DNA of 59,345 nucleotides, filler included, from Chloroflexota bacterium (GCA_043754535.1; 5 parts of 5 records of this genome joined end to end with filler, not necessarily neighbours in it), one strand, 5' to 3'; numbered from the whole stretch's first letter, positions 1 to 59,345 are shown. Numbers and translations are program-made. Notes: generated by a model from the letters alone, not told the origin.

Positions 1-357
1 ATCGAGGCGGCCTTCAACGCGGGCGCGATCCTCGGTCTGGACAGCAGCCAGTGCGCCAGCCTCGGCACGCCTGGACGCTGCTTCGGCCCCAACCAGAACA
101 TCACCCGCGCCCAAGTAGCGGCTATCGTGCTACGTTCGCGCCAGTACGCGGTCGCCACCCCGGCCAGCGGGCAGACCTTCCAAGACGTGCCGCGCAACTA
201 CTTTGCGTTCGCAGCCATCGAGACGCTGGCAAACCGGAGCATCATCCTTGGCAACACCTGCGCCAGCGGGAATGGCCTCTGCTTCCGACCCAACGACAAC
301 ATCCGGCGCGGCGAACTCTCGGCAGTAACGCGCCGGGCGATCCAGTCGGCCCCTTAA
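1..357 (+). CDS. C-terminal SLH (S-layer homology) region of a surface protein, 5' truncated by window edge
   Basis: Frame 1 is open from base 1: IEAAFNAGAILGLDSSQCASLG..CFGPNQNITRAQVA..FQDVP..CFRPNDNIRRGELS..*. SLH motifs (FxDV, ITRAQ, RRGE) match the other SLH modules in the window. Confidence 0.9.
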   Translation: MEAAFNAGAILGLDSSQCASLGTPGRCFGPNQNITRAQVAAIVLRSRQYAVATPASGQTFQDVPRNYFAFAAIETLANRSIILGNTCASGNGLCFRPNDNIRRGELSAVTRRAIQSAP

Positions 358-373
358 CCAGCACCACAATCGC

Positions 374-406
374 TGCGCCTCAAGCTGACTATCGGCTTGA
401 GGCGCA
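374..406 (+). terminator. Hairpin after SLH gene, probable terminator
   Basis: TGCGCCTCAAGC...GCTTGAGGCGCA 12-bp inverted repeat starting 17 nt after the stop; weak U-tract. Confidence 0.55.
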
Positions 407-483
407 CTGTCATTTCCGCTTTGCTGGCACGTTCACTTCGCCGTCTGCCCAACTTCGGCTCATCTGGTAAGTGGTTTGATACT

Positions 484-699
484 CTAACACCTCGTCGTGC
501 GCTTCAGCCGTATCAAGTAGTGCCGCACCTCGCTATTACAGCCTTCTATCGTGTGTGTGTCCCGCTCACCAATACTTAGCTGGTGTAGCCCCGGCTACGC
601 GATGGTCTGGTATGCTTTCCACCCATCCGAGTAGTAGCCATCGGCTTTGGGTAAGGCTGTGATTACATCCTACATGTTCCATGTGGGGCACACCAGCAC
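484..699 (-). pseudogene. IS1-family transposase (InsB/DDE) relic
   Basis: Manual minus-strand translation: ..TWNM*DVITALPKADGYYSDGWKAYQTIA*PGLHQLSIGERDTHTIEGCNSEVRHYLIRLKRTTRC*. YYSDGW.AY and T.TIEG.N..RHY..RL.R.TRC are IS1 DDE motifs. In-frame TAG stops. Not in ORF track. Confidence 0.75.
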
Positions 700-800
700 C
701 TACTACCTTGCTATGTGCGTGAGCCACCATCTAGCAAGGATTGTGAAGCTGACCTCGCTAAGGCGACTTAGCTTTAGCTCTCCTCACGCCGATGAGCAGC

Positions 801-844
801 AAAAAGGAGCGGGCCGACCCATCCGGGCTGGCGACCGCTCCTTT
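801..844 (-). terminator. Intrinsic terminator for minus-strand ORF 857-1132
   Basis: AAAGGAGCGG...CCGCTCCTTT inverted repeat; the A-run reads as a U-tract on the minus strand. Confidence 0.6.
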
Positions 845-856
845 GGTTTGTGGTTA

Positions 857-1132
857 CTACGCTGCACGCCGACGGTAGTTGCTCCACACCTCAGCCATCA
901 CGCTGGTGTGGCACGCACCGCTGCGGCAGTAGCAACCAAACTGCTGATACCGCTGCATCGCACGCACGAATGCTGCCCTGAAGCCAGCGTCAGCATTCAG
1001 CCTGCGCGGCAGGTAGACGCGGTAGCAGGTGAGCGTCGCCCCACCTGTGTAGTGCAACTGCTGGCACTCTGGGCAGAGGTGTTCTGCACCTGCTTCCGCT
1101 CTCGTCGGCCTGCGCGTAGCGGCGACCGTCAC
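857..1132 (-). CDS. Small Cys/His-rich hypothetical protein, possibly 5' truncated
   Basis: CPEC, CYC..C.H motifs; followed by a terminator; start is uncertain because it abuts the SLH cassette. Confidence 0.5.
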   Translation of the reverse strand: MTVAATRRPTRAEAGAEHLCPECQQLHYTGGATLTCYRVYLPRRLNADAGFRAAFVRAMQRYQQFGCYCRSGACHTSVMAEVWSNYRRRAA

Positions 1133-1732
1133 CCCACCTGCACAACTTCGTTCACCGACGTTGGCAACAGCAGTATCTTCTACAGTGACATCCTGTTCCT
1201 TGCCTGTCGCAGCGCGATCAGCGGCTTCCCCAATGGCGACGGCAGCTTCCGCTTCGAGCCAAACAGCAATACCACTCGCGGCCAGTTCGCCAAGATAGCG
1301 GTGCTGGGCTTTGGCCTGGCTAGCTACACCCCGACCACGCCAACCTTCGGCGACGTGGTGGCTAGCAGCGTGTTCTACCCGTATGTGGAAGCAGCCTACC
1401 GGGTGGGAGCAATTACTGGTCTGAGTGCAGCGCAGTGCGCCGTCCTGGGGCTGGTGGCCCCCTGCTATGGCCCGAACGTGGCGATCAGCAGGGTAGAGGC
1501 AGCGGTGATCGTGCAGCGGATCAGCAACTACCCGCCGTTCGTGCCAGCCGGGCCGAGCTTCAGCGACGTGCCAGCCGCAGCGTTCGGCTACGCCGCGGTG
1601 GAGGCTTTGGCGAACCGCAGCATCATCGCGGGAGCGGCCTGTGGCAGCAGCCGCTGCTTCCGGCCCAACGCAGCGATCCGGCGTGGTGAACTGAGCAAGG
1701 TGGTACGACGAGCCATTAGCGTGCTACCTTAA
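1133..1732 (+). pseudogene. Orphan triple-SLH cassette without signal peptide or passenger domain
   Basis: PTCTTSFTDVGNSSIFYSDILFLACRSAISG..TTRGQFAKI..CFRPNAAIRRGELSKVVRRAISVLP*. The upstream part of ORF 647-1732 is antisense to the IS1 relic, the terminator and ORF 857-1132, so it is not credible coding sequence. Confidence 0.75.
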
Positions 1733-1756
1733 GCGGTACCCTGCTGAGAAGGTTGC

Positions 1757-1786
1757 AAGGTAAAGGTAAAGGTAAAGGTAAAGGTA
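1757..1786. repeat. (AAGGTA)5 tandem repeat
   Basis: Five perfect hexamers in intergenic DNA. Confidence 0.9.
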
Positions 1787-2048
1787 ACGTCCCTTAATGT
1801 TAACATCTTCGTGAAATAAGATGTCAAGCATCACTGCTCTTACCACACAGCTATTACTATCTCCCTCTCCTCGTTCCTGCCTGAGCTTGTCAGCAGCGTT
1901 TAATAGCGGCTACACCGAAAGCGTGAGTACGACCAGCCTACTGGCTGATCTACCCACGCTTTTTGTTTTGCTCTACGGCTTCCCCTCTCCTCAACCTCTC
2001 TTGTACTCAACCCCTTTCACCCCACCGCCAGCAAAGGAGGCCACGCAG

Positions 2049-2382
2049 ATGTCCGAACTGACCAGCAACCGGCGGCGCGGTCGCCCACACAAGGTCACGT
2101 CGCAGCAGATGGCACCGTCGGTTGACGAACATCCACTCATGTCGAGCGAGCCGACCGAGGCAGAACTAGAAGGCGTTGATGCTGCCACCCTTGAGGGACT
2201 AGACCTACACGCAGGGCAAGCGGCAGAAAGCGGCAGCACCGATGCCGTTAGCCTCTACCTGCGCGAGATCAGCCGCACCGCGCTGCTCACCCATGAGCAG
2301 GAGACCCACTTGGCTATCCGTAACAATCAGGGCCGATCAGCTCGCCTGGCAGCAACTCGTGCAGGCCAATCTACGGCTGGCG
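2049..2382 (+). pseudogene. Group 1/2 sigma-70 factor 5' fragment (regions 1.2-2.1), frameshifted and truncated
   Basis: AAAGGAGG RBS, ATG 2049. DAVSLYLREISRTALLTHEQETHLA (region 1.2) continues after one extra C at ~2333 as DQLAWQQLVQANLRL (region 2.1), then homology ends. Confidence 0.85.
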
Positions 2383-2562
2383 GCAACCGGCCAGCCAGCC
2401 GGTGGAGGCGATGATCGTGGTCTTGCCAGAAGCGGAAGGGCCGAGGTTGCGACGGGTGTCGATCAGGATGGTCATCACGCCGTCAGGGTTGACGGCAATC
2501 AGGCAGTTGTTACTGGTGGCGGCAAGCTGCTGGCGGATCTGCGGGTCGAGTTGGGTGTTCAT
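2371..2562 (-). pseudogene. Small conserved hypothetical protein, apparently 3' truncated
   Basis: AAGGAG RBS, ATG 2562. ..MTILIDTRRNLGPSASGKTTIIASTG resembles a widespread small 'GPSxSGKTxxIAST' family, but the expected C-terminal part is replaced by antisense sigma sequence. Confidence 0.6.
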
Positions 2563-2750
2563 GGGTTCGCTCCTTGTACTTTGGTGTCGGCAGGCTTGCT
2601 CACCCACCGCACTGCTCATGCAGGCCGCCGCAGGCAAGGCGGTACTTGGCCTTGCCCGGTGGCCCAGCAGCAGCTTGTCACGCTGGGGATTGTCATGGCG
2701 GTAAAGCTGTGCTATAATTACAGTAGCATAGAAGTAGCGGGGTTATTAGA

Positions 2751-3484
2751 ATGAGGCAGCTAGATGACCAGCAGACAGCGGTCAGCACCACGATCAACAC
2801 CGATGGCGGTGCTGCGATCAGTGGTGGCCGCTTCGACTCCGCTGGTGGGCAGCTTGTCGCAGGTGGCGTGGGCTATGACCAACGCTACAGCAACATCTAT
2901 CTCAGCCCCGACCAGCTAGCCGAAAGCTGGCGCGTGCATGGCCTGATCCCCAACCCCTACCCCGGTCTGCGCCACTTCAACGAGACCCACTATGTCGAAG
3001 GTCGACCCGACCCGCCCACTTTTGGCCGCACCGCTGCGGTGGAGAGAGCTATCAGCCTGCTCACCCCTCAAGCTGGCATTCCCGTGCTGCTCTTTGTGAC
3101 CGGGGCTTCGGGCAGCGGCAAGTCATCATTCGTTCGGGCCGGTTTGCTCCCTTATTTGGGCAAGCACTACGCCCGTCGCTTCCACAAGCTCGTCTTTGCC
3201 AGCTTCCGCCCCGGCAGTCGCCCGCTGGCCGGGCTGACCGATGCACTGGCCCAACTGGGGCTGACTGACGAGTTTGGCGATAGCGATTTTCTGACCAGCC
3301 CCGCTACCTTCTGGCAGTATGTGCAGGCTAACACCCCGCGCAAGAGTGTCAGCCAGCAAGGGCAGATCAACTTTGTGCTGATCGACCAGTTTGAGGAACT
3401 CTTTACCCAGGCGGATGCCAGCCAGCGCGACTTCCTGCTGACCCTGCTGACTGAGCCGCCCAGCTTCAAGGATTGTCGCACCCA
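2751..3484 (+). CDS. nSTAND1-type (NLR-like) P-loop NTPase, 3' truncated at contig end
   Basis: NPYPGL..F..FGR, Walker A GASGSGKSS + VRAGLLP, RPG.RP, Walker B VLIDQFEELFT; TGcTATAAT extended -10 at ~2710. Confidence 0.85.
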
Positions 3485-3584
3485 NNNNNNNNNNNNNNNN
3501 NNNNNNNNNNNNNNNNNNNNNNNNNNNNTTAATTAATTAANNNNNNNNNNNNNNNNNNNNNNNNNNNNNNNNNNNNNNNNNNNN
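3485..3584. other. Artificial contig linker
   Basis: N-run + TTAATTAATTAA (stops in all frames) + N-run, 100 bp. Confidence 0.98.
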
Positions 3585-4064
3585 GACCTGGTAAGCCTGC
3601 TGCTGGGCTTCAGTAGTAGCCTGGGCAACAGCTTGGGCCGTGCCTTGTGCAATGCTGACCGCAGTGCCAGTAGCTGCTGCTACTGCCGCTGCTGCTGTGC
3701 CAGTCGCGGCCTTGATCGGAGCTTCAGCGGTCTGGGCCGCCAACACCTGGCGGGAGTACACTGAACCAGCGTCCGCTACCTGCCACTTGTTACCCACTTT
3801 GCTCATCAACATCCGGGGGTAGACAAGGTCTTGGAAATCTTGTTCGTCACTGCGCTTGGCCTTGAAGCTCACCTCGGTGGTGGCGGTCATCACTGCCTGT
3901 TCTAGCACCTTGATGTTGATGTCCTTCATCGCGAACAACATGGCTGGGTAGCGCAGGTTGATGTACTGACTGACTACCGGCTTGAGGTCATCCTCCAACC
4001 CGCCGCAAGCAACCAGCACCACCATGAGGGCCGCCAGCACCAATCCCACTCTCTGCTTCACCAC
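3585..4064 (-). CDS. Lipoprotein, 3' truncated
   Basis: Signal peptide with lipobox LVAC-GG; Ala/Thr-rich ATGTA repeats; TTGCAC-17-TATAAT promoter upstream. Confidence 0.8.
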
Positions 4065-4526
4065 TACTTTTCTCCATGTTTGTTGTTGAGCGTCGTTCGT
4101 CTATGTCTCTCGCGCCGTCCTGCCAATGCTTACACCGCAACCATGAACGTGGTCATATTATACTTGATGCTGCTTGTGTGTGCAACCAGTAAACGCAAGG
4201 TGGCGTGTACACTGATCGGCCTGCGAGGGTGGAGTGTTACTAGACTGCGGGCCGCTGGCACCTGGTTAGCTGTTGTGAAGTGCCAACGCTGAATAAGGTG
4301 TACCAAGGCTATTGTTAGCTCCAGATTGGCAAAGCCCATCCCGCAGCGGCCACTCAAGCCGGAGACGACGGCGGGGCGGCGATAGACGATGGCTCAACCC
4401 CTCAAGCTACGGCTGATCCCACCGTCGAAACCGATGCAGAAGGCAACCCAGGTCCGCCGCCGTTCGACTGGGTGGCGATGCTGGGGACGATGGGTGGGCG
4501 GCTAAAAGCGCAACCACTCCCCCCTG

Positions 4527-5066
4527 TTGAGTCTAGCAGCAGTGCTGCTGCTCAATACCCTAGTTGCCAGCTACTTCCGACGGCTGACCAAAGCCCAAAA
4601 GCGGGCAGCCGAGACCGTCGGTGAGCGCAGCCGCACCTACCTGGTGACGATGCCTCGGGAGGTGGATCTGCCCACCAGCCGGGCGGGTAACTTCTGGCGG
4701 GGGGCAGCTTCGCCGATGCAGGCTGATCGTGGGGGCCGCTGGCACGCCACCGCCCCGCACCTGATCTGGACGCAAGCCACCAGCCTCGTCACCTACCCCG
4801 CCGCCCACTATCTGACCATCGTGGGTGACGACGAGGTGCAGGCGGCAGTGCTGGCCCAACTGACCAGCTTGCACGAAGATTTGCAAGTGCTGGCAAAGGA
4901 AGGGGAACAAAACCCCTTCAACCTCCCACCCCCAAGCGGGGGGGTGATCAAGCACCTTGAACTGTGGCTAGCTGGCCCGGTTTACCTGCCGCTGAAAACC
5001 GCCTTCGAGGCCGGAGACGATCCGCTGGCCGCCTTCTTCAACCTGGCGACCGCTGGGAGGGACTAA
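4527..5066 (+). CDS. N-terminal segment of the coupling-protein gene (frameshifted from 5078-7456)
   Basis: YLPLKT.F..DDPLAAFFNL reads into GLTQLTMSLVLRP of the next frame if one G is added near 5055; a further likely shift at the C6 run 4519-4524. Confidence 0.6.
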   Translation: MSLAAVLLLNTLVASYFRRLTKAQKRAAETVGERSRTYLVTMPREVDLPTSRAGNFWRGAASPMQADRGGRWHATAPHLIWTQATSLVTYPAAHYLTIVGDDEVQAAVLAQLTSLHEDLQVLAKEGEQNPFNLPPPSGGVIKHLELWLAGPVYLPLKTAFEAGDDPLAAFFNLATAGRD

Positions 5067-5077
5067 CCCAGTTGACG

Positions 5078-7456
5078 ATGAGCCTGGTGCTGAGGCCAGA
5101 GGACGACTTCGGGCCGGAAGCAGACGCGGCCATCCAGGCCACCCGCCAAGCGGAGGCGCAGAAGCAGGCGGCGGTGCGCTCCCGCCTCTCCCGCGAGCAG
5201 GTGAGTCTGATCGAGCAGAAGCGGCGCGAGTCCAAGACGACCTGGGCGGGGATCGTGCGGGTGGCGGCCTGGGGCGAGGAGCGGGAGGTGAACCGACGAC
5301 TGGCCGCGGTAGCCGCCAGCCTGGCGGCCACCTTCGCGCAAGCAGGCGGCAACCAGTGGCAGAGCGGCAGCATCCAGGCGGGCAGTGGCGGCCTCGGCTA
5401 CCCGGTCGGCTTCGAGCGGATCGGCGGGTTGGTACCGAGTGAGCTTGAGAACCTCGGCCACGTGGTAGACGCGAAGCTGGTGCGCGAGATCGCCAGCAGT
5501 GGGGCAAAGGACAAGCGGCCACCGGCGAACATGATCATCAGTGAGCGGGTGCCGCTGGTGAAAGGGGTGCCGGTCTACCAGGTGCCGCGTCGTGCTTTTG
5601 GCTATCGCCCGGAGGAGTACGACTACAACCAGATGATCCCCTTCGGCTGGCGACCGAACGCCGACGGTAAGACGGCGCGGGTGATCGGCATCCCCCTGAA
5701 GTTCTTTCGAATGCACGGCTGGTTCCTCGGCCCGACGCGGTCGGGCAAATCCTGGCTGATCGCTTACCTGACCCTGTGGCTGGCGCGGCAAGGGTTCAAC
5801 GTGGTAGTGATGGAGCCTTCGGGGGACATCAACGCCGACATCATGCTGCGACTAGGCCCGGAAGATTGGGAACGGGTGGTGTTCGTCAAGCCTGACCTCT
5901 TGGATCGCTGGGGGCTGTACGCCAGTCTCAATCCATTGGCGATGGAGCGGCCCGACGAGGAAGCAGCCACGCAAAGTGAGGTGGTGGGGGTATTCGCCAG
6001 CCTGAACGGTGGCGACTTGGAGAACACCCCCCGGATGTCCTCGATCCTCAATGCCTGCTCGATGACGCTCCTGGAAGCCGACCCGGAAGCGACCTTCTAC
6101 TCGATGTTCATGATCCTGACCTCAGAACCCTACCGCACCAAAGTTTTGGGTGGCAACGTCAAGGAAGGTGGCAGCGCGAAGAACATCCGCAACCCGCAAC
6201 TGCGGGCCTGGTGGGAGAACGTGTTTCCCACCATCCCCCAGAAGGAATGGGAGAACCAAATCCAACCGCTGCTCAATCGGCTGAACAACATGATGATGAA
6301 CCCGTTTGCCAACGCAATGTTCAGCGACCCGCACTCCTCCCTCAACTTCCGCGCCCTGATGGACAAAGGCAGCCTGATCCTGATCACGTTGCCGGGAGCT
6401 GGTGATCCGAAGAACAGTGACGACCCTGTTACCTCGGCCCTGTCGAAGCTGTACTTCATGCGGGGGCTGGCGGCAGCGATGGATCGGGTAGACGACATAG
6501 ACGAGCGGGAGGAGCGACCGCAGACCTTCTGGTTCGGCGACGAGGCGCAGGCGGTGATCGGGCGCAAGTCGGCCAGCCTGATGAACAAGCTGATCGCGCA
6601 GGCAGCGAAGGCAGGCCTCTCCTTCTTCGCGGCCAACCAGGTGCCGTCGCAGCTTGACGGTGAGGCTCTGGACATCCTGACCGGCCAGACCGGGGTCAAC
6701 GTCTCTTTCGCGGCTAACAAGGAGGAGATCGCGCAGTGGGTGGCGGCGCAGGCGATGATGAAAGAGGTCAACTGGTACGACCTCTTGAACATCCGTCGCT
6801 ATAGCATCTACCTGAAGGCCGAGGTTGCTGATGTGAAGCGGGTGGTACAGGTCAAGACCTTCCCCTTGCCTGACCCCTACCCCTTGCCTCAACCAAGCGG
6901 CCAACACGACGAAGCTAGCTGCTACCGGGCAGCAGGCGTGACCTGGCCCTGCACGTATCAGGCAGCGGCGGAAGCCGGGGGCAAAGAACGGCCAGCGAAA
7001 CCGATCAAACCCCTGCAAGGGCCGGAGGACATAGAACTTAAGCAGCTGGTGGCAGCCTGCGAGGTCTGGATGCGGGCGAAGATGGCGACTTTTGCCAGCC
7101 GAGGGTTTGGTGAACGTGACGCAGAGCGGGTGTTGTTCGACCAGGCGATGAGTGAGCTAGTGGCCGCCACAGACCGCGAGTGGCAGGCGAGCGAGGCTCT
7201 GGTCTACGCCCCGATGAGAGCGCGGGCGGCCTACATCCGACAGTACCCTGAGACTGTTGCGCATTATGGACAGAAGGCGATGCACGTGATGTACGCCTCG
7301 GCCCTGCAACATCATCGGGTGGTGCTGCTGGGTCGGGCGGCCAACGCCCGCAAGCTGCAAACCCGCCATCCAGGTGAGGGGCTGCCGGTGTACGACGATG
7401 ACGATGACGATCTGGCTCTGGTCGAGCAGGCGGTCGCGGAGCGGAAGGGGAAGTAA
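5078..7456 (+). CDS. VirD4/TraG-like type IV coupling ATPase (HerA/FtsK clan)
   Basis: H..FLGPTRSGKS Walker A, VVVMEPSGD, LNPL, PRM..IL, FWFGDEAQ Walker B, K.GLS..AANQ..SQL. Confidence 0.85.
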   Translation: MSLVLRPEDDFGPEADAAIQATRQAEAQKQAAVRSRLSREQVSLIEQKRRESKTTWAGIVRVAAWGEEREVNRRLAAVAASLAATFAQAGGNQWQSGSIQAGSGGLGYPVGFERIGGLVPSELENLGHVVDAKLVREIASSGAKDKRPPANMIISERVPLVKGVPVYQVPRRAFGYRPEEYDYNQMIPFGWRPNADGKTARVIGIPLKFFRMHGWFLGPTRSGKSWLIAYLTLWLARQGFNVVVMEPSGDINADIMLRLGPEDWERVVFVKPDLLDRWGLYASLNPLAMERPDEEAATQSEVVGVFASLNGGDLENTPRMSSILNACSMTLLEADPEATFYSMFMILTSEPYRTKVLGGNVKEGGSAKNIRNPQLRAWWENVFPTIPQKEWENQIQPLLNRLNNMMMNPFANAMFSDPHSSLNFRALMDKGSLILITLPGAGDPKNSDDPVTSALSKLYFMRGLAAAMDRVDDIDEREERPQTFWFGDEAQAVIGRKSASLMNKLIAQAAKAGLSFFAANQVPSQLDGEALDILTGQTGVNVSFAANKEEIAQWVAAQAMMKEVNWYDLLNIRRYSIYLKAEVADVKRVVQVKTFPLPDPYPLPQPSGQHDEASCYRAAGVTWPCTYQAAAEAGGKERPAKPIKPLQGPEDIELKQLVAACEVWMRAKMATFASRGFGERDAERVLFDQAMSELVAATDREWQASEALVYAPMRARAAYIRQYPETVAHYGQKAMHVMYASALQHHRVVLLGRAANARKLQTRHPGEGLPVYDDDDDDLALVEQAVAERKGK

Positions 7457-7500
7457 GGCCATGCTACATACCGCTACTACAGCACAGAAAGGAGAGAGCA

Positions 7501-7773
7501 ATGCAAGACGATCAGGAGGTAGGTTGGCAAGAGCAGGTAAGGGAGTGGATGGCATACTGGTGGCTCGGTGCTTCCCTCTCACCATCCTGGTACCCGCCGA
7601 GGGGGTTCTTCATCTGGCGCAGCCTGAGCGATCCCGCCGCAGGGTGGCCGCGCACCTTTGCTGCTGCTGGTGATCGCGGGCGCAGGGGTGACGGTTTTGG
7701 TCAAGCGCAGCTTGGATGCCGAGCCATAGCCAAAAAGGGCAATTGTTTCCCTTTTTGGCACCGAGGACGCTAA
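7501..7773 (+). CDS. Small hypothetical protein
   Basis: Strong GAAAGGAG RBS before ATG; no recognisable motif. Confidence 0.4.
   Translation: MQDDQEVGWQEQVREWMAYWWLGASLSPSWYPPRGFFIWRSLSDPAAGWPRTFAAAGDRGRRGDGFGQAQLGCRAIAKKGNCFPFWHRGR
7729..7759. repeat. Perfect 11-bp inverted repeat upstream of relaxase (oriT or terminator candidate)
   Basis: GCCAAAAAGGG-caattgttt-CCCTTTTTGGC. Confidence 0.7.
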
Positions 7774-7966
7774 CGACCACCGCCGCCCGCCCTGCTGGCA
7801 AGCCTTGCCGAGTGTAGGTAGGAGTGTAGGTACAGGTGAGGGTACTTGGGGATTGGCTATGTAGCAATCGGTTACAGATTGTACCAGACCATTCCCCTCT
7901 GTGATAAGGGTAGGCTGCTAGCGGAGAACGGAGAGTTGGCAAGAGAGGGTAGAAAGAGAGTAAGCA

Positions 7967-8941
7967 ATGGTAGAGACGAGCAAGGTGGTACAGACAAAGG
8001 CAGTGCAGACAACGACGAACAAGCCAAGAGGTAGGATAAGGGTGCTAAAGGAAGCAGGGAGGAAGGTCAGCCAGAGCGAACTGAGCGCAGCGATCCGGCA
8101 GGTGGGTCTGGGCAAGCGCGAGGTGATGATCCTACAGATGGTCTGCGTACACAGCTTGCTCAGTTCGAGCCAGATCGTGCGGTTGGTGTGCCGCGATTTG
8201 GCAAAGGTAGGTAGTGACGGCACGATGCAGCCAGGCCACCAGTCGCGGACGGCTCTCAAGGTACGCGACGAGAGGCTTCTCAGGTTGGTCGAAGGTGAGT
8301 TCCTGCGGCGGGCATGGCTACCAGGTCATCTTCCTTACTACTGGCTGGGGCCGTTGGGCATAGCCTGGGCGAAGGCGCAAGGGATCGAGATCGTCACGGC
8401 CAACCTGGCAGCGGTCGAGCATACGCTCATGGTAGCGGACTTTATGACGTGGGTGATCGAGGAAACCGCGAGATTGGGCGGGCAGGCCGAGTGGTCGAGC
8501 GAAGCCGAGTTGGGCAACTGGCGGGCGAAGGCGCGACCCGACGCTGAGGCAGTGGTCGAGGCGGCAGGCGTGAAGCTGCGGTTTGCGGTGGAGATTGACC
8601 GCCGCACGATGTGGAAGGGAAGATTGAAGAAGAAAGTCAAACAGTACGAGACAGAGCGTGAACGCGGCCAGGCGGTTAGCCAAGTCTTGCTGGTGACGAC
8701 TGCCCCAGCGCGTTACCTACCGACTATCCTCCGCGCCCTCCTGGAGCAGCAGACGCAGAGCAAGCAGCAGGCAGTCAACTGGTTCGTGACCGCGACTGAG
8801 CTAACCCGCCCCTATCAGCAGGGCCTAAACGACCGCCATGCTGGGGTGTTGACCGCGCCGATCTGGTTCCGACCAAGTGGGGGCGAGCCGATCAGCTTGC
8901 TACCAAGTGGGCGCGGGGTAGTAGCACAAGGCGAGCAGTAG
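7967..8941 (+). CDS. Replication-relaxation (Replic_Relax) family protein
   Basis: wHTH-like N-part (RL.RL...YYWLGPLG), EHTLMVADF, RPDA, FAVEIDR.T PD-(D/E)xK-like motifs; adjacent to coupling ATPase. Confidence 0.8.
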   Translation: MVETSKVVQTKAVQTTTNKPRGRIRVLKEAGRKVSQSELSAAIRQVGLGKREVMILQMVCVHSLLSSSQIVRLVCRDLAKVGSDGTMQPGHQSRTALKVRDERLLRLVEGEFLRRAWLPGHLPYYWLGPLGIAWAKAQGIEIVTANLAAVEHTLMVADFMTWVIEETARLGGQAEWSSEAELGNWRAKARPDAEAVVEAAGVKLRFAVEIDRRTMWKGRLKKKVKQYETERERGQAVSQVLLVTTAPARYLPTILRALLEQQTQSKQQAVNWFVTATELTRPYQQGLNDRHAGVLTAPIWFRPSGGEPISLLPSGRGVVAQGEQ

Positions 8942-8970
8942 GAACAAGTAGAAAGAGGCAAGAACGCAAA

Positions 8971-10230
8971 ATGATACTAAGAAGGAAATACATCCTACTG
9001 ATGGCAACCTGGCTGTTGATCGCTGGAAGTTGGCACGGAGCAGCAGCTCAAGCGGCTAGCGGCGACATGGTCAGCGGGCAGGTGCGCGGCGGTGAAGCCC
9101 GGGTGCGGCTGATGGTCGTGGAAGCCGTAGACGAGTCGAACGATCCGCGGCGGTTCGTGCTGCGTCCGACCACGCAGGTAGTGACGACAGCAGGCGGGCG
9201 GTTCACGTTCAGTGGGTTGACCCGCTACCAGGCAGCAGGCAGGGCCAGCGTACAACAACCCCTCTTTCGAGGCTGGGGCATACAGGTCGAGGGCAAGGTC
9301 TGTGGCAACATCCTGGTGCGGCCCCCAGCGCAGAGTACCCTCAACACTTGTGAGGCGCACTGGATCATCTGGTCGGACGATAACCCGACTTTGCAAGCTA
9401 CGGATGGTGTGATCTTCAGTATCGAGGGGAGCAATAGGGCAGCTACGAGCGGGCAAGCACAGCCGGGGCGTGCGCGGCAACCTACTGCTGCGATACTAGC
9501 AATTGCGCCGATAGTACCCACCAGCCTGCCTGCCCGGTCAACTGCAACACAGCAGGTGGCAGCACTACCGACGGCAGCACCGACGGCCACCAACACCGTA
9601 GGGGACGCAGCAAGCGTACCTACCGCAATCGTGACGCGGTCCGTCTCCGTCACGACCGAGCCAGAACCACACGGCCAAGTACCCACACCTGGCAACGTAG
9701 CTGAGAGTTTCCCAGTAGCTGCCAGCACGCTCACGGCGACAGTGGGGCCAGTGCTGATCGATACCGACGTGGAGCGGGCAGGGCAGGAGGGGGCGACCGG
9801 GCGCAACTGGCCGGGGGGGCTGATGGGTGACGACCAAGCGACTGTTACCAGTGTAGCCGAACCAACCTCTACGTCGCTGCCTGCTGGAGCGCAACGCCGC
9901 CCAACGCAGGCTGATCCTACTCCTATCGGTAGAGCGAACGCTAGCACGCAGGCCGTGCCTGCCGTTACGCCTTCCACTAGCTGGCTGGAATACTGGCCGC
10001 TGGCTCTGATCGCTTTGGGTGTACTAGGGCTGGTGGCCGCTAGCATTGGCATAGCAAAGCAGGTCAGCAGCAGACGAGCAGCGAGGCGGCGACAACAGCA
10101 GGCTAACGCGCCGACTATGCAGTTCCAGCGGCCACCAGCCAGTGACAACCTCGGCGACGACGGCATGACCGATGTGTTGGTTGGCGAGGAGCAGCCGGGA
10201 GCCGCATTGCCGGGAACCGCCATCCAATAA
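8971..10230 (+). CDS. Secreted single-pass membrane protein with Thr/Pro-rich stalk
   Basis: N-terminal signal peptide, PT-rich linker, TM helix WPLALIALGVLGLVAASIGI followed by a basic stretch. Confidence 0.75.
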   Translation: MILRRKYILLMATWLLIAGSWHGAAAQAASGDMVSGQVRGGEARVRLMVVEAVDESNDPRRFVLRPTTQVVTTAGGRFTFSGLTRYQAAGRASVQQPLFRGWGIQVEGKVCGNILVRPPAQSTLNTCEAHWIIWSDDNPTLQATDGVIFSIEGSNRAATSGQAQPGRARQPTAAILAIAPIVPTSLPARSTATQQVAALPTAAPTATNTVGDAASVPTAIVTRSVSVTTEPEPHGQVPTPGNVAESFPVAASTLTATVGPVLIDTDVERAGQEGATGRNWPGGLMGDDQATVTSVAEPTSTSLPAGAQRRPTQADPTPIGRANASTQAVPAVTPSTSWLEYWPLALIALGVLGLVAASIGIAKQVSSRRAARRRQQQANAPTMQFQRPPASDNLGDDGMTDVLVGEEQPGAALPGTAIQ

Positions 10231-10271
10231 GGGAAATTGTTGCCCTAAACGGATACGACGAGGAGCATAAC

Positions 10272-11579
10272 ATGGAGCTAGAAATCATCAGGCTGGCCGA
10301 GGTCAGCCCCGACCCAGAGCAGCCCCGCCGCGAGGTGGGCGACGTGGGGGATTTGGTCGAGAGCATCAACCAGGTCGGCTTCAACTCGGTGCTGACCGTC
10401 GAGGTCGTACCCGGTACAGAAGGTGGCCCCCGCCGCTATCGGGTTGTCACCGGCGGGCGCAGGCTGGCAGCAGCGCAGGCGGTGGGCATCGAGTACCTAC
10501 CGGCGATCATCTATGAGGTGGGGGAACAGGGGCCGCTGGAACGGCTGCAACATCAGGTCTTCGAGAACGACCGGCGCAGGCCGCTGGCCCCCACTGATCG
10601 AGGCCGGGCGGTGGTGCAGTTGAAGTTGATGCTGGACTGCCAAAAGCTCCTGGCCGCGCTTGAACCGGGGGCGGAGCTAGCGAACTTGCGCGGGCTGGCC
10701 GCCTGGCAAGCGGAGCGGCAACGGCTGGTGGGCGAGGCCGAGCGGCGCGGGCTGCTGCGGCAGAGGGACGGTAAGCTGGTCGTACCGCGCAGGCTCAAGG
10801 TGGGCTGGGAAGCAGTCGAGCAAATGATGGGCATCAGCAACACCGAGTGCAAGTGGCTGGTGCGGCTGGGGGAGCTACCGGCAGATGAGCAGGCGGCTCT
10901 GCGGCAATCGAGCCTCAGCGAACAGCAGCAGGTGGCGGTCAGCCACGCCCCGGCGGGTAGGCTGGTCGCGGTGCTGGATGCGGTGCTGACCTACCCGAAG
11001 CCGCCTCGCTCGGCGGTGATCCTGGGGGCAGCGCGTGCGCTTGTGGAGCTAGGGGGCGACGTGCCGGTAGCTGAGGTGCTAGATGCAGCAGTAGCGGCAC
11101 GAGCGCAGGGGGTTCGGCAGGCAGCAGAGATCACAGCTGGCATAATAGCGCAGTTCAGCCCGGTAGAGGCTGGCGCAGTTGGCGCGGCAGCGACTATAGG
11201 AGACGAAGACCGCCCGCCGGTGCCAAAGCTGGCGCAAGTAGACGCGACCGCCCCGACTTCCCTACTGGATCAGCCGCCCAGGGCGCAGGATTGGCTGCCA
11301 GAGGTGGAGCAGGCGCGGCCAGCTCTAACCCCCGGCTTGGCGGCGGCACCTGGCGATGAGGGTGATGAGGCTGGTGAGCGTGATGAGCCAGATGCGGGCG
11401 ATGACCCAGCGGCAGGGTGCGACCGCTTGATCATAGACGGGGTACGGGCGGTGGAGCAGGCGGTCGTCGCCAGCTTGGCGCAGGTGGCGGTTGCCGGGCG
11501 GGATGCACAACGCAGGTTGCTGGCGATGGTTGCGGAGAAACTGAACGAACTGGAACGGCAGCTTGCCGTTGGACTTTAG
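10272..11579 (+). CDS. ParB/Srx N-terminal domain protein
   Basis: PDPEQPRR, L.ESI..VG, YRVVTGGRRLAA, EN.RRRPL.P; GAGGAG RBS. Confidence 0.85.
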   Translation: MELEIIRLAEVSPDPEQPRREVGDVGDLVESINQVGFNSVLTVEVVPGTEGGPRRYRVVTGGRRLAAAQAVGIEYLPAIIYEVGEQGPLERLQHQVFENDRRRPLAPTDRGRAVVQLKLMLDCQKLLAALEPGAELANLRGLAAWQAERQRLVGEAERRGLLRQRDGKLVVPRRLKVGWEAVEQMMGISNTECKWLVRLGELPADEQAALRQSSLSEQQQVAVSHAPAGRLVAVLDAVLTYPKPPRSAVILGAARALVELGGDVPVAEVLDAAVAARAQGVRQAAEITAGIIAQFSPVEAGAVGAAATIGDEDRPPVPKLAQVDATAPTSLLDQPPRAQDWLPEVEQARPALTPGLAAAPGDEGDEAGERDEPDAGDDPAAGCDRLIIDGVRAVEQAVVASLAQVAVAGRDAQRRLLAMVAEKLNELERQLAVGL

Positions 11580-11634
11580 CGTACTGGGGCAAATTGCTCC
11601 ATCACTGGTACACCATGAGAAGTTGGAGGGCATG

Positions 11635-12072
11635 ATGGTCAACATGGGCAAGCATCACCTACAGGCAGCAAAGCGTAACGAAGTGGTGGCGGGCTGGCTA
11701 GCTTACACCCCTTTCTGCGAATGGGCAGTGACCGCCTTGTTCTATGCCGCTTTGCAGTTGGTAGACAGCTACATGGTCGGAGTGAAGAGGATCACCAGCA
11801 CGACGCATGAGGCGATGGCGGCCAACGTCGAGCGCGACCCAGACCTCAGCGTAGCGGTCGCTCAGTGCTTGCAGACCTTGCGGGCCGCCTCAGAAGCAGC
11901 CCGCTACCGACAGAAGCCATTTACCCGCTCTGAGTATGATCATCTACGCGAACACTATTACCAGCCGCTCAAGGCGGAGATCATGAAGCTGAACCACAAG
12001 GCGAAGCTGCTGCAGCGAACGGAACTAGGTGGACCGCACGGTGGCTATTTGCGCTTACCAGTCGAGGTGTAG
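11635..12072 (+). CDS. HEPN-fold protein
   Basis: HLQAAKRNE..WAVTALFYAALQLVDSY..H..L.AAS.AARY pattern of HEPN proteins; GGAGG RBS at 11625; start could be 11632-11644. Confidence 0.65.
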   Translation: MVNMGKHHLQAAKRNEVVAGWLAYTPFCEWAVTALFYAALQLVDSYMVGVKRITSTTHEAMAANVERDPDLSVAVAQCLQTLRAASEAARYRQKPFTRSEYDHLREHYYQPLKAEIMKLNHKAKLLQRTELGGPHGGYLRLPVEV

Positions 12073-12094
12073 GTAGCAGGGAAGGTGATCGCAG

Positions 12095-13246
12095 TTGAGA
12101 ATCAAGCAAACAAACGAAGGCTCATCGCCGCCCCGTGAACCGCTGTTCTTGTGGCGTGATGAGGGGTCGGGTCGAGTGCTGCTCAGTCGAGGAGCGGATT
12201 GGGTGAGGCTCTCGCCTGGGCTGAAGCACGTCCGGCAAAGCTCGCACATCGCCGTCGGTTGGCGCGTGGGCCGCCGGCTGCGACCAGCTACGCACCTGAC
12301 TGTCGAGGCACAGGCCACGTTGGAAGCGGGTATAGCTGGGGTGGGCGAACTGGGACAGAAACAGGTCGTGGTCGGGAGCAAAGCCCAGCGGTCGGCAGCT
12401 GGAGGCCACCTGTTCGCCTATGCCCGTTGTCACGGCCTGCCCTTGCTCGACCTGCAGGGCTTGGTGGCTGCCGAGGCGATACCGGTGTCGGGAGAGCAGC
12501 TAATTGCCCTCTATCACTCGGCTGGTGTTGCGGTCCAGCTTCCAACGCAGTTGTTCGTCTTGAGTCGGGAGCAGGTACACGAGGTACTGGCTGGCTTGCG
12601 TCGTCGGGCGCACGAAGCGAACGCTGGGCCGGTTACAGCAGCGGTGTGGTCGGCAGTGCTAGCCCGCTATCAACGAACCTGTGTCGGGTGCGGAGTGGGG
12701 GGCAAGCTGACTGCCGACCACATCGTGCCAGTCAGTCGTGGCGGCCTGAGTACCGAGGATAATCTGCAACCGCTGTGCCAGTCGTGCAACAGCCGCAAGG
12801 GCGACCTCACCCTTGACCTGCGGGCGGCGGCGGCGGCCTGGGGGCGGTGGGTACTTCAGGCGCAGGCAGCAGTGGGGACTTACCCGCTCCTCGAACTTCA
12901 CCAGGCCGCTGCCGCTTATGTTGATGCTTATCTGGGCCTAACCAAGCAGGGGCAGGGTTGGGCGCACGCGGCATGGGCCTCGGCAGACAAGGGGGCTGCC
13001 CGCTACAGCCGGACTGCGACCGCCTCCATCCTCCAAGCGGTGGGGTTGCGGCAGGCGGCCCTTTCTCTTGATCGGTTGTGGCGGCTGTTTACCGCTGGCG
13101 AGGCAAGCGACAACGCTTTGGCTGAAGCTCTAGCGGTAGAGCTGCGAAAGTGGCTGGCGACGACTGGCCTGCGACGACTGGCCGGTGCGCGCACCATGAA
13201 TGAACGTGGCCCGCCGAGGGCAGGGTCACACCAATGGTTGGTGTGA
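12095..13246 (+). CDS. HNH endonuclease domain protein
   Basis: CVGCG..LTADHIVPVSRGG....NLQPLCQSCNSRKG; start uncertain. Confidence 0.85.
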   Translation: MRIKQTNEGSSPPREPLFLWRDEGSGRVLLSRGADWVRLSPGLKHVRQSSHIAVGWRVGRRLRPATHLTVEAQATLEAGIAGVGELGQKQVVVGSKAQRSAAGGHLFAYARCHGLPLLDLQGLVAAEAIPVSGEQLIALYHSAGVAVQLPTQLFVLSREQVHEVLAGLRRRAHEANAGPVTAAVWSAVLARYQRTCVGCGVGGKLTADHIVPVSRGGLSTEDNLQPLCQSCNSRKGDLTLDLRAAAAAWGRWVLQAQAAVGTYPLLELHQAAAAYVDAYLGLTKQGQGWAHAAWASADKGAARYSRTATASILQAVGLRQAALSLDRLWRLFTAGEASDNALAEALAVELRKWLATTGLRRLAGARTMNERGPPRAGSHQWLV

Positions 13247-13258
13247 CCCTGCTGGTCG

Positions 13259-13371
13259 GGGTGGTTGGGCTGCTCATCTGGCGCAGGCGGCGAGGAGTCG
13301 GGGGGCTGATCAGCATCACGATCATCCTGCCCGGGTGGTTGGGCTGCTCATCTGGCGCAGGCGGCGAGGAG
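13259..13371 (+). repeat. Two perfect 39-bp direct repeats separated by 35 bp
   Basis: GGGTGGTTGGGCTGCTCATCTGGCGCAGGCGGCGAGGAG at 13259-13297 and 13333-13371. Confidence 0.9.
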
Positions 13372-13554
13372 CAACACGGCACCAACTAGACCAGCACAAG
13401 GCAGTACTAGCAGCCAACCATGTACTTTGCCGCCCGCGATCACGGTCTGGATTGCGCCAGGCTGGGCTGTAGGTTGACGCTGGGGCAGCGCGACTGCTAC
13501 AATGGTGTAGATAGCCCGCTGCCAAGCGGTAGCCAGTAGATGGGAGCGTAGAGC

Positions 13555-14053
13555 ATGAGCAAGCAAGTAGGGTCGCTGCTAATGGTGGTGATCATCTTCA
13601 GCCTGTTGGTCAGCGGTCAGCCAGCCGCCAGTCAGCCAGCAGCTAGCAGCCAGCCAGTAGCTAGCCAGCCGCAGTCGGTGGTAGCGGTGGTCAGCCGCAG
13701 TGCAGCCGAGCGCAAGCTAGACCCCGAACTGCTGGCCCAACTTGTCAGCAAACCAGCGCGCCTGGAGTACCTGGTCTTCCTCAGCACCGAGGCGAACACG
13801 GGCAACGACATCAGCCCGCTACGTTGGGCGGCCAAGGGGGAGTACGTCTACCGCACCCTGGTGGCGGCGGCAGCGCGCAGCCAGGCCAGCCTCAAGCAGC
13901 AGCTTAGCAGCCTGGAAGCGGTGGGGGCGGCGCGCTTGCTGCGCTCGTTTTATATCCAGAACGTGGTGCTGGTCGAGGGTACGCCTGCCAGCGTCTACCA
14001 GTTGGCCGCGCGTGGGGATGTAGCGAAGGTACGCAGCAATGTTGCCCACATCC
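13555..14053 (+). CDS. Secreted S8 (subtilisin/bacillopeptidase F-like) protease N-terminal prodomain, 3' truncated
   Basis: Signal peptide; GEYVYRTL..A..SQA.L, SFYIQN...V, LAAR.DV..V prodomain pattern; catalytic part not in the contig. Confidence 0.65.
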
Positions 14054-14153
14054 NNNNNNNNNNNNNNNNNNNNNNNNNNNNNNNNNNNNNNNNNNNNTTA
14101 ATTAATTAANNNNNNNNNNNNNNNNNNNNNNNNNNNNNNNNNNNNNNNNNNNN
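14054..14153. other. Artificial contig linker
   Basis: N-run + TTAATTAATTAA + N-run. Confidence 0.98.
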
Positions 14154-15209
14154 CGGGCCTGGACACTAGATGGGGCTAACGTTCACGTCTCAATGGTTGG
14201 CTTCGACAATGGCAGCGAGCAAGATCGCACCCTTGACGCACTGCCAGTAGCCGCGATCAACGCCAATCTTACCGCCTCCACCGACCTGACCCTGGCGCAA
14301 AGGTTGAGGGAGAACGCTGGTATTGCTTTTCAAGGCCCGGTTAAGGTTGGGCCGTTCGATATATCAAACCAACAAGCGGCAACAATGCTGAGTCAAATTA
14401 ACAAAAGTGGTGTAAGCAACGCTAAAGTTGTTAAGCGACTGATCAATGGTGAGGATATCACTGACCAGCCCAGCAGCAGGTGGATCATAGATTTTGGTGA
14501 GATGAGTTTGGAACACGCTGCTCAGTTTGGAACTCCGTTTAGCTACGTTGAGGAACATATCAAGCCTCTACGTGAGAAGAACAATGACAGGCAGCGAAGA
14601 ACGTTCTGGTGGCGCCTGGGGCGTAGCGGTGGTGACTTGGAGAGAGCAAAGCAGGGTAAAGAGCGTCTAATACTGACCCCTCGTGTTGCCAAACATCGCA
14701 TCTTTGCATATGTGTCCGCAGAAACATTGCCAGACAGTGCGGTTGTAGCAATCGCCCGCGAGGACGACTACTTCTTCGGGGTGCTGCACGCCAAGCTGCA
14801 CGAGTTGTGGGCGTTGCGGATGGGTACAGCGTTGGAAGATCGACCACGTTACACGCCAACCACCACCTTCGAGACCTACCCCTTCCCCTGGCCGCCGGGG
14901 CGGGAGCCGCAGGACACGCCGCTGGTGCAAGCGATAGCCGAGGCCGCCCGCGACCTGGTGCGCCAACGTGACGAGTGGCTGCACGCGCCCGGCCTGGAGG
15001 CGGCGGCCTTGAAGACGCGCACCCTGACCGCGTTGTACAACAACAAGGCAAAAGCGGGGTTCGAGTGGCTGGCTGCCGCCCACGCGAGGCTGGATCGGGC
15101 AGTGCTGGCGGCCTACGGTTGGCCCGCCGACCTCAGCGACAGCGAGATACTCAGCCACTTGCTGGCCCTCAACCTGGCGCGGGCGGCGGCGCAGGGTACT
15201 GGCAAGTAG
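14154..15209 (+). CDS. MmeI-like type IIL/IIG restriction-modification enzyme, C-terminal target-recognition part (5' truncated)
   Basis: W.LDGA.VHVSMVGF, INANL, L.EN.G.AFQG, RWIIDF, TPRVAKHR.F, FGVL....H..W, RYTPTTTFETYPFP, RTLT.LYN, H..LD.AV..AYGW. Confidence 0.88.
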   Translation, partial: RAWTLDGANVHVSMVGFDNGSEQDRTLDALPVAAINANLTASTDLTLAQRLRENAGIAFQGPVKVGPFDISNQQAATMLSQINKSGVSNAKVVKRLINGEDITDQPSSRWIIDFGEMSLEHAAQFGTPFSYVEEHIKPLREKNNDRQRRTFWWRLGRSGGDLERAKQGKERLILTPRVAKHRIFAYVSAETLPDSAVVAIAREDDYFFGVLHAKLHELWALRMGTALEDRPRYTPTTTFETYPFPWPPGREPQDTPLVQAIAEAARDLVRQRDEWLHAPGLEAAALKTRTLTALYNNKAKAGFEWLAAAHARLDRAVLAAYGWPADLSDSEILSHLLALNLARAAAQGTGK

Positions 15210-15211
15210 GG

Positions 15212-15952
15212 CTAGCCTCGCTTCGTCCCCCAACCGATATAGGAGAGATTGAGGTCGTGGCCCAGCTTGAAGCCGCCCAACTTGCGTTCGCGCAGCAGAC
15301 GCAGGGCGGCAGCGGGTGGAGCCAGCTTCGGTTGCAGGCCGCGCACCTCCACCGTCTGCACGCCAGCGCGGTTGAGGCACATGATCACCTCGTCGGGCTT
15401 GAGGAACATCCGCCACTCGTGGGCGTTGGCAGGCACCGCCCCCAGCAGCCGCTGCAAGGCGACGATAGCGATCAGGTAGGAGGAGGCAGTGCGGTTGATC
15501 GTGTCGAAGGCCAAGACCCCACCTGGGCGTAGCACCCGGCACATTTCGCTCACCGCGTCCTCCAGCCGATTGGAGACGTGTTCGAGGAAGTCGGAGCTGA
15601 TCACCGCGTCGAACTCACCATCCTCGTAGGGCAGGTCGAAGACGGAGCCGACCTGATAATCTATTGCCAACCCGCCTGCCGCCGCGTGCCGCCGGGCCAC
15701 TGCGATGCTGTTGGCAGAGAGGTCTAGGCCGCTGACCAATGCGCCGCCCCTCGCCAATTGTTCGCTGATCAGCCCGCCGCCGCAGCCGACATCCAGCACG
15801 CGCACCCCGCGCAGGCCACCCAGAGCCTGGCGGATCGCAGAGCGAAAGTAGGCCGAGCGGACGGGGTTCATCTCGTGCAGCACGCAGAGCGGCCCAGTGG
15901 CATCCCACCAGCCATCCCCCACCGCGTCGTACCAGTGATTGTCAATTGGCAA
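15212..15952 (-). CDS. ubiG: UbiG-like SAM-dependent O-methyltransferase
   Basis: WWD..GP...LH.MNP.R, VLDVGCGGGLISE.LAR.GA, LEHV, LRPGG...F.TINRT, H.W..F.KP.E. Confidence 0.8.
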   Translation of the reverse strand: MPIDNHWYDAVGDGWWDATGPLCVLHEMNPVRSAYFRSAIRQALGGLRGVRVLDVGCGGGLISEQLARGGALVSGLDLSANSIAVARRHAAAGGLAIDYQVGSVFDLPYEDGEFDAVISSDFLEHVSNRLEDAVSEMCRVLRPGGVLAFDTINRTASSYLIAIVALQRLLGAVPANAHEWRMFLKPDEVIMCLNRAGVQTVEVRGLQPKLAPPAAALRLLRERKLGGFKLGHDLNLSYIGWGTKRG

Positions 15953-16061
15953 AACGGTGTATCCCCCTCTGTTTGTTCCGCCGCCATTCTACCACAATCG
16001 GGATCGCCACAACGAAGGCGCACCCGCAGGCGCGCCTCCGTCTCTAGTCCCATCACTGGGG

Positions 16062-17536
16062 TTAGCCGTTGAAGGTGTCGTCGTAGACCCCCCATTTGGT
16101 GGGGGCTTGGTTGCTGTAGCGGTCGGTCTTGCCACCATAAAGGACATAAATCTTCTTGCTCGGCCCGCTGTAGACCATCAGCCCCAACTCGAAGTCCTGG
16201 GCTGCGCCAAAGACGTTGTTGCTGGGGCCAGCCTCGTAGAGCGGGCCGGTCGCCCAACCTAGCTTCTCAGCCACCCGCGCTGCCGTCTCGTCGCGCCACA
16301 CTTTGGCGAAGCCCGCACGGGGGGCGTAGAGGCCCGCTGGTGGAGTCAGTTGCGGCTCCGCTTCCTTGCTGCCGACGAAGGTATCCGCAAACCTTTGGCT
16401 TGTGCCATCCTCGTAGAGTGCGTAGATGAAGCCGTAGTAGCCGCTGCCGTTGCGGTAGAGTACGTCGATCATCTGGCCGTGCTGGAAGGGCTGCTGGGCG
16501 AAGGCGACCACGCTCTCTGGCACGTTGGCGGTGCAACCCAGTTGCTGCTGCACCGTCGTGTTTTCGCCCCACAGCTTGCCGAAGCCGCGCTTGGGTAGGC
16601 TGCCATTGCAGGTGAGAGCGACCGGTGCAGCGGTGGGCGTGATCGTGGGTACGCTGTCCTGATACCGCCACTTGTAGTAGTGTTGGCCGATATTACCCAT
16701 CTGCACCTTGAAGCCCTCTGCTGCCGAGGGGACGTAGGTGAGGACGCGCCGTTCGAAGGCCTGGATTAGCACGTCGGTGCTGGCCTGGCCCGCGATCTTG
16801 ACGCTGGCCCAGTACGCCTCGCTGATCGGATAACCAGTAGCATAGAAGTAGGGATCGTTCAGCTTCGCGTTCTGCTGCTTGCCGCCGACTAGCACCGGGC
16901 CACTGGCGTTGAGGAAGCTCCAGAAGACCAGGGGGATGTTGTGGCTGGTGGCAGGCTCGAAGTATTCCTGCTTCACTCCGTAGTTGGCGTAGCGGCTGTC
17001 GGTGCGGATGCTGCCGTCGCGGGCGATGCTCTGGTTGACCGCTCAATGTAGCTGCCTTTAGTCGGGCCGATGTGGTCGCGGAAGCTGGCGTAGGTAGGGG
17101 CGTTCGGGTCGTCACCATCGCTGGCGAGGGGGATGTCGGCTGGCTTGCGCTCAACAAACTTGCTATTGCCCACCTGCATCTTACCAGTGATCAACTCCTC
17201 GGTAAGCAGGCCGTTGGTGACATAGAAGGGGCTGGCGAGTTCGCCGTCGGGGTTGTTGATCTCCATGCGGCTCTTGTCAAAGTACTGGACGAGGTGCTGG
17301 CCGTCCTTGCCTTCGACATACTGCTCGTAGATACCGGCAGTGTTCGGCCCTGGCCCCCAGTAGTAGCTGCGTTTGGCTACGCCGCTAGCTACCAGTTCGT
17401 CGGTACGGCTCCAGGTGGCAGTAAAGGCATCGTTGGCGAAGCTGTTGTTAGCCGCCCTTGCGCTTGGCAGCCCCAGGCTGCTCAGGATGATCGCCAGCAG
17501 CGCGAAGGCCACCAGCAGAGTGGTAGTACGTTTCAT
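16062..17536 (-). pseudogene. Secreted Chloroflexi-type surface protein split by one frameshift at ~17040
   Basis: ATG 17536 with GAGGAG RBS and signal peptide. WSRTD..RSYYWGP..VQYFDKSRMEINNP..VTNGLL continues in the other frame as VNQSIARDG..HNIP.VFW.FL..GYPISEAYW..QAFERRVLTY.P..GNIGQHYY.WRY. Confidence 0.75.
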
Positions 17537-17617
17537 CGGGCTATACTCCTCTATTCTCAGGCTTGATCGGGTATTCCGGTTGAGCTTTCGAGGCTGCGCG
17601 CACAGCTTTCTACCAGT

Positions 17618-17645
17618 AGAACGCAGCAGTGAGCCGAAGGTTTCA
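17618..17645 (-). promoter_or_regulatory. ECF-type promoter for the secreted protein gene
   Basis: TGAAAC-N16-CGTTCT on the minus strand, matching SigW-like TGAAAC-16-CGT spacing; divergent from the ECF sigma gene. Confidence 0.55.
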
Positions 17646-17758
17646 CCGTATTCTAATCTTCCAGTGGGTTGGCAAATTACTGCCAACCTTTTGCCGCTTT
17701 GGCTGTATAATGAGCGTCAGGTGTACGGCGACAAGAGATTGCGAGAACAAAGCAGAGC

Positions 17759-18313
17759 ATGGACGAGCGGGAAGCGATAACCCGGCTCCAGCGGGGGGAC
17801 ATCGGCGGGCTGGCGGCGTTGGTCGAACGCTACCAGACCAAAGCCGTGCGTGCCGCCTACTTGGTCTGCCGCAACCGAGCAACGGCGGAGGACGTGGTGC
17901 AGTCCGCCTTCATCCGTGTCTACGAGCGGATCGCGCAGTTCGACCCAGAGCGGCCCTTCGCTCCGTGGTTTATGCGGATCGTAGTCAACGATACCCTCAA
18001 TCTGATCCAGCGCGAGGCCCGCCACCAGCCGCTAGCGGACGAGACGTTGGCGTGGAGCCACCCGGCGGTTGGCGAAGACCCACTGACGATCCTGGCTCGC
18101 AGCGAGGAGATCGCAGTGGTCGCCGCCACCCTCGACCGACTGCCTGCCCAGCAGCGGGCCACGCTGGTGCAACGCTACTACCTGGGCATGAGTGAGAGCG
18201 AGATGGCGCAGGTAGGCGGGGTTGCCCCTGGCACCGTCAAGTGGCGGCTGCACCAGGCGCGGGCGAAGATGCGCCAGTTGTTGCCCGCCTGGGTCGGCCC
18301 CAACGAGGAGTAA
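17759..18313 (+). CDS. ECF RNA polymerase sigma factor
   Basis: L.ERY, AEDVVQSAF, F.PW..RIVVN, LP..QR...., GTVKWRLHQAR. Confidence 0.95.
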   Translation: MDEREAITRLQRGDIGGLAALVERYQTKAVRAAYLVCRNRATAEDVVQSAFIRVYERIAQFDPERPFAPWFMRIVVNDTLNLIQREARHQPLADETLAWSHPAVGEDPLTILARSEEIAVVAATLDRLPAQQRATLVQRYYLGMSESEMAQVGGVAPGTVKWRLHQARAKMRQLLPAWVGPNEE

Positions 18314-18323
18314 AGGAGCAAAC

Positions 18324-19481
18324 GTGAACGAGCCAGTTAATGAACAGCACATTACTGCCGCCCTGGAGCGGGAGGCGACGGGTGCCGTGCCTGTGGTGCA
18401 ACTGTGGCCCGCCATTGAGCGCGAGATCACTGGTGCGCACCGCACAGCCACGCGGCGGCCCACCTTGCGGCTGGTGGCTGGGCTGGCAGTGGTTGCTGCG
18501 CTGCTGCTGCTGATCGCTACCTTGGCGGTCAGCTACCTGCCCGCTCGCCAACCCGACCCGCCAGCCAACCCGGTCGCGCTTGCGCCCACAACTGTCCGCC
18601 CACTAGCCACCGAAGCTGGTGCGCCAAAGGTGCTGGCTGCCCGTCTGGTGGTGGACGCGCAGGGTAACGTATCGGTGGCAGGCGAAGTGGGGCTGGTCAA
18701 TCGGGTGGGGCAGTATGCAGTTGGCAGCGACTACCCACTCACCCCCACCGCCGCTAGCCTGCTGGTAATAGTGCGCGACCGCAGCAAGGGTTCAGGTGGC
18801 ACCGACACCCTCTACCAGGTGCAAAGTGCGGCAGACGATCTCGCGGTGGTGCTGAACGGGCAGGCGACCTTGCGCTTCGCCAACCGCCAGGTGGTAGTAG
18901 ACATCACCGATAGCAGCACGCGGGTGATCAGCTTCCGGGTGCAGGACGGCTACCCCACCCCCAACCCCGCCGCGTTCACCCCCACCGCCCTGCCCGCTAG
19001 CAACCAACTGGTGGTGGGCAGCAGCGTGGTCGTCACTGCGGCGGGGCTGGCGATCCATGCAGGGCAGGGCAGCGACAGTAAGACGCTTGGCATGGTGCTA
19101 GGCGGCGAACGGCTGATCATCGTGGCTGGGCCGAGCGCGGTGGACGGCATCAACTGGTGGAAGGTAAGCGGCTGGGACGTGGCGGGCAATGTCGGCTGGT
19201 GCAACGGCGCGTTCCTCCAGCGGGTTGACCCGGCAGCCGAGGAAGCTGGCCGCCAGATCGTGGTCGGCTCCGAAGTCGAGGTGACGTTCGAGGCGTTGAA
19301 CATCCGCAAGGCGGCGGACGTAGACTCCGAGTCGCTAGCTACGGTAGAGCAAGGGCGGCGGCTAACCGTGCGCGGTGGGCCGATCAAGGTCGGGGGCCGC
19401 AACTGGTGGCAGGTGAGCGGCTGGGAGAACCTCGGTCTGACTGGCTGGTGCAGCGAACGCTTCCTGCGCCGGGTGAAGTAG
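18324..19481 (+). CDS. Putative anti-sigma factor with TM helix and two extracellular SH3b-like domains
   Basis: AAGGAG RBS + GTG directly after the sigma gene; LWPAIE motif, TM helix, two repeats VVGS.V.VT...L.I....GP....G.NWW.V.GW....GWC...FL.RV. Confidence 0.8.
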   Translation: MNEPVNEQHITAALEREATGAVPVVQLWPAIEREITGAHRTATRRPTLRLVAGLAVVAALLLLIATLAVSYLPARQPDPPANPVALAPTTVRPLATEAGAPKVLAARLVVDAQGNVSVAGEVGLVNRVGQYAVGSDYPLTPTAASLLVIVRDRSKGSGGTDTLYQVQSAADDLAVVLNGQATLRFANRQVVVDITDSSTRVISFRVQDGYPTPNPAAFTPTALPASNQLVVGSSVVVTAAGLAIHAGQGSDSKTLGMVLGGERLIIVAGPSAVDGINWWKVSGWDVAGNVGWCNGAFLQRVDPAAEEAGRQIVVGSEVEVTFEALNIRKAADVDSESLATVEQGRRLTVRGGPIKVGGRNWWQVSGWENLGLTGWCSERFLRRVK

Positions 19482-19536
19482 GCTAGTAGGGCACAGGTTG
19501 TGCTATAATCTTGGCACAACCTGTGGAGGCCCAACC

Positions 19537-21024
19537 TTGACCAACCCAACCCCGGCTGAAGCCCCTCTGGTGCTGGCGATTGACATCGGCACCTCCTCCC
19601 TGCGTGCCGCCCTCTACGACAGGGCCGCCCGGCTCGTCCCTGGTTCGCGGGTACAACTGGCGAACCTGGTGCAGACTACGCCCGACGGTGGGGTGGAGCT
19701 AGACCCCCTCCTGCTGCTGCGTAATGTAGAGCAGACGGTTGACCAGGTGTTGGCGCGGGCGGGGGCGCAGGTGAGCGAGATCGTCGCGGTTGGCTTCGAC
19801 ACCTTCTGGCACAGCCTGCTAGGGGTGGATGCCAACGGCAACCCGCTTACCCCCCTCTACACCTGGGCTGACACCCGCGCGAAGGGCATGGCGGCAGAGC
19901 TACGCCGCGAACTGGACGAGGATGCGGTGCTGCAACGCACTGGCTGTATGCTGCACCCCAGCTACTTCCCCGCCAAACTACGCTGGCTAGCAACCACCGA
20001 GCCAGACTACGCCCGCGTCACTCGTTGGGTCAGTTTTGGTGAGTTCTTCTATCTGCAACTGTTTGGCGCAGCAACGGTCTCCTACTCGACAGCCAGCGGC
20101 ACCGGGCTGCTCGACCGCGCCAGCTTGCAGTGGGATGCAGAGATGTTGCGCGCCAGTGGGATCGCCGCCTCGCAGCTTTCGCCCCTCAGCGACCTGACCC
20201 CGGCTAGTGGCCTGCGCCCACACTACGCCCGCCGCTGGCCGGGGCTAGCGGCCCTGCCCTGGCTCCCGGCGGTGGGTGATGGGGCAGCCAACAACCTGGG
20301 CATTGGCGCAACCAGCCCCGACGAGATGGCCCTGATGATCGGTACCAGCGGTGCCATGCGCGTCGTCTGCCAGCCGCAGCGGGTGCCATTGCCCCATGGC
20401 CTCTGGAATTACTACCTGGATGGCAAGCGCACCATCTACGGCGGCGCACTCAGCGAGGGGGGGGGGGTGGTAGCCTGGCTGTGGAACAACCTGAAGCTCA
20501 GTCAGATGAACCTGGCCGAGAGCGAGGCGGCAGTGGCAACCATGCAGCCCGACGCGCACGGCCTGACCATCCTGCCCTTCTTTGCGGGCGAACGCAGCCC
20601 CGGATATGCAGGTGAGGCGCGGGCCAGCATCATCGGCCTCAGCCTGAACAGCAGCAGCCTCGACTTGCTGCGCGCCACGTTGGAGGCGATAGCCTACCGC
20701 TTCGCTAGCGTCCACGCCTTGCTTGCTGGGATCGTGCCAGCCGCAGGGAAGATCATCGCTAGCGGTGGGGCTTTGCGCCAATCGCCAGTCTGGGCGCAGA
20801 TCATTGCCGACGTAATTGGCAGCCCCCTGCAACTCTCTGCCATAGATGAGGGCAGCGAGCGTGGGGCGGCGATCCTGGCCCTGGAAGCAGTCGGCGCACT
20901 GCAAGTTGGGGTCACCGAGGGCGAGACGACGGTCAGCTATCAGCCGAACGCCAACAACTACGCCGCTTACCATGCAGCGATGGCCCGCCAACAAGACTTG
21001 TACGCGAAGCTAGTGAAAGAGTGA
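19537..21024 (+). CDS. gntK: Gluconokinase, FGGY carbohydrate kinase family
   Basis: LAIDIGTSS, WHSLLGVD, TWADTR, RTGC..HP.Y, GDGA..N.G.G, IGTSGAMR, LPFFAGERSPG; TGcTATAAT at 19501. Confidence 0.85.
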   Translation: MTNPTPAEAPLVLAIDIGTSSLRAALYDRAARLVPGSRVQLANLVQTTPDGGVELDPLLLLRNVEQTVDQVLARAGAQVSEIVAVGFDTFWHSLLGVDANGNPLTPLYTWADTRAKGMAAELRRELDEDAVLQRTGCMLHPSYFPAKLRWLATTEPDYARVTRWVSFGEFFYLQLFGAATVSYSTASGTGLLDRASLQWDAEMLRASGIAASQLSPLSDLTPASGLRPHYARRWPGLAALPWLPAVGDGAANNLGIGATSPDEMALMIGTSGAMRVVCQPQRVPLPHGLWNYYLDGKRTIYGGALSEGGGVVAWLWNNLKLSQMNLAESEAAVATMQPDAHGLTILPFFAGERSPGYAGEARASIIGLSLNSSSLDLLRATLEAIAYRFASVHALLAGIVPAAGKIIASGGALRQSPVWAQIIADVIGSPLQLSAIDEGSERGAAILALEAVGALQVGVTEGETTVSYQPNANNYAAYHAAMARQQDLYAKLVKE

Positions 21025-21220
21025 ACGAGACCCGACCATACAGCGCGCGACCACTGCTATGCGGCTGACTATCTCCTTCAACAACCCCGCCGCGGCACGT
21101 ACTATCTACGGCCTCCTGCAAGGATAACTGGCCGCTGCCTTCAACATACGGTTAGACGTAGCTTCGTAGGGTATGGTATAATCTGGCGGCACCATGATTA
21201 TAGCTAGCGAAGGATTTTTG

Positions 21221-22063
21221 ATGAGCGAACAGCAGAACCCCCGCCCGCAAGTCAGCCCCGTGTGGCAAGAGCGTGGCGCGGAGATGATCGCGCAAGCCCA
21301 ACCCACCCTACGCCTACCCAGCCTCAGCGTCTTCTTCCCCGACTACAACGACGGCGGCACCATCGCCAGCATGGTGATCAGCGCGATCAAGGTCTGTGAG
21401 CGCGTCACCGATGACTACGAAGTGTTGGTGGTCAACGATGCTAGCAGCGACTACAGCCGCGAGGTGCTGGACGACCTGGAAGCCCGCTACCCCCGTTTTC
21501 GGGCGATCCACCACGAGACGAACCGGGGTTATGGCGGGGCTTTGCGTACTGGCTTCCGCGAGGCGAGCAAGGAGTGGGTCTTCTACACCGACGGCGACGC
21601 GCAGTATGACCCCCACGAACTGGTGCGCCTGATCCCCGGTGCGAGACCGAACATCGGCATGGTCAATGGCTACAAGATTGGCCGTAGCGACCCCATCATC
21701 CGCCTGATCATCGGCAAGATCTACCACTGGGGGGTCAAGTTTGCCTTCGGTTTGCGCCTGCGCGACACTGACTGCGACTTCCGCCTGATCCGCAAGTCGG
21801 CCCTGGATGCTATCGAGCTAACCGCCGACACTGGCACGATCACCGTTGAGTTGCAGAAGAAGCTACAGGATGCTGGCTACAAGTTTGCCGAAGTCCCTGT
21901 TCACCACTACCACCGTGCCTACGGCCAGTCGCAGTTCTTCAACTTCAAACGTATCCGCGCCACCCTGCTCAACCTTGCTACGCTCTGGTGGAAGCTACGA
22001 GTGCGGGGTGGCAGTCGCAAAGCACAGCGGGCAGCAAAGACCCGCCAGCAGGAGACGCGATGA
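21221..22063 (+). CDS. GT2 glycosyltransferase (DPM1/ArnC-like)
   Basis: SVFFP.YN, VVNDASSD, N.GYGGAL..G, YTDGDAQYDP, D.DC.FRL. Confidence 0.9.
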   Translation: MSEQQNPRPQVSPVWQERGAEMIAQAQPTLRLPSLSVFFPDYNDGGTIASMVISAIKVCERVTDDYEVLVVNDASSDYSREVLDDLEARYPRFRAIHHETNRGYGGALRTGFREASKEWVFYTDGDAQYDPHELVRLIPGARPNIGMVNGYKIGRSDPIIRLIIGKIYHWGVKFAFGLRLRDTDCDFRLIRKSALDAIELTADTGTITVELQKKLQDAGYKFAEVPVHHYHRAYGQSQFFNFKRIRATLLNLATLWWKLRVRGGSRKAQRAAKTRQQETR

Positions 22064-23160
22064 ACGACTACCCCCTGATCCCCGCTGCGAGTGAGCAAGA
22101 TGCGCTCAGTTATCCACTACCAGACTCCTCTCTTGCTGCGGATGAGCCGGAGCCGAACCGATTGGGGCGGCCCTTCTACCAGCATCACTATGGGGGGCAG
22201 CGGGTGCTGATCACCGGCGGCCTCGGCTTCATCGGCAGCAATCTAGCGCGGCGACTGGTCGAACTGGGGGCAGAGGTGCTGCTGGTGGACTCGCTGATCC
22301 CACAGTATGGCGGCAACCTGCACAATATCGCTGACATCCGCGACCAGGTGCGGGTCAATATTGCTGACATCCGCGACGCGAACGGCATGGACTATTTGGT
22401 GCGCGGTCATGACTACATCTTCAACCTGGCTGGGCAGGTCAGCCATATGGACAGCATGAGTGACCCCTTCACCGACCTGGACATCAACTGTCGTAGCCAG
22501 CTAACCCTGCTGGAAGCCTGCCGCAAGCGCAACCCCACCGCGAAGATCATCTACGCCAGCACCCGCCAGATATACGGCAAGCCCGACTACCTGCCAGTAG
22601 ATGAGCAACACTTGCTCCACCCCACCGACGTGAACGGGATCAACAAAATGGCGGGCGAGTGGTACCATATCGTCTACAACAACGTCTACGGCCTAAAAGC
22701 CTGCTCTCTGCGCCTGACCAACGTCTACGGCCCCCGCCAGTACCTCAAGGATGCACGGCAGGGCTTCATCGCCTGGTTCGTGCGCCTGGCAGTGAAGGGC
22801 GAGCCGCTCAAGATTTTCGGCGACGGCCAGCAAATCCGCGACCTCACCTACGTAGATGATGTGGTGGACGCTTTCTTGCGGGCGGCGGCTAGTGACGCAG
22901 CGAACGGCGAAGTCTTCAACCTTGGTGCCGAACCCGTCACTTTCATGGAGATCATCCGCATCTTGCAAGAGATCGTTCCAGACTTGAACTATGAACTGGT
23001 TCCCTTCCCCCCTGAGCGTAAGGTGATAGACATTGGCGACTACTATGGCGACTACACCCGCATCCAGGAGTATCTTGGCTGGCAGCCACACACAAACTTG
23101 CGGGACGGCTTGCGGCGCATGATCGAGTGGTACCAGCAGCACGGCGAACACTATTTCTAG
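22060..23160 (+). CDS. NAD-dependent nucleotide-sugar epimerase/dehydratase
   Basis: LITGGLGFIGS, FNLAGQ, NGINK, LRLTNVYGP, GDG.Q.RD..YVDD; ATGA overlap with GT2. Confidence 0.92.
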   Translation: MNDYPLIPAASEQDALSYPLPDSSLAADEPEPNRLGRPFYQHHYGGQRVLITGGLGFIGSNLARRLVELGAEVLLVDSLIPQYGGNLHNIADIRDQVRVNIADIRDANGMDYLVRGHDYIFNLAGQVSHMDSMSDPFTDLDINCRSQLTLLEACRKRNPTAKIIYASTRQIYGKPDYLPVDEQHLLHPTDVNGINKMAGEWYHIVYNNVYGLKACSLRLTNVYGPRQYLKDARQGFIAWFVRLAVKGEPLKIFGDGQQIRDLTYVDDVVDAFLRAAASDAANGEVFNLGAEPVTFMEIIRILQEIVPDLNYELVPFPPERKVIDIGDYYGDYTRIQEYLGWQPHTNLRDGLRRMIEWYQQHGEHYF

Positions 23161-23243
23161 TATCACGCCATCTACGCCGGCCCAAGCCTAAGCTGAGCTT
23201 TGTTCAACAACTTGTGTTCGCCAGCAAAGAATAGAGGTGTCTC

Positions 23244-24164
23244 GTGCCTAATCAGAGTAGCGGCTACCAGCCGCAAGCCAGCGACAGCCCACCGCCACCA
23301 GCCTCCCCCTGGGCAGTATTGCGCGAGGCTGGCTTCTGGGTGGTGATCGTCCTCGGCCTGCTCATGTTCTTCGCCTTCTCCATACTCGGCTCCTCCTCCT
23401 ACGTTCTCGCTACCACTGGCGAGTACACCGACAGCTACCTGGATAACTGGAACCCAGTGCAGGGCAGTGATGGCTCGCGTTGGACACGGGAGGTCAGCAC
23501 AGTTAACTTCCGCAACTTTGGCTACCCGCTCGGCCAGGGTGGCTACCGCATCAGCGTGCAGCTAGACGATGGTAGACCGCTCTTTACCAGCCTGCGCGAG
23601 ACGTTTGCGGACTTTGAGAAGCGGATGGATCAGTCCCCTGGCCCGACTCTGTTCCCCTACACGATCACGGTCAGCACGGCAGGGCAGGTGGTGGGGGTGA
23701 TCAGCCAGACTAACAGGCTCGGCCTCAGCTTCTATGACTTCGAGGTGGCGGGTGAACTGGTGCAGCGGCAGGCTCCCGATGTGGTGGTCACACTGGCGAC
23801 CAGCGCAGTAACCAGCCCAGTTGGTAGCAACCTGAAGTTTGGCGCAAAGGTTAGTTCTATCTCCCTCAACCGCGGTTATCGCTCGGATACCCTGATCCTG
23901 CCTCCACCCCTAGCTATCTTCGGCGCACTGGTCGTGCCAGTGCTGGGCTACCTCGGTCTGCGCCGCAATCTGCCAAAGCGAGTAGTCTTCTGGATCATGC
24001 TGGGGACAGTCCTAAGTATGGGTGGGAGCTACACAGCCGCTCGCTCGCTGCTCTACATCTGGATGCCGCTGCTGATCCTGATCGCCGTCGCCATCTTCTA
24101 CTTCGCCTGGCGGCGCGAACTGGGGGCTGGCGGGCGTAGGCGTGGCAAGCAACAGGTAGGCTGA
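23244..24164 (+). CDS. Membrane protein with extracellular beta domain, paralogue of the N-terminus of 31294-33918
   Basis: LRE..W + TM, RWT, FRNFG, LPPP + 3 TM segments shared with 24217 and 31294. Confidence 0.75.
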   Translation: MPNQSSGYQPQASDSPPPPASPWAVLREAGFWVVIVLGLLMFFAFSILGSSSYVLATTGEYTDSYLDNWNPVQGSDGSRWTREVSTVNFRNFGYPLGQGGYRISVQLDDGRPLFTSLRETFADFEKRMDQSPGPTLFPYTITVSTAGQVVGVISQTNRLGLSFYDFEVAGELVQRQAPDVVVTLATSAVTSPVGSNLKFGAKVSSISLNRGYRSDTLILPPPLAIFGALVVPVLGYLGLRRNLPKRVVFWIMLGTVLSMGGSYTAARSLLYIWMPLLILIAVAIFYFAWRRELGAGGRRRGKQQVG

Positions 24165-24216
24165 AGGGGCTGGCCCAAATGCCCAACCGCCGCCTGTCAG
24201 ATTAAAAGGAGAGACC

Positions 24217-25077
24217 ATGATCTTCCGCCGTATGAGTGCAAAGGAGCAAGTGAAGCCGCAGGGCGTGCCGCCACAGGTTGCCTTGCGCGAGTGGCAGTTG
24301 TGGCTGCTGCTAGTCGTCAGCGTTGCGGCTATGACCCTCTCCTACCAGGGTTATAATGGTAGATACCTTTTCACTGGTGGCCCCACAAGTTTTGCCTACA
24401 TGGGCAGCGGCTGGTATGACCACAAGGATGCTGACGGTTATGGTCGCTGGACTGACGGTAAGGGTTTTATTACCTTCCGCAACTTTGGAGTGCCACTTGG
24501 CGACGCAGACTTCAACTTCAAGTTCGACGTATATGGCGACCGTAGCAATATGCAAGGTACATTGCCGCCACCTACCGTCACCATCCTGCTCGGTAGGCAA
24601 GTAGTAGGCACGATCAGCACAAAGTCGTCGACGCAGGGGTACGGTGAGAATTACGAGCTGAGTGTACCAGCTTCCCTTCTGCGGGCCAACGCACCTGACC
24701 CGGAGTTCACTCTGCTCTCCACTACCTTTACGCCGCCAAGCGATACGCGCAAGCTGGGCATCAGAGTGTGGACGGCAGGACTCCATCCAACATCCGGCTT
24801 CATTTTGCCACCCCCCTGGCTGCTGCTCCTGCTAGTGCTTTACGGCCCGGCGGACTACGCCCTCCAGCGACGAATTGTCAGCCGCAACCTGGCCCTGTTC
24901 GGCGCGAGCATGAGATTGTTTCTACTTGTCACACTCAGTTCGAGCAGCCGTGAGGTTATACATCTTTATTTCATTTTCTTTATAGTAATTACCCTATTGA
25001 CATTGTCTGTATTTTGGTGGCGTAAGCAGCGCAAGCAGCGCGACACCTTTACCGAGCTTGTGAAAGGAAATACCTAA
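24217..25077 (+). CDS. Membrane protein, second paralogue of the N-terminus of 31294-33918
   Basis: LREW.LW, RWT, FRNFG, LPPPTVT, PDP.FTL..TF.PP.D.R.LG..V; AAAGGAG RBS; visibly AT-richer. Confidence 0.78.
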   Translation: MIFRRMSAKEQVKPQGVPPQVALREWQLWLLLVVSVAAMTLSYQGYNGRYLFTGGPTSFAYMGSGWYDHKDADGYGRWTDGKGFITFRNFGVPLGDADFNFKFDVYGDRSNMQGTLPPPTVTILLGRQVVGTISTKSSTQGYGENYELSVPASLLRANAPDPEFTLLSTTFTPPSDTRKLGIRVWTAGLHPTSGFILPPPWLLLLLVLYGPADYALQRRIVSRNLALFGASMRLFLLVTLSSSSREVIHLYFIFFIVITLLTLSVFWWRKQRKQRDTFTELVKGNT

Positions 25078-26183
25078 TGATCCTCGTCAGCGACTCGAAG
25101 GCCCAGTATGAGGCAATCAAGCCAGAGATCGACGCGGCGATCCAGCGCGTGCTGGATAGCGGCTGGTTCGTCCTCGGCAAGGAGGTAGTGGCCTTTGAGG
25201 CCGAGTTCGCCGCCTGGAATGACAACAAGTATGCCGTCGGGGTGGGCAACGGCACCGACGCTATCGCCCTGGCCCTACGCGCCGTCGGGATTGGCCCTGG
25301 TGACGAGGTGATCACTACCACCCACACCGCCACCTTCGGCGTGCTGGGTATCAGCATGGCGGGCGCAACCCCAGTGCTGTGCGACATCAACCCTGCCACT
25401 GGCAATATTGATCCCAGCCAGATCGTCGCCCGCATTACCTCGCGCACAAAGGCGATCATGCCCGTCCACCTCTACGGTGCGCCCGCCGAGATGGAACCGA
25501 TCCTCGCCATCGCCGATCAGCATGGGCTGGTCGTGGTGGAGGACTGCGCGCAGGCCCACGGCGCAGAGTACAAGGGGCGCAAAGTCGGTACCCTGGGCCG
25601 CATCGCCGCCTTCAGCTTCTACCCATCCAAGAACCTTGGTGCCTTCGGCGACGGTGGTCTGGTGGCAACCGACGAACGCGCGCTAGCCGACATGGTGACC
25701 GCTCTCCGCAATGGAGGGCAGGAGGGCCGCTACAACCACGTCTACAAGGGGGTGAACAGCCGCCTGGACGAATTGCACGCCGCTATGCTGCGGGTCAAGC
25801 TGGCCCACCTGGACGAGTGGAACCGACGGCGCGGCGAACTGGCCTGTTACTACCACGGTAAGCTGGAGGGTATCCCTGGCCTTACCTTGCTACCTGGGCC
25901 GCTGGGTGGCAAATCTGTCTACCACCTCTACGTGGTCAAGGTGGAGGAAGGCAGGCGGGCTGCCCTGCAAGAGCATCTGACCAAGCGTGGCGTAGCAACT
26001 ACGATCCACTACCCCACGCCTGTCCACCTGCAACCAGCCTACCGCGACCTCGAACAAGGGGTGGGCAGCTTCCCGCACGCCGAAGCCTTCGCCCAGGCTT
26101 GCCTCTCCCTCCCCCTCTACCCAGAGATGACCCAGGCTCAGCAGGACACAGTGGTGGCGGCGGTGCGCGAGTTCTTCAGCTAA
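25077..26183 (+). CDS. DegT/DnrJ/EryC1/StrS PLP-dependent sugar aminotransferase
   Basis: FE.EFA, NGTDAI..AL, PVHLYG, EDCAQAHGA, FSFYPSKNLGA.GDGG, NSRLDE. Confidence 0.95.
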   Translation: MILVSDSKAQYEAIKPEIDAAIQRVLDSGWFVLGKEVVAFEAEFAAWNDNKYAVGVGNGTDAIALALRAVGIGPGDEVITTTHTATFGVLGISMAGATPVLCDINPATGNIDPSQIVARITSRTKAIMPVHLYGAPAEMEPILAIADQHGLVVVEDCAQAHGAEYKGRKVGTLGRIAAFSFYPSKNLGAFGDGGLVATDERALADMVTALRNGGQEGRYNHVYKGVNSRLDELHAAMLRVKLAHLDEWNRRRGELACYYHGKLEGIPGLTLLPGPLGGKSVYHLYVVKVEEGRRAALQEHLTKRGVATTIHYPTPVHLQPAYRDLEQGVGSFPHAEAFAQACLSLPLYPEMTQAQQDTVVAAVREFFS

Positions 26184-26220
26184 CCACTATGGCTCCCCAG
26201 CAGGTTGTGGGCTGGCAAAC

Positions 26221-26248
26221 AGGGCGGGTGGCAACCCGCTCCTTTTTG
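26221..26248 (+). terminator. Intrinsic terminator
   Basis: GGGCGGGT-ggca-ACCCGCTCC followed by TTTTT. Confidence 0.6.
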
Positions 26249-26307
26249 TTGTAAACTTAGCTGGCAACCAGCAACGACTTCAACCGTTACACAAAGCGAG
26301 AGAGAGT

Positions 26308-26946
26308 TTGCAGATACCAGAGTTCGTCCATGCGCTGGTGCGCCGCACCGCTGCCAACCCTGAGATGTGGAACATCTTCCGCCGCCTGTTGGAGGACAAC
26401 TTTCGTGGCGAGAAGGCGGTGATCCGCCGCGAGTTGTTCCGCCAGCGGCCACAAGTGCGCCCGCGCATCTTGGACCTCGGCTGCGGCACTGGCGAGTTGA
26501 CCGCCTTGTTCGTCAACGCGGGATTTGAGTACATTGGTGTAGACATCCTGCCCAGCTTCGTGGCCTATGCGGGGCAGCGACACGCCCAGACTGCTGCCCG
26601 CTTCGCCGTAATGGACGCAACGCAAATGAGCTTTGAGGATGCAGAGTTCGACTTCGTGCTGATTACCGGGGTCGTCCACCACATGAGTGACGCGGTGGCG
26701 CGGGCTAGCCTGGCCGAGATGCAGCGCGTGTTGCGGCCCCACGGTCGCGTGCTGATCATGGAAGATACCGCAGTCGGCTTCAAGCTCAACCTGCTTGGCG
26801 GCCTCGTTCACCTGCTCGACCAGGGCGCGAACATCCGCACCACCGAGCAGTACCGCGCCTTGTTCGACGGCTACTTCAGCGTCTGCAAGGAGTATCGGAT
26901 CATCAGTGGCGTAATGGACTATCAAGTTTTCGTGTTGGAGAAGTGA
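26308..26946 (+). CDS. Class I SAM-dependent methyltransferase
   Basis: ILDLGCGTG, GVD, MDAT, FD.V....V.HH, E..RVLRP.G. Confidence 0.9.
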   Translation: MQIPEFVHALVRRTAANPEMWNIFRRLLEDNFRGEKAVIRRELFRQRPQVRPRILDLGCGTGELTALFVNAGFEYIGVDILPSFVAYAGQRHAQTAARFAVMDATQMSFEDAEFDFVLITGVVHHMSDAVARASLAEMQRVLRPHGRVLIMEDTAVGFKLNLLGGLVHLLDQGANIRTTEQYRALFDGYFSVCKEYRIISGVMDYQVFVLEK

Positions 26947-26956
26947 GGAGTTAGCG

Positions 26957-27364
26957 TTGCCATCTTTTGTGCTTCTATTGATTGCTATCGGTTTGACTTT
27001 CGTCGGCGAATTGTTGCTCAAGCATGGCATGAACGCCCTGCAAGCCAGCGGTGCGCTCGACCGCTTTTCGCTCAGTTTTGGGCCGCTGGTGCAGACGGGC
27101 TGGACAGTCTTTAGCAATCCCTCTGTGTTCTTCGGCTTCGTCTTCATCTTTGGCGGCTCGCTGTTCTGGCTGGCGGTGATATCCAAGCTACAACTCAGCT
27201 ACGCCTACCCGCTGCTCAGCATGAACTATATCCTGGTGGTTGCCGCCTCCTACTTCCTCTTTCACGAGCAGGTTAGCTGGCTCAAGGTGGCGGGTGTGCT
27301 GGTGATTGTTGCTGGAGTGGTGCTGGTTACGCTGGGCGAGGGGAACGTGAGCAGCAACCCATGA
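26957..27364 (+). CDS. EamA/SMR-like small transporter (ArnE/ArnF-like flippase)
   Basis: 4 TM segments; GELLLK.G, W..VIS...LSYAYP.LS..YI, F.E.VS..K..G...I..GV. Confidence 0.8.
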   Translation: MPSFVLLLIAIGLTFVGELLLKHGMNALQASGALDRFSLSFGPLVQTGWTVFSNPSVFFGFVFIFGGSLFWLAVISKLQLSYAYPLLSMNYILVVAASYFLFHEQVSWLKVAGVLVIVAGVVLVTLGEGNVSSNP

Positions 27365-28287
27365 CCAACCCCCAGCCGCCGTCAGCCGACTCCAGGGGCG
27401 AGGAGGTGCTACTCGACCGCCTACCAACTGACTACCGACTGTCGGTGGTGATCCCCGCGCACAACGAGGAGGGCAGCGTCGGCGAGGTGGTCGCCCGCCT
27501 ACGCCAACTGAAGCCCGCCGCCGAGATCATCGTGGTGGACGACGGCAGCACGGACGCGACGGCAGAGCAGGCTTTGGCAGCGGGGGCGAAAGTGCTGCGC
27601 CAGCCCTACAACAAGGGTAACGGTGCGGCGGTCAAGGCAGGCATCCGCGCTGCAACCGGTGAGGTGATCCTGATCATTGATGCAGACGGCCAGCATAGCC
27701 CCGACGACATCAACAAGTTGCTAGACCTGATCACCAGCTACGACCTGGTAGTGGGCGCACGCACTCGGGCCAGTGAGACGCGCCTGATCCGCGACCTCGG
27801 CAATGGCATCTTCAACCGTTTCGCCAGCTACATGGTGGATCGCCCGGTGCCAGACCTGACCAGCGGCTTCCGTGCTATGCGCCGCGACAAGATTATGGAC
27901 TTCATCCACCTGCTGCCCAACGGTTACTCGCACACCAGCACCAGCACCATCGCCTTCATCAAGGCAGGCTACAATGTCACCTTCGTCCCCTTCGTTTCGC
28001 GCAAAGACAAGGGCAAGAGCGGTATTAGCTGGTTCCGCGATGGTTGGCGGTTCATGCTGATCATCACCCGCCTGACCATGCTATTTACGCCAATGAAGGT
28101 CTTCCTGCCGATCAGCCTGCTCTTTTTCCTGGTCGGCCTCGTCTATGCCGTCGCCAACATCATCTTCGACCGACTACGTATCCCCAACGGGGCAGTGCTG
28201 CTGATCAGTGTGGCGGTGATCGTCTTCCTGATTGGTCTGGTCAGCGAACAGATCGCTGCCCTGCGACTGGAACGGAGGGCTAACTAG
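27361..28287 (+). CDS. GT2 polyprenol-phosphate glycosyltransferase with C-terminal TMs
   Basis: SVVIPAHNEE, VVDDGSTD, N.G.G.A.K.G, DADGQH, D.TSGFRA; two C-terminal TMs. Confidence 0.92.
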   Translation: MTNPQPPSADSRGEEVLLDRLPTDYRLSVVIPAHNEEGSVGEVVARLRQLKPAAEIIVVDDGSTDATAEQALAAGAKVLRQPYNKGNGAAVKAGIRAATGEVILIIDADGQHSPDDINKLLDLITSYDLVVGARTRASETRLIRDLGNGIFNRFASYMVDRPVPDLTSGFRAMRRDKIMDFIHLLPNGYSHTSTSTIAFIKAGYNVTFVPFVSRKDKGKSGISWFRDGWRFMLIITRLTMLFTPMKVFLPISLLFFLVGLVYAVANIIFDRLRIPNGAVLLISVAVIVFLIGLVSEQIAALRLERRAN

Positions 28288-29327
28288 TGGCTGCAATCCG
28301 ACCAGAAGCCACGCCGCAGAAGAAGGGCGGCTTCAACAAGTGGGGCTTGCGGCTGGGCGGCACCCTGATCTTCGTGCTGATCCTCATCTACGCCGTCTCT
28401 ACTGGCAAGCTGGACTTCAGCAAGATTGGCGACCACCTGTTGCACGCCAACTGGTGGCTGGCGGGCCTCAGCATCCTGCTAGTCTTCCCCTTCATCCTGA
28501 TGAAGTCCAGCCGCTGGCGAGCGATCTTGCAGAGCTACGGCATCAGTCTGACCCCCTGGCAGGCGTGGCGCATCTACGCCATCGGCCTGGGCGCGGGCCA
28601 GTTTACTCCAGGGCAGGCGGGCGACGTGCTGAAGGCCTGGTACCTCAAGGGTCTCGGCTACCCGCTTAGTGCGGCCTTGCTCAGTACGCTGATCGACCGC
28701 CTCTACGACATCGCCTTCCTCGGCATTATCGCCCTGGAAGGGGTACTGGTCTTCTCTCAACAGTTTGGCAGCCAGTTGCCGATAGTGCTGCTGCTGCTGG
28801 CTGGCGCAACCGCGGCGGTCGTTGCTCTCAGCCTGCGCCCAGTGCGCGAACGGCTGATCGGCCTCGTCATGCAGCGGCTCAGCAAGGGCGACTCCGATCC
28901 CGCTGCGGGGGGGCCAGGTGGCGACCACAAGCCCGACATCAGCAGTGTGCTGGCGGGCGGACAGAGGGCATTGTTGACCGCCAGCTTGTTTACCGCCTTT
29001 AGCTTCGTCATCTCGATCAGCCGAGTCTGGCTCTGTGCCGCCGCCCTCGGTATCAATCTCGATGTGTGGCAGGTGATCGGGGTCAATTCGCTGACTACCG
29101 TGGCCGCCCTGATCCCGCTTTCGGTCGGCGGGCTTGGCACCCGCGATGCAGTGTTGGTGATCCTGCTCGGTTTGCTCGGCTACGCCACCGCTGAAGCCAG
29201 CGTGCTAGCAATCGCTCTCAGTACGCTGATCCTGCTGCTCAATATTACCAACGTAGTTGTTGGCTACGTCGTCTGGTTGCGCTCGCCCGACCGGATCGAC
29301 AGCGCAGAGGCGGCAGCTAGTGCTTAG
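28287..29327 (+). CDS. LPG-synthase TM (UPF0104/YbhN) flippase-like membrane protein
   Basis: RW..IL, FTPGQAGD.LKA.YL, DRL.D, P.S.GGLG.RD. Confidence 0.85.
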   Translation: MAAIRPEATPQKKGGFNKWGLRLGGTLIFVLILIYAVSTGKLDFSKIGDHLLHANWWLAGLSILLVFPFILMKSSRWRAILQSYGISLTPWQAWRIYAIGLGAGQFTPGQAGDVLKAWYLKGLGYPLSAALLSTLIDRLYDIAFLGIIALEGVLVFSQQFGSQLPIVLLLLAGATAAVVALSLRPVRERLIGLVMQRLSKGDSDPAAGGPGGDHKPDISSVLAGGQRALLTASLFTAFSFVISISRVWLCAAALGINLDVWQVIGVNSLTTVAALIPLSVGGLGTRDAVLVILLGLLGYATAEASVLAIALSTLILLLNITNVVVGYVVWLRSPDRIDSAEAAASA

Positions 29328-29355
29328 GCTGGTAGCAGCAGGGGGTTTAATTTCT

Positions 29356-31245
29356 GTGGATAGCTCTGTTCGCATATTGGCAGGCATCGTTGCGCTTTTC
29401 TTTGGCTTCTTTATCGTAATCTCCACCATCAGCCGCATTCGCAAGGGGCGGTCGCCCGAACTGGCAGCCATTGCCGTCGCCATCCTGGTGATCGCTGCCC
29501 TCAGCGTTGGGTTCTATTTCTTTACCGCTGGCAGCGTCAGTGAGCCAGCGACCGACGCACAGACTGCCAGCCGCGAGGCACGCCTCTACGCGGCAGCGAA
29601 CAACCTGGTGCAGCAGCCAGGGGTGGGCAGCAGCTACGTGCGCCAGTTTGGCTGGCAGTCCGCTGCTGCTGGCAAGTCGTTGACTGCTACCGCCACCCTC
29701 AGCGCAAGTGGGGAGCTACGCAGCCAACCGATCTTCACCCGCCCTCGTGAGCAGTTCCACATCAGCTATACTGCGAGCGGGGCTGGCGAGTCGCAGATTG
29801 TCTGCCTTTGGGAGGACGAGGGCCACGCCGACGGCAGGCCTGGTGACAAGGCGGTGGGTAATGTGGAGAGCAAGTTGATCGCAGCGGGCCAGCTAGCTTA
29901 CTTTACCTGCACTGCCCCCGACAACAAGCTGGTCGCCAACTTGCGGGTGATCCTGCGTCAGTTCAATGGCAGCGCGACCTTCACCAGCGTGCGGGTTGCC
30001 AGCGACAATCTGCGGGTAGAACCCTGGCCCAACAACGCCCGTGCTGCGCTGGCCTTCAGCTTCGATTGGGAGAGTGCGATGGGTGGGCCAATCCACTCGA
30101 AGGGGATGGTGGCGCACGACTCCGCCTCTGGGGCAGCGGAAGGGGGGCGGATGCGGGCTGGCACAGAGCAACTGCTCCAACTTTTCGCCAGCAACAACAT
30201 CTCGGCCACCTTCTACGCCACTGGCTACGACCTGCTCGACGGCAATGCCGCGCGCACTGTCTACCTCGGCAATCCACAGTACAAGTGGGCAGGGGCAAGG
30301 AATGGCTGGGGCAGCGACTACTGGCTGACGCACGGTTGGTACAGCGATGACCCCTTCAGCACGGCAGCCGACCCCAACGGCGCAAACTGGTACTTTGGCG
30401 ACCAACTCAAACGCTTGCAGGCGGCGGGACAGGAGATCGCCAGCCACAGCTTCGGCCACCTCTACGTGCGGGGGGCATCGCCAGAGGAGTTGCGCGCCGA
30501 CCTCAACCAGTGGCGGGCTGCGGCTTCGGCTCAAGGCATCACCGCCACCACCTTCGCCTTCCCCTGGCGCAGCAGCAACAGTACGAAAGAGGATTACTAT
30601 GATGTCCTGCGCGAGGCAGGTTTCAAGGCCGTAACCCGCCTGTACGAGCCAGATATGCGCTACCTGTTCCACTTTGGTACTGCACCAAACAGCGGTGGGA
30701 TGTTGGTTGTCCCAGACTTCCTGCTGGGGCGCGGCAGCAGTGAGGAGCAGGCTAGCGAGGGGGGTAGCGGTGCCGCAGTGGGCAGTGTGCAGCAGGCCAC
30801 CCAGGTGATTAGCGCAGCGGTCGCCCTCAATGGACTGACGAGCTTCTGGAACCACCCCTCTGCCCTGACAGACCCTGGCGTGTTCCAGGTCTGGCAGCAA
30901 ACGGTTATTTACGCTCGGCAGCAGGCCGACGCTGGCAACCTCTGGCTTGCCCCGGTCGGCCAGATTGTGGCGTACCGCAACGATGCGCGGCAGGTGGTCA
31001 CTGTCGTGCGCGGCAAGAAGCAGACAGCGGACGGCTTCGAGTTGTTGGTGGAGGTTGGCAACTACAGTACGCATGACCTGCGTGGCCTCACCCTCAGCGT
31101 AGACGGCACGGTGATGGCGGTGGAGGTGCGAGCCGAGCGCGATGGCAAGCAGGTGATGCTGCCCGCTACTACCGCCAGCAACAAGCTGACCTTCGACCTG
31201 GCCGCCCGCAAGAGCGCGCAGGTGCAAGTGACAGTGCGGCAGTAG
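29356..31245 (+). CDS. Membrane-anchored polysaccharide deacetylase (CE4/NodB-like)
   Basis: AFSFDWE, ATFY.TG, QEIASHSFGH, FAFPW, W.HP; two N-terminal TMs; start uncertain. Confidence 0.8.
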   Translation: MDSSVRILAGIVALFFGFFIVISTISRIRKGRSPELAAIAVAILVIAALSVGFYFFTAGSVSEPATDAQTASREARLYAAANNLVQQPGVGSSYVRQFGWQSAAAGKSLTATATLSASGELRSQPIFTRPREQFHISYTASGAGESQIVCLWEDEGHADGRPGDKAVGNVESKLIAAGQLAYFTCTAPDNKLVANLRVILRQFNGSATFTSVRVASDNLRVEPWPNNARAALAFSFDWESAMGGPIHSKGMVAHDSASGAAEGGRMRAGTEQLLQLFASNNISATFYATGYDLLDGNAARTVYLGNPQYKWAGARNGWGSDYWLTHGWYSDDPFSTAADPNGANWYFGDQLKRLQAAGQEIASHSFGHLYVRGASPEELRADLNQWRAAASAQGITATTFAFPWRSSNSTKEDYYDVLREAGFKAVTRLYEPDMRYLFHFGTAPNSGGMLVVPDFLLGRGSSEEQASEGGSGAAVGSVQQATQVISAAVALNGLTSFWNHPSALTDPGVFQVWQQTVIYARQQADAGNLWLAPVGQIVAYRNDARQVVTVVRGKKQTADGFELLVEVGNYSTHDLRGLTLSVDGTVMAVEVRAERDGKQVMLPATTASNKLTFDLAARKSAQVQVTVRQ

Positions 31246-31293
31246 GGAGGATTGTAGAGTGCTGGCATTGCGCTCTGCTGGAAGGTTGGTTAG

Positions 31294-33918
31294 ATGAGCG
31301 ATAGGGAAGGTGGCTTGAGCGTGCCAGCGGTGCTACGGGAGCGGGGGCTATGGTTGAGCCTGTTGCTTGCTCTCGTGGTGCTGCTTTTCTGCTATCAGAT
31401 CGGCTCTGTCTACAACTTCAGCCTGGGCAGCTTCTACGATCCTCTCTATGTCGCTGACGGCTGGAACGCGGATGAGCAAGGTGAGGGCTACCGCTACCGC
31501 TGGACGACTGCTGAGGCTAGCTTCCGCCTGACCAACTTCGGCTACCGCTTTGAGGCAGGTGACTACGAACTGGATTTGGTGCTACAAGGCTACCGCAGCG
31601 GGGCTGATGGGCCACTCCCACCGCCGACCGTAACCGTTAGCCTCAACAACCAGCCGCTGGCAGTAATCAGCACGACGGCGGCGATGAACCTGCAAACGGT
31701 GGCTGTCCCCGCTCGCCTGCTGCTGACGGCTGGCCCCGACCCCCAGTTTACGCTTAGCACTGCCACCTTCAATCCTCCGGGCGATAGCCGCAACCTGGGG
31801 GTGAAGGTGCGTAGTATAATATTGACCAAACAGGGGGTGGCTGCTTTCCCGCTCCACCTGCCACCAGCATTGGTGCTGATCCTGAGTGTGCTGCTGAGTG
31901 TGCTGCTCTACACCATCTACCGCGCTACCCAGCGGCGGCTACTGCGCGGCTTGGGACTGATCGTGATCAGCTACGTTGGAATGGCTTACATAGCCGCTGC
32001 TCCACTGCTGCTACCCATCCTGTACACCTCGGTTGCCGTTACGCTGGCGATCAATGGGCTGCTCTACCGTCACCAGCTAGCGAGCAGTTGGGGCGGCTGG
32101 CTGGAGCGGCTAAAGAACGCACAGTATGCCCGCCGCTGGTTCTTGCCGCTGCTCGCGATCTACGCTGTTCTGGCCCTCTACCTCGTCTGGCAGGTAGACT
32201 TCATCGGCCACGCTGACTATGCGGACAATGCGGTGGTGGCCCGCAACATCCTGCACGGCAAGGGCGCAAGCGTAGACTACCTGGCCCAGTTCTACACCAG
32301 GTACCCGACGGTCAGCCACCCGGCGGAAACCTGGCCGCTGTTGCAACCACTGCTCACTGTCCCCTTCTTCGCCGTCTTCGGCGACAGCACGACGGTGGCG
32401 AAGCTGCCCAACTACCTGCTCGTCCTCGTCCTTGCTTACAGCGTGTTCTGGATAGGCTGTCGGCTGTGGGATGGGCGGGTCGGCTTCTTCGGCGCGATCT
32501 TGGCAGTCGCCAACCCCTACGTGCTGTCCATGCTGGTCTACCCGATCAGCGACCTGGTGACGGTGGTGCTGTTCGTCTGGCTAGCCTACCTGGTGGGGAC
32601 GCAACCCCAGATGCGCCCGTCGCAAGCGGAGTGGGGGCTGGAAGTGCGCCGCTGGATGGGAGTGGGGCTGCTGGCGGGGCTGCTGGTGTGGGCAAAGCCT
32701 AGCATGGTGGTTGCGCTGGCAGCTATTGGCGGCTGGGTACTGTGGCGGCTCTGGCAGGGGCGAACAAGGGCTGACTCTGCGGCGACAGCGGCTAGCCTCG
32801 GCCAGCGGTTGAAGTCCCGCCTCCAGCATCCGCTTGTGCTTGGCGTGTTGGTCGTGGGGTTGGTGGTCAGCCCGCTGCTTACCCGCAACCTGCTCACCTT
32901 CCACACGCCGCTCTACTCGACCGAGCAATACGATGCCTGGGTAATCAAGTATGGGCAGTGGGAGAACATCTACTGTGCCTACAGCTTCTACCAACCAGGC
33001 AAGCAAACCTGTCCCCTCTCTGAACGCGGCGAGTTGCCGAACCGTTCGTGGTTGTTGCGCTATGGCTTCGACCAGCTTTACAAGGTTGACGGCTACGAGT
33101 TGGGCGCATTGTGGGATGGTGGGCGAGTTGGCGGTGGCGCGGGCCTGGTTGGTGGCGATGTTGGTAGCACACTGGCGGTGATGCTGGCCCTACTTGGCTT
33201 GCTGGTTGCTGGACGCGGCTGGCGCACCCCCCCCCAACTCAGCCCGCCTCCGCTGGGTGAGAGGGCTGGTGGCGAACTCAGCCTTGCGCCGCTGCTGCTG
33301 TCGTTTGCTGCCCTGGCGGGGTTTCTGGTGCTGTACTGGCACTATGAGGCGCGCTACTTCCAGATTTTCGCGCCATTCGTGGCGTTGTTTGCAGTGGCAT
33401 TCGTCTTCTGGCTGGGCGACAGAGTCAGGTCCAACTCAGCCCCCCGCCACGAGGGGAGCCGAAGGCTAGCTATGCTGCTGGTGCCGCTGCTGCTCTTGCT
33501 GCTCCTATACCCGCCGATGCGCGAGCAGTGGGAGGCCGCCCCGAAGTTTGCGGGGGCCACTCCGCTGGTGGCGGCGGCGCAGTGGTACGCCCAGCATAGT
33601 ACGCCCACTGACGTGATCATGAGCCGCAATCCCTGGGAGTTCAGCTTCCACAGTACGCGGCCCGCCTTGATGATCGCCAATAACAGCGCGGCGACAATCC
33701 TTGAGGTGGGCGACTACTACAAGGCTGCCTACCTGCACCTAGACCAGGTGCGAGTCGACCCCAATCGGCGGTTTCGGCCCGCCCTCAACAAGCTGTACAA
33801 CCCCAGCTACAAGGTGGGCGACGAGCCAGTGAAGGGCTACCTACTGGTATACAGGGATCAGTACACGCTGATCTACAAGCTGACTCCTGGCAGGCAGGCG
33901 GTACCACCTGGCGGGTAG
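31294..33918 (+). CDS. GT-C fold (ArnT/PMT, GT39-like) membrane glycosyltransferase
   Basis: Multi-TM; ADYADNA.VARNI..G.G loop, WPLLQP, G...GL..W.KP, P...RN, RY. Confidence 0.8.
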   Translation: MSDREGGLSVPAVLRERGLWLSLLLALVVLLFCYQIGSVYNFSLGSFYDPLYVADGWNADEQGEGYRYRWTTAEASFRLTNFGYRFEAGDYELDLVLQGYRSGADGPLPPPTVTVSLNNQPLAVISTTAAMNLQTVAVPARLLLTAGPDPQFTLSTATFNPPGDSRNLGVKVRSIILTKQGVAAFPLHLPPALVLILSVLLSVLLYTIYRATQRRLLRGLGLIVISYVGMAYIAAAPLLLPILYTSVAVTLAINGLLYRHQLASSWGGWLERLKNAQYARRWFLPLLAIYAVLALYLVWQVDFIGHADYADNAVVARNILHGKGASVDYLAQFYTRYPTVSHPAETWPLLQPLLTVPFFAVFGDSTTVAKLPNYLLVLVLAYSVFWIGCRLWDGRVGFFGAILAVANPYVLSMLVYPISDLVTVVLFVWLAYLVGTQPQMRPSQAEWGLEVRRWMGVGLLAGLLVWAKPSMVVALAAIGGWVLWRLWQGRTRADSAATAASLGQRLKSRLQHPLVLGVLVVGLVVSPLLTRNLLTFHTPLYSTEQYDAWVIKYGQWENIYCAYSFYQPGKQTCPLSERGELPNRSWLLRYGFDQLYKVDGYELGALWDGGRVGGGAGLVGGDVGSTLAVMLALLGLLVAGRGWRTPPQLSPPPLGERAGGELSLAPLLLSFAALAGFLVLYWHYEARYFQIFAPFVALFAVAFVFWLGDRVRSNSAPRHEGSRRLAMLLVPLLLLLLLYPPMREQWEAAPKFAGATPLVAAAQWYAQHSTPTDVIMSRNPWEFSFHSTRPALMIANNSAATILEVGDYYKAAYLHLDQVRVDPNRRFRPALNKLYNPSYKVGDEPVKGYLLVYRDQYTLIYKLTPGRQAVPPGG

Positions 33919-34146
33919 AAGACTGCCTCTCACCAGGGTGAAGGTGTGGTAGTGGGTACTTGGCTAAGGCTTAAGGGTCTGGGAACGACTGCCTATCTTG
34001 TAGAGTAAGCAGCCCTCAATCGGCGGGCAACACTGGCTAGCCTACAGCAGTCAGGTTGTCACGTCTCACGATTGACCCTCCTGGTGGGAGGGGCAAGGTA
34101 CAGGTACAGTGGTTAGTCGGACTACCAACCGCACTGTGTTGTGGAA

Positions 34147-34221
34147 TGGAGCGGGGGACGAGATTCGAACTCGCAACAACCTGCTTGGAAGGCAGGAACT
34201 CTGCCGTTGAGTTACCCCCGC
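34147..34221 (-). tRNA. tRNA-Gly (TCC)
   Basis: GCGGGGGTAACTCAACGGCAGAGTTCCTGCCTTCCAAGCAGGTTGTTGCGAGTTCGAATCTCGTCCCCCGCTCCA folds as a full cloverleaf with encoded CCA; TGcTATAAT upstream. Confidence 0.97.
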
Positions 34222-34483
34222 TTACCTGTCAATTATAGCATATCGAGGCTGCGGCGGCAAGCAATTTGGTGCTGCTCATCTCCTTGCAGCTACACGTTTT
34301 TTGTACGTTGGCCGTTGGGCGCAGCTAACTAGTTGCCAATGATGGCTCTACAAAGTGGCTGGCTTAGCCCTGGCTACGAACTACTCCCCCCGGCGGCTGG
34401 CGCAAACAGCAACCCGCATTGTGGTACAATAGAGCGCAAGTAAGCTGGCGCGCTTTACAATCTTTTGGAACGGGTGGTATGTT

Positions 34484-35092
34484 ATGGACAGGCTGGCGAA
34501 GTTCCGTTGGGCGGAGAGGCTGTACCAGGTGGATGTGGCGGTCGGGCCGTTCATCATGCTGGCGGCTTTGGTCATCATGGCCGCCGGGTTGCTGGGCAGT
34601 GCTGGGGTGAGCGGCTGGCTATTGCTCCTTGCTGCCGTCGCTCTGCTACTGCTGATCGTCTATCACTTCAGTCCCAGCCGCCGCATCAACGCGCTGATCT
34701 ACAGGGCTACCCTGCTGCGTAGGGGTGGCACGCCTAAGGGAATGGCTGCGCTCTCTACTGGTGAACAAATACGGGCGGTCAAGACCGAGCTGTACAGCCT
34801 GCGCCCCAGCTTCGTCCTCAGCCTCGCTGCTGCCAGTTGCTTCGCGGTCTACGGCCTGATGCTGGCGACGATTGACCGCCACCTGCTCATCTTCGGATGG
34901 CTGGGCGGCAGCCTGTTGGCGCAGACCGACTCGCTCTGGTGGGGCATCCTCTGGCTGGCAGTAGCCGCCACCTTCGCCCTCGTCCCCTACAACATCTTCA
35001 ACCGCCTGCGAAATACGGTCACCAGCACCCGCCGCCGCCAAGTCAGCCGCCTGCTTGGTTACGACGGGCGGGTGGCGCAGCGCAAGCCGTGA
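34484..35092 (+). CDS. Hypothetical membrane protein (about 4 TM)
   Basis: Hydrophobic segments; co-oriented 19 nt upstream of purB. Confidence 0.7.
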   Translation: MDRLAKFRWAERLYQVDVAVGPFIMLAALVIMAAGLLGSAGVSGWLLLLAAVALLLLIVYHFSPSRRINALIYRATLLRRGGTPKGMAALSTGEQIRAVKTELYSLRPSFVLSLAAASCFAVYGLMLATIDRHLLIFGWLGGSLLAQTDSLWWGILWLAVAATFALVPYNIFNRLRNTVTSTRRRQVSRLLGYDGRVAQRKP

Positions 35093-35111
35093 GGGCAAGG
35101 AGAACTGAAGG

Positions 35112-36428
35112 TTGATTGACCGCTATACCTACCCGCAGATGGCTGCGCTCTGGTCGGGCCAAAGCAAGATAGACTACTGGCTGAAGGTCGAGATTGCCGT
35201 GTGCGAAGCCTGGGCCGAGCGTGGTACCATCCCTCCAGCAGCAATGGCTGCGATCCGCCAGGCGACGGTTGACCGCGCCCGCATGGAGGAGATCGAGCGC
35301 GAGACTGACCACGACGTGATCGCCTTCCTGCGTGCTGCTGGCGAGACGGTCGGTCAGGCCAGCCGCTACATCCACCTGGGCCTGACTAGCAGTGACGTGG
35401 TGGATACCGCTCTCTCCTTGCAGACGGTGGCCGCCGCCGACCTGCTGCTGATCGACATTGAAGGGCTGGCCGCAGTGCTGGCACGGCGGGCTGTAGAGTT
35501 CAAGGACACGATCATGATTGGCCGCACCCACGGTGTCCACGCCGAACCGACTACCTTCGGCCTCAAGCTGGCTCTCTGGCTGGCCGAGGTGCGCCGCAGT
35601 CGGGAGCGGTTGTTGCTGGCGCGGGCTGAGATGGCGGTTGGCAAACTGAGTGGGGCGGTTGGTACGCACGCCAACATCCCACCGCAGGTGGAGGAGCGCG
35701 CCTGCCAGATGCTGGGGCTGGCCCCGGCTGCCATTGCCACCCAGGTTTTGCAGCGTGACCGCCATGCGACCTTCCTCAACACGCTGGCAGTGATCGGGGG
35801 TGGCATCGAGCAGTTTGCTACCGAGATTCGCCACTTGCAACGCACGGAGGTACGCGAGGTTGAGGAGCCATTTGGCAAGGGTCAGCAGGGATCGAGTGCC
35901 ATGCCGCACAAGCGCAACCCCCACAAGAGCGAGCGGCTGGCTGGGTTGGCCCGCTTGCTACGCGGTTATGCGGTTGCGGGTATGGAGGATATAGCCCTCT
36001 GGCACGAGCGCGACATCAGCCACAGCAGCGTCGAGCGGGTCGTCTTCCCCGACGCTTGCCTGCTACTAGACTACATGGTGCGCCAGTTTACAGCGATCAT
36101 GGAGGGGCTGCAAGTCTACGCTGGTCGGATGCGCCGCAACCTGGAGGCTAGCGGCGGTCTCACCTTCAGTCAGCAGGTGCTGCTTGCCCTGGTCGAGCAA
36201 GGCCAGGATCGGCAGGCGGCCTACAAGCTGGTGCAGCGTAACGCGATGCGCGTGATCGAAGCCGAGGATGCAGGCGCGCCGCTGCCTGGCGGCTTCCTTG
36301 CGGCCTTGCAAGCCGACGAGGAGATTACAGCCCACCTCAGCCAGGAGACGCTAGCCCGCATCGTCAGCGACTACGACTACCATCTCAAGTACGTAGATGT
36401 TGCCTTCCAACGGCTGGGCCTGTTGTAA
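35112..36428 (+). CDS. purB: Adenylosuccinate lyase
   Basis: MIDRY, HDVIAF, HLGLTSSDV.DT, GRTHGVHAEPTTFG, GSSAMPHKRNP signature. Confidence 0.98.
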   Translation: MIDRYTYPQMAALWSGQSKIDYWLKVEIAVCEAWAERGTIPPAAMAAIRQATVDRARMEEIERETDHDVIAFLRAAGETVGQASRYIHLGLTSSDVVDTALSLQTVAAADLLLIDIEGLAAVLARRAVEFKDTIMIGRTHGVHAEPTTFGLKLALWLAEVRRSRERLLLARAEMAVGKLSGAVGTHANIPPQVEERACQMLGLAPAAIATQVLQRDRHATFLNTLAVIGGGIEQFATEIRHLQRTEVREVEEPFGKGQQGSSAMPHKRNPHKSERLAGLARLLRGYAVAGMEDIALWHERDISHSSVERVVFPDACLLLDYMVRQFTAIMEGLQVYAGRMRRNLEASGGLTFSQQVLLALVEQGQDRQAAYKLVQRNAMRVIEAEDAGAPLPGGFLAALQADEEITAHLSQETLARIVSDYDYHLKYVDVAFQRLGLL

Positions 36429-36485
36429 GCAGAAAGAGCGGCTACCCTGCGATGGATAGCCGCCCTTTGCTTATCTGCTACTGGT

Positions 36486-38054
36486 TTAGCGGTCTTGCAG
36501 GGGACCAGTACCACCAGGGCGGGTGCCACTATCCATATCTTCTGGGCGCACAGGAGTGCTGCTGCTGTCACCGAGGTGCTGGGTGGGGGGGATAGCTTGG
36601 GGTTGGTTGCCAGCTTGCGGCGGGGCAGCATAGGGCTGCTGACCGTACTGGGCTGGCGGCTGCTGGTACTGAGCAGGTGGCTGCTGGTACTGCTGTGGCT
36701 GGCCGTACTGAGCAGGTGGCTGGCCGTACTGAGCAGGTGGCTGCTGGTACTGCTGTGGCTGCTGTGGTGGCTGACCGTACTGAGTGGGTGGCTGTTGGTA
36801 CTGGGTCTGCTGGTACTGGGGCTGCGGTTCGGCGGCGCGTACCGGCTTGGGCAGCGGCGGGTACTTGGGCGCGAGGCTGAGGTAGAGGGCCGAGCCAGCA
36901 GCGGCGGGCAGCACCACGTAGATCAGCGCGCTGATCAGCGAACTAAACACGCCCACCGCCCAGTTTAGCGCAATCCCAGTGTTGTCCAGGTGGCTAACAT
37001 CGTCTTGATTAAGGCCCCCGCCAAGGCTACTGCGCCCAGCATTGGCGATGTCGTTGATCGTAAGGCTACCACCACCAAACAACGACCCTACGGAGCCAGC
37101 ATTGCCCGCGAACACTTGTCGTGTCAGGCTGGTGCCGAGGCCAACCAGCGCGTTGATTGCCGTGCTGAACAGGCCACTGAGCAGCAGGTAGATGACGGCG
37201 AAGATTACCACCGGGCCAATAGCGCGGCGGATCAGACTGAGGGCGCGGCCTACTGCCTCTAGCGGGCTATGCTTCTCCTTCGTCACTACTGGGAACAGGA
37301 TGAAGCTACCGCCTACCACGCTGACCACTACGATGATGTTGAACAGGATCAGCGGGATGAATAGCAGGTAGCCGAGGGTTGGCCCTACGGCGGTGCGACC
37401 CAGCAGACCGACCAGCGACTCGACTAGCACAACCGCAGTGTAGAACAGCGACAGCAGCAGCGGAGCAAGCATATAGCTGCCCATATTGCTCATTATGTGG
37501 CCGAGGGCCGCCTGCCAGGTCGTCTGCCGCCCGCTCTCCAACTCATCCATGCACATCTTGACGACGGTGCCAAAGACGACTGCATAGCCGACCGCAAACA
37601 GGATGATCGCCAGGATGCTGAAGATAGCCGGGCCGAAGCCGTTGCTGAAGTTGGGGGCCAGGCTAAAGCTACCAGTGAAGTTGTAGCCCTGGTTGACGAC
37701 GGCTCCGCCCAGCGGGGCGAACAGGCTGAGTACCAGTTGCACCAGGAAGGCAGCAATAATCGCGAACAACACTTTGGGCAGCGAAAGCGCGACCCGCAAG
37801 GCGCGTAGCACCGTGTTGAGGTTATCGCGCACAGTGGTATTGCTCATGATATCGTCTACACTGTTGCCGCTGAAGGTGTTGCCGAGGTCGCGGGCTATGC
37901 CCTGGGCCTCGCCTGCAACGGTGCTAGCAGCACTGCGTACCCCCTGCGCTACATCGCCTGCCGCATCGCGTACCCCTTCGGCAGCGTTCCCCGCTGTTTC
38001 GCGCAGGCGATCCCCAGCGTCTGGCTGGCCCGGTTGATTCGGTGGATAGCTCAT
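36486..38054 (-). CDS. Multi-pass membrane protein with Gln/Pro/Tyr-rich C-terminal tail
   Basis: AAAGGAG RBS; about 6-7 TMs; QQPPAQYG/QQPPAQYQ tandem repeats (36620-36820). Confidence 0.8.
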   Translation of the reverse strand: MSYPPNQPGQPDAGDRLRETAGNAAEGVRDAAGDVAQGVRSAASTVAGEAQGIARDLGNTFSGNSVDDIMSNTTVRDNLNTVLRALRVALSLPKVLFAIIAAFLVQLVLSLFAPLGGAVVNQGYNFTGSFSLAPNFSNGFGPAIFSILAIILFAVGYAVVFGTVVKMCMDELESGRQTTWQAALGHIMSNMGSYMLAPLLLSLFYTAVVLVESLVGLLGRTAVGPTLGYLLFIPLILFNIIVVVSVVGGSFILFPVVTKEKHSPLEAVGRALSLIRRAIGPVVIFAVIYLLLSGLFSTAINALVGLGTSLTRQVFAGNAGSVGSLFGGGSLTINDIANAGRSSLGGGLNQDDVSHLDNTGIALNWAVGVFSSLISALIYVVLPAAAGSALYLSLAPKYPPLPKPVRAAEPQPQYQQTQYQQPPTQYGQPPQQPQQYQQPPAQYGQPPAQYGQPQQYQQPPAQYQQPPAQYGQQPYAAPPQAGNQPQAIPPTQHLGDSSSTPVRPEDMDSGTRPGGTGPLQDR

Positions 38055-38391
38055 CCTCGTCTCCTTTCTATCTACAACTACATGGGCGTGGTTGTGCTGT
38101 TAGTTCACCTGCCTCATTCCCGCCGCATTATATCACAGAGTTGATTGCTGTCAACTACGCTTTGGGGCGCAGCATTATGGCTGGCAGCCGTGGGGCTGGC
38201 AACAAGCGGCCCCACCTGCCCCCTACCCCGTACCGAAGGTTGTAGCACAGCCCCAGGGAGTGGCTACCATCCGCCCAATCCGCAAGGCCAATCCGCAACC
38301 CCTAACCACCCAGGTTGGCACCGCTGATTGACAAGTGCGCCCCCGTCCCTATATAATGGCAAAGTCCACAACAGAGGTTGGGAGCGAAAAA

Positions 38392-38655
38392 ATGAAACTA
38401 ATCCTGGTGAACGTCGCCAACAACGACGCTGACAGTGTGATTGACAGCTTGCTCGATAGCGGCTACCGCACCACTCGGCTGGCTAGCACGGGTGGCTTCC
38501 TGCGCGAGGGCAACACCACCCTAATGATTGGCGTAGAAGATGAGGCGGTGGCTATGGTGATTGACATCCTCAAGCGCAGCACCCGCCCTGCCAGCAACCG
38601 AGCCAGCCGTGCCACCCTTTTTGTGCTGAAGCTCGACCAGCACGAACGCCTCTGA
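38392..38655 (+). CDS. darA: PII-like cyclic-di-AMP receptor (DarA/PstA/YaaQ family)
   Basis: MKLI..V...D, T.LASTGGFLREGNTTLMIGVED, AT.FVL. Confidence 0.9.
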   Translation: MKLILVNVANNDADSVIDSLLDSGYRTTRLASTGGFLREGNTTLMIGVEDEAVAMVIDILKRSTRPASNRASRATLFVLKLDQHERL

Positions 38656-38696
38656 ACACCGCCGCCGCGAGGTTGCGCCCTGAAAGCTGACTGGCA

Positions 38697-39845
38697 ATGC
38701 AGAAAGGCTTTATCATTGGTGAGGTGCGTGGGGTAAAGATTACCGCTGACGTTAGCTGGTTCGTCTTCCTGCTGCTCTCCCTCTACTTCCTGGCCGCTGT
38801 CCTTTTTCCCAGCCTCAGCGTGGCGCGGGAGTGGGGAGGTGGCTTGCAGTTCGCAGCCGCCCTGGTGGTCACCCTCCTGTTCTTCCTCTCGGTTCTGGCC
38901 CACGAACTAGGCCACGCCCTGGTCATTCGGGCAGCAGGGCTGCCTGTGCGTGGCATCATGCTCTACTCCTTCGGCGGCGCAACCCTCACCGACGCAGAGC
39001 CTAAGCACCCAGGCGAGGAGTTCCGCATTGCAGCGGTCGGCCCCCTGGTCAGTCTACTGCTCTCCGCCCTTTTCTTCGGGGCAGCCCTGCTGCTAGGCCT
39101 CGATCACACTGACCCCGCCCCTGTCTGCGCCTGGTTGCTAGCCATCCTCAACTTCTCGATGGGCGCGTTCAACCTCCTGCCTGGCGCACCCCTGGACGGT
39201 GGCAAGGTGCTGCACGCTGCCGCCTGGCAACTGACGGGCAACCCTGCCCGCGCCGACCGCATCGCAGCGCAAGGTGGGCAGGCACTTGGCCTGCTCGTAA
39301 TCGCCCTCGGCATAGCAATGCTGGTACTCACTGGCGACTTCTTCATCGGCCTGTTTACTATCTACATCGGCTGGTCAATGAGCCGCCAATCGTGGCGCGC
39401 CTACCGCGAGGCAGTCAGCCGCCGCCTGCTGCACAGCACCGCCGCCGCCGACGCGATGATGCCCGCCGCCCAGCAGATACCGCCCAACCATACCCTGACC
39501 GAAGCTCTTGATCAGTTCGTCGTCGGTCGCCTCAGCGTCGAGTCGCAGGTGCCATTGCCAGTAGGTGAAGGCGGCAATCCAGTGGGCCTAATCGCCCCCG
39601 CCGCGATGAGCAAGCTGCCCGCCGAGGAGCGTAGCCACAAGACGGTGCGCGAACTGATGGAGCCGATTGGTAGGCTGGTTAGTGTACCACCCGACCTCAA
39701 GCTGTTCGAAGTGCTGCTGCGGATGGAGGCAGCCAGTGCCAGCCATGCCGTTGTAACCAACGATGGGCTTAACCTCGGCCTGATCAGCCGCGAAAGCATC
39801 GCCTACTACCTGGTCGGCATGATCCGCTCACCCAGTGCAAAGTAG
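38697..39845 (+). CDS. Site-2 (M50) intramembrane metalloprotease with CBS pair
   Basis: HELGH, FGG, I.A.GP.VS, FNLLPGAPLDGG; C-terminal CBS-like repeats. Confidence 0.92.
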   Translation: MQKGFIIGEVRGVKITADVSWFVFLLLSLYFLAAVLFPSLSVAREWGGGLQFAAALVVTLLFFLSVLAHELGHALVIRAAGLPVRGIMLYSFGGATLTDAEPKHPGEEFRIAAVGPLVSLLLSALFFGAALLLGLDHTDPAPVCAWLLAILNFSMGAFNLLPGAPLDGGKVLHAAAWQLTGNPARADRIAAQGGQALGLLVIALGIAMLVLTGDFFIGLFTIYIGWSMSRQSWRAYREAVSRRLLHSTAAADAMMPAAQQIPPNHTLTEALDQFVVGRLSVESQVPLPVGEGGNPVGLIAPAAMSKLPAEERSHKTVRELMEPIGRLVSVPPDLKLFEVLLRMEAASASHAVVTNDGLNLGLISRESIAYYLVGMIRSPSAK

Positions 39846-39899
39846 GCCGCCCCGCTCCCTGACTTGCATCACTACTGACCAAATAGAAGATAAAGGTGG

Positions 39900-41306
39900 A
39901 TGATAATGGCTGATTTGGCCCCCCGTGTGGAACTAACCCTCGATAATCTCTCCTACGGCGGCGATGCTGTGGGGCGCACCGAGGGCAAGGTGGTGTTCGC
40001 TGCCTACGGCCTGCCCGGTGAGCGAGTGCGCGTGTCGCTCAGTGAACAGAAGAAGAACTTCGCCCGTGGTGCCGTCTCCGAGGTGCTGGGCGAACCGTCA
40101 CCAGAGCGGGTACAGCCCCGCTGCGAGTACTTCGGCAAATGCGGCGGCTGCCAGTGGCAACACATGGGCTACGACTACCAGCTAGCCAGCAAGAGCAAGC
40201 TGCTAGCCGAGCAGCTACGCCGCGTCGCTGGTCTGGAGATGCAGCCCGAAGCCCCAATTGCTGCCCCCGACCCCTGGGCCTATCGCAACCTCGCCCGCTT
40301 CCAGGTCAGCTACCCAGAGATTGGCTCTGGCGAAGTCGGCTACTACCGCCGTGAGAGCCACAGCATCGTCGCCATCGAACGCTGCTACATCGTCCATCCA
40401 CGCATCGTCAGCATGATCGAGTTGATTGACCGCTTCGTGCGGGTGATGCCGCATGGTGCCTTGAGCGCAATTACCGTGCGGGTTAGCTTCGCCGACGAGA
40501 GTAGCTATTTGCTGCTACACCAGGGAACAACCACGGTCAACATGGGCGATGTGCGGCGGATGCTGACCGAGTGGGTCAAGCGCGAGCAAGTGGCCGAACG
40601 TTATGGCCTGCGCGGTATCGCCACCCTGCCACCCGCCGCCCGCCAGCGTGGACGCGACAGCCAGCCGCAGCCAGGCGACATCGGCGGTGAAGGGGGAGAG
40701 GTGGCTGAGGTCTCTGCCTACGTCCTCTGGGGCAAGGGCGATTTCAGTGAGCAGGTGGCCGGTCGCACCTTCCAGCTTGCGCCTGCCGGTTTCTTCCAGG
40801 TGAGCAGCCAGGCGGCAGGCGAACTGGTTCGCACCGTCAATGCGTTGGTCGGCAAGGTAGATACCGTGCTAGACCTCTACAGCGGGGTGGGGCTGTTCGG
40901 CCTGTCGCTGCTTGCTGAGAAGCAAGTGCGCAGGGCGGTGGGCATCGAGTTGCAGACCGAGGCGGTCAAGGCGGCGCGGGAGAACGCCGACGCGCTGAAG
41001 GTTGGCAGCCAGGCGGTATTCCAAATCGGCAGAGTGGAGGACGTGCTGCCCGACTTGCTGGCCGACGGCTTGCAGGCCGAAGCGATCATTGTTGACCCTC
41101 CCCGCAGCGGCCTTGCACCCACTGCCCTCCAGGCTTTGGCCGAGGTGCCTGCCGAGCGGTTGGTCTACGTCTCCTGCGACCCCAGCACTCTCGCCCGCGA
41201 CGTAGCGGCCCTCGCGCCACTCTACCGCCTGCGAAGCACCCGCGTGGTTGATCTGTTCCCCCAAACCTACCACATCGAGAGCGTCAGCCTCTTGGAACGC
41301 ATCTAA
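39900..41306 (+). CDS. rlmD: 23S rRNA m5U methyltransferase (RlmD/TrmA family)
   Basis: TRAM domain, C.YFGKCGGCQWQH Fe-S motif, FFQV, DLYSGVG, VDPPRSG, YVSCDP.TLARD, DLFPQT.HIE. Confidence 0.92.
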   Translation: MIMADLAPRVELTLDNLSYGGDAVGRTEGKVVFAAYGLPGERVRVSLSEQKKNFARGAVSEVLGEPSPERVQPRCEYFGKCGGCQWQHMGYDYQLASKSKLLAEQLRRVAGLEMQPEAPIAAPDPWAYRNLARFQVSYPEIGSGEVGYYRRESHSIVAIERCYIVHPRIVSMIELIDRFVRVMPHGALSAITVRVSFADESSYLLLHQGTTTVNMGDVRRMLTEWVKREQVAERYGLRGIATLPPAARQRGRDSQPQPGDIGGEGGEVAEVSAYVLWGKGDFSEQVAGRTFQLAPAGFFQVSSQAAGELVRTVNALVGKVDTVLDLYSGVGLFGLSLLAEKQVRRAVGIELQTEAVKAARENADALKVGSQAVFQIGRVEDVLPDLLADGLQAEAIIVDPPRSGLAPTALQALAEVPAERLVYVSCDPSTLARDVAALAPLYRLRSTRVVDLFPQTYHIESVSLLERI

Positions 41307-41452
41307 GCGGCGGGTTGCTAATTCAGCGTCTAACCGCTTGCCCTATAGCCCTATCTTACGTATAATCAGTACAGTACCTCCAGGTGTGGTACTATCTCCA
41401 CCTGTAACGGCGGGTTACGGGGTGTTTTTCAGCTACAAGAGAGGGGTTTCCA

Positions 41453-41983
41453 ATGGACAAGATGCAGGAATTGGTTCAGGATTTGATGCACAAGGCCAAC
41501 CTTAACGAAGGTCAGGCGCAGAGCGTAGTTAGCACCGTGATGGGCTTCCTTAGCAAGAATGTGCCACAACTGAGCGGCATCCTCTCGATGGCTGGGCTGG
41601 GTGGCGCGGCGGCGACCGCAGGCAGCATGGCTGCTGCTGGGGAGCATGAGGAGAAGAAAGGCTTCTTCGGCGGTATCATGGACAAGATTGGCGATGTCTT
41701 TGATGGCGACGACGACAAGAAGGATGCAGCGGCCAGCACAGTAGCGGCTACCACCCACAACGCAAGCAACAGTGCAGCCGATGCTGGCGCAGCAGTCGCA
41801 GGGGCAGCCCACGCTGCTGGCGGCTTCGACATGGGCAGCCTCGTCAGCATGGTTTCGCAGCACGCCAACCTCGACCAGATGAAGGCCCAGCTTGCCACCA
41901 GCACCCTGCTCGGCAGCCTCAAGGAGAAGGTACCCCAGGCTGCGGGCATCCTCGACATGATCGGCATCGGCGGCAACAAGTAA
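41453..41983 (+). CDS. Small hypothetical Ala/Gly-rich protein with internal repeat
   Basis: RBS; the N- and C-terminal halves repeat (ANL...QA..V...L...VPQ..GIL.M.G.GG); terminator follows. Confidence 0.75.
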   Translation: MDKMQELVQDLMHKANLNEGQAQSVVSTVMGFLSKNVPQLSGILSMAGLGGAAATAGSMAAAGEHEEKKGFFGGIMDKIGDVFDGDDDKKDAAASTVAATTHNASNSAADAGAAVAGAAHAAGGFDMGSLVSMVSQHANLDQMKAQLATSTLLGSLKEKVPQAAGILDMIGIGGNK

Positions 41984-42005
41984 GCAGTAACCATAGCAGC
42001 AGGCC

Positions 42006-42032
42006 GGGACACAGCAAACCTGTGTCCCTTTT
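42006..42032 (+). terminator. Intrinsic terminator
   Basis: GGGACACAG-caaac-CTGTGTCCC-TTTT. Confidence 0.8.
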
Positions 42033-42150
42033 CGTTTGTAGTACTGGGTGGGATGTTGACTTACCCGTGGAACAAAGCCATACCCATGATCGTCAACTAT
42101 GTGTGTCAAGAGAAATCAGCGAAAGGGGAAAGTTATGTTCACACTATCAG

Positions 42151-44400
42151 ATGAGGGGTGGCAGGTGGCGCAACCGTCGCGCGCAGCCTCCTCGGCTTAG
42201 GAAGTGGCGGCAAGCAATGGCTGCCACTATGGTATTTGCCGCCGCAGCGTTGGCGATTAGCGGCTTGCTAGCCAGCCACGGCGTACCAGCAGCGAGCGCA
42301 GCCCAGCGTAGTAGCCAGCCCGCTACCACGCAGAACAACTACACCACCTTCATGCCCCTCGGTGGGCCAGTCGAATACCTCGGCTTCGGGCAGGGCCTAG
42401 TGCCGACAGGCATGGTGGCGCGGGGCGACCCAGAGCGCATTGAATACCCTAACACCAGCGTGCAGAACTACTGGCTAAGCATCCATTGGGCTGGCACCGA
42501 CAAGCAGCATGGCGACCCCTTCATGGTCAAGTACAACTGCGGCAATGGCGGCGGCCTCTGCAACGACCAGAGCAGCCAGTTCCAGGAGGACTACGACGGC
42601 AACCTGCCTGCTGAAGGCGGCTACAACTACGCAATCACCACTCCCCCTGGCAGGTATGCCCAACTGCGGGTGTTCGATGCCGCCTTCGCCGTCAACCCGA
42701 TCACCTACAACACCAGTGCTGTCATGGTGTATGACAACGGCGCGACCTGGTGCGCCAGCAACCAGTTCTTCACTGGCGACAACATAGCCGCTACTACCGG
42801 GTTGAACCAGATTCCTAGCCAGTCACTGACCACCGTGCCTGCCCCTACCAGCACCCCCGGCGGTTCCGATCCCACTCCCATCCCTGGCAGCACCATCTCA
42901 GCTTACGCCTGCCGCTCCCACCCTACCTTCATCAGCGGCGCGCAGCAGCTAACCACCACCTACAAGCTGTTCTCCCCTGACGCTACCCCCAACTACTATG
43001 GCGACGATACCCTGGTGGCTGGCTCAACCTGGAACGTAGGGCCGGTGCAGTACCGTAGCACTAGCACCAACACCAACTACCTCGACCCCGCCCGCATCTA
43101 CGAACCCAACGACAGCCTCTACCACCTCAAGTGGGTAAGTTACAATACCACTGGCACGCCCGCCAACCCCATCCACCCGGCTGGCATAGCTGGGGGCCAA
43201 CTGAGCAACAACGGCTACAGCCAGTGGCGGCTGAACGTCAACGTCAACCGCGACGCAGCCTACAGCAATGGTGGGCAGCAGGTAGACGTGCCTGGGCAGA
43301 ACAACTTCAGCCTGCTGGCCGCTGGCTCGAACACAGCAGGGGTAACCGTCAACGCCCTCGGCAGAATGGGGGCTTATGTCAATGTCCCCACTGGTATGAG
43401 CGACATACCCTTCGCTTACGTCGGTCCGGAGCAGGCAGGCGAACTGGCAGAGTTCTCGGTCTTCGACCCTGGTGACACCTCTAGGGGTAACACCGTCTTG
43501 CAACTTCTGCACCCACCCGATGCCAACCACCCCGACTACTACCCGCAGACCGCCCTGACTATTACCCAGGGGGTACAGAGCGACCGCAACCGGGCAGGTG
43601 AGCAACCTGTAGTTATCACCAACGCCAACCTTTATATGGCAAAGGTAGGCATTAGTCAGCACGGCCAGAACCGCTGGGTGACGTTCTCCTACCGTCTAGA
43701 GCCGGGTTATGCGGGGGGCTGGTGGCGGCTGCGCTACATAGTGGACACCCAGGCTACCGACCGCATTACCCTGATGGCGAAGGTGCTGGAGAACTGCGCG
43801 ACTGGCTTCGCGGACTTGCCACAGAGTGCCATCTTCTACGACGACATAGCTACCCTTTCCTGTCGGCAGGTGATCTCTGGCATCCCCGACCCAGCCCAAC
43901 CAGGGCAACTACTGTTCCAGCCGAACGCCACCACCAGTCGCGGCCAGTTTGCCAAGATCGTCAAGCGTGGCTTCGGCCTGCCCAGCTACACGCCCACTAG
44001 ACCCAGCTTCAGCGACGTAGCGGCGGGCAGCATCTTCTACGGCTTCATTGAGGCGGCAGCCCACGCGGGCGCAATCAACGGCCTCACCGCCAGCGATTGC
44101 CAGCAACTGGGGGTAGCAGCCCCCTGCTTCGGCCCCAACGTGGCAGTCAGTCGGGTGCAGGCGGCGGTGATAGTGCAGCGGGTTCGCCAATACCAGGCCG
44201 TAACCGTTACCACGCCCACCTTCAGCGATGTACCAGCGACGGCCTTCGGCTATACTGCGATCCAGCGGTTGAACGAGCGGGGCATCATTGGCGGTGCAAC
44301 TTGTGCTGGTGGCGGCGGCCTCTGCTTCCGGCCCAACGCGAACATGATGCGTGGCGAATTGGCGAAGGTCGTGCGGCGGGCGGCTGACACAACCCCCTAA
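42151..44400 (+). CDS. Secreted SLH-anchored surface protein
   Basis: Signal peptide, large beta-rich passenger, C-terminal Cys-containing triple SLH; the ORF-track start 42022 lies inside the terminator. Confidence 0.85.
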   Translation: MRGGRWRNRRAQPPRLRKWRQAMAATMVFAAAALAISGLLASHGVPAASAAQRSSQPATTQNNYTTFMPLGGPVEYLGFGQGLVPTGMVARGDPERIEYPNTSVQNYWLSIHWAGTDKQHGDPFMVKYNCGNGGGLCNDQSSQFQEDYDGNLPAEGGYNYAITTPPGRYAQLRVFDAAFAVNPITYNTSAVMVYDNGATWCASNQFFTGDNIAATTGLNQIPSQSLTTVPAPTSTPGGSDPTPIPGSTISAYACRSHPTFISGAQQLTTTYKLFSPDATPNYYGDDTLVAGSTWNVGPVQYRSTSTNTNYLDPARIYEPNDSLYHLKWVSYNTTGTPANPIHPAGIAGGQLSNNGYSQWRLNVNVNRDAAYSNGGQQVDVPGQNNFSLLAAGSNTAGVTVNALGRMGAYVNVPTGMSDIPFAYVGPEQAGELAEFSVFDPGDTSRGNTVLQLLHPPDANHPDYYPQTALTITQGVQSDRNRAGEQPVVITNANLYMAKVGISQHGQNRWVTFSYRLEPGYAGGWWRLRYIVDTQATDRITLMAKVLENCATGFADLPQSAIFYDDIATLSCRQVISGIPDPAQPGQLLFQPNATTSRGQFAKIVKRGFGLPSYTPTRPSFSDVAAGSIFYGFIEAAAHAGAINGLTASDCQQLGVAAPCFGPNVAVSRVQAAVIVQRVRQYQAVTVTTPTFSDVPATAFGYTAIQRLNERGIIGGATCAGGGGLCFRPNANMMRGELAKVVRRAADTTP

Positions 44401-44522
44401 GTGGCGGGGCGCAAGCTGTCCTACTAGCTAGCGTATCACCTTGGCTGGGCTGTCGTTGTAGAGAGCGGTTCGGAGATTTGCACCGCGCCACAACACAGCC
44501 CACAAGCAAAGGAGCTTAGACT

Positions 44523-45122
44523 ATGGACCTTCGCAGCGAATTGGTCAACCACCTCACCTCACAGGCTGACATTAGCAGCCACGAGGCAACCAGTAGCATC
44601 GACACCGTTCTTGGTAGCCTGCGCCAGCACTCACCAGAGGCGGCCTCCTTGCTCGCTCAGGTTGGCGGCCACAACGCGCCCGCTAGCAGCCTCAACTTCA
44701 CACCCAGCCAGCCAGAGCAGAATATGGGTCTGCTCAGCGGTCTGCTCGGTCAGCAATCCAACCTCGGCAGCCAGAAGTCGGGCCTGGTCACCAGCCTGAT
44801 CCTTAGCTTCTTGATGAGCCGCCTGCCACAACTGGGTGGGATGCTCGGTGGCTTCCTCGGCGGTCAGCCACAGCAGCCGCAGATGCAGCAGCCACAGGGG
44901 CGCAGCAACAACCCACTTGACCGTAACCATGATGGTAGCGTGGGTCTGGACGATCTGTTCGCCAGTGGCAGCCAACCACAGCCGCCGCAGTACCAGCAAC
45001 CGCAGCACCAGCAGCCACAGGCGCGTAGCAACAATCCACTTGACCGTAACCAGGACGGCAAGGTTGACCTGGGCGACTTGTTCGGCGGTGGCAACCAAGA
45101 GCATGACAACGCCAACCGCTAG
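44523..45122 (+). CDS. Gln/Gly-rich protein with two EF-hand-like DxNxDG loops
   Basis: AAAGGAG RBS; 123-nt-spaced repeat encoding NNPLDRNHDGSVGLDDLF / NNPLDRNQDGKVDLGDLF. Confidence 0.75.
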   Translation: MDLRSELVNHLTSQADISSHEATSSIDTVLGSLRQHSPEAASLLAQVGGHNAPASSLNFTPSQPEQNMGLLSGLLGQQSNLGSQKSGLVTSLILSFLMSRLPQLGGMLGGFLGGQPQQPQMQQPQGRSNNPLDRNHDGSVGLDDLFASGSQPQPPQYQQPQHQQPQARSNNPLDRNQDGKVDLGDLFGGGNQEHDNANR

Positions 45123-45139
45123 TTCTTCTCACCGTGAAT

Positions 45140-45167
45140 GGGGGTGCAACTTGCACCCCCTTTCTTT
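45140..45167 (+). terminator. Intrinsic terminator
   Basis: GGGGGTGCA-act-TGCACCCCC-TTTCTTT. Confidence 0.8.
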
Positions 45168-45218
45168 CTGGCCTAAATCGTGCTAGCAGAGAGTCATCCT
45201 TATAAATGGAGTAGGCAG

Positions 45219-45533
45219 ATGAGCGACAAGGAACAGCACAACGACGAGCTAGTAGGTGGCAGCAGCTTCCGTCCTCCCAGCAACCTTGGTGACGGCATCC
45301 AGGGCATAGCACAGGAGGCTAACCAGCTACACCGCCACAACCATAACGCGGATGAGGCTGCCCAGGTCAGCCAGGACTTCAACGAGACGGCTCAGGCTTT
45401 TGACCTCAACCACGACGGCAAGGTAGACTTCAGCGACTTTATTGGCGGGGCAGGCACGAACCAGCCAACTAACCAGCCAGAAGACAACCCGCTCGGCACC
45501 ATCGGCGATGCACTCCGCCGTCACCAGCAGTAA
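45219..45533 (+). CDS. Small acidic protein with one EF-hand-like loop
   Basis: GGAG RBS; AFDLNHDGKVDFSDF. Confidence 0.7.
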   Translation: MSDKEQHNDELVGGSSFRPPSNLGDGIQGIAQEANQLHRHNHNADEAAQVSQDFNETAQAFDLNHDGKVDFSDFIGGAGTNQPTNQPEDNPLGTIGDALRRHQQ

Positions 45534-45553
45534 GCTGACAGGGGGCCAGGTCA

Positions 45554-45653
45554 ATGCAGATCGCCATCCATTGGCTGCGCCGCGACATTCGGCTAGCCGA
45601 CAATGCCGCCCTCGCTTATGCGGCAGAAGGCAGGCGGTTGGTCATCCCCGTGT
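45554..45653 (+). CDS. Photolyase/cryptochrome family protein, N-terminal fragment cut by contig end
   Basis: Manual translation MQIAIHWLRRDIRLADNAALAYAAEGRRLVIPV matches W.RRDLRL.DN.AL...V.PV; not in ORF track. Confidence 0.85.
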
Positions 45654-45753
45654 NNNNNNNNNNNNNNNNNNNNNNNNNNNNNNNNNNNNNNNNNNNNTTA
45701 ATTAATTAANNNNNNNNNNNNNNNNNNNNNNNNNNNNNNNNNNNNNNNNNNNN
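45654..45753. other. Artificial contig linker
   Basis: N-run + TTAATTAATTAA + N-run. Confidence 0.98.
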
Positions 45754-46913
45754 TAGAGGCTGAGGGTGATCTGCCCCCCCTCTGGCGTGTACTTGACTGC
45801 GTTGCTGACCAGATTGAGCAGCAGTTGACGTAGTTGGTCAGCGTCGCCAATCACGCTGGCGGTGTCCTCATGGCCGAGGGTGACGCGCAGATCGTTGCCT
45901 GCCATTACCTTCGCCTGCTTGTAAGCATCTAGCAGCAACGTGTCCAATTCTACCACACGGCGCAAGCGGTCGGTATCCTGTCGCTGGCGAGGGGTAGGCG
46001 CGTCCAGTTGGGCTAGTAGCAAGAGATCATCTACGATGCGGCTCATGCGGATCGCCTCGCTCTCGATAGAGCGCAGCGCGTCCTCCCGCTCTGGGCCGTT
46101 GGGCAGGCGGTGTAGCAGGGCGGCATTGCCCCGGATCACGGTCAGGGGGGTACGCAACTCGTGCGAGGAGTCGGCCACGAAGCGTTGTTGGAAGGTGAAG
46201 GCGAGTTGTAGACGATCCAGCATTCGGTTGAAGGTGTCGGCTAGCTGGCCCACCTCGTCTTGGGTGCGCTGGCCCGGCACGCGTTGGCTGAGGTCTTGCG
46301 AAACCTCAATCTTCTGGATTGTAGTGGTTACTCTAGCAATAGGGGCGAGGACGCGGCGGGTGAGCAGAAAGAGGATGGCTAGCGAAGTAACCAGGCTGCC
46401 GAAGCCGACCAGCACCATGATCAGGGCCAACTGCGTCTCTCCATTCTGCACCTCGGCCAGCGACTGCGCGACAACGGTTACACCAACGATGCGCCCCTCG
46501 TAGTGGAAGGGAGTTGCCAGCACCCGCACTGGCGCGCCGCTCTTTGGCACGTCGTAGAGGTTGGGGCTGCCGCTGAGAGCCTGGTTGACTACCGTCTCGT
46601 TGACCAGTTGCTTACGCATCGTTTGGTTTTCGAGGTCGATGAAGGATTGCCCCTGCTTGTCTAGTACATCAATGAAGATAGAGGGGGCTGCAAAGGTGTC
46701 GAGCAGTGGTATCTTGATCGTCCGCTCGCCAGTAAATTGGTTGATGACGGTCACGGCACTGGCTTCCAGCGAACGGGCGGTGTTCTGCAAGCTGGTGTCG
46801 AGGCTGTCGTGTAGGTTGCGGCTAAAGATGCCGTAGACGATCAAGCCAAAGAGGATGATGGTGACGGCGAAGAAACTGCCGTAGAAGGTGATCAAGCGAG
46901 TGCGGATAGACAT
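45754..46913 (-). CDS. Membrane sensor histidine kinase (HAMP-HisKA-HATPase), 3' truncated
   Basis: 2 TM, DEVGQLA.TFN.ML.RL, SHELRTPLT, QLLLNL.SNAVKYT. Confidence 0.95.
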
Positions 46914-46915
46914 GG

Positions 46916-49900
46916 CTACGGCTCCATCTCCTCACCGACGGACGGGTGCGCGATCTCGTCGTGCAGCGTGGCAGCGCGGGTGGCAACGGATGCTGCCTCG
47001 GCGGGGCGGCCCTGCGCGTCAAGGAAGGCGGCATAGCAGTCGAGGCTAGTAGCAAGCTCGGCCTTGAAGCCACTCCCTTCCAGCAGTTCTATGCTACGTA
47101 GGAAGCTAGCCTCCGCCTCCTCTGTACGCTGCAAGGCGGCTAGCACCAGGGCGTAGGCCCGGCTGGTGGTCGCCTGCGAGTAGGGGTCGTCGTCCAGCAC
47201 AACATCGCGGGCGATCTCGGCTTGGGCCAGCGCAGCATCCAGTTCACCCTGCCCCAGGTGCGCCTCGGCCAGGCCGCGCCGAATCTCTGGCAAGAGATTG
47301 CGTTCGCCCATAGCCGTGCTGATCGCCAACGCCTGCTGGTAGTGGGCTACTGCGGCTTCGTAGCGGCCCAGGGCAGTGAGGGCCAGGCCAAGCGCATGGT
47401 GCGCGTTCACCTCGGCCAGCTTGTAGCTCATCATAGTTGCTAGCTCTAGGGCTTGGCCCGCTGCCTCTATCGCCTCGCTGAACCAGCCCAGATAGTAGCG
47501 GGTAAAGCCCAGATTGACCAGCGTGTTGGCCTGCTGCCGCCTGTCGCCCAGGTCTTCGAGCAGTAGCAGCAGGGTGCTGGCTAGCCGCTCTGCCTTGTAG
47601 AAGTCTGGTCTGGTGTAGTTATAGACGAATATTTGCGAGTTCAGGGCGCGAGCCTGGGTTGCTTTATCGTCGATCAGGCGAGCAATCGCCAACGCTCCAT
47701 GCACCATCTGCTCCGATTGCTCTGGCGCGCCGAGGGTGCCGCCGCTGGAAGCGTAGATGTCGGCCAGAGCAAGGAGGATGCGCGCTTCGTTCTTCTTGTC
47801 GTCCAACTGCCTGAACAGGTCGAGAGCCTGCTGGTGGAAGTAGGCAGCGGTCTGCATATCCCCTCTACTATGAGCTAGCTGACCAAGCACCCAGCACGAC
47901 TGTGCTTGTATGTCGAGGGCTGACAGCAAGACAGAGAGATAGTACATCTTCCTGATTTGTTCAGCAGCCGAGTCAAGATTGCCCATCTGCATATCAGCAT
48001 TGGCCCGCATCCAAATCATGTCGAGGTGTAGCCTTGTCTCTACAAGGTTTGGTGGCAGTAGTGCCAAAGCCCGGTGGCAGTGGGACTGTACCACCTGATA
48101 ATCTTGCAGAGCAATCGCGTTCTCTGCGACCAGCTTGAGGTAGATGACCGCCTTCTCCGCCAGCCGTTGCTGCTCCTCGCCCGCAACCAGCACGTTGGAG
48201 CCTGCCAGCGTAGCAGCCTGCTCGTAGTGGTAAGCGATGCGCTCGGCCAGTTCGTTGCGGCGGTCGCCAGCTGCTCGTTCCAGCCAGGCCGCCGCGTACG
48301 CGTGCTTCTGGCTGCGGCTGGCGCGGGGTAGCATCTCATAAGCAACATCGTGGGTGAGGGCGTGACGAAAGTTGAACTCATCCTCGCCTGCAAAGTCGGA
48401 CTGGCTGGCTGGCTGCACCAGGTTTTTCTCGGCCAGGCTGTGCAGATGGCCGTTTAGCTGGCTAGCGGTCAATCGACCCTCAAGCATGGTGCTGACCGCC
48501 CCTGACCAGAAGGTGCTACCCATCACCGCTGCATTTTGCAGGATGCGCTTCTGCTCGGCAGGCATCAGGTGGTCTATGCGGGCAGTGAGCAATGCCTGGA
48601 TCGAACCGGGGATTGCTAGCCGTTCACCGATATCAGCCACCGCCCGCCAGCGGTTTGCCTCACTGACGATCAACTGGTTATCGATCAGGCTGCGGATGAT
48701 TTCCTCAACGAAGAAGGGATTGCCATCAGCCCGCTGCACAATCGCCACTTGCACTGCTTCTGGCAGCGCATCCACCAGCAGCAGGGCGTTGACCAACTGG
48801 CGGCTCTCGCTGTCGTTCAGCGGTTGGAGGTCGAGGTTGAGATCGCAATTGAGCAACCACTGCGGTTGGGCCTCGCGCAAATCTGGGCGGCTGGCACAGA
48901 GGATCAGGGCTGGTACGTCGTGCATTCGGGCGGCAAGATCAGCGATGAAAGTGAGCAACTCTGGCTTGGCCCAGTGGATATCCTCAAAGAAGATTAGCAG
49001 TGGGGCGAAGGCTGCCTTGAGGCCGAACCAGGTGCGCCAGGCCCAGGCTACCTCCTCGCGTAGGCTGGTAGGGCTAAGGCTGTCTAGGCCGCTGCCACTC
49101 AAGCGCAGATTGACGTTCCAGCCGAGGCGGGCGGCAAGCTGGCGCGCATCCAACACCGCACCTGCCCGTGTAACTGCCCGCTCAACCCCGCTCAATAGTT
49201 TCGCCTCCGCTTCAGCCCGCGTATCGCTATCGCGGATGGAGCAGTCATCCTTCAGCATCTCGCTCAGGGGCCAGTGGGTTATCTCTTGACCGAAGGGCAG
49301 ACAACGACCGCGAATGAGCAGAGCTGGGTTTTCGGCTACGCCAAGCTGGGCGTGGAACTCAGCCACCAGGCGTGACTTGCCCTGCCCTGCTGCGCCCCAG
49401 AGGGTGACAAGAGCCGGTTGGCGAAGGGCCACGACCTGCTCGAAAGTGCCGCTTAGCTGCTGCAACTCGACCGCTCTGCCGACCAGTGGTGCTGCCAGAC
49501 CTTCGCCAGCCTTCACCTTGCCACCTTGCTGGCGCACCCCGACGAGGTGGTGGAGGGGTATTGGCTCTTGCTTGCCCTCGATGCTAACCGCTGCCAGTGG
49601 CTCAAATTGGAAGAAGCTGCTGGTCAGGCGGTAGGTGCTGTCGCTAACTGCGACCCGCCCAGGGCTGGCTTGCGCCTGCACACGGGTGGCAACCAGCAGG
49701 GTGTCGCCGGTGATAGTGTAGCTCTGGCTCTGGTCGCTGTGCAACACCCCAGTGACGGCGGCTCCTGTGTGCAGGCCAATCCTCATCTTCAGCACAATCC
49801 CGCGTTGTTGCTCAAGCCGCGCCGCGAAGCTGCCCAACACCTCTTGCATCGCTAGCCCACAGCGGACAGCGCGCTCTGGGTCGTCACCATGCGCGATTGG

Positions 49901-50215
49901 TGCGCCGAAGTAGGCGAGAATTGCGTCGCCCGCGAACTTGTCCACCTTGCCACCGAAGCGCACCACCTCATCAGCCAACAGGCCGAGGCACTCGCTCATG
50001 ATCTCCTTGACCGCCTCCGGGTCGAGTTGCTCAGACATGGCGGTGAAACCAGAGACATCCGCCGAGATAGCGGTGACTACCCGCCGCTCGTCCTCAGCAG
50101 CGACGGGCGCGAGCAGGCGACTACCGCATTGCCCGCAGAACTTCATCCCATCTGGGTTATCAAATTGGCAGGTTGGGCATTGCAAGGGCGTGCGCTCCGC
50201 TGCTGAGCTTAGCAT
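46916..50215 (-). CDS. Zinc-ribbon + class III nucleotide cyclase + STAND/AAA ATPase + TPR protein
   Basis: CPTC..N....KFCGQCG, ADVSGFT, DKFAGD, GAAGQGKS, EDIHW, GNPFFVEE, F.FRHAL..DVAY, C-terminal TPRs; start may be TTG 50185. Confidence 0.93.
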   Translation of the reverse strand: MLSSAAERTPLQCPTCQFDNPDGMKFCGQCGSRLLAPVAAEDERRVVTAISADVSGFTAMSEQLDPEAVKEIMSECLGLLADEVVRFGGKVDKFAGDAILAYFGAPIAHGDDPERAVRCGLAMQEVLGSFAARLEQQRGIVLKMRIGLHTGAAVTGVLHSDQSQSYTITGDTLLVATRVQAQASPGRVAVSDSTYRLTSSFFQFEPLAAVSIEGKQEPIPLHHLVGVRQQGGKVKAGEGLAAPLVGRAVELQQLSGTFEQVVALRQPALVTLWGAAGQGKSRLVAEFHAQLGVAENPALLIRGRCLPFGQEITHWPLSEMLKDDCSIRDSDTRAEAEAKLLSGVERAVTRAGAVLDARQLAARLGWNVNLRLSGSGLDSLSPTSLREEVAWAWRTWFGLKAAFAPLLIFFEDIHWAKPELLTFIADLAARMHDVPALILCASRPDLREAQPQWLLNCDLNLDLQPLNDSESRQLVNALLLVDALPEAVQVAIVQRADGNPFFVEEIIRSLIDNQLIVSEANRWRAVADIGERLAIPGSIQALLTARIDHLMPAEQKRILQNAAVMGSTFWSGAVSTMLEGRLTASQLNGHLHSLAEKNLVQPASQSDFAGEDEFNFRHALTHDVAYEMLPRASRSQKHAYAAAWLERAAGDRRNELAERIAYHYEQAATLAGSNVLVAGEEQQRLAEKAVIYLKLVAENAIALQDYQVVQSHCHRALALLPPNLVETRLHLDMIWMRANADMQMGNLDSAAEQIRKMYYLSVLLSALDIQAQSCWVLGQLAHSRGDMQTAAYFHQQALDLFRQLDDKKNEARILLALADIYASSGGTLGAPEQSEQMVHGALAIARLIDDKATQARALNSQIFVYNYTRPDFYKAERLASTLLLLLEDLGDRRQQANTLVNLGFTRYYLGWFSEAIEAAGQALELATMMSYKLAEVNAHHALGLALTALGRYEAAVAHYQQALAISTAMGERNLLPEIRRGLAEAHLGQGELDAALAQAEIARDVVLDDDPYSQATTSRAYALVLAALQRTEEAEASFLRSIELLEGSGFKAELATSLDCYAAFLDAQGRPAEAASVATRAATLHDEIAHPSVGEEMEP

Positions 50216-50245
50216 CAAGGTATGGACATCCCATTATAACACAAC

Positions 50246-50276
50246 AAGGGCAATGGCAAACCGCGCCACTGCCCTT
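50246..50276 (-). terminator. Hairpin downstream of peptide genes, next to the extended -10 (TGtTATAAT, 50233-50241) of the cyclase gene
   Basis: AAGGGCAaTGGC...GCCAcTGCCCTT inverted repeat. Confidence 0.55.
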
Positions 50277-50308
50277 TCTAATCAGGAACTAACTTACAGG
50301 CTGCTAAC

Positions 50309-50440
50309 CTAGCAGCTACCACCACCGATACCAGGAGGGCCATCTGGCACCCCACCGTTCAGGTAGGCTTCTGGCACAGACTCCTTGTGTGCTACTACGC
50401 TACCGCGCAACAGACCAAGCAAAAAGGCGAAAAACTTCAT
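50309..50440 (-). CDS. Unannotated 43-aa peptide MKFFAFLLGLLRGSVVAHKESVPEAYLNGGVPDGPPGIGGGSC
   Basis: GGAGGTG RBS before ATG; hydrophobic N-terminus; last 9 aa identical to the neighbouring gene with synonymous codon differences; below ORF-track cutoff. Confidence 0.85.
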   Translation of the reverse strand: MKFFAFLLGLLRGSVVAHKESVPEAYLNGGVPDGPPGIGGGSC

Positions 50441-50542
50441 TCTATACACCTCCCACTCTGCCTAAGGTGTTGAACAACCGCTGGGCTGCATCGTAGCAGA
50501 ATGCGGTTCAGCTGTCAAGTGCGGCTTAGTTTCGGGCTAGGG

Positions 50543-50815
50543 CTAGCAGCTACCTCCACCAATACCAGGCGGGCGGTCTATACCTACCCCGCCCTTGCTG
50601 CCGAGCGGGAAGATGCCAGACTTGCTGACGCGCTCATCAAGTTGGCCGAGGTGCTGTTCCATGCTCCCTGCGTCCCCGTTGAGGAGGGAGTGGCGTTCAG
50701 CTTCGCTGAGGTCGTAGCCCGCGAGGGCCGAGTCGGGGTCTTCCATCATCTGTTGGCGGAAGCCGTCGTCGTCCAACATCTGGTCGAGGACGGTTCGCAT
50801 CGCATCGCTACTCAT
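50543..50815 (-). CDS. 90-aa NHLP-clan (Os1348/Franean1_4349-like) leader peptide protein, putative RiPP or signal precursor
   Basis: AAGGAG RBS, ATG 50815; D..FR.....DP..AL.GYDLS..E...L......LDERVSKS leader, then GIFPLGSKGGVGIDRPPGIGGGSC; TGcTATAAT at 50941-50949. Confidence 0.85.
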   Translation of the reverse strand: MSSDAMRTVLDQMLDDDGFRQQMMEDPDSALAGYDLSEAERHSLLNGDAGSMEQHLGQLDERVSKSGIFPLGSKGGVGIDRPPGIGGGSC

Positions 50816-50985
50816 CTTGTTGCTCCTTAGTTGAATTGTTGCGTCGCTCACAGGTTATATAGGCAGCCCGGCACACTTTGCTTCACTGCTTGCGCCGCTT
50901 GCGCCCGCATCAGCCCGCGGTTACCTACCAGCCCTGCCCTATTATAGCATAACCACAGGGGCGAGGCTGTGCATCGCTCTGTCAG

Positions 50986-53496
50986 CTAGCGCAGGGGAAC
51001 TGCCTCAAATGCTCGGCGCACGACTTTGGATAGTTCACCACGCTTGATGCCATCGTTGGGCCGGAAGCAGTTGCCAGCACCACCGCTGCAAGTTGCGCCG
51101 CTGATGATGCCGCGCCCGACCAGGGTCTCTACCGCCTCATAGCCGAAGCTACCAACTGGTAGGTCAATGAAGCTGGGGCTGACGGGGGTGAACACCCCGT
51201 AGTTGCGGATGCGTTGCACGATGATCGCTACCTGCACGCGGGTGATGTTCAGGTTAGGGGCGTAGCAAGCCCCCTGCTGGCCGAGGGCGGTGCATTGGGC
51301 GGCACTCAGGCCGTTGATCGCCCCTGCGTGAACTGCTGTCTCGATGTAGCCGAAGAAGGGGCTGCTAGTTGGCACGTCAACGAAGGTGGGGATGTTGGTG
51401 CTGAAGGGGGGTAGGCCAAAGCCCACTGCCGCGATTTTGGCGAACTGCCCGCGATTGGTCGGGCTGTTAGGCTCAAAGCGGAAGCTGCCGTCACCGTTGG
51501 CGAAGCCGCTGATCGCTGATCGACAGGCAAGGAATACGATGTCGTTGTAAAAGATGTTGCTGCTCGGCACGTCGGTGAAGGTGCCACAGGGGGCAGGGGT
51601 GAAGGTCGGGCCGGGGGTGCTGGTTGGCTGCGGCGTGCTGGTCGCTGCCGTGCCACAATCGCCCACGCCCTGGTTACGCACGTAGATGTGGAAGTTGCTT
51701 ACCTCCTCACCCATGTAGAAGATGTGGTCGGCTCCACAGACACTGAGCAGGAAGGGCAGGTCGTGGCGCACCCCATTGCTGACCAGCACGGTGCGGCTGC
51801 CGAAGTTCTCCTCGCTGTAGTAGATGTCCTTCACTGTGTCCCCTTCGACCCAGGCGACGCGGGCCTGGCCCCCATTGAAGGAGAGAGCTGGTACGGTGGA
51901 GGTGTCTCCGGTGTTAGAGGCATTCGTGGCGGTAGCGGGCCATGTGCCACTGCTGGCCGTCCACCGTTCGTAGTAGATTTCGGCTTGGCCGTTGGCGTTC
52001 TCCTGCCAGACGATGCCTACATCACCGTTGTTGGCCGCTGCAATGAACGGCCAGTAGGTGCGCCCATTGCGCCGTTCGCCGAACGTCCAGCTACCATTGC
52101 TGCTCTGGTCTGCTGTGTTGATCGTCAGGCCGTAGCGCATCCAGACTACGTGCAGGCGACCTGCCGTGTCAACCGTAGCGACACTAGCTTGCGAGAGGCT
52201 GCTGGTGTCACCTTGTGGCAACCAGTCGGGGCCATTCTGCCAGCTTGCCCCACCGTCGTAGGAGACGCGGTAGTAGATGCGCCCAGCGACGGTGCTGCCG
52301 CTGTCCTCGCGCAGGGTGTAGAAGACGTGGATGCTACCGTCGGGCTTGACTGCGATGCCGGGCGAGTTGGTAGTGCGCCCACTGTAGCTGGTGACGAAGG
52401 TACTGCCGTTCCAGGTGGCGGTGGCGAAGGTGTACTTGACCAGCTTGATGTTGCCCGTGCTGCCAGTGTCGGCCCACACTGCGTAGCCGGTTGCTCCATC
52501 AGGGCTGACGGCGAGGGCGGGGCGGTAGTTGGTGCTGTTACCACCGGGGATTGCCGCCTGCGAGTTCCAGCTTGCCCCACTATCGAGGCTGCGTGCGCTG
52601 CCAATGCCGCCAGTCACGTTGCCCGTCGTCCAGGTAGTGAGGATGTTCTGGCGGCCTGCTGCAAAGGGATACTGCGAAGGGCCAGTCAGCGAGATGTCAG
52701 TCGCGCCGCCGAAGTTGGCAGGTCGCATCTCGCTGGTTTGCTGGCTTACGCTGTCACCTGCTGCGCTCCCGCTGGGGCTGGTCAGGCGGAGGCTGGCAAA
52801 GCGGAGACCGCTGCTAGCCTGGCTGATGAGGCCGCCCCGCCCGCCGCTGTAACTGGCATCGCGCACCTGGCCGACCTGCTGGCCGTCTACGAACACGCGG
52901 AGATTGTCGCCCTGCACTTCGAGGCCGAGCGTCGTCCATGCGTTGCGGGTGTAACCGTCGGTTAGCTGGCTGGCACGGGCAAGCAGGGTGTAATCACCCT
53001 TCGCTGCGTCGTAGCGATCCAGTTGCCAGCTTGCCTGGTTGAGGTTGGCAGCACCCCGCGTCAGGCGATAGTAGCCAGCGGAGCTGTAGCGGGCGACGAG
53101 GCCGAACGAGCCTGCGGCCTGGCTGCCGAGGGCAACGGCCTCCACCCGATAGTTGCTGCCGCCCGCTAGCCTGGGCAGAGCAAGCGTGTCGAAGTAGCCG
53201 TTGGCGAGTGAGGCGGTGCCGTCGAGCCGTAGCAGCCCATCATCTAGCCGCCAGCTAGCTGGGTAGTCTACTTCCAGCCCAGTCCCAATGTTCACGAAGT
53301 CGTAGTCGCCCAGAGCAGCCGCGTTGCCGAAGCTGCTAGTGTAGAGCGTCTTGCCCGCTGAGATGGGGAGAGTAGGAGCTGCTGCTAGTCCTGCTTTGCT
53401 CGCTGCTGCCGGGCTGCCACCCAGTAGATAGCAGAGGGCCGCCAATAGTGCCACTGTCGCGATCAACATCTTCGACCGATTACTGTAACCGCTCAT
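50986..53496 (-). CDS. Secreted SLH-anchored protein with lectin-like beta-sandwich and BNR/Asp-box propeller
   Basis: Signal peptide; FGLVARY..W.TL.LEV.G...RVFVDG (ConA/DUF1080-like); SLDSGASW and SYDGGASW Asp-boxes; PT linker; triple SLH. Confidence 0.87.
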   Translation of the reverse strand: MSGYSNRSKMLIATVALLAALCYLLGGSPAAASKAGLAAAPTLPISAGKTLYTSSFGNAAALGDYDFVNIGTGLEVDYPASWRLDDGLLRLDGTASLANGYFDTLALPRLAGGSNYRVEAVALGSQAAGSFGLVARYSSAGYYRLTRGAANLNQASWQLDRYDAAKGDYTLLARASQLTDGYTRNAWTTLGLEVQGDNLRVFVDGQQVGQVRDASYSGGRGGLISQASSGLRFASLRLTSPSGSAAGDSVSQQTSEMRPANFGGATDISLTGPSQYPFAAGRQNILTTWTTGNVTGGIGSARSLDSGASWNSQAAIPGGNSTNYRPALAVSPDGATGYAVWADTGSTGNIKLVKYTFATATWNGSTFVTSYSGRTTNSPGIAVKPDGSIHVFYTLREDSGSTVAGRIYYRVSYDGGASWQNGPDWLPQGDTSSLSQASVATVDTAGRLHVVWMRYGLTINTADQSSNGSWTFGERRNGRTYWPFIAAANNGDVGIVWQENANGQAEIYYERWTASSGTWPATATNASNTGDTSTVPALSFNGGQARVAWVEGDTVKDIYYSEENFGSRTVLVSNGVRHDLPFLLSVCGADHIFYMGEEVSNFHIYVRNQGVGDCGTAATSTPQPTSTPGPTFTPAPCGTFTDVPSSNIFYNDIVFLACRSAISGFANGDGSFRFEPNSPTNRGQFAKIAAVGFGLPPFSTNIPTFVDVPTSSPFFGYIETAVHAGAINGLSAAQCTALGQQGACYAPNLNITRVQVAIIVQRIRNYGVFTPVSPSFIDLPVGSFGYEAVETLVGRGIISGATCSGGAGNCFRPNDGIKRGELSKVVRRAFEAVPLR

Positions 53497-53546
53497 TTGT
53501 TATTCCCTCCACGCTATTATGCCAAAAAGACGATCAAGCCAGTATG

Positions 53547-53575
53547 ATTGTAGCACTGGAGTGATCGCCTGTCAA
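53547..53575 (-). promoter_or_regulatory. Sigma-70 promoter for SLH gene
   Basis: TTGACA-17-TACAAT with TG extension. Confidence 0.7.
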
Positions 53576-53759
53576 TAGCCCTGCGGTAGTAAGCCAGGCT
53601 GTGGCAAGGTACTTCTTGTACGTAAGAGTGTATCCAGGGTTAGTTTGGCTTTGCAGCAGCGTAGCTATGCTGAGGAGTTCAGGTCTGCAAGGACAGCCCC
53701 AACAAGCTGCTTTGCGGTGTCGTTTGTCAATGCCGACCGCAAAGCAGCTTGTCTTCAGG

Positions 53760-55490
53760 CTACGCTTGCAAGTCCTGCTCAACCCGCCGCTTCATAATCC
53801 TCACGCTCAGGTCGCCAGGGTAGCGTTGGCCTGCCAGAGTAAGCAATGCGCTGGCAAAGCGGGGGTGGCCTACGTTGTAGTAAGCGCGGGCGAGGGCAAG
53901 GTAGCCAACCATTGGCATCTCGTAGAAGCCAGGCAACTCGCTGAACTCAAAGCGCGGCTGCTCCTTGACGACTGTCATGAACTCGACCAGCGCAGACCCC
54001 TGCCGCTCGGCATAGCTGTACTCAATAGCCCGCCAGGCGTGTTCGCGTAGTCTATTGCCGCCATCCTCCACCAGCACAGTCGGTTGGTTGAACACGGTGT
54101 CAAAGTCCAGCGGTGTGTTGCTGACTGGCAGCGGCACATCCGCCTGCTGCGCATCCTCATCGGCATAGCTCAACTCGTAGTGCTGGCTGCGACTGATGGT
54201 AGCGACCACTAGCTCTGGCTCCACCCCCTTGCTACTGACGGCAACCAGCTTGCGCCCGCGGTTGAAGGAGGACAGTGCTGGATTAATCAGCCCATATCGC
54301 TTACCTAGCAGTGCCACTGCCAGCCCCAGCACTACCATGCCCACAGCCCACAGCGTGTCGTTGTTGCTGACTGGCCGATTGACCAGCACAGTAGCCGCCA
54401 CCCCATTGTCACCGCCCGCTGCATTGATTGGCTGCGCTCCCCCCTGCGTCTGGCTGATGATCAGCGGGGTTGGGCTGGGGGTTAGGCGTGATAGGGTTGG
54501 GGCGGCGGTCACTAGTGGGGCTGCCACCGTTGGCAGTGCATCGGCCAGTAGCCAGGAGATCCCAGCACGCTCGGCAACTGGTAGCTGCTCATTAGGCATA
54601 GGTATCTGCTTGCTGGCTATCGCCTCCAGGCTGGCAAAGCCATAGTCGAGCAGCAGCTTGCTATCATCGTACCACTTAGGGCTGTGCAGCACGACGGAAA
54701 TCAACCGCTGCCCATTGCGGGTAGCCGAACCGACCAGGCAGAGGCCTGCGTTGTCGGTCAACCCAGTCTTTACCCCATCAGCCCCAGGGTAGCGAGAGAG
54801 CAGTTCGTTAGTATTGAGCAGGTAGTGGCCGGGGATCGTGTAGCTGCTGCTACGCACTATTTCGGCGAAGGTAGGGTTGTGCATCGCGTACCAGGTGATG
54901 ATCGCCAGGTCGTAGACACTGCTGGTGTGATCTTCTTCATCCAGGCCATGCGGGTTGCCGTAATGAGTATCGTGCATCCCTAGCTTCTGGGCCTGCTGGT
55001 TCATCAAGGCCACGAAGCGTTTGAGCGGGTCTTTTTCGCCTGCCGGTTCGGTCAGCCGCGCCCCAACGTGGCGGGCAATCGCCATTGCCGCATCATTGCC
55101 GCTGGGCAGCATCATCCCGTAGAGCAGATCGTGCATCGTCTGCTTCTCGCCGACCGCTAGACCCATCACCGACTCGCCAACCTCATCATCCACACCGCCA
55201 GTCACGACCTCGTCTGGGCTGCTGTGTTCGAGGGCAACGATGGCAGTAGTAATCTTGGTGGTGCTGGCAATAGCGATGATGTCGTGGGGAACCTTGCTGT
55301 AGAGGATGCGCCCACTGTTATAGTCGATCAGGATCGCAGAGCGTGCCTCAATCTGGGGTAGCGGCGGCCCAGCTAGCTCCGCAGCAGCTGGCTGGGGGTA
55401 GCAGATAGATAGCAGCCAAGCCAACATCAGCAGGCGTAGCCCTTGACCGTACAGATGGCCCCGGCGGTCGATGATCTTCAACTTCGGCAT
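53760..55490 (-). CDS. D-Ala-D-Ala carboxypeptidase (peptidase S11) with TM and cytoplasmic C-terminal extension
   Basis: ASTTK (SxxK), SGN, NPHGL, GVKTG motifs; TM WAVGMVVLGLAVALLG. Confidence 0.9.
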   Translation of the reverse strand: MPKLKIIDRRGHLYGQGLRLLMLAWLLSICYPQPAAAELAGPPLPQIEARSAILIDYNSGRILYSKVPHDIIAIASTTKITTAIVALEHSSPDEVVTGGVDDEVGESVMGLAVGEKQTMHDLLYGMMLPSGNDAAMAIARHVGARLTEPAGEKDPLKRFVALMNQQAQKLGMHDTHYGNPHGLDEEDHTSSVYDLAIITWYAMHNPTFAEIVRSSSYTIPGHYLLNTNELLSRYPGADGVKTGLTDNAGLCLVGSATRNGQRLISVVLHSPKWYDDSKLLLDYGFASLEAIASKQIPMPNEQLPVAERAGISWLLADALPTVAAPLVTAAPTLSRLTPSPTPLIISQTQGGAQPINAAGGDNGVAATVLVNRPVSNNDTLWAVGMVVLGLAVALLGKRYGLINPALSSFNRGRKLVAVSSKGVEPELVVATISRSQHYELSYADEDAQQADVPLPVSNTPLDFDTVFNQPTVLVEDGGNRLREHAWRAIEYSYAERQGSALVEFMTVVKEQPRFEFSELPGFYEMPMVGYLALARAYYNVGHPRFASALLTLAGQRYPGDLSVRIMKRRVEQDLQA

Positions 55491-55632
55491 TTACACAAAA
55501 CCTCTGTGGCTGGCGCAGCCCTCGCCTGCGCGGACATTCCCCGTTGGCCCTATTATAGCACGTTACCGCCAGATTGCAATAGTTATGTCACGTTATTAGC
55601 GTAAACTCAAGGGACAGCCAAGAGCAGGCAGC

Positions 55633-55666
55633 AAAAAGCCCGCTAGCCTTAGCAGCCAACGGGCTT
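55633..55666 (-). terminator. Intrinsic terminator for 35-aa peptide gene
   Basis: AAAAAGCCCG...CGGGCTT; hairpin plus U-tract on the minus strand. Confidence 0.65.
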
Positions 55667-55701
55667 CGCTCTACCTACTGTGTGACAGGTCAGCAGCATA
55701 G

Positions 55702-55809
55702 TTACGCCGCCAGCAGAACATCTACCTCATCACGAATGGGGCCGAGCGCGGTAGGGGTGTAATAGTTAGCTAGCGTAAACAAACCAAGTATCCTAAACAA
55801 GAGCTTCAA
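55702..55809 (-). CDS. Unannotated 35-aa peptide MKLLFRILGLFTLANYYTPTALGPIRDEVDVLLAA
   Basis: AGGAGG RBS 7 nt before TTG; consensus promoter upstream and terminator downstream; not in ORF track. Confidence 0.65.
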   Translation of the reverse strand: MKLLFRILGLFTLANYYTPTALGPIRDEVDVLLAA

Positions 55810-55876
55810 GCATATACCTCCTAACTTGGAATGATGTCCTCTCCCTAGGACTGCTGTTTGTTAGACAGCATGAGCA

Positions 55877-55905
55877 ATTATAGGGCCAAGCAGCAGTTTT
55901 GTCAA
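55877..55905 (-). promoter_or_regulatory. Perfect consensus sigma-70 promoter
   Basis: TTGACA-aaactgctgcttggccc(17)-TATAAT on the minus strand. Confidence 0.8.
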
Positions 55906-55942
55906 TAGTCACCTGACACCACACAGGGTCTTTTCGTAAAAC

Positions 55943-56042
55943 NNNNNNNNNNNNNNNNNNNNNNNNNNNNNNNNNNNNNNNNNNNNTTAATTAATTAANN
56001 NNNNNNNNNNNNNNNNNNNNNNNNNNNNNNNNNNNNNNNNNN
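55943..56042. other. Artificial contig linker
   Basis: N-run + TTAATTAATTAA + N-run. Confidence 0.98.
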
Positions 56043-56045
56043 CCC

Positions 56046-56105
56046 TTGACAGCAGCCAGCAAGGAGTGTATAATCAGGTTATAGGTTAATCGAACGTTCG
56101 ATTAA
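56046..56105 (+). promoter_or_regulatory. Consensus sigma-70 promoter plus perfect 20-bp palindromic operator (likely TetR site)
   Basis: TTGACA-17-TATAAT (56046-56074); TTAATCGAACGTTCGATTAA (56086-56105) between promoter and RBS. Confidence 0.85.
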
Positions 56106-56111
56106 GGAGCA

Positions 56112-56738
56112 GTGATGGGACGACGTGAAGGACCATCCGAGGAGCGACGGCAGGCGATCTTGCAGGCAGCGGAAGCCGAGTTCGGGGCGCAAGGCTACGA
56201 GGGGGCGGCGATCCGGGCGATAGCCAGGCGGGCAGGGGTCAGTTCGGCCCTCCTCTACTGGTTCTTCCCCGACAAGGCCCAGTTGTTCATTGCGGTGCTG
56301 ACCGCCCGCCTGGAGACGCTCGGCAACCTGCCGCCACCCAACCTTGATTTCCCTGACCTGCCACCCGCCATCTTTCTGCCCCAGTTTGCACACAGCTACC
56401 TCGGTTTGGCGACTAATGTAGAGCAATGGGGGCTGATCCAACTAATGGCACGGGCGATTGACCGCGAACCGCAACTGGTCGCGGCCCTGGCCGCAAAAAT
56501 CGTCGAACGGGTGCTGCACCCGCTGGAACACTACTTTGCCGGGCAGATGGCGCGGGGAACGCTGCGCCCGCTCGACCCGGCCTTTGTTGCACAGGCGTTC
56601 CTCGGTATGTTTATCGGCTATGCGCTGCGCCGTGAGGCCTTGCGCGAGCCACAGATTCAAACGTGGGATATAGAGGCTTATGTTGAGACGGCGGTGGCTA
56701 TTTTCCTCAACGGTTTGCTAACAGGAGGGCAACCTTAA
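56112..56738 (+). CDS. TetR/AcrR family transcriptional regulator
   Basis: RRQAIL.AA...F...GY....IR.IARRAGVS..LLYW.F.DK..LF. Confidence 0.95.
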   Translation: MMGRREGPSEERRQAILQAAEAEFGAQGYEGAAIRAIARRAGVSSALLYWFFPDKAQLFIAVLTARLETLGNLPPPNLDFPDLPPAIFLPQFAHSYLGLATNVEQWGLIQLMARAIDREPQLVAALAAKIVERVLHPLEHYFAGQMARGTLRPLDPAFVAQAFLGMFIGYALRREALREPQIQTWDIEAYVETAVAIFLNGLLTGGQP

Positions 56739-58048
56739 TGACGACCCTAACCATGAACCGGGCGCACACGACAGCGGCGGTTGAGCCACAAGAGACCATG
56801 ACCACCACCTGCGCTATCGTCGGTGGCGGCCCCGCCGGAGCGGTGCTGGCCCTATTGCTCGCTCGACAAGGCATTGACGTAACCCTGTTGGAGAAGTTCA
56901 GCGACTTCGACCGCGACTTCCGGGGCGACACGATCCATCCCTCGACCCTTGATCTGCTCGACCAGATGGGGTTGGCCGAGCGCGTACTGGCAATACCACA
57001 TGGTGAGCTTCGGGCGGTTGCTTTCAGCGTCCCCGGCGGCATGGTCAAACTGGCCGAGTTCAAAGACCTCAAGGTGAAGTATCCGTTCATAGCGATGGTG
57101 CCGCAATCAGATTTTATTGATTTTCTGGTGGCAGAGGCCCAGCAATACCCCAACTTCCACCTGCACATGAGCGCGACCGTCCACGAGTTGATTGAAGAAG
57201 GCGGCACGGTACGCGGCCTGACTTATGACGACCGGGCCGGGCGGCACGAACTCCGCGCCCTGCTGACCGTTGGGGCTGATGGCCGCTTCAGCAAGGTGCG
57301 CCACCTGCTGAGCAGCCAGTCGGTCAAGGCCGCTGGGTCGGTTGACATCGTGTGGTTCAGGCTGCCCCGCTTGCCAGAAGATGGAGAGATGCCGCTCGGC
57401 AGCAGCGGGCCGGGCGTGGCGGTCGTCTGCCTGCCGCGCCCTAGCGACTGGCAACTGGGCTATATCCTGCTCAAGGGCAGCTACAAAGACTTCCAGGCCC
57501 AGGGCGTTGAGCATCTGCAAGCCGAAGTCGCCCACTACCTGCCGCCGCTGGCAGGTCGGGTCAAACAGTTGACCGATTGGAAGCAGGTTGCCTTCCTCTC
57601 CGTCGAGTCAAGCCGGGTCAAGCAGTGGTGGCGGCCCGGCGTACTGCTACTTGGCGATGCCGCCCACGTGATGTCGCCAATCGGGGGGGTCGGGATCAAC
57701 TACGCGATCCAGGATGCGGTTGTGGCGGCCAACATCCTCAGCCAGCCGCTCAAGTGGGGGCGCGTCACCGACTACCAGCTAGCTTTGGTGCAGCAGCAGC
57801 GCGAGTGGCCGACGAAGGTCATCCAGACCTTCCAGCAGCTAGCCCAGGAGCGCATCCTCAAAGCGTCGCTGACAGCAGGGCAGTCGGTGCAGATACCCTG
57901 GCCGTTGCGCCTGCCGATTGTCGGCAAGTGGCTGGGCCGCAAGATCGCCCATCTGATCGCCTACGGCCCGCGCAAGGTCACGCTCAAGGTTGGGCGGCAA
58001 GCTGACGAAACAATAGCCCGCTCGTTCGTCTTAGCTTTAAGCGATTAA
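56738..58048 (+). CDS. FAD-dependent monooxygenase/oxidoreductase (UbiH/PheA-like)
   Basis: IVGGGPAG, DF.RDFRGDT.HPST, VGADGR.S, LGDAAH.MSP.GGVGINYAIQDA. Confidence 0.93.
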   Translation: MTTLTMNRAHTTAAVEPQETMTTTCAIVGGGPAGAVLALLLARQGIDVTLLEKFSDFDRDFRGDTIHPSTLDLLDQMGLAERVLAIPHGELRAVAFSVPGGMVKLAEFKDLKVKYPFIAMVPQSDFIDFLVAEAQQYPNFHLHMSATVHELIEEGGTVRGLTYDDRAGRHELRALLTVGADGRFSKVRHLLSSQSVKAAGSVDIVWFRLPRLPEDGEMPLGSSGPGVAVVCLPRPSDWQLGYILLKGSYKDFQAQGVEHLQAEVAHYLPPLAGRVKQLTDWKQVAFLSVESSRVKQWWRPGVLLLGDAAHVMSPIGGVGINYAIQDAVVAANILSQPLKWGRVTDYQLALVQQQREWPTKVIQTFQQLAQERILKASLTAGQSVQIPWPLRLPIVGKWLGRKIAHLIAYGPRKVTLKVGRQADETIARSFVLALSD

Positions 58049-58154
58049 GCTAGAAAGGAGCTTCCTTAAAATAAATGAGCAGGAGCGCGACGAGCAGACG
58101 AGCAATGAACAGACCAGCAGCGAGGCGATGACGACCGACCTGCTGGGCAGCGAA

Positions 58155-58229
58155 TGTCGTCCCAACGCCGTGATTAGCCGGGGCGCATTGAGCAAGGTAG
58201 TACGCCGGGCAACCAACTCCATGCCATAA
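58155..58229 (+). pseudogene. Tiny remnant of the SLH cassette C-terminus
   Basis: CRPNAVISRGALSKVVRRATNSMP* aligns to CFRPNAAIRRGELSKVVRRAISVLP* (1654-1732); no start or upstream SLH sequence. Confidence 0.7.
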
Positions 58230-58699
58230 GCAATAAAACAGGGCTTGCATTTGTTGCTGGCTTGTGCTATCACACAAGCAGATATTTGTAGATTGGCACA
58301 CCAACATTGCGGGTGCCACTGGCACAGGAAGCAGCAACATGGCTAATCGAAGCTCGGCTACGGCATCCTACTCCCGGCCCGGCTGGTTGCTGACCGCCCT
58401 TACCTCGCTGACCCTGACCGCACTAATGAGCGGAACACCGCCGACGTTCGCGCAGCCGTCGGGGAGGCGGGGTGGGCGGCGTTACGGGCGGAAGCGGAGC
58501 GGCTGACAGATGGCCCCCAGTGGCGGCCTGCGTTGCCGCCGGGGGTGGGTGCAGTGGCGAACTAGGGTTTGCGCCTCTCGCAGCGGCAAATAGGCCCAAA
58601 ATTGGTCGGCAGCGGGTATTGGCAACGGCCAACAGTGTGCTATAATGAGCTTGTTGCAGTAGCCTCTCGCACGCAAATCGTGCGTAAACCTACGCCGGG

Positions 58700-58881
58700 G
58701 TTGCAACTACCACCCCACCTTTGAGGGGATTGAAACCAAATCGGGACGTTGTAGCTACTCGCCCTTTGTAGTTGCAACCACCACCCCGCATTTGAGGGGA
58801 TTGAAACCTTGCCCGTGTGCGGTGGCCTGCCTCTCCTAGCTCGGGTTGCAACGACTACCCCGCATTTGAGGGGATTGAAGC
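58700..58881 (+). CRISPR. Orphan mini CRISPR array: 3 x 37-bp repeats, 2 spacers (34 and 37 nt)
   Basis: Repeats GTTGCAACnACyACCCCrCmTTTGAGGGGATTGAArC at 58700-58736, 58771-58807 and 58845-58881; ATTGAAAC 3' end; CCCC/GGGG stem; TGcTATAAT in leader at 58638-58646. Confidence 0.9.
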
Positions 58882-58927
58882 ACAGCAGCCACCAGATGAT
58901 CCCCATTACGCAGGACGGGTGCAGCCT

Positions 58928-59345
58928 TTGATCCTCCCCGAAGAAAGAGACGCGCGCTTCATCACCATTCGTCGTGGTGGCTCGCTTACGGACGCGAACC
59001 ACCAGCTACTTGCCCTATGGGCAGCCGCGTGCGCGGAACACGTCCTGCATCTATTCGAGGCAGTACGGCCCGCTGACCTGCGACCACGCCATGCTATCGA
59101 GCAGACTAGAGCGTGGGTGCGCGGCGAAATCAAGATGTCTGAGGCTCGCGCTGCTGGGGGTTACGCCAACGCAGCAGCCCGCGACCTCAAAGGGGCTGCC
59201 CGCGTAGCCGCTTACGCCGCGGGCCAGGCTGCCGTTGTCGCCCATGTCGCCGCCCACGAACTCGGGGCGGCTGCCTACGCGATCAAGGCTGCACGTGCTG
59301 CTGCACCTGAAGGCCAGAGCGCACAGGCTGGCTGGATCGAGTGTG
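58928..59345 (+). CDS. Imm5-like putative immunity protein, 3' truncated by window edge
   Basis: Manual translation from TTG: MILPEERDARFITIRRGGSLTDANHQLLALWAAACAEHVL.LFE..RP.D.RPR.AI...RAW.RGE...AAGQAA.VAHV..H..GAA.YA; absent from ORF track because there is no stop. Confidence 0.8.
   Translation, partial: MILPEERDARFITIRRGGSLTDANHQLLALWAAACAEHVLHLFEAVRPADLRPRHAIEQTRAWVRGEIKMSEARAAGGYANAAARDLKGAARVAAYAAGQAAVVAHVAAHELGAAAYAIKAARAAAPEGQSAQAGWIEC

Follow-up and report, generated by a model that had tools for sequence, protein, structure and literature searches.

Two small genes that lie side by side in a Chloroflexota genome begin with unrelated N-termini and end with the same peptide, PPGIGGGSC. 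The question raised by this locus is why one short peptide should be carried by two different proteins, and what might read it. The window, by which the whole stretch of 59,345 nucleotides from Chloroflexota bacterium (GCA_043754535.1) is meant, consists of five contigs joined by runs of N, and both genes are located on a 10,189-bp contig at positions 45754-55942. Gene A (50543..50815) encodes a 90-aa protein ending ..KGGVGIDRPPGIGGGSC, and gene B (50309..50440) encodes a 43-aa protein ending ..NGGVPDGPPGIGGGSC. Both genes, like all other features of the window described below, are on the minus strand. Translation confirms the two ORFs and the common tail, which had been pointed out in an earlier note on this DNA, and the strong ribosome binding sites ascribed to the two genes are also there. 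The Shine-Dalgarno site of A, AAGGAG at 50823..50828, is 7 nt 5' of the ATG and is identical in the sister species; that of B, GGGAGGTG at 50447..50454, is 6 nt 5' of the ATG. In what follows, G000 is the source genome, G001 is the sister species, and G002, G003 and G004 belong to a sister genus of the same bacterial family.

The product of gene A comprises a predicted helical domain of ~66 aa, a linker (SKSGIFPLGSKGG) and the tail (VGIDRPPGIGGGSC). The assignment of its N-terminal part to the NHLP-clan leaders, made earlier from the sequence pattern, is borne out by the NF038399 model (Os1348 family, NHLP clan), which matches residues 5-64 with 48.5 bits at a cut-off of 40 (E 6.8e-13) and has no other member in the source genome. 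The scores of three further models are under their thresholds: TIGR03793 (NHLP leader family) gives 14.2 bits for a cut-off of 50.9, TIGR04509 is likewise under its cut-off, and Frankia_peptide PF14407 gives 35.5 bits for a Pfam gathering threshold of 48. The protein database lists PF14407 for A at a looser threshold. A HMMER search of 1.84 billion representatives with A returned 246 proteins at E<=0.001, which share a conserved domain of ~65 aa ending ..L(D/E)ER.SK and continue into very diverse C-termini. In the AlphaFold model of A, the mean pLDDT of which is only 64.7, helices occupy residues 3-66 and the tail is unstructured and of low confidence. The top sequence match to A among solved structures is Os1348 itself (PDB 6LK7, E 0.003). 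With the model, Foldseek returned only weak rows, none at E<=0.001: the LigA-like DesB, SonA and a proteusin precursor.

The product of gene B begins with a short hydrophobic N-terminus (MKFFAFLLGLLRGSVVA), from which a spacer leads to the tail (VPDGPPGIGGGSC). The N-terminus had been described as hydrophobic and signal-like. The short hydrophobic stretch is real, but a signal peptide is not established: the uninterrupted hydrophobic stretch spans 6-9 residues, is followed by Arg/Lys and makes a poor classical signal peptide. Upstream of B there is a sigma-70-like promoter at 50490..50518 (TTGACA-17 nt-TACGAT, with TG before the -10 hexamer), which scores 10/12 matches, where shuffles are expected to yield 0.3. 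A hairpin resembling an intrinsic terminator is predicted 3' of B at 50246..50276, and after it comes TGTTATAAT, in which a -10 hexamer for the next gene can be read at 50238-50233. B has no family match by HMM and Pfam searches, a word search for relatives returned B alone, and the ESM Atlas gave no usable match. The locus was found in 11 sequencing runs from eight studies, none of them RNA, which bears neither way on expression. Programmed read-through from A into B was considered and rejected, as the TAG that ends A has another TAG after it in the same frame and B possesses a promoter of its own. A reading of the region as an RNA element was dropped after an Rfam scan of 49900-51200, in which nothing came near the threshold. 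Positional counterparts of B with matching tails are present in three sister-genus genomes. By these observations both A and B are real small genes, each apparently transcribed on its own.

A six-frame scan for GGG.C-stop in the 132 contigs of the genome (3.87 Mb) gave 18 matches. As PPGIGGGSC is found in just two of them, namely at the C-terminal ends of A and B, chance does not explain the pair. The two tails are arms of a direct repeat, and the deletions described below occur between them: copy 1 is at the end of A (50543..50590) and copy 2 is at the end of B (50309..50353; GGV..PPGIGGGSC-stop). In the source genus, Gly-Gly precedes both tails (KGG|V and NGG|V). The last 11 codons of A and B differ by four synonymous changes and one non-synonymous change (R/G), and the codons of the nine identical residues by three synonymous changes and no non-synonymous one. 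The synonymous differences listed in the earlier note (GAC/GAT, CCG/CCT, ATT/ATC and GGA/GGT) are all real, and the codon comparison agrees with its view that they reflect protein-level selection and not a recent DNA duplication.

Relatives of A were searched for in 40 further genomes, 41 including the source, a tally that takes in the unpublished G007, G012, G015 and G034, of which no further use was made. A close homologue is present in all four of the other members of the bacterial family. The leaders of the sister-genus proteins are 48-51% identical to that of A and the tails are different: GQGWGGGGPGTGT in G002, PGWTIGGDSSSGGSIDGPGWTIGGN in G003 and GPGWGTGGTGPGWGTGGTGM in G004. These tails consist of PGWxxGG repeats, contain no Cys and are not preceded by the Gly-Gly motif. 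PPGIGGGSC with its terminal Cys is confined to one genus, and the suggestion of a single conserved core does not hold beyond it. What does recur in the sister genus is that a long-leader and a short-leader protein share one tail. In G002, G003 and G004 a second small gene, B', lies between A and the next large gene, and its tail matches that of its own A. The B' protein reads MLRIIRMFASIFSGRIVASAQPFS + PGWGVGGDSTGGGGTDGPGWNVGGV in G003, MLSFIKMLAAIFNGRITVADARDSA + GWGGGVGSGGTG.. in G004 and ..GGGGGTGT in G002, where the gene is incomplete at the contig end. Counting the partial gene of G002, a B-type small gene is present in four of the five family genomes and in both genera.

The B' gene of G003 has a promoter with 11/12 matches (TTGACA-17-TATCAT), a ribosome site (GAAAGGAGA) and its own terminator, and the B-type promoters of G000 and G003 share the form ACTTGACAGC..TGCTAYSAT. 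In G002 and G004, B' is on the opposite strand, convergent with A, and must therefore be transcribed independently. A bidirectional terminator between the two genes was found in G004 only; there, the stop codon of B' is lost and the frame reads on through the terminator. Duplicated DNA flanks both A and B' on the 3' side in G003, namely the terminator together with a 30-nt element that is 93% identical. B and B' have N-termini of similar length and hydrophobicity, with a common pattern of G-R/R-G followed by V-A. Since the similarity of B to B' across the genera is not significant (shuffle P 0.09-0.16), a common origin of these genes rests on position, promoter and architecture. Within the sister genus, the N-termini of B' from G003 and G004 are significantly alike (0/5000 shuffles), with pS 0.59 and pN 0.19 over only 16 codons.

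The tails of A and B' in G003 have 16 of 25 residues but only six codons in common (pS 0.90, pN 0.23), and the leader of A shows pS 0.225 and pN 0.025 between G000 and G001. Together, the codon comparisons of the G003 tails, the source-genome core, the leader of A and the N-termini of B' indicate that the tail is kept by protein-level selection. The shared C-terminal tail of A and B is what selection preserves, and the codon patterns show tails that are under purifying selection and are not products of recent DNA copying. The earlier note knew of no description of the core motif, and none was found in the literature.

The genes that accompany A and B give an indication of what might read the tail. 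Ninety-one nucleotides after the end of B starts the ORF of a large protein (46916..50218) in which Pfam identifies a zinc ribbon, an adenylate/guanylate cyclase (Guanylate_cyc), an AAA_16 (STAND) ATPase and TPRs. The ORF has 1100 aa, and the start given in the database makes it 1089 aa. It is followed by a histidine kinase gene (45754..46913), which is cut by the contig end. According to Pfam and hydropathy, the kinase has two hydrophobic segments flanking a loop of ~130 aa, and then HAMP and HisKA domains. The same order, from A to the STAND protein, the histidine kinase and a response regulator, is found in G001, G003 and G004, where the REC+GerE response regulator gene overlaps the end of the kinase gene. 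The block of five genes, encoding A, B, the zinc-ribbon/cyclase/STAND-ATPase/TPR protein, the membrane histidine kinase and the LuxR-type response regulator, is conserved in both genera. Orthologues of the STAND protein with 42-49% identity are confined to the same bacterial family, and beyond it the identity is ~32%. The flanks outside the block differ by genus, with SLH/BNR and DD-carboxypeptidase genes in one and an ECF sigma factor, a helicase and Kelch/SLH genes in the other. In G000, G001, G003 and G004, the Pfam matches within the block and on either side of it contain no peptide-modifying enzyme or exporter and no ATP-grasp protein; a ComQ-like prenyltransferase is likewise absent from the Pfam matches of block and flanks. 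These genes are not surrounded by a RiPP cluster: the conserved partners are the cyclase-STAND-TPR protein, the histidine kinase and the LuxR-type regulator.

B is not present in every strain. G001 has a single gene that combines the leader of A with the tail codons of B, the alignment showing an in-frame gap of 237 bp with its ends within the shared GGxGGGGT. A metagenome scan with an alignment of A gave three loci, all from near-identical strains; it uncovered no wider diversity and revealed the deletion form. At locus L017 the protein is identical to A and A's own tail is kept, with the next 234 bp missing; at locus L018 both A and B are present. In sequencing runs X9 and X10, from two studies, one contig each connects 50308 directly with 50543, so that 234 nt are absent, and 12 letters fit both sides. 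Assembly of runs X5 and X6 is interrupted at each of the two tail copies, and the short contigs bearing B (282 and 267 nt) have depths of 8.1 and 4.6 for flanks of 16-19 and 19-21, respectively. This pattern is expected if forms with and without B coexist, contig depth being a weak measure. The two different breakpoints indicate two independent losses of B. As B is missing in G001, in L017 and in the contigs of two runs, it is not essential to the block, and A is intact in every form. Comparison of these loci shows that B is dispensable and has been lost in some strains, with in-frame deletions of 234 or 237 bp, through recombination between the two tails, A being always kept. The 43-aa ORF, the lack of which at homologous loci would by the earlier note count against its reading, is retained in part: the sister species and several environmental strains are without the 43-aa ORF. 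Matched tails on unrelated N-termini, selected and yet mutually deleting, make this locus a clean small case of the sharing, upkeep and loss of a peptide module.

The association of A with a STAND protein can be followed further into the phylum. NF038399 has matches at E<=1e-5 in 147 of 401 sampled genomes and over the cut-off in 83 of them, the tally taking in the unpublished G185 and G267, of which no further use was made. In f5 and f8, two families of the same class, 25 of 26 loci have a 72-aa Os1348-like gene directly after the gene for a Guanylate_cyc(x2)-AAA_16-TPR protein of 1430-1480 aa; these neighbours were confirmed by Pfam at five loci and by tblastn at the rest. The 72-aa proteins end ..SKSAGRGF(F/I). 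In family f11 the order is a GAF-kinase, a receiver, a zinc-ribbon-cyclase-AAA_16-TPR (STAND) protein and two Os1348-like genes, both ending GFFRLGP. The phylum sample provided 40 further loci, nine of which were set aside because the domain is within a large or multi-copy protein. At 11 of the remaining 31 loci, a large TPR protein of the NTPase/STAND type is encoded at most 1.2 kb from the Os1348-like gene. One of these neighbours is a cyclase-AAA_16-TPR protein, two combine BTAD with AAA_16 or NB-ARC and TPR, and eight have TPR and a C-terminal BTAD. Pfam does not call an NTPase domain in these eight; one of them, at locus L091, has a P-loop-like GYGKT near its N-terminus. At one more locus the neighbour shows TPRs only. 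Five families account for the 11 loci, with seven of these in f31, so that relatives are not independent samples; the small proteins of f31 have ~70 aa and are without a Gly-rich tail.

Other neighbours of the Os1348-like genes in the phylum encode radical-SAM, P450, ABC-ATPase, peptidase, Rce1-like, cNMP-binding, HD_5 and LuxR-type proteins. The base rate of the large proteins is low, with 2-13 BTAD matches per genome of 4.8-6.6 Mb and eight NBD paralogue matches in the 3.87-Mb source genome. Searches by tblastn with the STAND domains of the source are insensitive at this distance (cyclase/NBD found at 4/40 phylum loci, TPR at 1/30 class loci), and Pfam scans of the neighbours were used instead. 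These surveys show that Os1348-like small genes recurrently adjoin large NTPase/TPR (STAND-type) proteins in at least eight Chloroflexota families. No description of this pairing was found in the literature, and searches for Franean1_4349, for NHLP with STAND/SARP and for NHLP with adenylate cyclase/TPR gave nothing relevant. A B-type gene carrying the tail of A was not found beside the STAND-linked genes of f5, f8, f11 and f31, and B-type genes were encountered only in the bacterial family of the source.

By combining these observations, it is possible to outline how the block may work. We tentatively favor a reading, to which we give somewhat less than an even chance, in which the tail is a recognition peptide, serving for docking or as a signal, that is read by the signalling block, with A and B as its two carriers in a self-signalling circuit. 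In the cytoplasm, A would present the tail on a helical carrier, folded and LigA-like, and its putative target is most likely the TPR sensor of the STAND cyclase. B, by means of its short hydrophobic N-terminus, would take this peptide either to the membrane or out of the cell, and there the external loop of the kinase (~130 aa) could sense it. The proposal of the earlier note that one peptide may be produced by two routes is a fair idea. A complex prediction for residues 225-1089 of the STAND protein with A gave a score of 0.00 (mark 0.32), which bears neither way on binding. If the tail is the ligand, it would be a natural peptide input for the large and poorly understood class of cyclase-STAND-TPR proteins, and a synthetic peptide and the TPR domain would make a simple testable pair.

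The same genes can be read as a classical RiPP system. A, with its long NHLP-clan leader, and B, with its short one, would then be precursors of one modified and probably exported peptide, the enzymes and exporter being distant or unassembled, and the STAND cyclase, the kinase and the LuxR regulator would merely be pathway regulators. GGGSC is a Gly/Ser/Cys-rich sequence of the kind used by azole-forming enzymes, and the leaders are conserved while the tails vary between the genera, as this reading would have it. It also draws on the family to which A belongs by its score, the prototype of which, Os1348, is presented as a protein thought to be post-translationally modified (PMC7726476), and on the Gly-Gly before both source-genus tails, which is like the end of NHLP leaders as described by PMC2887384. 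The radical-SAM, P450, ABC-ATPase, peptidase and Rce1-like genes beside other Os1348-like genes of the phylum point in the same direction, and since STAND/SARP-type regulators are common as pathway regulators of biosynthetic clusters, adjacency to a STAND protein is predicted by the RiPP reading as well. Of the enzymes sought, none was found in the source genome. No maturase is encoded on the contig, as had been noted; the contig has only ~10 kb, and the models for SagB-type (TIGR03605), HExxH (TIGR04267) and YcaO (PF02624) proteins also have no match in the whole source genome, which is only 88.9% complete, a figure that leaves room for distant enzymes. Among five relatives, two of them complete single-contig genomes, HExxH and YcaO were found in none and a SagB-type protein in one (G335), ~2.5 Mb from the small gene. 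Peptidase_C39 is absent from five genomes, G000, G001 and G003 among them, and was found in seven control genomes; the YcaO model was positive in five control genomes. A search for LanC-like proteins gave 0/5, the control genomes being silent too, and is hence uninformative. YcaO, SagB-type, HExxH and C39 are all unmatched in G000, G001 and G003, and the two complete genomes with STAND-linked Os1348-like genes are also without YcaO, HExxH and C39. Neither the block nor its flanks in three relatives contain a modifying enzyme or a transporter, and the sister-genus tails have neither a preceding Gly-Gly nor a Cys. A RiPP with distant enzymes is weakened by these results, obtained genome-wide for the YcaO, SagB-type, HExxH and C39 models, and is less likely than not; it is a serious rival of the recognition-peptide circuit.

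It may also be that A alone is of importance, acting as a small partner of the STAND cyclase, and that B arose as a by-product when the 3' end of A was partially duplicated and acquired a promoter and a start codon, so that B would have little or no function and would be in the course of being lost. The strains without B (G001, L017 and the contigs of X9 and X10 joined across the 234-nt skip), the intact A in all forms, the missing relatives and family matches of B, the B' of G004 that runs through its terminator without a stop codon and the duplicated 3' flanks in G003 would all be accounted for in this way. So would the non-significant similarity between the N-termini of B and B' and the STAND-linked Os1348-like genes of f5, f8 and f11, which are without a B-type companion. 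A relic is nevertheless hard to reconcile with a B-type gene in four of five family genomes (G002 partial) of both genera, with promoters of the same form in G000 and G003, and with the tails of A and B' in G003, which are saturated at synonymous sites and yet keep 16 of 25 residues, unlike a neutral relic. The B' N-termini of G003 and G004, significantly alike and with pN 0.19 lower than pS 0.59 (16 codons), also argue against it, and we regard a relic as quite unlikely.

The recognition-peptide circuit, which we continue to prefer, might be one case of something wider. In Chloroflexota, small proteins of the Os1348/NHLP type may be dedicated ligands or regulators of STAND-ATPase/TPR sensors and not antibiotic precursors. 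At this locus they would form a self-signalling circuit, the tail being shown to the cyclase-STAND protein on A and delivered by B to the membrane or the exterior for the kinase, and tail recombination would keep populations mixed for the exported form. This would be peptide signalling of a new type, in which a STAND cyclase is coupled to a two-component system. In this full extent the proposal is rather a long shot. Long-leader peptides of the NHLP clan are usually read as antibiotic (RiPP) precursors and their enzymes are sought by genome miners; the partners found here are signalling proteins.

Several known systems resemble parts of this block. A is predicted to be, like Os1348, a small helical protein (85-90 aa for the two) whose C-terminal part is flexible, and Os1348 is described as a dimer with a six-helix structure and an unknown mechanism (PMC7726476). 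In the operon reported for Os1348 of Pseudomonas sp. Os17, genes for a GNAT acetyltransferase, an HExxH peptidase and a SagB-type dehydrogenase are downstream (PMC7726476), whereas the neighbours of A are signalling proteins and the HExxH and SagB models are unmatched in the source genome. A companion gene that puts the tail on a short leader is also absent from the prototype. With the NHLP/Nif11 precursors, as presented by Haft et al. 2010 (PMC2887384), A shares what is predicted to be a long folded LigA-like leader, and the short variable tail. Further features in common are that a pathway has several precursors and, in the source genus, that Gly-Gly precedes the tail. Unlike these precursors, A is far under the TIGR03793 cut-off and no C39 ABC exporter or cyclodehydratase was found. 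Moreover, A and B differ in their leaders and share the tail, whereas the usual NHLP pattern is the reverse, one leader with many cores. The Frankia_peptide family was defined in a 2009 survey of ATP-grasp proteins and neighbours an ATP-grasp ligase (as cited in PMC8939145). The LigA-like group of ECOD is reported to unite ComX, Frankia_peptide and Nif11 (PMC12353581).

As in the ComX-ComP-ComA system of Bacillus, a small precursor adjoins a membrane histidine kinase and a LuxR-type response regulator. The ComX pheromone derives from the C-terminus of ComX. The block of A and B differs from that system in being without a ComQ-like prenyltransferase and in having the additional cyclase-STAND-TPR gene and a second short gene. 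The RRNPP pro-peptides (Phr, PapR, NprX and AimP) are encoded by genes of ~40-50 aa next to the gene of a TPR protein and have a hydrophobic N-terminus, with the active part at the extreme C-terminus. B, with 43 aa, likewise adjoins a TPR-bearing STAND gene and has a hydrophobic N-terminus and a conserved, presumably active, extreme C-terminus. The TPR protein of the block, however, combines a STAND ATPase with cyclase as its output and is not an RRNPP regulator; the signal peptide of B is doubtful, and the tail is also borne by A, a putative cytoplasmic carrier. The whole may thus be a self-signalling circuit that works like ComX/ComP/ComA or like the RRNPP pro-peptide systems, and is a member of neither.

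The window is composed of five assembly contigs (C86, C87, C88, C89 and C94) and does not represent a single piece of DNA. The contigs are joined by paired 44-N spacers at window positions 3485-3584, 14054-14153, 45654-45753 and 55943-56042, and adjacency of genes across different blocks is therefore not implied. The contig carrying A, the 90-aa Os1348-family gene, and B, its 43-aa neighbour with the same PPGIGGGSC tail, also encodes a DD-carboxypeptidase (window 53760-55490, minus strand). Its residues 45-270 match Peptidase_S11 in Pfam, and its C-terminal extension of about 300 aa has no Pfam match.

Contigs covering the A/B region are present in four public environmental runs (X5, X6, X9 and X10). 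All four differ from window 50150-50950 at the same five bases and by the same 1-nt deletion, and thus represent a single closely related lineage, separate from that of the assembled genome.

In the sister genus, the second small gene, B', has a tail matching that of its own A. The B' stop codon is lost in genome G004, where TTA occupies the position of the TGA of G002, and the frame reads through for about 29 residues across a bidirectional terminator (L003 1267-1473, plus strand). In genome G003, a 30-nt element containing a palindrome is found after the A terminator and again after the B' terminator (L005 1850-1880 and 2200-2230; CACCTAAA..TACCATTAAGGTACAATTTA), the two copies being identical at 28 of 30 positions. 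This element may serve as a regulator binding site or may only belong to the duplicated 3' flank.

Elsewhere in the phylum, each of five consecutive large ORFs (343, 1022, 868, 818 and 1463 aa) in locus L092 (G123:C20:21626-41459) matches the Os1348-like leader profile; this array was left out of the phylum neighbour count. In one genus of f5, a related family of the same class, a gene for a 1221-aa HEAT-repeat protein (L050 3278-6943, minus strand) comes after the 72-aa Os1348-like gene; this neighbour is not shared by the other f5 genera. At three loci in other families (L062, L064 and L067), the Os1348-like gene lies directly downstream of a DUF5317 membrane protein. At two more (L063 and L065) it follows a cNMP-binding protein, which may represent another recurrent link of Os1348-like genes to signalling.
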